Notes under the pieces: generated by a model
The model's database searches: none
What the model was told of the DNA's origin: nothing
Seen by the model: the letters and a program-made list of their open reading frames with translations, nothing else
Assembly: GCA_054661495.1 (NCBI GenBank)
Contig: BAAFSQ010000038.1
Coordinates: forward strand, 1 to 32,000
DNA: 32,000 nucleotides
Source of the DNA: Zygophlyctis sp. KS116
Taxonomy: Eukaryota; Fungi; Chytridiomycota
Direction: 5' to 3'
Program-made: the position numbers and the translations under genes
Shown here: piece after piece, positions 1 through 32,000 of the stretch
Numbering within the stretch: position 1 is the first letter of the stretch
How the letters are laid out: the number at the start of each line of letters is the position of its first letter

Positions 1-388
1 TCTTGTGGACCTGCCTCCAAAGTTGATAGTTGCGCTAATTGCAAGACTACTTCAACTTCAACCGGAACTTGTAACGGATCCCAAAGAACAACTGCCTATT
101 TCACATCCGCTGCGGTAAATGGACAAAGCTGCACAGCTAATACTATCAAGGTTGATGATTGTGCTAATTGTGAAACGACTTCAACAGCAACTGGTACCTG
201 TGACGGCTCGCTACGTACTACTCAATACTTGACGAAAACTGGATTTAATGGAAATTCCTGCGGTCCTGCCTCCAAAGTTGAAAACTGTGCTAATTGCAGA
301 ACTATTTCAAATTCAACTGGAACTTGTAACGGGTCCCAAAGAACAACTACATTTTTCACATCCGCTGCGGTGAATGGACAAAGCTGCA
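1..388 (+). repeat. Intragenic direct repeat, period 255 nt (85 aa = two repeat units)
   Basis: tcttgtggacctgcctccaaagttga... at 1 matches tcctgcggtcctgcctccaaagttga... at 256, continuing through ...aatggacaaagctgcac. Confidence 0.9.
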
Positions 389-885
389 CTGCTCCCACGA
401 TTACAGTAGATCCGTGTAGGCATTGTTCAACCACTTCTTCAACAACCGGTTCTTGTGACGGATTTTCCCGTACCACAGAATACTTGACTGCTCCTGCTTC
501 AAATGGTGGCAGTAGCTGTACAAATCCTACAATCTCAATGCAAATCTGTGGAAACTGTTTAATTACTTCTTCTACCACTGGTAAATGCGATGGTAAAAAT
601 ATTCAGACGTTCAACTTTATGCTACCCGCTACGAATGGTGGCACATGTTCTGTATCTTCTACTGTTACCATGACTTGTCGAGATTGTTCAACCATATCTT
701 CAGAGATCGGGTTATGTGAGCAGTCCATTGCTACGACCACGTTTTACGTAAAATCAGAAACTAACGGTGGATCTAAATGCACCTCAGAAACAACTGCAGT
801 CGGTCCATGTAATGATATTATCTCTTCAGAGAAAAAGAATATCGCTCCTAGATTTTTAGAATTCTTCCTTTTATTTTTACTTTAA
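1..885 (+). CDS. 3' part of a Cys/Thr-rich tandem-repeat surface protein (spondin/TSP1-like repeats lacking Trp), probable GPI anchor
   Basis: Frame 1 is open from base 1 to TAA at 883-885, so the gene starts upstream. Repeats of ~42-43 aa: CxxC-x9-C(D/N)G...NG(G/Q)xxC. Ends with SS-spacer-hydrophobic tail (FLEFFLLFLL*). Confidence 0.75.
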   Translation, partial: SCGPASKVDSCANCKTTSTSTGTCNGSQRTTAYFTSAAVNGQSCTANTIKVDDCANCETTSTATGTCDGSLRTTQYLTKTGFNGNSCGPASKVENCANCRTISNSTGTCNGSQRTTTFFTSAAVNGQSCTAPTITVDPCRHCSTTSSTTGSCDGFSRTTEYLTAPASNGGSSCTNPTISMQICGNCLITSSTTGKCDGKNIQTFNFMLPATNGGTCSVSSTVTMTCRDCSTISSEIGLCEQSIATTTFYVKSETNGGSKCTSETTAVGPCNDIISSEKKNIAPRFLEFFLLFLL

Positions 886-985
886 ATATAATAGAACTAG
901 AAAAACTCCTTTTATTGTTTACGGACTTAAGTCACTGGGATTTACTCAAAAAAAATATTTTGCGGCACAGTGAGTTTTGACTTTG

Positions 986-2621
986 ATGTTCCCGTCATCT
1001 AAATTCTCAGAGATCCAATGCCCATATCAGCCGAATTGCTCCAGATCTTTTCAATGCATCTTCTCTCATGCGGTTGCAACCACTTCATCGACTGTGAAGA
1101 GAAAATATCAGGTTTCCCAAATCAAGTTAGTGCCAAAGTTGATCCCTGAAGTTAAGAAGCCCATTGTTACCCAAGTTAAACCCGCTGCATCAAAGCGTTT
1201 GACCCATAAGCATGTAATTACTTTGAATAAGAGGTTAGACTGGTAGTTCTCATATTGATATATCTCAGCCGCCATACTTGAAGCCAAATATCAATGCGAA
1301 AGTTCCTAGAGGAAATAGACAAAAATCACTGCTGAAATATTATGAGGAGTTCAAGCGAATTTATGCTCCTTTGCTCGTAGAACATCCCGATTTGGCACAT
1401 GTGCATGCTTACAAACAGGAAGAAACTATCCACTCACAAACAAGCCATCTCACGTATTCATCAAAATCAGTTTCTGTATTACAAAGACTGAGAAAAAGAC
1501 CGATAGCAGAGTCTTCTGATGATACAGGAATTGATGGTGAATGGACCCCATCGGCCAAAAAGGCAAAGATAGAAACCCCACCTGATATTTTAAGAAAACT
1601 ATGTATGCCACTTGTTCAGTTAGTACGATATAAATATCCATTATCTCCTGAAATGGAATCTATGATAATTTTGGAAGCAAAGAAAAATAATGAAAGTTTG
1701 GAATTTATAGACTCTGAAAATTCAGAAATTCCAATAGAATCCAAGACTGATCAAGATGAAAATGATTCTGATCTAGAAGAAACACTTGATTTAGAATCAA
1801 AGAATATATCATCCTCAAAATCTGCTAATCCGGAAGAGCAAGTATGTGATCGATGTTCAAAGGTATTTGTTGTCAAGCCCCATTTAGAAGAATACGAAAA
1901 ACAAGAATGTCATTATCATTTTGGTGTATTAAGATCTACAACTGTTGAAGGATCTAAAGTACGGGCATATACATGTTGCGAATCTTTGCATGGTACGAGT
2001 GGCTGTTCAATTGGTCCGCATGTATTCAAGGAGGATACATTTAAAAAGTTGAATGAAAGGGTTGGTTTTTATATATTAACAATTTAGATCCCATTTGTAG
2101 AATTAAAAGATTTGATATGTTCTTCATCTGCAGACCCACAATTGTTCCTTGCGATGGACTGTGAAATGTCATATACTACAGCAGGCATGGAATGCACTCG
2201 TGTCACTGTTGTAAATTGGAATGGCGATATATTACTAGATGAATTAGTTTTGCCTAGCTTTCCTGTTCTTGATCTTAATACTCGTTGGTCTGGTATTTCT
2301 GACTTATCAAAAGCCAAATATACATTATCTGATATCCAAAAGAAGATTGCATCATTTTGTTGTCCAGAGACAATCTTGGCAGGCCATGGATTAGAAAATG
2401 ACTTGAAAGTGCTTAGAATGATCCATACATTTGTTATCGATACGGCATACATATATCCCCATATTAAGGGATTTCCATTTAGAAATTCGTTAAGATCGCT
2501 AGTAACTAGATATTTGGGAAGATTTATTCAGACATCTGCATCTGGTCATGATTCCTATGAAGACACCCTCTCAGTTGTACAATTGGTGAAGGAACATATT
2601 GAGTCTAAAAATAAAGCCTAG
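986..2621 (+). CDS. REX3: REX3/REXO1-like DEDDh 3'-5' RNA exonuclease
   Basis: ATG 986. N-terminal CPx4C..CIFSH motif, CDRC..CHYHFG..YTCC..GC..GPHVF motif, and catalytic AMDCEM, GHGLENDL, GHDSYED. Introns 1214-1238 (25 nt) and 2061-2087 (27 nt) join the three ORF-track pieces in frame. Confidence 0.9.
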
Positions 2622-2645
2622 GGTGGTGTTTGTGACTTTTTGAAA

Positions 2646-3450
2646 ATGTTTTTTAAACGATTTCAGTCAATCATTCCTAATAAAATACCATTTAAGTCAG
2701 TGCTGAGATTTGACAATATATCTAGTAAGTGCATTGGTTGATTTAAATTTAGATCTATGGTGGAAATCAAAAACGATTGATAGTTGGATCCATTCATTCA
2801 ATTCTGGACAAAAGATTGGATTGATTTCACTCGATAAGAATATTTTTGGAGCAAATCAACGGAAAGATCTCATTGCAAAAGCTGTAAAGTATGAAGTCTC
2901 TTGGAAAGAGCAGGGAACGGAATCAACAAAGAATCTTGGGCAAGTCAGAGGATCTACTCGTAAGCCGTTTCCTCAGAAAGGTAGAGGAAAAGCAAGAGTT
3001 GGAACTCTTAGAGCTCCTCATTTTAGAGGAGGATATGCATCACATGGCCCAAGACCACATAACAAATCAACAGATATTCCTAAAAAAGTTTATGATGCTG
3101 GTCTAAGGTCTGCCATTTCCACAAAATATGCGCAAGATCAAATATTGATTGTGGACTCATTAGAACTAAGTCAAGGCTCAAAATCTGCATTAGAAGAAAA
3201 GTTGGAAAATCTATTACTCAAAGGAAGAAAGGTTTACTTTATATATGGAGATCAAGAGCCAAACGTAAAATTGATTAAAGCTTCAGACTTTTTCTCAAAA
3301 AAGAGGAGTATAACTCATGGAGAAGTAGAAAATCCTATTCTTGTATCCTGGGCTCAGCACATTTCAGTTTTGCCTATTTTGGATTATGAATTTTTAGTTT
3401 TAGACAAGACAGCAGTTGAAGTATTAGAAGAGATGTATTCTATAAAATAA
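2646..3450 (+). CDS. MRPL4: Mitochondrial ribosomal protein L4 (uL4m)
   Basis: ATG 2646 encodes a presequence-like MFFKRFQS; intron 2725-2752 (28 nt). uL4 signature QGTESTK..VRGSTRKPFPQKGRGKARVG..RAPHFRGG..HGPRP. Confidence 0.92.
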
Positions 3451-3472
3451 AAATTATAAAGTCTACCATTCA

Positions 3473-4292
3473 CTAGAGATTTGATAATTCCTTTGGAAGT
3501 ATACTCTTTGATAAGCTATCGATAAGTTCTGTTTCCTTGATGGTAATTGATTTGAATGATTCTAGTGTAATTTTGTCAGTATTTTCCATTGTAAATTCAG
3601 AAATCACTGGTTCTAAAGATAAAACTAAAGATTCCTTGAATATTTAATTAATAAATTTACAGATACGACTCCTAGAGTATTAACAAAAATTCCTTTTCCT
3701 TCTTCACACTTAAAGTACGATTTCCCTTGAAATGAGCCATTATTTTTCCCAGTGTTTGTATCCAACTCTATACCATAATACATGTCAGTTTTGCCCTTTA
3801 AGATTCCTATCCATCGAATAGTTCCAGTCCGAGAGTCCCTGAGCATCCTATCGAATTAAATTATACTTTTTACTTGATCCTGGATCCAACTTTAAGTTCA
3901 TCTTCCTTGCAAAAAAATGCAATGTCAGAAGCTGATAACTCACCATCAGCAGAGACATCCAATACCTGAAAAAGTACTAAATTGAGCCAATACAACTTAC
4001 ATTCTAGTTTATCGTTTGTATTTGAAACTTTCCACTGATGAAATACATTAAGAAACCTTTCAAATGTCAGTCCAGACGTATCACTTGTCTGAAATAAAAC
4101 TATTAGTACTCTTGAGAGCACATTTGGCAGAGGAGACTGAAGGGCAATGACTTCCTCGAACCTACGATACAAGTATTCCAACTCTGCAATAGTTACTACT
4201 ATTAGTCAAGCAGCCTCACATCCATACAAAAAACAAAACTCATATATCTGCTTCACCTCATAGGATTTAACGACACTCAAAGATGCGCCCAT
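3473..4292 (-). CDS. N-myristoylated EF-hand (calcineurin-B/CIB-like) protein with an inserted CAP-Gly domain
   Basis: MGASLS start at 4292; ELEYLYRRF; EF-hand LDVSADGELSASDI; CAP-Gly GTIRWIG..YYGIELD..GKNNGS..YF.C..GKGIFV. Introns ~4196-4219 (boundaries less certain), 3977-4000, 3848-3873, 3635-3660. TAG at 3473-3475. Confidence 0.8.
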
Positions 4293-4354
4293 AAAGATTT
4301 TAAGAAACCTTATTCCATTAATTGATGCGAAAAAATCAGCAAAGGCCCAGAAAC

Positions 4355-5849
<1,495 letters not shown>

Positions 5850-5980
5850 TCACTCCTAACTAGTGGCGTATGCAGTCCTACACTGCGGATAAAGGCTTGA
5901 ACTCAGATTGAACTCTTATAATTAATGCCCATAAGCAAATTTATTCTTAAATCTCAAAATGCAAATATTGTTTTTTTTTT

Positions 5981-6790
5981 CTAATCTAGCATAAATCTAA
6001 CTCTTTTATGAAATTTGTCTCTAATTTCCACATTGGATATTCTGTAAAGAATATTATCATACAGTTTATGATTATATCTACGGGCATAATCAAGTACTTG
6101 AATCATATTTTCAGATTGTTCTTCACATTTTGCAATGAGAATATTAAAAATAGTCTCTAAATTACTCTTTAAATTTTCTTGATTGTCTTTATAAAGAGAA
6201 TTATCAACTAGAGCATCAAAAGTGGCACTAAAAGTCTTGTAAGAAGGTGAGATTGAATTCAATAAAGTTTTTACAACCTGAATATGAACATTTTCTGATG
6301 CCATCTTTAATGATTCTTGAAGTGATTCATTCCATGATGTTTCTGTAGTCTTCCAATAGTTCTCATGATTAATATTCAAGATTCGTTGTATAATTTCCAA
6401 ATGTCCAGCCTGTGCAGAATACCGAAGTGCAAAATTCCATCCAGAAAATGGATCTATTCCAGCACTTTTATCTAGAGACAATAACTTTTCAATAATTTGA
6501 ATGTGTCCATTAACAGCAGCTTGTTTAAAGGCCTGATTTCTTTCAAAATTTGGAGTTACAACCTCTAATAGTTCATTAAATAGATTTAAATTCCCATCTT
6601 TTGCAGCTTGTATATATAATGAATGAAGAATTTTACTAATCTTTACATCTTGCTCTGTTTGACTTGATCTATCAACTTTTTCTGGTATGATTGCATTACC
6701 AACATTAATAGCATTGGCCATTGCATTCATTCCTGTGTGCGAATGTATATTCAAGATGAATAATAACAGTACAATTAGAAAGTTGTTCAT
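5981..6790 (-). CDS. Ankyrin-repeat protein with predicted signal peptide
   Basis: Intronless 269-aa ORF with hydrophobic N-terminus (MNNFLIVLLLFILNIHS). Ankyrin-like units: AAKDGNLNLFNELL, AAVNGHIQIIEKLL, SAQAGHLEIIQRIL, ASENVHIQVVKTLL. Confidence 0.8.
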   Translation of the reverse strand: MNNFLIVLLLFILNIHSHTGMNAMANAINVGNAIIPEKVDRSSQTEQDVKISKILHSLYIQAAKDGNLNLFNELLEVVTPNFERNQAFKQAAVNGHIQIIEKLLSLDKSAGIDPFSGWNFALRYSAQAGHLEIIQRILNINHENYWKTTETSWNESLQESLKMASENVHIQVVKTLLNSISPSYKTFSATFDALVDNSLYKDNQENLKSNLETIFNILIAKCEEQSENMIQVLDYARRYNHKLYDNILYRISNVEIRDKFHKRVRFMLD

Positions 6791-6918
6791 TTCTTAATCT
6801 TCTAATGTAGCCGATCGGGGTTAAACAGACAAATTCTTTCAGAAATTCTGCAAAATTTAGTAAAAAATTCTACAATTACTATGACTCAAAAATTGCAACA
6901 CTTATTCACCTCTTGAAT

Positions 6919-7570
6919 TTATTTCGATTTTGCCTTTTCCTCCTCTTCCTTTTGCTTCTTTCTCATTGCACGAACACCAACTAATTTAGCATCTGATTGA
7001 GCCATACGAAGAGTAGAATAAGCATGAACAACCGGTGTTTCCTTCAAGACTCTAGTGGTTTCACCTTGTTCTACAGCCTTTAAAGGTAATAATTCTCCTT
7101 TAGCTTGTTTAGCAGTAGCACATATTTTAGGATCTGAATCTCCTTTTTTAACCTTGTTCATCTTTTTTGGGAAAATAATCAATTTAGACTTGTATTCCTT
7201 TAATCTAGCAATATTAGCTTCTAGACCTTCAACTGATCTATTTTTTCTACGATGATCAATAGGAATTCCAATATTCAAAGCCTCCTTTTTACGAATTCCA
7301 GCAGCCTAAAATATAAATTATAAAGACTACCTTTATTTCTTCAATAGTAAAACCTCTTCCCATTCTGAGTTTGGTATTGTACTTTACTGTTGGACATCTC
7401 ACAGCAGGTCTTAATAGATCTACAGGACGAGGAGCACATTTAGCAGCCTTTGCTAATCTAGCAGTTCTTCTAGACTTCTTTTTTCCTGGCTGATTAAACC
7501 AAGTTTTGACATGGATCTTCCAGTCCTTTCTAAAATGTTGATTTGGTAAAACGTTGTTGTGCGAAACCAT
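6919..7570 (-). CDS. RPL13: 60S ribosomal protein L13 (eL13)
   Basis: [40 protein letters not shown]; intron 7306-7330 (25 nt). Confidence 0.98.
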
Positions 7571-7777
7571 TTTTTTTCCTGTGGCTTGACCTTGTAGAGA
7601 AACCTACATTTGAAAAAGTTTAAAACCTAAGAAACCTACATTTGAAAAAGTTTAAAACCTAAAAAGTAGAAAACCTTAGAAACCTAAAAAAGTAGAAACC
7701 CAAGTAAAAACATTAGAGAAAAGTTTAGAGTAGGTCAATAATAGGTCTGTAAGTGGCGTTGAAATTTAAGAAAAATA
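7571..7777. promoter_or_regulatory. Bidirectional RPL13/RPS16 promoter with an exact 32-bp tandem duplication and about 7 AAACC(T/C) motifs
   Basis: Head-to-head genes 207 bp apart; agaaacctacatttgaaaaagtttaaaaccta at 7598-7629 and 7630-7661. Confidence 0.75.
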
Positions 7778-8229
<452 letters not shown>

Positions 8230-8324
8230 TTCACTAGATAAACTACTAATTTCTTTTTTTGAGTTTTTATTATAGTCTTTTTGGATTAATTGTCAGTTGA
8301 CAGAATAGGTACAGGCTAAGAAAA

Positions 8325-9463
8325 ATGTCTGGTCATTTAGTGGTGATTTGTGATGGTTACAAGTCATGTTACAAGTCTATATTGTCAAATTTAAAGGCGA
8401 AATCAATAGATTTAGTAATTGTTAAGAATTATAAATTTAAAAATACAACAGAAACTATTAAAAGTTTACAAGATTTGGTCTCAAGTTTGGAAAAATGGAA
8501 ATTTCAACATACTACTTGTACTCTGATTGATGGATTAAGACGTGCAATTTCAATCTTGTTGAATGATTTTGGAGAAATATTGATTCTAAATTCTTGTATT
8601 CCAATCTATGATACACAGCATGAATTTGATGGACTTCAAGTCAATAATGATTTGGGAGAAATTGCAAAGTTTTGTAAGACAAATGGGATTCAAGTGTCTT
8701 TAATTTCAACATTAAAAGGATATAATGTTTTGGAAAATTGGATAGATTCTGTAAATGGTGTTACAAATGATTATTCTCCTGCTGGATCAGGACTAGTTGT
8801 GAAATTAACGCTGTTTTTAAGGAAAATGATGGTTGAAATTCCACCCATAAATACTTCTAATTCTATGAATCTAAAGGATACAAAGGATACAAATGATAAT
8901 GCTAATCTTGCGTTTTTATCAAGTCAAATGCAGGCTTATAAACAGCATGTAGCTAAAAATCAGTTATTACTATCTTCTAATACAACTCTAGAGGATGAAG
9001 GTGGAAAAAATAATTATTTATGGTCTGGAGTTTTATCATGGCAGGGATTAGATCCAAATACAAATTTAACAAGGGAAATTTCATGTAATGTAATGGCAGT
9101 TCCTGTTCATAAAAGAGATTTGGCTGAATAGTAAGATTTTTTTAAAATTAAGAAAATAGTTTTTTAAGTCATTGGCCGTCAAAGTTGGTTATGGCATCAG
9201 TTCTTCCATTACAAACAGAATATTTACAATCATATGTAAAGTCTAATAACCTTCCACTAGTAAGGATTGTACCAATATCTACATTACAGAATTCTGATCA
9301 AGCTTCATTCTCTAATCTCTTGAATATTTTATCTTCACGTAAAGTTGCATCTATTGTGAGGTTTAGTGGTGATTCTGGACTATTAATGGTGGAAAATGCG
9401 GGGAAATTGATTGCATTTGTATGTGTAAAGGTTGGATTGAGTTTGGTTTGCAAAGGGTTTTAA
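8325..9463 (+). CDS. MED25: Mediator subunit MED25-like (vWA + ACID/PTOV domain)
   Basis: vWA-like LIDGLRRAI..ILILNS.IP..IAKFCKTNGIQVSLIS, then LWSGVLSWQ..TREISCNV..HWPSKLVM, matching the ACID/PTOV consensus (WSGVLEWQ..LTRSLPCQV..WPQKLIM). Intron 9131-9159 (29 nt). Confidence 0.75.
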
Positions 9464-9474
9464 AGAAAATAACC

Positions 9475-9532
9475 ATGATACTGCTGCAACTGGAATTTTT
9501 AAAAGGATGACACTGCTACAACTGAAATTTTT
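9475..9532. repeat. Imperfect 26-nt direct repeat, period 32, upstream of NDUFS5
   Basis: atgatactgctgcaactggaattttt (9475-9500) vs atgacactgctacaactgaaattttt (9507-9532), 3 mismatches. Confidence 0.8.
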
Positions 9533-9583
9533 TACTTTAGTCAAGGACACTCGAGGGTTAATAAAATTTTTTGACTTTTCGCG

Positions 9584-9826
9584 ATGTCATCGGGCTATGG
9601 ACTCACTGGTCGTCAGGGTAGATGTTTCCACTTTTGGCAAGACTATCTAAAATGTTATGCTGCATGTGATACTACAGATGAATGTTTTCTTCAGGCACAG
9701 GACTATACAGAATGTTTATATCATCGGAAAGAGGTAAATACTTTTTTTTTTAAAAATAAAAAGTTGGCAAGAGCTCAAAGGATTAGAGACGAATACTTGA
9801 AATCAGTTGAAAAAAGTCCTAATTAG
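9584..9826 (+). CDS. NDUFS5: Complex I accessory subunit NDUFS5 (15-kDa, twin CX9C)
   Basis: MSSGYGLTGRQGRCFHFWQDYLKCY..C...QDYTECLYHRKE; probable in-frame intron 9734-9763 (30 nt). Confidence 0.9.
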   Translation: MSSGYGLTGRQGRCFHFWQDYLKCYAACDTTDECFLQAQDYTECLYHRKEVNTFFFKNKKLARAQRIRDEYLKSVEKSPN

Positions 9827-12800
9827 CCTTTTTTAAATGGTCTATATAATAAAATTCAATATTAAATACCCTGCCCAAAAATCATATTTCTTGGCTTTTG
9901 GTGTCTCTGCAGTAAATGAAATCGCTGGAGAATATAGATCAGGTCCATAGGCATGAATGTATTTAGAGTCCTGCCATTTACAAATTGAAAATTACCTTTA
10001 ACGCTAAAGATTGAAGTTTTTCTAATTGTGATGCAGTTGATGATTTTGTCTGAATTGAGTAATTAAACACGGTAGAATCAGTAGATCTGGGATACGGTTT
10101 TGAGATGACAGTTTTCTAAAATTAAGCTGAAAAATAGTACCTTTGCATTCAGCATTACAAAGTTGGGGACTCTAAAAGGAGTTGACCGGAAATTAGGATT
10201 ACGATCTTGTATTCGTTTGGGAGTTGATCTAATTCTTGACATAAATGCTTTTGTAGGGATAATATAGGCTAAACTCAGATTCTAAAGTTAATAAATTGAA
10301 GTTACAGGGCTTGCAAGCGATTCAAGAGATACGGATGCGTTTTCCGAATCAGTTACGGATTTAGAGGGTGTTTCTGAAAAAATCCAGGCTTCTTCGTCAG
10401 ATACAATTACTCCCTGCCCTTTGAGTAGAGAATAAACAAGGCTGGAATTAGGAAACTCCAGTAATTTAGTAGTAGAAGGAGTATTTTTAGAATATAGTGT
10501 GGAAATAAACTTTGCTATTTTTCCATTAAGTTTCTCGTTTGCCAAGTTCTGAATGTTATTTACTTGAATATGACATAGTCCTGGCGTATAAAATTTCCAC
10601 AGTCTTGTAGAAAATGTAGTTTCAACACTATAGAAAACTTGTGCATCTGAATATCTAGTGTTAAAAGAAAACTGTTACTCCTCAACTATTTTGATCAGGT
10701 TTCGGAATGAATCTTTATCAACTCCTTCAAGTAATATGATTCTTGAGACAGAATCAAATATATGATAGCCGCATAAAATGTTCTAATAAAATTTATAATT
10801 TTAAATTACCAAAGATGTACTCATTTGTTGTTTTTGAGATAATTTATAACCCGAAAGTAATTCATTAATCGATTTCTCATCAATACCTAGAGCTTCTGAG
10901 TTAATAGAATCAATAATCGTTCGTATTGATTCAAATAATCCAACGTTTTTGCAACTATTCAATAAGACTTTTTTTAAGTTTACTCTGCAAGAATTGCTAT
11001 ACGTGCAAACGAACCGATATTAGATGAAGAGACTAAATGGATTGATTTAGTAAGGATAGGATATGGAAGAAATATTGATAGATTGATCGAGGAAAAGTTC
11101 TCTAACCATTGGGCGGGTGGTAAGCTTTCATGATCTCCTAAGCATAAAACATGAAATATTACTTATTCTGGATTCAAAAGGGACTATTTGAGTAGTTGAT
11201 TCATACTGAAATTTTCCAGTAGCTAATTCTGATAAATCGAATTCAGCGATTCCATATGGGGCTCTCGCGTTGGTTTCTGAAGTTATTTTTCCATCAGATC
11301 CTATTTCTAGACATTAGAGACTACAAATACCCTTGGCCAAGCTAGATAAATCATCTGGAAGTCGAGGATCTCGGTCATGAATCTATTAAATAAGTCTTGC
11401 AAAACCGAAATACCTCAACCTTGAATTTCTTTCGCATTAAATCCTCACTAAGCTTTTCTTCATCTATAAGCCCCGGAAGAACTAAATGCTTTGTGTTGAA
11501 TCTTAGCACTGGTCCGTGAGAATCTCTACTAAATGATTCATGAACATGAGGGTCCCCAAAAAATCGAAATTTACAGAATCTTTTCATTAAAATCATATAA
11601 ACTTACACTCGCTGACATTTTTCATCCAGATAAGAAAACCCATTTGGGTTAGAAGGCATACCATCTGCAGTTTGAATCTTGATGCACATGGGATTAAGCC
11701 TATAATTAAACGTTGATTGTCGAAATACACCATAACTTGTTCAGGAGATAACAACTGCTGATCCAGTTTAATCGAAAATGAAAGATATTTAATTCCTTCA
11801 ATTTTAGTTGTAATACTATCATATTTAAGATTATTTAAGTCTTACTCTACTTTTATCTCTGTTTTACCCAAGAACAGATCCGCAAGATCCATTGTTACTT
11901 TTGCGACAGGAATGGTTACGAATTCTTTGCTTGTTTTTTTACCAGAACTTGATGGTTTAGCCATATTAATGGATTTATCTGGTAAGGGATTTTTTTGGCT
12001 TTTAGTAGGCGAATTTTCAAACTTGACGGTTCCTTTCTTCTCTAGACATAAGATGCTCTACAATTACTTCCTTGCGAATGATCCTTTGACTCTGTATCAT
12101 TTTCTCCGATATGAACTTTTTCTTCTGTTTTGTTCTGGTCATCCATCTGCTTATTACCATTCATTTCTTTCGAAGTAGATGTCAAATTAGAATGTAGAAG
12201 GTCCTTTGCAACAACTGTTCCGTGAGGAGCAAGAATATCTAATGGGTGATTCCCATGGTGAGGGCTAGGCGGAGTTTTTGGTCTGATGATCTTAAGTGCT
12301 GCAACTGACGATGCGGATCTTGATTTTGTCAAACTAGCAGCACCTGCATCCATCTCGATGTGTTTTTCAGGATGCTGATAGTGATGAGGATGGGGGGTGG
12401 CTGATCTACTAGACCCCGAACTTGGAGTTGATAAGGTTCTTGTGGGAGATATATCTGCCTCTGAAAGAACCGCCTCTGGAAGTGCGATAAATTGCTTGAC
12501 CGATATTCTACGTTTGTTTAATTTGCTAAGGCCGTTCTTCGCAAGGGAAAACTTTCGTTTCGCTAGTGCTTCTAAAGAAATTCTTCTTTCATTGGAAGAT
12601 GCCCATCCTCCTTTAAATGACTTAAAGTCTGATCCAAATGCTTGATATTTTGACTGAATACTCGATACGGTCGCATTTTCAGCTTTGACCACCTCAAAGA
12701 GAGTAAATGTGATTGGATTTTCGTAAATATCTGCAATGAAATTCTATTATAAATTATATAATTAACCTTACTGTATTTACTGTTATATCATGCATACTTT

Positions 12801-13113
12801 GCCATGAATTTAGATTCCATGCGAGTGATTCAGTCTAGAATCAAAGTATTAACCAATACCTTTCCTTCACAAGAGCTTCCAAAGTAATATGTGGCATAGA
12901 ATTTGTGGAAAAGATCTTTCTGATCCTTCTTTTCTTCCTTGGGAACTTGATCATTAAGTATTCTTACTTACTCCTCTCTAATCCATATAGAATTTGGATT
13001 TTTGCCTTGACTGAATGTTCTCCGATTGGTTTAGAGAACATTGGCAACTCATCGACCCCATCAGGACCATTAATAACCGATCGGGCTACATAATTATCGT
13101 TATCATTATCCAT
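9823..13113 (-). CDS. Multi-intron gene, probable CFAP92/DUF4550-like (C2-like folds) cilia-associated protein
   Basis: ATG 13113 (MDNDNDNY). Exons joined by 24-30 nt introns, e.g. 12946-12971; includes ORF-track pieces 12042-12692, 11375-11596 and 10288-10545. Spliced motifs MDLADLFLG, NPMCIKIQTADGMPS, KFRFFG..KVE(V/T)HDRD, PYGIAEFDLSEL, VFNYSIQT resemble CFAP92. Stop is at 9842, or at 9823 if 9842-9869 is spliced. Confidence 0.6.
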
Positions 13114-13167
13114 ATCAAATTAAAAACGTCACTCATGCGGGAAAGTGGTAGTGATCCTTTATTCAAC

Positions 13168-14239
13168 TTAAGCTACCAAAAGTTTATTGGCAGTTTTCTT
13201 CACATATTGCTTTTCAGCTGGAATACCCAAAGGCGCAGTGTTGAAAATGAGAGTGAGAGGGATTTTGGCAAATATGTGGGATACGAAGTATAAAAACTCC
13301 CCTTGTGCAAAAGAGATAAATTCAAAGCGGACCAACGCATGAACTAATGCAACTAATTTTAAGATCAATGAATTTCTTACAACCATGCCATGAATATGCA
13401 CTAATTGTTTGAGAAAGCTCCATCAACGACTCATTTACGGGACAGTCATTTTCTCCAGTAATTGCCTTCTTATACATATCCCATATCACCTGAACAGCAA
13501 TGCTATGGGTACCATAAGCTAATAAGAGCATCCATTGAGAAACTGGTCCTTTTGTAATGGATCCAATCAATCCAAAGATTGTTAAAAGCCATGAGTTCAA
13601 AACGGCTCGCTCAATCATTGGTGATTCTACTTGAGAAACAAAACCAATAATGCAAGAAAGACTTTCCATATCAAAGAACCATTCAACATATCTGCACAAA
13701 TCTACAGGGTAACCCATTTCATCTCTCAAATATGGCGTCAGTTCAAAGTAATGCATGACATAAACACCCATTACAGCGAAATTCATGAGAGTAGTGGCTT
13801 TGGTAACAGCAGCCTTTGAGGGGTTATTTGATCCTATATAGGAGAACAAACTGAATACGGTAACCAAAAAGAATGTAAAAATTCCAAGTTGGTACACTTG
13901 TGGAGCATATTCTCTTTCAAATCGGAATTTTTTGCCACTTGAAGAATATCCCAAAGCAGCAACTAATGCAGACACAGTAGACCTATTTAGTCAGAAGAAA
14001 ATGAAGTTTACCACAAGAGGAATGTGGTGACTCTGCCTTGAATAAACTTTGAGATCCCTTTCATAGCTCCAGTATTTGCTAATTGTTTAAAGTATAGATC
14101 ACTTACTATTTTCCTGCTCCCGATGTTTAGAGGTCGGACATTCACATTCATCACACTTTGATGTTATCTTTCCTGTCATAAATTCAGCACATTCACAGGA
14201 ATTGCAAGCTCCTCTAAAAACCTTTATATCGTCAATCAT
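13168..14239 (-). CDS. Microbial (type 1) rhodopsin, fungal RhGC/NeoR-like 8-TM module without an enzyme domain, 328 aa
   Basis: Exons 14239-14107, 14078-14012, 13982-13381, 13352-13168 (987 nt; introns 28/29/28 nt). Helix C GYPVDLCRYVEWFFDME; helix F SWHGFALVH; helix G HIFAKIPLTLIFN (K297). An extra TM0 (FLLWSTVSALVAALGY) follows an N-terminal Cys-rich segment. Confidence 0.9.
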
Positions 14240-14343
14240 TTTTATATAAACAAACAAAACAATGGACGTGCTTTAAATAGACATCATCAGTCCGACGTCA
14301 TGGAAGTAAAAAAGATGAATTTATTTTGATCCTATAAAGTAGG

Positions 14344-14932
14344 TTAATCCCAACAACAGCATAAGCAACATCCAGCTAATCTAATGATCTTAGCATTAAT
14401 TAATTCTTACAGACCAAGAATACCGGCAGCCGCAGGATTATTCAATGCTCCAGTATTTGATGATTGCTGTGGATACTGTTGTGAAGAATTTCCCATTTGC
14501 TGTTGATTAGGATCTTGTATTAGAGATTTACATTTACTTACATGGAGAATAAGGTTGACCATACGGCACAACAGATGAAGGTCCACCAGGATATGATGGG
14601 TTATGTCCTGAAGTTCCTTGATCTATTGTTTAGTTTATGAACTAGATACTTTGAGATCCTGGATATCCTGCAGTCACTTGATTTTGACCAGGTGGGGGAC
14701 ATTGACCAGGCGGGGGATACTGTTGTGGAGGGGGGTACTGTTGCGGGGGAGGATACTGTTGCGGGGGAGGATACTGGCCTGGTGGAAAGTATTGTTGTGG
14801 GGGAGGATTTCCTGGATTTCCAGTTGGATTGTCTAAAAGAATAAGATTAAGAGATTTACATGGAGATCCTTTTTGATCCCTTCCAGATTCATTCTTTTCT
14901 TCATCGGGATAAACATATTTCGGAGGGTCCAT
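14344..14932 (-). CDS. Pro/Gln/Tyr-rich CYSTM tail-anchored protein
   Basis: ATG 14932; PPPQQY repeats. Four tiny introns (e.g. 14833-14859, 14381-14410) give the C-terminus GILGLLAGCCLCCCWD*. Confidence 0.88.
14690..14805 (-). repeat. 18-nt coding tandem repeat (PPP[Q/G]Q[Y/C])
   Basis: About 6 units seen directly, e.g. ggatactgttgcgggggag repeated. Confidence 0.9.
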
Positions 14933-14962
14933 CAGTGAGAGATTAGAGCTTCGAATCAACAA

Positions 14963-15025
14963 TGACGTCAAGAAAAAAACGCAAGGGCTAAAACACGCGA
15001 ACAAACGCGAACAAACGCGACACGT
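14963..15025. promoter_or_regulatory. CRE palindrome TGACGTCA plus 3x ACGCGA at 10-bp period in the CYSTM / paralog-1 divergent promoter
   Basis: TGACGTCA 14963-14970; aaacacgcga acaaacgcga acaaacgcga 14991-15020. Confidence 0.6.
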
Positions 15026-15034
15026 TTGAAAGAA

Positions 15035-18000
15035 ATGACCTTTTCTAGTGTGAGTGATGATGCTCTGAAAGACCCAAACACTTGTGTCAACAAAGCAACT
15101 AAGAAATTCACAGCCTTCAGATTTATTGCTGTGCTTGCGATTTTTACGCTTTTTATAGCGGCAATGAATTCATTATACGTATAACATATATAATTTCTAA
15201 CCATAGTATCAACAGATAAAGAATACAATTATGAATATATCATGTAATGCATCATTTTATTTATCGTAGTTGGTTGGAATGATCTATGCTCAGGACATGG
15301 TACAGTTATAAATAGTGACGCTTGTGTCTGTGACTCGGGGTATAATGGTCAATACTGTGATGAAATAGAAAATGGTATGGGTAAGATTGTCATTTTAATT
15401 ATTTAAAGTATTAAATGAAGTTGTTCCGTCGTCAGTTGCAATCTTTACTGATGCTTTTGGAACCCTAAATTCGTTTGATGTACTCTCATTATACTATGAA
15501 TCACTTGCTAAAAACCTACAAAAATCTGGACATGTAATAACAATAGTTTATACTGGCGATTCAAATTCTCAATTTACGAAAATTTCTGCCATGTATGAGA
15601 AGCAAGGAATTAGAGTGATTAAGTAATTAGTTTTATATGACAATAATAGGCTCGAATTTGAACCGACTGTAGAAAAAAAATCAATTTCTGCTTATAATTA
15701 TCTGCGATCATTGAATAGTGGGTTTTCGACAGTTATCTTTTCTAGTTCTTCACATACTGGATTTTATACCCTCAACTCTGTTAATCAGAGACTTTTCAAT
15801 GCAAATACCAAATTTGTTCTGAGTTTAGATGATCTGTCAGAGAAAGATATCGAATCACTGCAAAATTCTGAAAAAAGTCATACTGTAACAGATATTTCTG
15901 TATTGAAGAAGCATTTTATGACCCAAAAATCAATTCAGTTGGCGGTAAGATCTTTTTATATTTATTTTAGAATCAAGTTATATCTCCTACTGAGTCGCTA
16001 ATATCGTTTTATAATGTAAAGGCACCAGCTCAAGTTTTGCATCACGCCTCCTTAATTGAAACTTCTTCAAATATTGCATTTAACAATTTCAAGTCATTCA
16101 AGGAAATAGTTTTTATCGGAGGTAGAAATAACATGGATGGAATTGCTATTTTCTGTGATTCAATCGATGAAATGATCATCACACATTCAGAAGTTTTATT
16201 TGAAAAGAAGATAACTTTCTTTTTGTTTGACAGGGATATAAACGGATTGAGATCTATGGATTATATTGGGTTACGTGCTTCCAGCTGGGAAACAGCAAAT
16301 GTCGAATGGGTTATAAACATCGACCGCGATTACCAGGAAATGGTTCAATATTTTGATAACGCTGACAGCAATCGTATTGCAGTTATACCTGCGATTTTTG
16401 GTGGCGCCGCAATTATTAAGGAGGAGTTCAAGAGTTCTGGAATTCAAATGATAACATTGGAAGATTCGATCGGCTTTGATGCTTTCAACATGAAGCAAGC
16501 ACTTATAAGTCGATTTTTAAAAGAAGGTATTTTAAAAGTGTTATTTAATTTTAGAGACACCTACTAATAATCAAATAACAGACTATTTGCAGCGCTCGAT
16601 AATATTTTGGGATGAATTTGACTCGACAGAGATAAAAACATTACCGGAAGTTAATGCTGATACCCCCCTTGTTTCAGTGATTCTTGTTCATCACAATAGG
16701 CCTGAATTGCTCAAGCAGGCAATTTCTTCCTTGGAAAAGCAGACCTACACCAACTTTGAAGTTGTTCTTGTTGATGATGGAAGTACAGATGCTGCTGCTG
16801 TAGCGTATTTGGACGAGTTATCCTGGAAATGGTGGGAAGAAAAAGGATGGAAAGTCATCCGTGAACCTAACCGATACTTGGGCGCTTCAAGAAATACTGG
16901 TGTCAAACACGCTAACGGAAAGTATGTCTTGTTTATGGATGATGATGATTATGCCAAGCCTCATCAGATCGAGACTTTTGTAAAGGTCGCTTTGGCTACC
17001 AAAGCACCGGTTATGACATCCGGGCATGATGTTTTCAATGGCAGATCTCCTCCATCTGGAAGATCATCTTTGAGATACACTCCTATTGGTGGTGATGTTT
17101 TATCAGGAATGCTAGAAAATGTTTTTGGAGATTCTGCCATGTTTATTGAAAGAGAATACTTTATTGAAAGTGGAGGTTTCACCGAAGAATTTGGCGTTGG
17201 ATTCGAAGATTATGAATACCTGGCAAAAGTTGCACTACGAGGAGATAGAATGGAAGCTATTGCTGAGCCACTCCATTGGTATAGAATTCATCAGGGCACA
17301 ATGAGTGAATCAACGTATTTGAAAGCTAATCAGCTACGTGTTTTGAGGGCATACAGTTCCAACAAATATTCTGCTGATTCAGACCAGAAAAATTTATTGC
17401 TCCATGTTCGTGATACCTTTTTCCAAAAAGGGGAACTATTGAAGCGGGACGATATCAGTTCTTCTTTTTCATCTATATTTTCAAATGCTACTGACACTCA
17501 ATCGTCAGTCAGTCCTGATATTGATATTCCTTTAGTCCCTGAAGTTCCTAGTATTTCATCAACTTCAAGCTCTTCAGCCTTAACTAGTGTACCAACTTTG
17601 GACAAGTTGGACCCCAAATACTTTTTTAAAAGAGCGAAGGTTGTAGGAGTTAAGGTTGAAGGAGTAGTTGAAATCGAACGCCTTATTGTCATCACTGGCA
17701 GCAACTTCGGAAGCGATCCGATTTTGAATATTGAATCAACTAATGGAACAAAAAAATTAAATTTAACCAGTGGCAAGGGTTTTATTGTAAAACCTAATCG
17801 TCTTAACCCATCTCAAAATATCATTGTCATAAATCAAACCGTTTTTGAAAACTACAATGAACATCCAGACAAAGTTTTTCAATCTGATGCTTTTTTAGTG
17901 GATGCCTTTTTCCATGTATATAATACTATTGGAAGGTCTAGAAAAAGTTTGCAGCTCTACTATTCAAATCAAGAGAGTTATAAGACAGCGCAGCTTCAAT

Positions 18001-21000
18001 ATAAATATAACGGAAGCGATTTTTTAGCAAATCTCTGGTTAGAGCGTTTACCAGACACACAAACTCCTCTGTGTCTTTTGAAGGAAGAAACCGATCCTGG
18101 GCTAGGGCAAAATATCATACCAACAATTTACGATCGCCATTCTGGACAGTTGCTGTGTGCACCAGAGCAGAAGTTTTCAGGAAAAATTATTATGGGAATT
18201 TCTGCATCTCCAGTGCTTCATATAGATAATTCGACCCGTGTTAATGACTATTTAGCCATGATATCTCTTAACTCAGATCCTTTCATCTTTCAGTACCAAG
18301 ATTCCCCCCCAACTCTTTTGTCTGCTAAGTTTGACAATTCTGGAGCATTTGTAGCTGTATCTTTTGACAAGAGTATTATAATACGGGGAGAGGGAAAAAA
18401 CCTCCTAAATTGCACAGACTTGTTTATTAATCGCGCGGATCGAAAGTCTCCTAAGCTTTCGGTTTTAAAGGATGATTGCATAATTTCCAGGATTGATTCC
18501 AATACTATCAAACTAACATTTGCCGGTAAATTCTTGGCAGAAAACTCCTTACACGCCTTGAAAGCATTCGACCGTCTCTATCTTAAAAAGTTTATGGTTT
18601 ATAATTACAATAATCCAAAACCATTTACAGGACTAGGAGCTTCTGGATCAGTTATTGTGCAGCCTCTAAATATCGCTCCTGTACCATCGTTAAATCTTCA
18701 AAGTTCTCCTCTTGTCGGAGCATGCTCTGACCTGGTCCTCTTTTTCTCGGCAATGTCAGGCTCTGGAGGCAGACCTTTTATTTCAGTTTCAATTTCTGTT
18801 ACGCCAATGTTAGGCGGATATCTTGCTGTGTCAAGTGCAATCGAGCTAGAAAAAATACTCAATACTCAATCCAATGATATCTTGCTGGGCAAAATTTCAA
18901 AAATTGTTGTTGCTTCAGAAACCTTGTTAGAAACGAATGGCGGAAAAGGCTTTCATCCTGGAAAATATAATGTCTCGGTCACTCTGGTAAATGTTTGGGG
19001 AAAAATTGGAACAAGAAGCTACTCGTTCACTTTCATTCAAGACAAGACTTTACCAAATGTCTTATTTACAGGTCCAGGCGAGACAGGGGCTGATTCTCGC
19101 AAAGATAACTCAATATTTGCACAGATAACAATGAGCTCATCCGCAGCATGTTCTTCTATGCCGAAGCCGTCTTATAAATTCTCCTGGGTACTTTCTGGTT
19201 CTTTGAACCAGCCAATAACTTCAAAAGGTTCTTCCCTTTTAATTAAGCCATTTTCACTACAGCCTAGCGCTTCTTACTCAGCTTCTCTAGAGATTTTCGT
19301 ATATTTACCAGATGAAGTTAAAAATTACACATATAGTTATGATTTCGCTACTATGCAAGATTATTTCACTACTTCTTTAGGGAGCGATAAACAAATCGGT
19401 GTTTCTCAAAGCTTCAATTTGATTCCAGAAGTACGAAATGAATATTATAAGAAAATTAATTATACTATGTTCACCTTTACTTGGGCTTGTAACACGGCTG
19501 GCTCACCATGCCAAGATTCTAACGGCGCAAACTTGGTTTTGGATCAATTTGTTCAGAAGAATACGTTGCAGGGATATCCTTTCTTAAGAATTCCTGCAGA
19601 AAAGTTAAGCGTAGGAAAGTATGTCTTTCAGGTTAATGCGATCAATGAAATAACAAATACTGTCGGAAACCCTCAGTCTTCATCGATCGAGGTAGTGGAT
19701 AGAAAGGTTCCTGATGTCTTAATAACATCTAATGATATTCGACCTTCAACACAAAATCAGAGGTTTGAGATAAAGGCCTCAGTAGTACGCGAATCTGTTT
19801 CTAAAATAATTAATGTGGTATTTTTTTGGGCTAGTGAGCCCTCATGTGGTTCAAAAATATATCATGTAGCTTCTATGGATGATTCGGATCTCGTTACTTC
19901 AAGAAATTCATCCGTTCTCAAGTTCAAACGTAATGTCTTATCTCCCGGTTCATCATATTGTTTATCTTTAAACGTCACGGATAAGGCTACCCAGGCCTCT
20001 TCTATGTCCTTCTTTATTTTCTCAATGCGTAACCGTCCTTCTAGTGGCTTTTGTACTGCTGATAACAATGTAGATAATGTGATTAAACTGACGTCGTTCG
20101 TCGATGATTTATCATTCAATTGCGGATCTTGGATAACAGACGAAGAGTCATATCCTTTACTATATACCTTTGAACTCCAGAAAAAAGGATCGCTTAAGTG
20201 GGTAACAATTTCACGTAGCAGTCCTGATCCATCAATTCAAATGGCTATGACTGAAGGCGAATATACGGTCAGAGCGATAATTTCAGATTCATCGGGATCA
20301 AGTGCTAATAGTCCTGTTTCTTATCAAGTTAATGTTACACAACTAGATTTTGCCTCCTTTGGTTTGCGTAAAAGGAGCATATCAGATGTTTATTTCAAAT
20401 TCTTAGGAGGGTGGTTAGCTAATAAGTCAGAAATTTTCCAAAACACACAGAACATTAATGGAATTAGTTCAGCATTAAGTACAATATCTACACTATCATT
20501 TGATGCGGTGACTAATGCTTATCATCAAACTCTGCAAAGAATTGTGTTTGAAGCTACAAAATCTATGATTGATTCCGGTCTTTTGATAATGAATGAAGAT
20601 TCTGTCAGTTTCTTCGCCTCACAGATTCAGTTGTTCACTGGCACAAAATGTCTCATTCCGTTGGAAAATAGAGAACTTTCTTTAGATTTGCTGCAAGTCA
20701 TTCTTGAAGACGCGGATTCTACCACTTACGATATGCAGGAATCTCTTAAATCGGAAACTTTAGATAAAATTGTCGGGACTCTCACCAATCTCACATGCAC
20801 ATCAAGAGCTAATCTATTCGAAAATTTGCTTTCCAAGAGTAACACTTTAATTCAAAAGGTTGCTGCTATTTCGCTTCGTAGAGCTGGTTGTGGAGAGGTT
20901 GCTTATGACAGTAGTTACAGTGATCTTGCGATTCAAATAGGAAAGGGGGTCTCCTCAGAATATCTTGAATCTGAAGAAAGACAAGTCGGTAGTTTCACGG

Positions 21001-21689
21001 TAAAAATTGCAAATGAGCTTCTGGACTCATGCCCGTCATATATAACCGGCAAAAAAGGTGCCGAGGGTCTAAGAACGATAACAAAAAAGATAATTGATGA
21101 GTCTATTTATCAAATGTCTTATTTAAATGACTCAGGCAGCCCAAAATCATTGACAGGAGGAAATTCAGAAGTCAAATTTGAGATCTCCTCATCAAATGTT
21201 ACTCTGCTTGAATTGTATAATCCTGAATGTTCTTTTGTTAAATATCAAAATGACAAAGAAGATATCACAACCGCAGAATTGTCACAAGAAGGATGTATAA
21301 CAACTGGTATAGACATAAAAGGTAGTAAAATTACATGTATTTGTAATCACTTATCAGATTTTCTCATATCATTTTCTCCTCGTTATGTCAATGTATCAAG
21401 CCCAACTGCATCACCGAGTCCCGAGGGAACTGGCAATAATAACAACAATACAATTATCGCTGCAGCAGTTGGTGGAAGTATTGGTGCTATTCTTATTATT
21501 GGTGCTGCACTATATGTCGGATTGAAGGTTCTACCCAAACGATCAAAGTATTCACCAGGAGCAGAGAGTGAACCTCCTAGAAATGATCAGGTTATGATTG
21601 GTATTCCTTCACCCTCAAACGAAGCTCCATCTGATAATGATAAGAAGGAATTTTCTTCAGTGGATGTCAAAAATGCAGATTTCTCTTAA
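15035..21689 (+). CDS. Giant TM-EGF-GT-B(degenerate)-GT2-REJ-GAIN/GPS-TM protein, paralog 1 (~2163 aa)
   Basis: ATG 15035. Introns 15179-15206, 15244-15269, 15381-15408, 15623-15649, 15945-15970 and 16527-16554 give one open frame of 6492 nt. Signal anchor FIAVLAIFTLFIAAM; EGF CSGHG..CVCDSGYNGQYC; GT2 VLVDDGS, FMDDDD, GFEDYE; REJ-like F.WAC, PSSGFC..CGSW..YPLLYTF; GPS CSF..EGC..CICNHLSDF; C-terminal TM IIAAAVGGSIGAILIIGAALYVGL. Confidence 0.88.
16663..17314 (+). repeat. 652-bp block identical to 23403-24054 (GT2 catalytic domain)
   Basis: Line-by-line comparison at offset 6740 shows no mismatch from cccccctt gtttcagtg to atgagtgaatcaac. Confidence 0.95.
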
Positions 21690-21749
21690 AATTTTGGGTA
21701 AAATGATAAATAAAAAAACTTTATATCTTCAATCACTTGCAAGGATCCA

Positions 21750-21798
21750 TTACGTCATTATTAGCAAATCACGAATCGCGTATAATTCAAGACGCGTC
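21750..21798. promoter_or_regulatory. CRE-like TTACGTCA, TCGCGT and MCB ACGCGT upstream of paralog 2
   Basis: ttacgtca 21750-21757; tcgcgt 21776-21781; gacgcgtc 21791-21798; ATG at 21815. Confidence 0.55.
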
Positions 21799-21814
21799 CA
21801 AAGCTTCATTTAAA

Positions 21815-24800
21815 ATGAAGGAGAATGAGATTGGCGGCGAAAAGCAGCCATTACTTTCTGTTGATAAATGTGAATTAACAACGAAAGGCCGATCTAAGAA
21901 GATCACAACTCTATTATATATTATATTTATATTTGTCACCCTAGCCACGACTATCATATTATACCCACTTAAAAATGTAATCATCCATGTTTTTAATTAT
22001 TTAGACATTGCTAGCTTCTTATTATGAGCAGCGTAAGTTGATTTTATTGTTAATAAGTTAAGAGTCATGTTCCTCTAATGGAATTCTGCTGAATGATAAT
22101 TCATGCTTGTGCGATCTTGGATATACTGGTAAAAGTTGTGATCAACTTATTTCATCTGAAATGCCAAAAGATAAAACTATTGCTCTCTTTGTAGATGCAT
22201 TTGGGGATATAAATTCAAATTCGCCACTATCTCTCGGATATGAAGCTTTAGCTCTTCAATTATCACACGAGGGCTACGATGTGACTGTTGTCTACACAGG
22301 CATTAATACCAATGCATTTAGTGCAGTTGCCTCAAAATTTCTGGAGAAAAAGATTTCTCTTCAAAGGTACGTCAAGATACCATGATGAATTTTAGACTGC
22401 CAGAGTCAGGTGTCGAATTCCCCGAAAATATTTTAGAAAGAAGATCATTTGATGCATTTAAATTTCTTCAGAAAAATGATTTTTCAATTATTTATTTCAC
22501 TAGCAGTGCTGGAATAGGATATTATAGTATAAACTCTCATCAACAGGGACTGCTTGCGCCAAATTCAAAGTTTATTCTAGGAATGGATACTCTTCCATTA
22601 GCTTCTCGATTAAAAATTGAAAGTGATGTTGATGATTATCTAGTTATAGATATTCTTGCCTTGAAAGAAAAATTCATGATTGAAAAATCAATTGAAAATT
22701 CTGTAAGACAATTTCATTAATCTTCTCAGGATGCAGTTGTTACATTTAGAAAAAATTCGTTCAAACAACTCACTGCTGATGGTTTTGAGATTAAGGATTT
22801 TCAAAAGAAATTTTCTTTGCAAGAATTTCCATCCAGTGATTTTTTAGACTTCAAAAAAACTACCTTTAAGGCAAAAGAACTTGTTTTCATAGGAGAAATT
22901 TCAATTACCGGCGGAATCAAAGATTTTTGTGATGCTATTGATTCTATTCTTCAGTCTGGAATTGAATCTCCTTTTAAAATCACATTTATTGGTGGATTAG
23001 GAACTATTAATGGCCTCGATTCAAAGGAATATATACAATTGAGATCTTTAAAATGGGATTCACAAAATATTGAATGGGGTATTAAAGATGACATAAGCGT
23101 AAGAAATGCATTGAATTATGTTGGTACTGATGAGAGTGGTAGATTAGCGATCATACCCTCCCTTTCTGATTTCAGTTCAGTTGTTAAATCTAATTTTGAT
23201 GCCTTTGGTGCTCCATATGTTGAAAACAATCTTATTCAAAAAATTACTGATTCTTTAAATAAAGGAGGTAAAAAAATTAAACACTAAAATGTAGTTCGTT
23301 TTTCTAGTCAAACTAAGTTGGATCGATCTGTAAAATGGCCCGTATACCTGGAAAACATTTTTCGTAAAAGCGTACTCGTAGATGAGTTGATGATGAATAC
23401 TTCCCCCCTTGTTTCAGTGATTCTTGTTCATCACAATAGGCCTGAATTGCTCAAGCAGGCAATTTCTTCCTTGGAAAAGCAGACCTACACCAACTTTGAA
23501 GTTGTTCTTGTTGATGATGGAAGTACAGATGCTGCTGCTGTAGCGTATTTGGACGAGTTATCCTGGAAATGGTGGGAAGAAAAAGGATGGAAAGTCATCC
23601 GTGAACCTAACCGATACTTGGGCGCTTCAAGAAATACTGGTGTCAAACACGCTAACGGAAAGTATGTCTTGTTTATGGATGATGATGATTATGCCAAGCC
23701 TCATCAGATCGAGACTTTTGTAAAGGTCGCTTTGGCTACCAAAGCACCGGTTATGACATCCGGGCATGATGTTTTCAATGGCAGATCTCCTCCATCTGGA
23801 AGATCATCTTTGAGATACACTCCTATTGGTGGTGATGTTTTATCAGGAATGCTAGAAAATGTTTTTGGAGATTCTGCCATGTTTATTGAAAGAGAATACT
23901 TTATTGAAAGTGGAGGTTTCACCGAAGAATTTGGCGTTGGATTCGAAGATTATGAATACCTGGCAAAAGTTGCACTACGAGGAGATAGAATGGAAGCTAT
24001 TGCTGAGCCACTCCATTGGTATAGAATTCATCAGGGCACAATGAGTGAATCAACTCAATTGAAAGCTAATCAATTAAGAATGTTAAGATCTTACGTTGAA
24101 CATAACTGGATTTCAAATAATTATGCTAAACGGCTTTTAATGTTTGTTCAAAAGAAGTTTTTCGAAGAAAATGGCAATGAACCTTTTAAGAGAGATTTAG
24201 GATTTCTTAATGGTGATTTGGGCTTGCTTGTCAGCCTTGGATCTAATTCAACTGTTCCAGGTTCATTTCTGTTTGATGCCCCGGTTACACTGGCGAGTTG
24301 TAATGGTGATGCTTGTCCTAAAGTTGGATTACTGAATCCGAAGGTACTCGCCAATTATGAAAATACCACTTTCCTAATGGTTGGTCCAAAGTTGATAGAC
24401 GCAAAGTTTGAATTAGAGGATGTCGGCGAAGTTAAAGTTTCGCTGAAGAAACGAATTGATTCACAAGATTATATCCAACTTTTCTTGCCAAAAATTCGTT
24501 TTACATCATTGACCAAGACTTTTAGGCTACTTGTAACTGAAAATGGTGCTGCTACACTCAGAAAACGAAGCACAGCACCGTCTTCCAATGGTCATTCGAT
24601 ACCTGTCTCGAACAATCCTGCCGCGACAACAAACGATAGCAAAGTCGTAGTTGAAAATGTTCCTGCAGTTGTCGATATCAAGGATTCCTCTATTCCGTTC
24701 TATAGTGGAAGTATAACTCTATACAATCCAGAGATTACAAAAGTCGTTCTAACTGAATTTCAAGAAAAGATATTTATCAATAATGAAATCCAAATCAAGT

Positions 24801-27800
24801 TTTATGCTAAGAATTTGCTCCGAAAGAGTGGCACTATTATTCCGAAATGTTTGTACAAAATATCTACTGAAGGTCAACCTATCAGTTATAAACTAGCTGA
24901 TCCTGTGATGTATGATACAAATGCTGGTAGTGTTTTCTGTGGGCTCGCATTATCATACAGCGCTCTCGTGGAGGTTACAATAATTTTTTCACCGATCGTA
25001 TTTTTCCCTTCAAGCGCTTTGTTTGGTGAAATTATTCGTAATCCTTTCGATTATGGGATAAAGCAACTAACAGCTGTTCCTTCTATTCGTATTTTTGGTC
25101 CAGCCCCAAAAATGATATCTGCTGAATTGGATATTTCAACCTATTCGGTTAACGTAGGGTTTTCTTATCCTTTCGATATGGTTCAGACAATAGTCGATTC
25201 TGTTTCGAATTCAACAAAATACATCACACTTGGCTCTTCGACGTACTGTAACAAAGTTTTCAATGCTGCTCCATTTGGTATTTATGGATCTGGATTACTC
25301 TCTATAAAAGCGGAAGATTGCAAAGCCACAAAAGTAGGCAGTCGGACTCTAGTTTTAACTTTTTCAAGATCTTTTCTATTAGGGAACGGTCGATATGTAA
25401 TTCGCCCAGGAAACCGTTTGGTACAATTACCAAACTCCATAAAGTATTTTGGTGCATTTTTTTCAGAAATGTCTAACTCTAATATTAAAGTAACTGGTCC
25501 TTCTTTGGTCACTATTCCTTACATTTCAGGGACTATCGATGAAAAAGTCGGAATATGCAATAATTTACAGATTGATTTGCAATCTACAATGGCTAAAGCC
25601 GTGCTTCCTCTTAAAGAACTATCCATATCACTATCTCCAAAATCTGTAGGGCTCCTAAAAAGAAGTACAGCACCTTCCTCTAATGGTCAATCACCTTCAG
25701 TCCCTGCCGTTAACGCTGTAGCTGACCCATTGCCTTCAAGTAATGGTATTATTTCACCAACCGATAATTTAACTATTGATGATATAAATGTTGCGATTCA
25801 GAAACAAGCAGTACACATTATTGAAAATGGTGCTAAACCAGTCATTAGTATGCTAGCAAGTAAACTGAATGGGCTAGCTTTTGGATCTTATGATGTTCGC
25901 CTCACTGCCACAGACTTTCTTGGTGGAAAAAATGTCACTGTTCTATCATTCACCAGAACAAGCGATGTGATTCCAATACTTAGCGTATATGGTCCACCTG
26001 GAAATGCTCTTACCAATCAAGGAATTGTCATTTATTCAAAGGTTGAACAAGTAGATTCTTCAAACCCGAATTGTCTCATTCCTGGAAATTATCAATTTGA
26101 ATGGAAATTTTATGGAAAAACGAGCTCTAAAAAAATCCCATCAAGTAGTGTGTCCTCGCTCTCTATACCTCAATACTCATTGCTACCAAATGAAAAATAT
26201 TCTGTTTATGTTTCAGCAACCAGTGGATCCAAAAGTGTTTCCAAATGGTATAATTTTACAACTGCTTTAGACACTATTCAAGTTACCGCAGGATCAGCTC
26301 GCACTGTAGGTGTATCTCAGAGTTTAGTTTTGGAGCCAACAATCATTGATATCTCATACCGGCCAAATACTTTTACAAATTTTACATGTTTATGGACATG
26401 TTCATCAGCTTCCGGTATTTGCATGAATCTGAAAACGTCAAGTCCCATTGTTTTGACTTCCTGTAAATTAAATATCACTCGTAGTCTATCAATAGGGAAC
26501 TATGTTTTTGGTATCACAGTTACTAACGCAATTACAGGCGCTATTGGTGTATCGCGAAATGTATCGATTACAGTCCAGGGTACTTCATTACCTCTTTTTA
26601 CTGTCAATCCTTCCAAATTGATAACTTCAGCTCTAGATCCTGCCTTCCAAATAATCGTAAAAGTTGATAGCACTTCGGTTTCCTCGGTCAAAAATGTCCG
26701 GTATAATTGGCGCTCAGTGTCTGAATGCCTTTCAGGAGATTCATCCATTCCTGTTGACTTAACAAAAAGTGAAAATTTTGCAGTATTTCCCATTACTAAC
26801 ATTGTAAAATTTTCGCGAACTGGGCTGCAGGCAGGAGCCACATATTGTTTACAGGTTCAGATTGTTGATGGATCTATTCAAACCAATTATACTGAGGTGC
26901 AGTTCTCGGTCTTGAATAGACCATCTAATGGAGTTTGCGTTCCAAGTAGCTTTTCTGTTGCTGAATTTTCGACTCTGACCATATCATGCTCAGGCTGGAC
27001 CACAGATTTGCTCTCATATCCTCTTTTTTACAGTATCATGTTGAAAAAGTCAACCGAATCAATTTACCGTTTAGCTTCTTTAAATTCTCTAGATTCGTTT
27101 GTGGATTTGAAACTGGCAGAAGGTACTTATAATTTCAAAGTTTCTATAAATGATGCCTTTAAAGCTGTACCGGATGATTTTTCGATCCCAAGATTTAATA
27201 TTACTGTGCAAAGATCTACATCTTATGCAGCTGCGGTGGGCTTGGCACAATCACTTCTCACTTCTGGTAAAACCGATCTATTAAAAAATGGAGATGTATC
27301 AGGTTACATATCTACACTTTCTGCCATTGCGGAGATCGGATTTGGAAATATACTATCTGACGCTGGTGCTCAAAGTCTTCAAAAAGATTTTATTTCTAAT
27401 CTTGATTTCCTTACTGATTCTGGCTTCGTTGCATTAGATGATGAAGGAACCGCTATGATAGCCTCAAAATTAGGATCTGCGATAGGTGATCAATGTGCCA
27501 TCCCTGATTCAAACTCTGCTGCAGCATCAAATACTTTGTTCAAGCTCATGAACAAGGCAAAGATTAGTACGGCTAGCAATGGTGGCGGCTTGACTGCGAA
27601 CAGTTTGGATAGTTTAGTGGGATCTTTGGACAATTTACTATGTACCGCATCAGATAGCTCCTCGCATAGAGATGCTGTTTCCCAAAACTTGAATAGTTTT
27701 GTATTTAATGTTGCCCAAAGCGCCCTTGGAACTGCGGTTTGTGGGGAAGTAGCCTATTCTACTAGTAGGGATAGTTTTTCGATTTCAGCTGGTGTTGGAG

Positions 27801-28591
27801 TTGAAGATGCTTCTTCTTTCGGATCTTTTTCATTTCCAGTTTTAGATACTACGTCTTTGGCTCCTGGTGGTTGCCCTCCTTATGTTATGGGAACCAAAAA
27901 GTCAAACATATTCTCTAAATTGAACTCTGCCATTTCATTGAAAAGTAAGATTAACCAGATGTCTTTCTTGAAGGAATCCACATTTGAAAAAGCAAATCCT
28001 AGTTCAGCTGAAGTAGAATTTACAATCGATGTACAAAATGGTACCATTCCTATCTGCTCTTGGATCAAATATTCAGATTCAACAGATAATATCAAAGATG
28101 CATCTGTTTCAAGTGATGGCTGTAAAGTTAAGAGCACAGCTCAGAATGGAAATACACTAAGTGTTACTTGTCAATGTTCTCATTTGACTGATTTTGTTGT
28201 AGCAGCCAATCTCGTAATTTCTGGTGCACAACCAACGTCACCTGAAACCTCTCCAACCTCTCCAACCCCTCAAACTACGAATACTGCTGCCTCTTCAAGT
28301 TCTAGTTTGGGCGCTGGAGCTATCGCAGGAATAGTAATTGGATCTCTTTTATTGATTGGTCTGATTGTAGGCGGTGTCATACTACGCTCAAGACGCCGTC
28401 CCTCCCCATATAGAGTTCCAACAGTGAGTGGTGTAGAAAAGGGAGAAATGCCAGCACTGTCACCTACTCCAAAAAAGTCTCAGGAAGCTGGGGATTCTGA
28501 TGTAGAATCTGGGAAAGATGAAGCTCCAAAGGTAGAAAAACAGAAGAAGGAGAAAAAGCAGAAGAAAAAGAAGAAGAAATCACAAAAGTAG
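21815..28591 (+). CDS. Giant TM-EGF-GT-B(degenerate)-GT2-REJ-GAIN/GPS-TM protein, paralog 2 (~2211 aa)
   Basis: ATG 21815. Introns 21977-22004, 22033-22062, 22367-22395, 22703-22729 and 23268-23294 give 6636 nt in frame. TM LLYIIFIFVTLATTIILY; EGF CSSNG..CLCDLGYTGKSC; same GT2 as paralog 1; REJ-like PSNGVC..CSGW..YPLFYSI; GPS CSW..DGC..CQCSHLTDF; TM GAIAGIVIGSLLLIGLIVGGVIL; polybasic tail. Confidence 0.88.
23403..24054 (+). repeat. Second copy of the 652-bp identical GT2 block
   Basis: Identical to 16663-17314. Confidence 0.95.
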
Positions 28592-28600
28592 TTTTTTCAA

Positions 28601-29318
28601 TTAATAAAACTGCTGTCCTTGTATTCTTTGGGCTAGTTCCTTTGAGAGTTTATCCTTTGAAATTTGGTCCAAATCATAAACCTGGTATTAAATAATGATG
28701 ACATACCGATGTAATAAATCGAATGAGACTTTCTGGTGGCACTTCCAACTTTGACCTTTGGCCCCATGTATAGAGAGGAGATTCGAAATCTGGGGATGTT
28801 TCTTTTTCCAAGTAATTTTGCTTGACCATGACTCCTAGGTATGCACTTAAAGATGAAGCCGGAATGGATTCATCATTTAAATAAGTGTCATCAATATGAA
28901 GATCACTTAGAATACTTAACAGCGTATCGTGAGTTATAGAATGATTACTTCCAAAGATTATTACAAGAATAATCATATGCAAAACATCCCTTGGATCTGT
29001 CTTCAAGAGAGATTTATCTAAAAGCGTCGAAATCATTATCCATGTTTTCTTCTCAGTCACAGTCAATAATCGCATACTAAAGACCCGCTCCAAGTATTCA
29101 TTCGCCCTATTGAATATAACTGCAAAGGCCTTTGTATGACCACCAGCTATTCTAATGAGTAATTGACGGATACCTTTCTTTGTCAAGTCTTCTTTCCGTA
29201 TCAGCGCCTTTCTTGTGAGGCAAAAGAGTGCGAATCTCACCATTGATGAGACGGCTTTATCCATTTCAAATTCTGACATTGAATCAGCTGCTCTTACTGC
29301 CGCTGCGTCAGATTCCAT
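28601..29318 (-). CDS. NSE3: MAGE-domain SMC5/6 subunit NSE3
   Basis: MVRFALF..IRKEDL..F..AN..LE.VF.M.L, ..VKQNYL..YTWGQRSKLE. Probable introns 29147-29173 (27 nt, in frame) and 28682-28706 (25 nt); TAA at 28601-28603. Confidence 0.85.
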
Positions 29319-29332
29319 ATAATTTATTACTA

Positions 29333-31543
29333 TTAACGTAAACTAGCAAACGACCCTAACAATTGATTCTTTTTCCTCTTGTCCTTGTTAGAATATGTCG
29401 ATAAATGAGTGTCATCAGCTTCCGCCTTGTTATGCAAAGTAAGCGAATTCCCAGATCCAGGAGTTTTACCCTTGTATTTCTCTAATAGGCTGGCAGTTGT
29501 ATGGATAGATTTTCTATCATAATATGTATCTGTGCATTATTATTTTTAAGAATTACCTTCTCTAGATGGTTCATTATTGAAAGCTCTGGGGTTCCGGTTC
29601 ACTCGTCTTTCTTCCATTTTTCGAGCTTTAGATTTAGTTATCATTTATTACCTTGATCGATAATTGCTTTTCCTTCTTCCACATCTGGATGATCATTTGT
29701 AAGAACCGCATATTCCTTAAGCCGCAGCAAAACTAAAATTCGATTGTGAAGGTGGAACAGAAATATGAATGATATAATGAAAATAGAGTAAGGTAGCCAA
29801 TCATTATAACTGTCACCGAAAAGAGGTGTTAGTTTTACTGCTGGACCTAGGTACTTAAAGTCGATATTTTCAAAAGTACCTGAATAAATGTTGGGAATCC
29901 TGAATTAACTTTTTCGGCAGGAACATCTGCCAAATTTATCATGTTTAAGAAGTTATAACATAGGGGAAATGTTAGACGGCTATAAAATTACGAACGAATA
30001 ATTACCACAGGTATCCTCCAACAAATAGTAGTGTAGGTTCGTCTGTATGATGCTCTGGAACCATTTGATAGAAATCCAAAATTTTAATTTTAAAAAGAGT
30101 TGAATATGTACAGATACACATGTACAATATAAAAGCCATGGAAATCATCTAAACATTAAAGAAAAAAAAGCACTTCAACTACAAACGGGCTGTCAATATT
30201 TTGAATAATTAATCCAGGAATCGAAAGGGAAATTGAAGTAATTTGAAAAGTACTTTCTGACCAAACCAGAATTATTGATGCCATCGCACAAATGCTACCG
30301 AGAAAATATAAAAAAGTAGGTTTAATCCAAATATAATACCACCAATCTATATTTAAGCCAAAATAATAGTCATTACATGCTTTTGACTGATGCTCTTTAT
30401 ACTTTCCTTCTGGGATGACAAAAAATAGTGATTGTAACTTTCTTTAAAGTTAGAAATATTAAAGAAATATGTACCTCTCACTACTTTTTTCATTTTCGAT
30501 TAGATCCTGGAAAAAAAAGGCACGCTGTAATAGAAACTGAAATCTCCTAAAGTATTAAATCATAAATCATACGCCTTATCCCGTTCAAAAGCATATAGTG
30601 CTCGTTTAAGCTTTGCATTCAATACCACCAAATAATTTTGAGTAATAATAGCTGGGACATCTTCAGCATCTGAATCTGAAGCTGTTCTTTCTTGTAATGC
30701 TAAAGGACATTTTTCCAAAAGCTTGTCAATTATTTTCCTAAAATGTTCTTCTTCTAAAGGTATCCTTCTTGAAGCTATCGCCAATTGCCTTGCAACATCA
30801 TATAACTCTGCTTCTGAATCTACAGTAGCCTCTTTTAATTTTGGGACTTTTGTTTCTAAAAGTCTTAAATGACGCCTTGGAGTTGCAGTATTAAAAATTG
30901 ATCTGGGAACTTCTACAATCCCATATCCCAACATAAACATTACCAAGAAAAGTCCATAAGAATTAGCAGCAGCAACACCAACACCAATTAATGATTCTCT
31001 AAAATTAATTAGCCTTATTCCTAATTACGCTTTTATATGTGATACAACAACTGCATAAAATATAAATACAGCCCCAACAGCCCCTAGTATAGCATAAAAT
31101 ATTAAGTTTTCCCTTATTGATGCCCAAAGTCTTCTCCAAAAAGTAAATTCACCTGATCTAAAATTAACAATATCCAGTTAATACCTGGTATAGCTTGACA
31201 TGATTGGAATCACAAACCAAGTTAAATTAAAAGATGTCCAATACACTATTTCCCAAAATATCGTTAAAAATCCCGTTGGAACATAACCAAGTGGCTCCTC
31301 ACATTGAATATTACCAGCAACACATTTATCAAATCTTGACTTTTGAAATTAATAATACTAAATTACCGATGTCAGATCCAGCGGTAGAATAAAAATGATT
31401 GTAAAAGGAAATAACCAAGCAATGAAGCAAGTTATTTGAACATACCAAGGAAATGTTTTTCTATTTCCATAATATAGTAGAACATTAGTAGCTACAGTTG
31501 CAAGCAATGTAAGAATAATGCTGAATACAATATAGTTTGTCAT
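29333..31543 (-). CDS. LMBRD2: LMBR1-family membrane protein (LMBRD2-like)
   Basis: W..PF..IFILPLDL, W.IVYWTSFNLTW..IP, RENLIFY, NSYGL..GYGIVEVPR, HHTDEPTLLFVG. At least 9 tiny introns, e.g. 31340-31366, 31158-31184, 30999-31028, 30547-30572, 30442-30474, 30347-30376, 30149-30173, 29980-30005. Stop at 29333-29335. Confidence 0.88.
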
Positions 31544-31657
31544 GGAAAATATTGAATATCTTGACTGACGTAAGTTTGGGAATGTCCGATCGTTAAAATT
31601 GAGCGCCCGATCGTTACTGATTAGGAGTAGACCTGTGCATAGATTTGCGCAAGAGAT

Positions 31658-32000
31658 ATGTTGAATTTAGAAATGGAAAGAGATTTGTTGGCATTCGAGA
31701 ATAGAATTCAGGCAAACTTTAGAAAAAACAAGAAAATCTCTTCAAAATACAAAATCTATTTTTGGTCTAGTATATTACTATTGTTATATATTTGTTTTAC
31801 AATTGGATTCCTTGATATCTCTGCAACGTCAAGATCATGGCACATTTTCATTGGAATTTTAACTGTTTTCATTCTATTTCTTTTAGCATCTCTTGGTATT
31901 TTAGGATCAAGACTCTCGAGTTCAAGTACATTTACATCAAGAATGAACAATTCTCTTAAACCATTTCATCTAGGAATAGGATCTAATGGATCTCTAGAAT
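31658..32000 (+). CDS. SPO7/CNEP1R1-like regulatory subunit of the Nem1/CTDNEP1 phosphatase (runs off the window)
   Basis: Open frame from ATG 31658 with no stop, so it is absent from the ORF track: MLNLEMERDLLAFENRIQ..KYK-TM-TM..FTSRMNNSLKPFHL..NGSLE. Matches the DL.AFE.RL..two TMs..R...L..FN pattern. Confidence 0.72.
   Translation, partial: MLNLEMERDLLAFENRIQANFRKNKKISSKYKIYFWSSILLLLYICFTIGFLDISATSRSWHIFIGILTVFILFLLASLGILGSRLSSSSTFTSRMNNSLKPFHLGIGSNGSLE

What the first reader, a model, noticed from the sequence alone, without database searches (positions are those of the whole stretch)
13168..14239. Cyclase-less 8-TM fungal enzyme-rhodopsin module
Seen: TM0 plus a 7-TM opsin with GYPVD..RYVEW and AK..LTL..N motifs of the RhGC/CyclOp type. 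The frame stops 31 codons after the retinal Lys, with no coiled-coil linker or cyclase. The next gene starts 54 bp later and is unrelated; the one plausible extra splice hits a stop within 8 codons. Established: chytrid and blastoclad rhodopsins of this type are normally fused to a guanylyl cyclase, and NeoR works as a heterodimer with RGC subunits. Inference: a sensor-only subunit that tunes or inhibits a partner RGC in trans, or signals through its N-terminus.
Basis: partly seen in the sequence, partly recalled or inferred. Interest (0 to 1): 0.85.

Follow-up and report, generated by a model that had tools for sequence, protein, structure and literature searches.

The report
Cyclase-less rhodopsin from a chytrid fungus
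This is an intact, selectively maintained gene for a light-sensor protein of the type that zoosporic fungi normally fuse to a cGMP-making enzyme, but it lacks the enzyme; similar enzyme-less forms have been published for other chytrids, so it is a new variant rather than a new kind.

Summary
On the minus strand, 14239-13168, a four-exon gene with introns of 28, 29 and 28 nt encodes a 328-aa protein. It has an N-terminal Cys/His motif, TM0 and a 7-TM microbial rhodopsin, and stops 31 codons after the retinal Lys (K297). The next gene starts 54 nt later.

No cyclase domain lies on this contig. The genome has two apparently complete tandem rhodopsin-guanylyl cyclases (RGCs) on another contig.

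Orthologues on independent metagenome contigs (99, 87, 82, 68, 58, 55, 43 and 39% identity) keep the same short C-terminus wherever the 3' end is available. dN/dS is 0.08-0.18. It is therefore neither decaying nor a truncated assembly.

The best tree places the clade inside this lineage's RGCs: sister to a second cyclase-less clade, then to the genome's own RGC-B. An intron position is shared with RGC-B. It does not group with Chytridiales NeoR, but an AU test does not reject that grouping (p 0.127).

The retinal pocket is remodelled: E167, D171, and H293 in place of the helix-G Asp.

Cyclase-less "NeoR-like" rhodopsins were already reported in Rhizophydiales (Broser 2023), with function unknown. 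The trans-acting partner idea remains untested.

The scan noted the unusual pocket before on this stretch (s1-567800) and on another piece (s1-567832).

The parts
14107..14239 (-). Exon 1: start codon and cytoplasmic N-terminus carrying the Cys/His motif C-x2-C-x-C-x13-C-x2-C-x-C-x4-H (residues 12-39, about 14206-14123)
   Evidence: the same motif and exon-1 boundary occur in own RGC-A, RGC-B, the C43 opsin, L018, L019 and L024
14079..14106 (-). Intron 1, 28 nt, GTAAGT..TTAG
   Evidence: position shared with L018, L019 and own RGC-B
14012..14078 (-). Exon 2: first part of the extra helix TM0
   Evidence: the L018 orthologue reads through this junction without an intron
13983..14011 (-). Intron 2, 29 nt, GTAAAC..ATAG
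13381..13982 (-). Exon 3: end of TM0 through TM6. Includes GYPVD and the helix-C motif R164-Y-V-E167-W168-F-F-D171 (13693-13670) and W265
   Evidence: freshwater metatranscriptome contigs at 95-99% or better lie inside this exon
13353..13380 (-). Intron 3, 28 nt, GTAAGA..TTAG, phase 1, after W-H-G
   Evidence: same position and phase in own RGC-B, L017, L019 and L024; absent in L018, which confirms the junction
13168..13352 (-). Exon 4: end of TM6, TM7 with H293 (13278-13276) and retinal Lys K297 (13266-13264), a 31-residue tail, and stop TAA 13170-13168
13111..13113 (-). ATG of the next, unrelated gene, 54 nt after the stop. The same neighbour follows the orthologue on L017

Best explanation
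Shown: this is an intact gene for a non-enzymatic paralogue of the fungal rhodopsin-guanylyl cyclases. It has a cytoplasmic N-terminal Cys/His module, TM0 and a 7-TM opsin with the Schiff-base Lys, and it ends just after helix 7. It belongs to a conserved clade, known so far only from this genome and freshwater and other metagenome contigs. That clade most likely arose from an RGC-B-like gene by loss of the linker and cyclase, and it has since been kept under strong purifying selection with a remodelled chromophore pocket (E167, D171, M172, A269, H272, H293, P299). Inferred mechanism (about 35%): it still binds retinal via K297 but has no catalytic output of its own. It would act in the zoospore light-sensing apparatus as an accessory subunit. 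It would share the RGCs' N-terminal module, and so perhaps their targeting or binding partner, and form mixed rhodopsin-domain dimers or oligomers with RGC-A or RGC-B. That would shift or damp their light response, since a mixed dimer would leave the RGC's cyclase half-site unpaired. The identity part is about 0.9 likely; the overall confidence given reflects the weaker mechanistic part.
For: Gene model and stop. Rhodopsin family: Pfam; HMMER hits; 8-TM model and Rh-PDE as top structural match. No cyclase on the contig. Orthologues with the same short C-terminus on independent contigs: L024 82%, L017 68% (with both flanking genes syntenic), L019 58%, L018/P0005 39%. dN/dS is 0.076 against L024 and 0.18 against L017. 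Tree: the clade has 100/100 support; it is sister to a second cyclase-less clade (96/88), then to the own RGC-B clade (94/82), all inside a 21-row RGC clade (97/96). A phase-1 intron is shared with RGC-B, as are exon 1 and its Cys motif. Lys, Arg and Glu are near-invariant across all groups. Two apparently complete RGCs in the same genome could serve as partners. Exon 3 matches RNA-library contigs from three freshwater studies. Precedents: NeoR is a non-activating partner subunit, and GpNeoRh is a cyclase-less retinal binder (PMC10622942).
Against: There is no direct evidence of binding to an RGC. Broser 2023 conclude that the cyclase moiety, not the rhodopsin, sets homo- or heterodimerisation. 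The gene is not linked to the RGC pair (C38 versus C71). The C-terminal tail is poorly conserved. The L017 orthologue has lost the Cys motif, W168 (to Y), W265 (to M) and H293 (to T), so retinal binding may not be universal in the clade. No carotenoid oxygenase (RPE65 family) was found in the assembly, which may be incomplete. The RNA contigs span no splice junction and could be DNA carry-over.
Confidence: 0.5

Rival explanations
1. It is an autonomous pigment or photoreceptor that does not contact the RGCs. It could be a non-cycling, possibly red-shifted or fluorescent retinal protein like GpNeoRh, serving as a screening, antenna or reference pigment. Alternatively it could be a sensory rhodopsin that signals to an unknown transducer.
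For: GpNeoRh, also cyclase-less, binds retinal on its own, absorbs at 630 nm, fluoresces and has no photocycle. Our gene and the sister-clade gene on L026 stand alone with no RGC nearby. The counterion set E/D/H lacks the helix-G carboxylate, which predicts unusual photochemistry.
Against: No transducer candidate or conserved cytoplasmic tail is evident. Retention of the RGC-type N-terminal module suggests a shared context with the RGCs.
Confidence: 0.3
2. It is a true NeoR relative: an orthologue of the Chytridiales NeoR, or of the Rhizophydiales NeoR-like rhodopsins, that lost its cyclase. On this view it is not an independent derivative of an RGC-B-like gene.
For: Helix C has E167 and D171 at the NeoR ci1 and ci2 positions and lacks the RGC 'TCP' motif, as in NeoR. 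The AU test does not reject our clade plus the NeoR clade as one group (p 0.127, delta lnL 20).
Against: The free tree puts it with own RGC-B and the NeoRs in a separate 99/94 clade. The ci3 position is His or Thr, not Glu. It keeps the N-terminal Cys motif that the sampled NeoR-type proteins lack (P0014 and P0015 N-termini). It shares an intron with RGC-B. NeoR/RGC(a) are reported to stem from a duplication within Chytridiales.
Confidence: 0.15
3. Its function is retinal-independent. The opsin scaffold would be kept for a structural, trafficking or regulatory role in the eyespot membrane, with the chromophore dispensable.
For: L017 replaced W168, W265 and H293 yet is still under purifying selection (dN/dS 0.18). 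GhNeoRh was colourless. No RPE65-family gene was found.
Against: The Schiff-base Lys, R164 and E167 are kept in every sequence that covers them, including L017. Most orthologues keep the aromatic pocket residues.
Confidence: 0.12
4. It is a light-driven pump or light-gated channel.
For: It has three carboxylates on helix C (E167, D171, E173).
Against: It nests within sensory enzyme rhodopsins. It has no pump-type donor or acceptor pattern and no channelrhodopsin-like row of helix-B glutamates (read from the sequence).
Confidence: 0.05
5. It is an artefact or a decaying fragment: a truncated assembly, a pseudogene, or a gene whose cyclase exons lie elsewhere.
For: Nothing beyond the absence of the cyclase.
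Against: The stop lies at the same place in orthologues on independent contigs, and the same downstream gene follows on L017. dN/dS is 0.08. The sister clade is represented by an intron-free contig holding one complete ORF (L025). There is no PF00211 hit on C38.
Confidence: 0.02

Closest known systems
Fungal rhodopsin-guanylyl cyclases (RGC / CyclOp / BeGC1 type), specifically this genome's own RGC-B and its metagenomic relatives
   Same: TM0 plus a 7-TM opsin; the GYPVD..R-x-x-E-W helix-C core; the G-E..A-K..L-T-L helix-G core; the N-terminal Cys/His exon; two shared intron positions; phylogenetic nesting within the RGCs.
   Different: No coiled-coil linker and no class III cyclase. The 'TCP' motif is replaced by D-M-E. 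The helix-F Pro is Ala. The helix-G Asp is His. A Pro sits two residues after the Lys.
GpNeoRh / GhNeoRh, the cyclase-less NeoR-like rhodopsins of Rhizophydiales (Broser et al. 2023, PMC10622942)
   Same: RGC-family opsins that lack linker and cyclase; altered counterion at the helix-G position (Gln there, His here); function unknown.
   Different: Those proteins replace the aromatic triad (BR W86, W182 and Y185 become Q, N and I or V) and lie next to an RGC gene on the opposite strand. Ours keeps W168, W265 and F268 and is not near the RGC pair. Direct sequence comparison was not possible, because the sequences are not held.
Neorhodopsin (NeoR / RGC3) of Chytridiales
   Same: Glu at ci1 and Asp at ci2 on helix C; loss of the TCP motif; a non-activating role is a plausible analogy.
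   Different: NeoR has a cyclase domain and Glu at ci3, is head-to-head with RGC(a), and forms a separate clade in the best tree.
Rhodopsin phosphodiesterase (Rh-PDE) of Salpingoeca rosetta, TM domain 7cj3 / 7d7q
   Same: It is the closest solved structure and also has 8 TM helices.
   Different: About 20% identity; different effector; choanoflagellate.

Membership tests
Microbial (type-1) rhodopsin | Sequence match to Bac_rhodopsin (PF01036) above the curated cut-off | tested here: met
   Exon 3 alone: 28.1 bits against 24.6, E 1.7e-6; confirmed by the genome search
Microbial (type-1) rhodopsin | 7-TM fold with a Schiff-base Lys in helix G | tested here: met
   K297 aligns with the Lys of all RGCs. 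The AF2 model of orthologue P0005 matches rhodopsin structures
Microbial (type-1) rhodopsin | Covalent retinal binding and colour | not testable with these tools
   Needs expression with retinal
Enzyme rhodopsin / RGC (CyclOp) | Extra N-terminal helix TM0, giving a cytoplasmic N-terminus | tested here: met
   8 helices in the model; the top hit is the 8-TM Rh-PDE domain
Enzyme rhodopsin / RGC (CyclOp) | Phylogenetic position within the RGC rhodopsin domains | tested here: met
   Nested in a 97/96 clade with own RGC-A and RGC-B
Enzyme rhodopsin / RGC (CyclOp) | C-terminal coiled-coil linker and class III guanylyl cyclase domain | tested here: not met
   Stop 31 codons after the Lys; no PF00211 on the contig; the same holds in the orthologues
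Neorhodopsin (NeoR) | Counterion triad Glu (ci1), Asp (ci2), Glu (ci3) | tested here: not met
   E167 and D171 are present, but ci3 is H293 (Thr in L017)
Neorhodopsin (NeoR) | Membership of the NeoR clade | tested here: inconclusive
   The free tree separates them, but the AU test does not reject one clade (p 0.127)
Neorhodopsin (NeoR) | Own cyclase domain and head-to-head pairing with an RGC(a) gene | tested here: not met
   No cyclase; the RGCs lie on another contig
Cyclase-less NeoR-like rhodopsins (GpNeoRh / GhNeoRh) | RGC-family opsin without linker and cyclase | tested here: met
Cyclase-less NeoR-like rhodopsins (GpNeoRh / GhNeoRh) | Aromatic triad (BR W86, W182, Y185) replaced by polar or aliphatic residues | tested here: not met
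   W168, W265 and F268 are kept in the window protein. Only L017 has Y and M at the first two positions
Cyclase-less NeoR-like rhodopsins (GpNeoRh / GhNeoRh) | Direct sequence or phylogenetic relationship to GpNeoRh and GhNeoRh | not tested

The most novel reading that the evidence does not exclude
A previously undescribed and widespread (freshwater metagenomes) clade of RGC-derived opsins lost the cyclase independently of NeoR and GpNeoRh. Together with its sister clade, it would represent a dedicated trans-acting regulatory subunit of fungal rhodopsin cyclases. Its chromophore would use His instead of a carboxylate at the helix-G counterion position. That would give new photochemistry, such as a far-red, UV or non-cycling fluorescent state, and a light-dependent dominant-negative mode of cGMP control.
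Probability: 0.2. Interest if true: 0.7.

Novelty: new variant of a known kind. Interest (0 to 1): 0.5.

Why it matters
Fungal RGCs and NeoR are the zoospore's visual pigments and are also optogenetic tools. The one published pair of cyclase-less relatives (GpNeoRh and GhNeoRh) is called 'mysterious' by its authors.

This work shows that a cyclase-less RGC-type opsin is not a one-off fragment. It forms a conserved, strongly constrained clade, with a sister clade, in an uncultured chytrid lineage. It has a different pocket: the aromatic residues are kept and a His sits at the helix-G counterion position.

That provides a set of natural variants (H, T or E at ci3; W/Y and W/M at the aromatic positions). 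These could be used to test what such proteins do and how the counterion network sets colour and fluorescence. It also bears on how modular photoreceptors lose effector domains.

It does not overturn current understanding.

Tried and rejected
1. My first gene model used a 79-nt third intron (GTAAGA..CAAG). It left only 12 residues between helix F and the Lys. I replaced it with the 28-nt intron, which is confirmed by four orthologues and by the intron-less L018.

2. I laid RNA-run contigs on the locus to look for a 3' end or splice joints. Only five short contigs matched; three lie in exon 3 and none spans a junction. This suggests transcription but does not prove it.

3. An AU test was run to exclude a NeoR origin. 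It did not reject that origin, so it is reported as inconclusive.

4. I looked for names for the relatives. All close relatives are unnamed metagenome proteins.

5. I looked for the GpNeoRh and GhNeoRh sequences in the paper's supplement; none is held.

6. The N-terminal motif was searched against Pfam and the ESM Atlas. No credible family was found (best score 0.76).

7. Complex prediction was not run. The spliced 328-aa protein has no reference, exon 3 alone lacks helix 7, and the only full-length reference (P0005) is from another species.

8. The joined spliced protein was not sent to any search or fold tool. Searches used exons by reference, and folding used the orthologue P0005. Joined models were built only inside scripts from the stored files, for alignment, the tree and dN/dS.

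9. A decaying pseudogene or truncated assembly was considered and rejected (dN/dS, conserved stop, synteny).

Full report
**Observation**

The feature lies on the minus strand. Reading 14420-12900 in reverse complement and splicing in a script gives four exons: 14239-14107, 14078-14012, 13982-13381 and 13352-13168. They are separated by GT..AG introns of 28, 29 and 28 nt. The result is 987 nt and 328 codons, with TAA at 13170-13168.

My first attempt used a 79-nt third intron. That left far too few residues between helix F and the retinal Lys. The 28-nt intron restores a spacing like bacteriorhodopsin's: W265 to K297 is 32 residues, and W168 to K297 is 129.

Independent support for the model:
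- The same phase-1 intron, after W-H-[GA], occurs in the orthologues on L017, L019 and L024 and in this genome's own RGC-B.
- The 39% orthologue on L018 has no intron at sites 2 and 3 and reads straight across the predicted junctions.

- The motifs GYPVD, RYVEW and FAKIPLTLIFN are present.
- There are 31 residues after the Lys.
- There are 54 nt to the next ATG at 13113.

**It is a rhodopsin of the enzyme-rhodopsin type**

- Exon 3 alone passes Pfam Bac_rhodopsin (28.1 bits).
- Its best solved relative by sequence is the Salpingoeca Rh-PDE membrane domain.
- An exhaustive HMMER search found 48 relatives, 20 of them at E no higher than 1e-10. Those include full-length rhodopsin-cyclases of named chytrids (Obelidium, Chytridium lagenaria, Podochytrium, Irineochytrium).
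- The full-length orthologue P0005, folded with a 29-row alignment, gives a confident model (pLDDT 87.9) with eight transmembrane helices.
- Foldseek ranks the 8-TM Rh-PDE domain first (E 1.8e-9), ahead of 7-TM pumps.

The joined 328-aa protein has no reference. It was therefore not sent to any search or fold tool; exons were searched by reference and the orthologue was folded instead.

**There is no cyclase, and this is not an artefact**

PF00211 matches in the 12.7-Mb assembly lie on contigs C71, C219, C80 and C199, and none lies on C38. The ORFs downstream and upstream show no cyclase homology.

Relatives on independent contigs:

| Relative | Identity to ours | N-terminal Cys motif | Helix-G motif / ending |
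|---|---|---|---|
| P0189 | 99% | – | exon 3 only |
| P0190 | 87% | – | exon 3 only |
| L024 | 82% | present | S-H-V-F-A-K; stop 29 residues after the Lys |
| L017 | 68% | lost | stop 30 residues after the Lys; same downstream and upstream genes |
| L019 | 58% | present | stop 31 residues after the Lys |
| L018 / P0005 | 39% | present | stop 27 residues after the Lys |
| P0002, P0004 | 55%, 43% | – | exon 3 only |

dN/dS is 0.076 against L024 (dS 1.25) and 0.18 against L017. The gene is therefore under strong purifying selection.

Short contigs from three freshwater metatranscriptome studies match exon 3, two at 99% or better and one at 95-99%. None crosses a splice site, so transcription is suggested but not proven.

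**Genomic and taxonomic context**

The genome holds four opsin loci:
- Two tandem, same-strand rhodopsin-plus-cyclase genes on C71 (RGC-A and RGC-B). These agree with the earlier scan note s1-564366.
- The present gene on C38.
- A very divergent opsin on C43, which also ends right after helix G.

All four begin with the same exon. It encodes M-K/I-D..R-G-A-C-x2-C-x-C..C-x2-C-x-C-x4-H. The motif also occurs in RGCs of Obelidium, Irineochytrium, Chytriomyces sp. MP71 and Zopfochytrium, and its first half in a Chytridium lagenaria RGC. It therefore looks like a widespread, probably ancestral, RGC module rather than a special feature of this protein.

The organism is fungal. A 631-aa RPC2 fragment has Blyttiomyces sp. 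JEL0837 as its best named hit (71%). Other fungi score about 60-64%, and unnamed metagenome proteins reach up to 89%. Introns of 25-29 nt and intergenic spacers of tens of bases are typical here.

**Phylogeny**

The tree was built with IQ-TREE (LG+C20+F+G4), 49 rows and 212 columns from TM1 to TM7.
- Our six-row clade has 100/100 support.
- It is sister (96/88) to a second cyclase-less clade (P0007, P0010, P0061; Glu at the helix-G counterion).
- Together they are sister (94/82) to the own RGC-B clade.
- All of these sit inside a 97/96 clade that also holds RGC-A.
- The Chytridiales NeoR-type proteins form a separate 99/94 clade.

The simplest reading is one loss of the linker and cyclase in an RGC-B-like duplicate within this uncultured lineage. 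The shared introns and N-terminal exon fit that reading.

However, an AU test does not reject forcing our clade and the NeoR clade together (delta lnL 20, p 0.127). A NeoR relationship is therefore unlikely but not excluded.

Rows left out of the tree were redundant members, very short fragments and three long unrelated hits (listed).

**Chromophore pocket**

Residues kept in all groups: R164, E167 (BR D85), W168 (BR W86), G285, E286 and K297.

Clade-specific changes against the RGC consensus:

| Position in ours | BR equivalent / note | Change (RGC consensus to this clade) |
|---|---|---|
| 171 | T89; NeoR ci2 | T to D |
| 172 | the 'TCP' Cys | C to M |
| 269 | P186 | P to A |
| 293 | D212; NeoR ci3 | D to H |
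| 299 | two residues after the Lys | F to P |

BR W189 corresponds to H272 in ours. This agrees with the earlier notes s1-567800 and s1-567832.

L017 is the outlier. It has W168Y, W265M, H293T and no Cys motif, yet it is still constrained.

**Comparison with the literature**

Broser et al. [quoted passage not shown]
- They lie beside RGC genes on the opposite strand.
- Their aromatic triad is replaced by Gln, Asn and Ile or Val.
- GpNeoRh binds retinal (630 nm), is brightly fluorescent and has no photocycle. GhNeoRh is colourless.
- The authors call their origin and function unclear.
- They also conclude that the cyclase moiety, not the rhodopsin, decides homo- or heterodimerisation.

Galindo et al. 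2022 (PMC9616733) note unfused rhodopsin and GC1 genes in Homolaphlyctis.

The concept is therefore known. What is new here:
- a different, conserved clade plus a sister clade in another lineage;
- the aromatic pocket is kept;
- a His sits at the helix-G counterion position;
- there is no linkage to the RGC locus;
- there is quantitative evidence of selection.

**Mechanism**

Shown: an intact, constrained, non-catalytic RGC paralogue with the Schiff-base Lys.

Inferred:
- It binds retinal and works in the zoospore photoreceptor system.
- My preferred model (about 35%) is an accessory subunit that mixes with RGC-A or RGC-B through the rhodopsin domains and modulates cGMP output, probably by damping it.
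- The main rival (about 30%) is an autonomous, possibly non-cycling pigment like GpNeoRh.
- A retinal-independent role (about 12%), ion transport (about 5%) and an artefact (about 2%) are less likely.
- The question of NeoR ancestry (about 15%) is separate from the question of mechanism.

No carotenoid oxygenase was found in the assembly. cNMP-binding domains are plentiful. Neither result is decisive.

**Verdict**

This is a new variant of a known kind, of moderate interest.

Noticed in passing
window 14123-14206 (-); also L015 (RGC-A, RGC-B), L016 (C43 opsin), L018, L019, L024, P0013, P0029, P0031, P0043, P0061: A cytoplasmic N-terminal motif, C-x2-C-x-C-x12-13-C-x2-C-x-[CH]-x4-H, is encoded by a separate first exon. 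It is shared by all four opsins of this genome and by RGCs of several named chytrids (Obelidium, Irineochytrium, Chytriomyces sp. MP71, Zopfochytrium). It has no Pfam or Atlas family, and I did not find it mentioned in the RGC papers I searched. It may be a metal-binding module.
   Followed up: partly
L016 (G000:C43:44000-51000), minus strand, about 5100-3778: A second cyclase-less opsin in the same genome. My model is 423 aa, with the same Cys motif, a long N-terminal region, D-x3-K in helix G, and a stop 10 residues after the Lys. It sits on a very long branch in the tree. A protein-kinase gene (Pfam Pkinase, 1.4e-9) starts about 215 nt downstream on the same strand.
   Followed up: partly
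L015 (G000:C71:22000-31000), minus strand: Two tandem, same-strand rhodopsin-guanylyl cyclase genes (RGC-A and RGC-B). They belong to different clades, and only RGC-B shares the helix-F intron with the cyclase-less gene.
   Followed up: partly
L017 (Logan contig, syntenic 68% orthologue): This orthologue has deleted the N-terminal Cys motif and changed W168 to Y, W265 to M and H293 to T. It keeps the Lys and remains under purifying selection (dN/dS 0.18). This may be a step towards a chromophore-poor or otherwise altered function.
   Followed up: partly
P0007, P0010/P0051 (L026), P0061 (L025): A sister clade of cyclase-less opsins with Glu at the helix-G counterion position and acidic or Ala-rich tails. 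It is not present in this genome. On the 30.9-kb contig (13.2 kb fetched as L026) no cyclase-domain gene is recorded within 10 kb upstream or 2.3 kb downstream.
   Followed up: partly
window 12900-14300 and related loci: Spliceosomal introns are extremely short (25-29 nt in all models built here) and intergenic spacers are tiny (54 nt between this stop and the next ATG).
   Followed up: no
whole assembly G000: There is no match to the carotenoid oxygenase family (PF03055, RPE65) even though there are four opsin genes. The assembly may be incomplete, or retinal may come from the host or the diet.
   Followed up: no

Follow-up and report, generated by a model that had tools for sequence, protein, structure and literature searches.

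Histidine at the helix-G counterion position in a conserved clade of cyclase-less, enzyme-rhodopsin-type opsins

The window that we analyzed, 32,000 nucleotides from the chytrid Zygophlyctis sp. KS116 (GenBank assembly GCA_054661495.1, contig BAAFSQ010000038.1, positions 1 to 32,000), has ~37% G+C and looks like part of a compact eukaryotic genome. On its minus strand, between 14239 and 13168, lies an opsin gene whose four exons splice into a protein of 328 amino acids (Table 1). We built this gene by reading the DNA and by comparison with homologs. An open frame of 217 codons (13975-13322, minus strand) reaches a stop immediately after the W-H-G of helix F, and the lysine of helix G lies in a different frame. 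The spliced 328-residue model was used for numbering, alignment, dN/dS estimates and tree building; similarity searches were run exon by exon.

Table 1. Coordinates of the opsin gene, its retinal-pocket motifs and the N-terminal modules of the opsin genes in the genome
Feature	Position	Strand	Content
Exon 1	14107..14239	-	Start codon and N-terminal Cys6-His module
Intron 1	14079-14106	-	28 nt, GTAA...TAG
Exon 2	14012..14078	-	Beginning of the extra N-terminal helix TM0
Intron 2	13983-14011	-	29 nt, GTAA...TAG
Exon 3	13381..13982	-	End of TM0, helices A-E, first half of helix F
Intron 3	13353-13380	-	28 nt, GTAA...TAG
Exon 4	13168..13352	-	Remaining half of helix F, helix G bearing the Schiff-base lysine, short tail, stop TAA (13170-13168)
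Cys6-His module, this opsin	14123-14206	-	First exon of the gene
Cys6-His module, L008	L008:2350-2484		First exon of the gene
Cys6-His module, L009	L009:2394-2531		First exon of the gene
Cys6-His module, L011	L011:2686-2820		First exon of the gene
Helix C motif	13661..13693	-	R164-Y-V-E167-W168-F-F-D171-M172-E173-S; aligns with Rh-PDE R-Y-A-E-W-I-I-T-C-P-T
Helix C codons	R164 13693-13691; E167 13684-82; W168 13681-79; D171 13672-70; E173 13666-64	-	
Helix F motif	13339..13390	-	W265-H266-G-F268-A269-L-V-H272; split by the 28-nt intron 13353-13380
Helix F codons	W265 13390-88; A269 13350-48; H272 13341-39	-	
Helix G motif	13264..13278	-	H293-I-F-A-K297; His at the D212 position, four residues ahead of the retinal lysine
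Helix G codons	H293 13278-76 (CAC); K297 13266-64	-	

The neighboring genes on the same strand lie ~70-170 bp away: a Ser-rich protein downstream (12042-13098, minus strand) and a Pro/Gln-repeat protein upstream (14407-15004, minus strand). Both are syntenic in the metagenome contigs L004-L007, and a functional tie to the opsin is not evident. The ORF at 12042-12692 was considered as a C-terminal extension of the opsin and rejected; it has conserved upstream exons of its own, and the stop after helix G is conserved. The opsin contig (C38) contained no match to a Guanylate_cyc domain, and hence no rhodopsin-guanylyl cyclase (RGC) beside the opsin gene.

Seven other lineages of the family (L004, L005, L006, L007, L012, L013 and L014, the last also designated P0008) were recovered from metagenome and Logan contigs, and all have open frames under the same exon logic. 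Exon 4 is kept in L004-L007, L012 and L013, and P0008 reads through this region without an intron. The presence of introns differs among lineages: intron 2 is missing from L004 and L007, in which the stretch from exon 2 to exon 3 is uninterrupted by the 29 nt, and intron 3 is missing from L014. Introns across the family measure 25-31 nt, and every one starts with GTAA and ends with AG (TAG in most). Because P0008 lacks intron 3 and reads W-H-A-F-A-L-V-H without interruption, the helix-F splice junction of the Zygophlyctis gene is confirmed. The helix-F intron is also identical in position and phase in one of the RGCs of the same genome (L009, W-N-C-F/P-V-V-Y, the slash marking the intron). An independent metagenome yielded a 99%-identical contig. 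Metatranscriptome contigs from three studies (151-251 nt, 98-99% identical) match parts of exon 3 only; none spans an intron, and DNA carry-over is possible, so these short, intron-free matches suggest rather than establish that the gene is transcribed.

Exon 3 matched the Pfam family Bac_rhodopsin (PF01036) with 28.2 bits, above the cut-off of 24.6, and with 27.3 bits in the genome scan. The closest PDB entry by sequence was the membrane domain of the rhodopsin phosphodiesterase Rh-PDE of Salpingoeca rosetta. The intronless member P0008, with a 48-row alignment, served as a stand-in for AlphaFold2 modeling, which returned a confident model (pLDDT 92.4, pTM 0.89) with eight helices, H3-50 and seven more. 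Among solved structures the 8-TM membrane domain of Rh-PDE matched this model best (TM-score 0.74/0.85), and bacteriorhodopsin and halorhodopsin also matched. Since the model has eight helices and its best solved match is 8-TM Rh-PDE, the predicted fold is that of an enzyme rhodopsin with TM0, and the TM0 sequence is conserved in the Zygophlyctis opsin. K297 lines up with the corresponding lysine in Rh-PDE and in every relative among the RGCs and neorhodopsins (NeoRs). The Zygophlyctis protein stops 31 residues past K297, and all eight lineages end 25-35 residues past the lysine. The opsin thus has neither a C-terminal coiled-coil linker nor a catalytic domain, in contrast to two opsins on contig C71 of the same genome, both of which have a cyclase.

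The genome contains four Bac_rhodopsin-like genes, among them the two RGCs, which lie in tandem on contig C71. All four begin with a Cys6-His module that is found nowhere else in the genome. In the opsin under study the module consists of C12, C15, C17, C29, C32, C34 and H39, in the pattern C-x2-C-x-C ... C-x2-C-x-C-x4-H with R-G in front; its six Cys and its His are invariant in eight aligned sequences. A search of the module against Pfam gave no match, and AlphaFold2 modeled it at low confidence (pLDDT 59.7). From its residue pattern it looks like a zinc-binding domain specific to the enzyme rhodopsins of this lineage. The fourth opsin gene (G000:C43:47777-49093; L011, L017) encodes Asp at the D85 position and keeps D-x3-K intact; its Cys6-His module is followed by a long insertion, its contig contains no cyclase domain, and it sits on a very long tree branch. 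No member of the RPE65 carotenoid oxygenase family was found in the genome assembly, itself incomplete.

Few residues of microbial rhodopsins are as conserved as the Asp or Glu of helix G, which is central to color tuning. Its counterpart in the Zygophlyctis opsin is His. In bacteriorhodopsin numbering, D85 corresponds to E167, T89 to D171, P91 to E173, P186 to A269, W189 to H272 and D212 to H293. We checked these equivalences against three references: Rh-PDE, the two RGCs of the same genome, and 48 relatives. The helix-G His of P0008 aligns with the Asp of the D-x3-K of Rh-PDE. The two cyclases read R-F-F-E-W-N-A-T-C-P-T and R-F-I-E-W-L-T-C-C-P-S in helix C. In the same order, their helix F reads W-T-S-F-P-V-I-F and W-N-C-F-P-V-V-Y, against W-H-G-F-A-L-V-H in the opsin, and their helix G reads D-I-V-S-K and D-I-V-A-K, against H-I-F-A-K. 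A sequence-only reading of this locus had made the same residue assignments, which prove correct: the spliced minus-strand gene gives identical numbering, and the alignments agree.

We compared the eight lineages to assess the conservation of this pocket. Core identity to the Zygophlyctis opsin is 89% for L007, 85% for L004, 69% for L005, 58% for L012, 50% for L013 and 46% for L014; L006 is 98-99% identical across the entire protein. His stands four residues before the lysine in seven of the eight (H-I/V-F/L-A-K). It is encoded by CAC in Zygophlyctis and L006 and by CAT in the others, and the codons of the adjacent Ser and Lys vary synonymously. Pairwise dN/dS values were 0.05-0.17 at dS 1-2. 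K297, R164 and E167 are each present in all eight lineages, as are H266 and H272. W168 and W265 are kept in seven, D171 in seven (Asn in L014), an acidic residue at 173 (Glu or Asp) in seven (His in L014), and Y141 is retained across the clade. The conserved changes specific to the clade cluster at chromophore-facing positions. Together with the gene structure, these data show that the gene is intact, is under purifying selection and encodes an eight-helix opsin of the enzyme-rhodopsin type.

Searching 1.84 billion representative proteins with a profile returned 58 relatives. Outside the clade, 36 aligned rows cover the helix-G position, and they carry Asp (22), Glu (9), Ser (3), Asn (1) or Gly (1), with no instance of His. 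Among the relatives and the genome's own paralogs that we aligned, His at this position is confined to this clade. A metagenome scan with the family alignment added a single locus, and word searches starting from P0008 or from the alignment of the helix-G exon added no new members. The sequence-only reading had called a His here exceptional, had asked whether HxxAK recurs in homologs, and had named a sequencing error or private mutation as what would undo it. Its view of the residue holds against the 36 outside relatives, the motif does recur, and error or private mutation is excluded by the seven lineages, two codons and low dN/dS just described. Residue 147, at the end of helix B (codon 13744-13742), is Arg in nearly all relatives (Y/F-x-R-L-T-P) and Glu, Lys or Gly in the His clade.

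The sole exception among the eight lineages is L005, with Thr (ACA) at the His293 position. Because L005 is nested among His-bearing lineages on the tree, its Thr is derived. L005 also carries H144S and H226Q, at positions where His is invariant in the six His-bearing lineages compared. It further has W168Y and W265M, replacing both pocket Trp, and lacks the Cys6-His module, yet it is under purifying selection. This combination suggests either a coordinated functional shift or coupling among the replaced residues. L014 retains the helix-G His without the extra helix-C carboxylates, Asn and His replacing D171 and E173. Since L005 has replaced the His and both Trp, and L014 has Asn and His in place of D171 and E173, the triad is not strictly fixed.

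In a maximum-likelihood tree the His clade was supported at 100/100. Its sister (99/93) is an apparently cyclase-less clade with Glu in helix G (P0010, P0013 and P0062), and the two together adjoin the genome's own RGCs (99/95), which are also the nearest paralogs of the opsin (25-32% core identity). The NeoRs, recognized by the motif E-W-x-H-D-E/Q and by their named members, including those of Podochytrium and Chytridium lagenaria, form a separate clade. Independent origin of the NeoR-like helix C of the His clade is thus favored by the tree but not established, as an approximately unbiased (AU) test did not reject a tree joining the His clade and the NeoRs (p = 0.31). This sister clade and another metagenome clade of enzyme-rhodopsin relatives appear to be cyclase-less and have unusual triads: E-H-E or E-S-E in P0010, P0013 and P0062, and E-G-S, with Ser at the D212 position, in P0038, P0041 and P0046. 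Counterion remodeling after loss of the cyclase seems to be recurrent.

Two groups of described pigments bear on what such a pocket might do. The first is NeoR, which in Chytridiales forms the near-infrared subunit of heterodimeric RGCs and is characterized by high fluorescence and UV/NIR bistability. In NeoR the T89 position is occupied by Asp (D140) and the D212 position by another carboxylate (E262) (PMC10622942, PMC12875766); the sequence-only reading had drawn this parallel, and the published record documents it. The NeoR triad E136-D140-E262 bears at most one negative charge, with D140 protonated. Crystal-structure-based QM/MM calculations find that the near-infrared state fits a protonated, neutral E262 and D140 best, and E136 may act as the counterion (bioRxiv 10.64898/2026.10.08.757671). 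The E-D-E triad of NeoR is not matched in the Zygophlyctis opsin, which has E167-D171-H293. The second group, the cyclase-less NeoR-like rhodopsins GpNeoRh and GhNeoRh of Rhizophydiales, was described in 2023 (Broser et al., PMC10622942). GpNeoRh, whose helix-G residue is Gln, has its absorption at 630 nm and fluoresces but shows no photocycle; GhNeoRh is colorless and bound no retinal on expression (PMC10622942). Negative charge density at the Schiff base is low in neorhodopsin and GpNeoRh, and their absorption lies at 630-720 nm.

Our preferred reading, to which we assign a probability of roughly 0.45, is that the opsin is a retinal-binding, non-enzymatic offshoot of the cyclase rhodopsins that forms a red-shifted, pH-labile pigment. 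The protein would still bind retinal. If His293 is mostly neutral, E167 would be the sole anionic counterion, and D171 would probably be protonated, like D140 in neorhodopsin. The E-D-H triad might then recreate, with another residue, a low negative charge near the Schiff base. A single anionic counterion, E167, would lead one to expect a chromophore that is red-shifted, pH-labile or both. A red shift would also be favored by the Met at the T90 position, the missing helix-F Pro and the polar His at the W189 position. The pKa of the Schiff base would be lowered and coupled to the titration of His293, such that acid pH or light could yield a UV form; protonation of His293 near neutral pH would drive the Schiff base towards deprotonation. 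We hold more tentatively to a bolder version, in which the imidazole-based triad gives a far-red and/or brightly fluorescent pigment in which pH changes around neutrality switch the color or the protonation of the Schiff base. Imidazole counterion chemistry of this kind, if true, would be new among described microbial rhodopsins.

Since the opsin has no catalytic domain, its output would have to pass through other proteins. The opsin has the Cys6-His module in common with the two RGCs of the genome. The simplest and most likely route would be to act through these RGCs, either as a non-catalytic partner or as a modulator. The RGC genes sit on different contigs from the opsin gene, and this partnership is pure inference.

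Next in our ranking, and unlikely in our estimate, stands a pigment that binds retinal with its Schiff base deprotonated at rest: a UV or violet form, possibly bistable, owing to the lack of the main counterion from helix G and to partial protonation of His293. By established electrostatics, exchanging a carboxylate for His, whether cationic or neutral, lowers the pKa of the Schiff base. The sequence-only reading had offered far-red absorption, a UV or deprotonated state, bistability and pH sensing as alternatives, and the published precedents for the effect of His293 point both ways. In RgNeoR and OmNeoR the E262Q substitution abolishes the protonated pigment (PMC12875766), and CcNeoR3, a natural protein, has a deprotonated Schiff base and an absorption near 410 nm; GpNeoRh, with its neutral Gln at the equivalent position, nevertheless has its absorption at 630 nm (PMC10622942). 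Unprotonated NeoR E262Q and colorless GhNeoRh indicate that a visible chromophore can be abolished when the carboxylate of helix G is lost. The invariant E167 argues against a UV resting state here, as it could serve as the counterion in the way that E136 may in NeoR.

Ranked after the UV resting state, and also improbable, is an opsin-fold protein that no longer binds retinal and acts as a structural or regulatory subunit, for example an escort or tuner of the cyclase rhodopsins, or in an unrelated membrane role. The change of the helix-F Pro to Ala, the His at the W189 position and the missing helix-G carboxylate are consistent with such a protein, GhNeoRh and CcNeoR4 bound no retinal when expressed, and L005 remains under selection without either pocket Trp. 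Against it, the lysine is kept in all eight lineages across saturated synonymous divergence, R164, E167 and Y141 are kept and both Trp persist in seven of the eight, and the clade-specific changes at chromophore-facing positions suggest tuning, not decay. An artefact (sequencing error, private mutation, pseudogene or mis-spliced model) is refuted for practical purposes. The gene does require three very short introns, none of them spanned by an RNA contig; the same exon structure nonetheless opens frames in seven other lineages, P0008 confirms the helix-F junction, introns of 25-31 nt recur and are found in an RGC of the genome as well, dN/dS is low with His encoded by two codons, and the 99%-identical contig comes from an independent metagenome. 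We retain the red-shifted, pH-labile pigment as the leading reading.

Cyclase-less NeoR-like opsins were already known (2023, PMC10622942); what is new is a conserved clade with His in helix G. Within the searchable literature, no natural or engineered His at the helix-G counterion position was found, an absence that is not proof. How much negative charge is required around the Schiff base is currently debated in the neorhodopsin field, and the natural variants (Thr in L005, Asn and His for the helix-C carboxylates in L014) provide a test set for the negative charge that the Schiff base needs. Should the pigment prove red-shifted or fluorescent, the 328-residue protein would be a compact candidate for near-infrared reporters and for pH- or voltage-sensitive tools. 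For the photobiology of chytrid zoospores, the family is a second group of opsins without a cyclase, and one of a different build.

With the homodimeric RGC/CyclOp proteins, including the pair on contig C71, the His family shares TM0, the Cys6-His module and Glu at the D85 position, and the RGC L009 further shares with it the helix-F intron, H144 and H226. The RGCs differ in helix C by Thr or Cys, Cys and Pro, in helix F by Pro and in helix G by Asp, and they continue into a coiled-coil linker and guanylyl cyclase. Rh-PDE (PDB 7cj3 / 7d7q), the closest solved protein by sequence and fold, has the same 8-TM layout and Glu at the D85 position; its phosphodiesterase domain, its helix-G Asp and the Thr-Cys-Pro of its helix C set it apart.

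The likeness to NeoR lies in Glu at the D85 position, Asp at T89, the absence of Pro at P91 and P186, and the 8-TM architecture. Like CpNeoR, which absorbs at 721 nm and in which Met follows ci2 (Schiff-base counterion position 2, T89 in bacteriorhodopsin), the Zygophlyctis opsin has Met directly after the Asp, at the T90 position. Unlike the His family, NeoR carries Glu in helix G and continues into a complete linker and cyclase.

GpNeoRh and GhNeoRh offer a close parallel: they too belong to the chytrid enzyme-rhodopsin lineage, lack the linker and cyclase and have a remodeled retinal pocket, and we count their neutral residue at the helix-G counterion position as a likeness to the His family. 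Membership of the His family in the GpNeoRh type was considered and rejected, as the pocket substitutions that define the type are missing; the distinction was drawn from the published description. By that description the helix-G residue is Gln in GpNeoRh and GhNeoRh and His in this family, and W86, W182 and Y185 have become Gln, Asn and Ile or Val in the former, whereas the His family keeps Trp, Trp and Phe (W168, W265 and F268). The genes of GpNeoRh and GhNeoRh adjoin RGC genes on the opposite strand, unlike the opsin gene of contig C38, which stands on a contig without an RGC.

Follow-up and report, generated by a model that had tools for sequence, protein, structure and literature searches.

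Two tandem chytrid genes combine a GT4-GT2 glycosyltransferase cassette with a polycystin-like PKD-REJ-GAIN stalk

Research on GAIN/GPS and REJ domains has dealt almost exclusively with animal adhesion GPCRs and polycystins, and the purpose of GAIN self-cleavage is still debated for the animal receptors. The window analysed here, a 32,000-nucleotide stretch of contig BAAFSQ010000038.1 from the chytrid Zygophlyctis sp. KS116, appears to carry two neighboring genes in which such a stalk is joined to glycosyltransferase domains, raising the question of whether the combination is real and what it could do. Analysis of these genes, A and B, confirmed that they are intact, lie in tandem, and encode a glycosyltransferase-polycystin-like domain string. 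Both proteins display, in order, an N-terminal hydrophobic segment, an EGF-like module, a GT4-like GT-B domain, a GT2 domain, Ig/PKD-like sandwiches, REJ, GAIN/GPS, an S/T/P stalk, one TM helix, and a cytosolic tail (Table 1). This order had been proposed in a sequence-only reading of the same DNA and is supported by Pfam, profile, and model evidence. Taken jointly with the function proposed below, A and B are probably two old paralogues of an uncharacterised, widespread eukaryotic family.

The long + strand ORFs of the window extend from 16587 to 21689 (gene A) and from 23318 to 28591 (gene B). Joined across GT..AG introns, both genes form complete ORFs with no internal stops; a single GT..AG stretch of 26-30 nt crosses each of the 11 frame breaks. 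Pfam was run on single exons, and the frame and hydropathy (Kyte-Doolittle) were computed for the joined models. The 2210-aa uninterrupted ORF of the relative P0002 aligns with every exon of gene A in the same order, and the upstream exons of B are homologous to P0002 and to a second relative, P0010. Two transcript-derived homologues, P0041 and P0097, contain GT4, GT2, and REJ within single ORFs marked complete, with a GPS match in the same ORF of P0041. Five intron positions match between A and B in place and phase; intron 6 occupies one and the same position in A, B, and the genomic relative L002, and is missing from L001. The boundaries given in the sequence-only reading (15035 and 28591) proved exact, as did its five shared introns, and the old duplication that it proposed is likewise supported.

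Since the RNA data, which are short metatranscriptome contigs, contain no spliced joint of A or B, the splicing of both genes rests on homology and splice-site logic. One 275-nt contig (RNA run X23, 16474-16748) even retains intron 6 of gene A, so that the splice models are backed by the continuous P0002 ORF but not by RNA. The retained intron and the lack of a spliced joint would also suit a gene-model artefact, in which the exons coding for TM, EGF, and GT-B belong to an upstream gene of their own and each long ORF is translated independently. We regard this as exceedingly improbable: carry-over of DNA into metatranscriptomes is frequent, the unspliced long ORF has no Met ahead of the GT2 core, the short GT..AG stretches account for all 11 frame breaks, and P0002 and the transcript-derived homologues run unbroken across the junction.

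Table 1. Coordinates of genes A and B and of their domains in the window
Feature	Positions	Strand	Description or evidence
Gene A	15035..21689	+	2163 aa, 6 GT..AG introns of 26-28 nt
Gene A exons	15035-15178, 15207-15243, 15270-15380, 15409-15622, 15650-15944, 15971-16526, 16555-21689	+	
A N-terminal hydrophobic segment, aa 25-43	15107..15163	+	Kyte-Doolittle 2.23; basic KATKK just before
A EGF-like module, four Cys	15281..15364	+	PF23106 EGF_Teneurin 2e-8; PF07974 1.4e-5
A GT-B (GT4-like), degenerate, exons 4-6	15409..16526	+	homology through P0002 to bacterial GT4
A GT2 (GT-A fold)	16662..17456	+	PF00535 2.5e-28; DDGSTD, DDDD, FEDYEY motifs
A tandem Ig/FN3/PKD-like beta-sandwich domains	18279..19466	+	profile, AF2, Foldseek
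A REJ domain	19458..20333	+	PF02010 7.8e-23, 81 bits vs cut-off 25
A GAIN + GPS, seven helices + beta sandwich	20331..21404	+	profile, AF2, Foldseek
A C-terminal single TM, aa 2086-2104	21453..21509	+	Kyte-Doolittle 2.28
A cytosolic tail, 59 aa	21510-21686	+	
Gene B	21815..28591	+	2211 aa, 5 GT..AG introns of 27-30 nt
Gene B exons	21815-21976, 22005-22032, 22063-22366, 22396-22702, 22730-23267, 23295-28591	+	
B N-terminal hydrophobic segment, aa 30-48	21902..21958	+	Kyte-Doolittle 2.38
B EGF-like module	22065..22145	+	PF23106 6.1e-7
B GT-B (GT4-like), more degenerate than A	22146..23267	+	motif alignment; upstream-exon homology
B GT2	23402..24196	+	PF00535 2.5e-28
B Ig/PKD-like beta-sandwich region	25085..26377	+	homologous to A 18279-19466 (alignment, BLASTP A vs B)
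B region homologous to A REJ	26333..27202	+	BLASTP A vs B
B GAIN/GPS	27164..28237	+	PF01825 1.7e-4, 22.5 bits = cut-off; row 2 of profile A1
B C-terminal single TM, aa 2125-2143	28328..28384	+	Kyte-Doolittle 2.7

In both proteins, the N-terminal hydrophobic segment comes after basic residues, and a C-terminal TM is also present; the tail of B has 68 aa and ends in a lysine-rich run. Basic residues flank both termini of A and B, which gives about 2000 aa a luminal or extracellular position, consistent with the loop of this size proposed previously. The N-terminal segment of A would be either a signal anchor or an uncleaved signal peptide. The amoebozoan homologues have a hydrophobic segment at residues 1-10, in the pattern of a signal peptide, together with the C-terminal TM, which suggests a type I topology there. 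Given these features, the sequence-only descriptions of the proteins as "anchored at both ends" and of the enzyme as "Golgi-type" go further than the evidence carries.

Neither Pfam nor NCBIfam matched the GT-B half, whether in the exons of the window or in P0002. Its relation to GT4, a retaining family, emerges from homologues: residues 90-485 of P0002 match bacterial GT4 regions with an E-value of about 1e-24, and the window GT-B exons are 45-60% alike to P0002 in the alignment. The GT-B domain of Cavenderia matches PF13439 (1.5e-11) and PF00534 (3.8e-8) and is 37% identical to the bacterial GT4 P0094, which directly precedes a GT2, in line with the bacterial type previously claimed for the GT-B and GT2 pair. 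Via P0002 and Cavenderia, the homology to GT4 covers both Rossmann halves. The dictyostelid members retain the D/E-x7-E motif of GT4. In gene A, motif alignment shows that Gly replaces the first Glu of EX7E and that the GG-IPE loop is gone; in gene B, Asn replaces the second Glu and some 30 residues are deleted after the motif. The Gly-rich donor loop that follows E-x7-E is absent from both. The GT-B-like domain of the sequence-only reading is thus upheld as a GT4 homologue, but one with its hallmark residues lost in both genes. Because this half is degenerate, an ancestral scheme of two enzymes may no longer hold in A and B.

The GT2 domain, of an inverting family, scores 99.5 bits with PF00535 (cut-off 23.3) and contains the nucleotide-binding DD, the DxD, and the downstream acidic ED motifs. 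Comparison of the A domain with PDB structures returned GalT1 (5hea, 7e-16) and the chondroitin synthase K4CP (1e-13), with the motifs aligned. It is by far the best-conserved part of the protein: identity to P0002 is 87%, against about 52% elsewhere in the protein, and reaches 45-64% with relatives from chytrids, dictyostelids, and bacteria. Positions 23403-24054 of B repeat positions 16663-17314 of A base for base, and this 652-bp identical run is in all probability a conversion tract. The GT2 tree (FastTree only) splits three ways into fungal, dictyostelid, and bacterial clades, with Quaeritorhiza as the nearest named neighbor of the window's clade. The GT cassette would have originated through either one or two transfers from bacteria.

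For the 275-295 aa that follow GT2 in A and B, Pfam gave nothing meaningful. The profile of the A sandwich region and its homologues (A2) matches the PKD domains of KIAA0319L at 9e-6, and the best Foldseek matches of its AF2 model (pLDDT 83.6) are multi-Ig/FN3 chains. The search of the REJ domain of A within its own genome lands on the same place. The homologous region of B has no Pfam match and is covered by a single 1272-column HSP between A and B (25% identity, E 4e-82). The family profile of the GAIN region (A1) matches adhesion-GPCR GAIN chains at 1.5e-16. The AF2 model of the A GAIN domain (pLDDT 84.6) resembles the GAIN domain of BAI3 (4dlo, Foldseek 5e-9) and those of CELSR1 and latrophilin, with TM values of 0.58-0.67 in the Atlas structure comparison; the ESM Atlas search by features yielded no usable match.

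In both proteins, the GAIN domain with its GPS stands directly before the first following TM, as in polycystin-1/REJ proteins. The predicted cut falls between Leu (21351-21353) and Ser (21354-21356) in A (CICNHL↓SDF) and between Leu (28184-28186) and Thr (28187-28189) in B (CQCSHL↓TDF). In the model, the site occupies the turn between strands 333-338 and 343-350, which are the last two strands. The motif CxCxHL[ST]xF is conserved across 22 homologues, from chytrids to dictyostelids, and C300, C322, C336, C338, H340, and L341 are invariant in a GAIN alignment of 20 sequences. A is devoid of the usual Trp following the first GPS Cys, and GAIN domains of the HL↓T type do not always cleave. The intact GPS of both genes, the Pfam match to REJ in A, and the profile and AlphaFold evidence for GAIN bear out what had been read from the letters, namely a polycystin-1-like C-terminal half with REJ and GAIN/GPS.

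More than 20 chytrid gene models have the same architecture, as do Gonapodya, Amphiamblys, and all dictyostelid groups, and the family is single-copy in the dictyostelids; the proteome search suggested with the sequence-only reading thus shows that it is not unique to this genome. A homologue search limited to the REJ-GAIN region returned only the two closest relatives. Presumably the single GAIN protein of Dictyostelium, gi66815909 (named in Araç 2012), is an orthologue in this family. Public labels of the homologues are hypothetical, "GAIN-B domain-containing", or "IPT/TIG domain-containing", and a literature search found no paper on the GT4+GT2 and PKD-REJ-GAIN combination. The union of the GT cassette with the REJ-GAIN stalk thus appears to be undescribed in papers, with its sequences already public as unnamed proteins. 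The previous statement that no described protein combines these parts agrees with the literature, but the architecture is already present in the public protein sets of many taxa. Short eukaryotic forms comprise a signal peptide, EGF, GT4, GT2, and TM without REJ/GPS, and they show the stalk to be an add-on.

On balance, we favor the view that A and B encode luminal glycosyltransferases that are tethered to the membrane, sit on a self-cleaving PKD-REJ-GAIN stalk, and probably help to build surface or coat glycans. A bacterial-type GT4+GT2 cassette with an EGF-like module ahead of it would be joined to a polycystin-1-type stalk, one C-terminal TM, and a short tail. GT2 would be the active enzyme, working in the lumen of the ER, Golgi, or vesicles, where nucleotide sugars are available. 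Its acceptor would be a glycan that is secreted or exposed at the surface, perhaps on the stalk of the protein itself, and it would add or extend a beta-linked sugar there. The GT-B half may now be only a scaffold in this lineage. Self-cleavage of the GAIN domain would leave the enzyme-bearing ectodomain non-covalently bound to a small TM stub; at the surface, this ectodomain could then be retained, released, or passed on. In biological terms, the proteins would likely help to assemble a glycan of the cell coat, the cyst wall, or the matrix. The constraint on GT2, the conserved GPS motif, the single-polypeptide relatives, and the homology to bacterial polysaccharide GTs all favor this explanation. 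Against it, a catalytic domain displayed on the outside of the cell would be without a source of nucleotide sugars.

To our knowledge, nucleotide sugars are not expected outside the cell, and this would fit proteins that are mainly adhesion or sensing receptors, with a non-catalytic GT-like head that binds glycans and, at the cell surface, recognises the polysaccharide of a host, a substrate, or a matrix, in parallel to the lectin and WSC modules carried by polycystin-1. The loss of the GT-B hallmark residues in both genes and the adhesion-type character of the remaining ectodomain (EGF, Ig/PKD, REJ, GAIN) point the same way. However, the best-conserved part is a GT2 domain that retains all catalytic motifs (DDGSTD, DDDD, FEDYEY), and the dictyostelid members still have the GT4 D/E-x7-E, which makes a purely binding head unlikely. 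With HL↓S and HL↓T both intact, the enzyme and the stalk could also be synthesised as one and function separately, a GT fragment being freed from a REJ-GAIN surface protein by cuts at the GPS and possibly at dibasic sites. We find this quite unlikely, since a GPS cut lying after the entire ectodomain cannot alone part the enzyme from the stalk, and the retention of the fusion across Amoebozoa and Holomycota argues for a joint function. A GAIN fold with its cleavage site just ahead of the last strand could likewise belong to a receptor that signals in the manner of polycystins or adhesion GPCRs, where loss of the ectodomain would uncover a tethered peptide able to activate a partner in the membrane. 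Its chances appear slim: one TM follows the GPS, no 7TM, 11TM, or PLAT part is present, and the short tails show little conservation and no recognised domain.

A broader idea, which we consider doubtful, is that PKD-REJ-GAIN was first a self-cleaving, force- or ligand-releasable tether of a secretory-pathway glycan synthase and came to serve channels and GPCRs later. In zoosporic fungi and social amoebae, the site and timing of coat or wall glycan synthesis or deposition, for instance during encystment or sporulation, would then depend on GAIN cleavage, and the enzyme fragment would pass to the matrix. Whatever its history, the same stalk under an enzyme, with a single TM behind it and conserved in fungi and amoebae, offers a much simpler system in which the effect of GAIN cleavage could be studied. 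The family also provides a candidate enzyme for glycans on the surface or coat of zoosporic fungi and dictyostelids, and it documents a bacterial-type GT4-GT2 cassette incorporated in a eukaryotic surface protein.

Among known systems, the GT4-GT2(-TPR) proteins of Verrucomicrobiota and related bacteria have GT4 directly before GT2 and are homologous to A and B over both domains, with a GT2 43-50% identical to that of the window. Their source labels include O-antigen biosynthesis protein and glycosyltransferase involved in cell wall biosynthesis. Unlike A and B, they are cytoplasmic, have TPR or extra GT domains, and lack EGF, REJ, GAIN, and TM; their GT2s form a clade apart from both eukaryotic clades. 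The best solved GT2 relatives, K4CP (2z86), heparosan synthase (8vh7), and GalT1 (5hea), align in the nucleotide-binding and DxD motifs, and K4CP and heparosan synthase follow the logic of a polymerase with two catalytic domains. However, the alignment spans about 100-120 residues, and the partner domain in A and B is a degenerate GT4 rather than GT2 or GT45. KIAA0319-like/AAVR is a single-pass surface protein whose PKD domains match the middle region of A, but it has no enzyme, REJ, or GAIN. The adhesion GPCRs (latrophilin 4dlq, BAI3 4dlo, CELSR1 8vy2) have the GAIN fold in common with A and B, with four Cys and HL↓S/T in the last turn. They differ in having seven TMs, whereas A and B have a single TM after GAIN and no PF00002 match; the GAIN identity is just 12-15%, and A lacks the first conserved Trp. 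The polycystin-1 family (PKD1, PKDREJ, suREJ) resembles A and B in its PKD/Ig-like repeats, REJ, and GAIN/GPS with HL↓T/S directly before the membrane, and a single TM and an EGF module are further features in common with sea-urchin suREJ1. In contrast to that family, A and B have no PLAT, 11-TM or channel-like part (no PLAT or PKD_channel match in Pfam, and one hydrophobic segment after the GPS), nor lectin or LRR modules, and they carry at their far end a GT4+GT2 cassette, unlike any described member.

Profile searches placed a GT2 glycosyltransferase domain of the GT-A fold (PF00535, E = 2.5e-28) at the start of the long ORFs of both tandem genes, A and B, and short open frames upstream of each encode a hydrophobic segment, an EGF-like module with four cysteines (PF23106, 2e-8 in A and 6e-7 in B) and a remainder of about 400 residues without a Pfam match. 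Every upstream frame, followed by the long ORF, is aligned in order by P0002, a 2,210-residue protein from a public assembly that is 56% identical to A and whose ORF runs uninterrupted on a 6,730-bp contig (L001). Each frame break is spanned by exactly one GT..AG stretch of 26–30 nt, as read from the DNA, and joining across these stretches yields two complete products without internal stops. The joined models were checked for frame and hydropathy, and each exon was searched separately. The domains, the joined ORFs and the collinearity with P0002 confirm the two tandem GT-REJ-GAIN genes described in the sequence-only reading, and the shared introns it reported were recovered, five agreeing between A and B in position and phase. 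Gene A has one more, 3' of the EGF exon.

Features of the tandem genes and related loci (window coordinates unless a contig is named)
Feature	Position	Strand	Description
Gene A	15035-21689	+	7 exons, 2163 aa
Introns of A	15179-16554	+	26-30 nt each
Long ORF of A	16587-21689	+	1700 aa
Contig of lake metatranscriptome run X23	16474-16748		275 nt
Identical run, A copy	16663-17314	+	652 bp
A stop codon to B start codon	21690-21814		125 nt
Gene B	21815-28591	+	6 exons, 2211 aa
Introns of B	21977-23294	+	26-30 nt each
Long ORF of B	23318-28591	+	1757 aa
Identical run, B copy	23403-24054	+	652 bp
Cytosolic tail of B	28385-28588	+	lysine-rich run at end
Neighbouring ORF	13322-13975	-	Bac_rhodopsin match, 1.6e-6
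Relative's locus	L002:428-7989		compared with window 23318-30946
REJ match, same genome	G000:C316:8192-8611	-	open frame 1431 aa
REJ match, same genome	G000:C96:31870-32238	+	open frame 783 aa

All 11 introns fall within this narrow size range and, as spliceosomal introns go, are very small for a fungus-like genome; the donors read GTA[AT] in 10 of the 11 and GTACG in one, and most acceptors are TAG, the others AAG or CAG, with no pyrimidine tract. The 125-nt gap between the genes has to accommodate the 3' end of A together with B's promoter and 5' UTR. Apart from the Bac_rhodopsin-like ORF, the neighbours in the window, namely ribosomal L4, an EF-Tu-like GTPase, ankyrin, MAGE and LMBR1, are genes ordinary for a eukaryote.

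The GT2 domain is the best-conserved part of the protein, with 87% identity to P0002 and 43–64% to chytrid, dictyostelid and bacterial relatives, and its motifs DDGSTD, DDDD and FEDYEY align with those of GalT1 (5hea) and the chondroitin polymerase K4CP. It is followed by a lineage-specific stretch of about 275 residues with no recognisable domain. For the GT4-like GT-B half, P0002 shows homology to bacterial GT4 domains (about 1e-24), and a Cavenderia family member has direct Pfam GT4 and GT1 matches and a GT-B domain 37% identical to a bacterial GT4 sited just before a GT2; the cassette is thus homologous to its bacterial counterpart as one unit. Judged by its residues, the GT-B domain is degenerate in A and B: of the two Glu in the GT4 E-x7-E motif, A has the first replaced by Gly and B the second by Asn, B has also lost about 30 residues to a deletion, and the Gly-rich loop after the motif is gone from both. 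D/E-x7-E is retained in dictyostelid and bacterial members.

In the stalk, an Ig/PKD-like region of about 400 residues is kept across chytrids; its family profile matches the PKD domains of KIAA0319L (9e-6), and its model (pLDDT 83.6) is a series of Ig/FN3-like sandwiches. REJ is clear in A (PF02010, E = 7.8e-23, 81 bits against a cut-off of 25), and the homologous region of B has no Pfam match of its own; the Pfam match to GPS in B is weak. A 20-sequence family profile of the GAIN domain matches solved adhesion-GPCR GAIN domains at 1.5e-16. The AlphaFold model of this domain (pLDDT 84.6) has a beta sandwich after seven helices, with the GAIN domains of BAI3, CELSR1 and latrophilin as top Foldseek matches (5e-9 to 3e-7), and its matches in the ESM Atlas are all adhesion-GPCR clusters (TM by query 0.49–0.67). 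The predicted cleavage site, CICNHL|SDF in A and CQCSHL|TDF in B, lies in the turn preceding the last strand, and CxCxHL[ST]xF is conserved in 22 homologues.

The two proteins share 89% identity across the 265-residue GT2 domain and about 25% over the remaining 1,270 columns, which indicates that the paralogues are old and that one domain was homogenised recently; the 652-bp run without a single base difference inside the GT2 domains marks a recent gene conversion. In the GT2 tree, P0001 and P0002 cluster with A and not with B. On the second relative's contig L002, which stops 427 nt upstream of the long exon, MAGE and LMBR1 lie, on the opposite strand, directly after the A-type orthologue P0001. 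These two come after B in the window, which means either an insertion of B between A and MAGE or a loss of B from the relative.

The N-terminal hydrophobic segment follows basic residues (residues 25–43 in A and 30–48 in B), and at the C-terminal end a short S/T/P-rich stalk leads into a single TM, beyond which 59 (A) or 68 (B) residues form the tail; the luminal part carries 14–19 N-glycosylation sequons and 20–24 cysteines. The lysine-rich run of the B tail does not fit the classical KKXX or KXKXX signal for ER retrieval, and the A tail has nothing resembling it. In chytrid members the first hydrophobic segment begins 20–58 residues from the start, which suggests a signal anchor. In dictyostelid and other amoebozoan members it lies at residues 1–10, like a cleaved signal peptide, making these type I proteins. 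The earlier interpretation is upheld in part, for the domain string and the intact cleavage motif, and needed correction in its topology: "Golgi-type" and "anchored at both ends" may apply to this lineage.

Both genes encode a large luminal or extracellular protein whose GT2 active site is intact and whose PKD-REJ-GAIN stalk keeps its cleavage motif. We lean towards a reading in which GT2 would act on a secreted or surface glycan within the lumen of the secretory pathway, the GT-B half would serve as a scaffold in this lineage, and GAIN would cleave itself, leaving the enzyme-bearing ectodomain held non-covalently on a TM stub, with a role in assembling a coat, wall or matrix glycan. A non-catalytic glycan-binding receptor is unlikely, a precursor cut into separate parts rather more so, and a signalling receptor with a tethered agonist would be quite surprising.

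RNA support for the gene models is weak. An artefact of these models would agree with the RNA, since no spliced junctions of A or B were seen among the lake metatranscriptome contigs, which map at ≥99% identity to the long exon of A, and the X23 contig keeps intron 6 of A unspliced; this contig may be carried-over DNA, precursor RNA or intron retention. However, without splicing the GT2 domain has no start codon, and we regard an artefact as very improbable. At the site of intron 6, L002 has a 29-nt GT..AG intron and L001 has none.

Within the 12.7-Mb genome, GT2 of the tandem type is confined to A and B; the two other REJ-bearing frames lack it. The GT4/GT1-GT2-REJ-GPS string occurs in many chytrid gene models (among them Chytriomyces, Dinochytrium, Phlyctochytrium, Cladochytrium, Entophlyctis, Podochytrium, Irineochytrium, Quaeritorhiza and Nowakowskiella), in Gonapodya and Amphiamblys, in several transcriptome-derived ORFs labelled complete, and in all major dictyostelid groups, whose members also show TIG and PKD domains. 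All these proteins are named hypothetical, GAIN-B, GPS or IPT/TIG domain-containing. Five eukaryotic proteins of about 1,170–1,230 residues (P0132–P0136) combine a signal peptide, EGF, GT4, GT2 and a C-terminal TM without REJ/GPS, so the stalk looks like a module inserted between enzyme and C-terminal anchor; ancestrally, the enzyme half probably had this form. The GT2 tree (FastTree only) separates holomycotan, dictyostelid and bacterial sequences into three groups, each with good support, which fits one or two transfers alike.

Full-text searches of literature on glycosyltransferases, Dictyostelium and Chytridiomycota yielded no description of a GT-REJ/GAIN/GPS fusion, nor did those on REJ/polycystin in chytrids and fungi, where one promising paper was rejected as concerning an unrelated lectin domain. 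Dictyostelium discoideum encodes at least one GAIN domain (gi66815909), reported with the enzyme unmentioned (Araç et al. 2012, PMC3321182). This protein is probably the dictyostelid orthologue of the A/B family. The novelty proposed earlier consequently holds for the searchable literature and not for the sequences, already public in many genomes: all component domains are known, and their combination, though conserved in two eukaryotic supergroups, is in no searchable paper.
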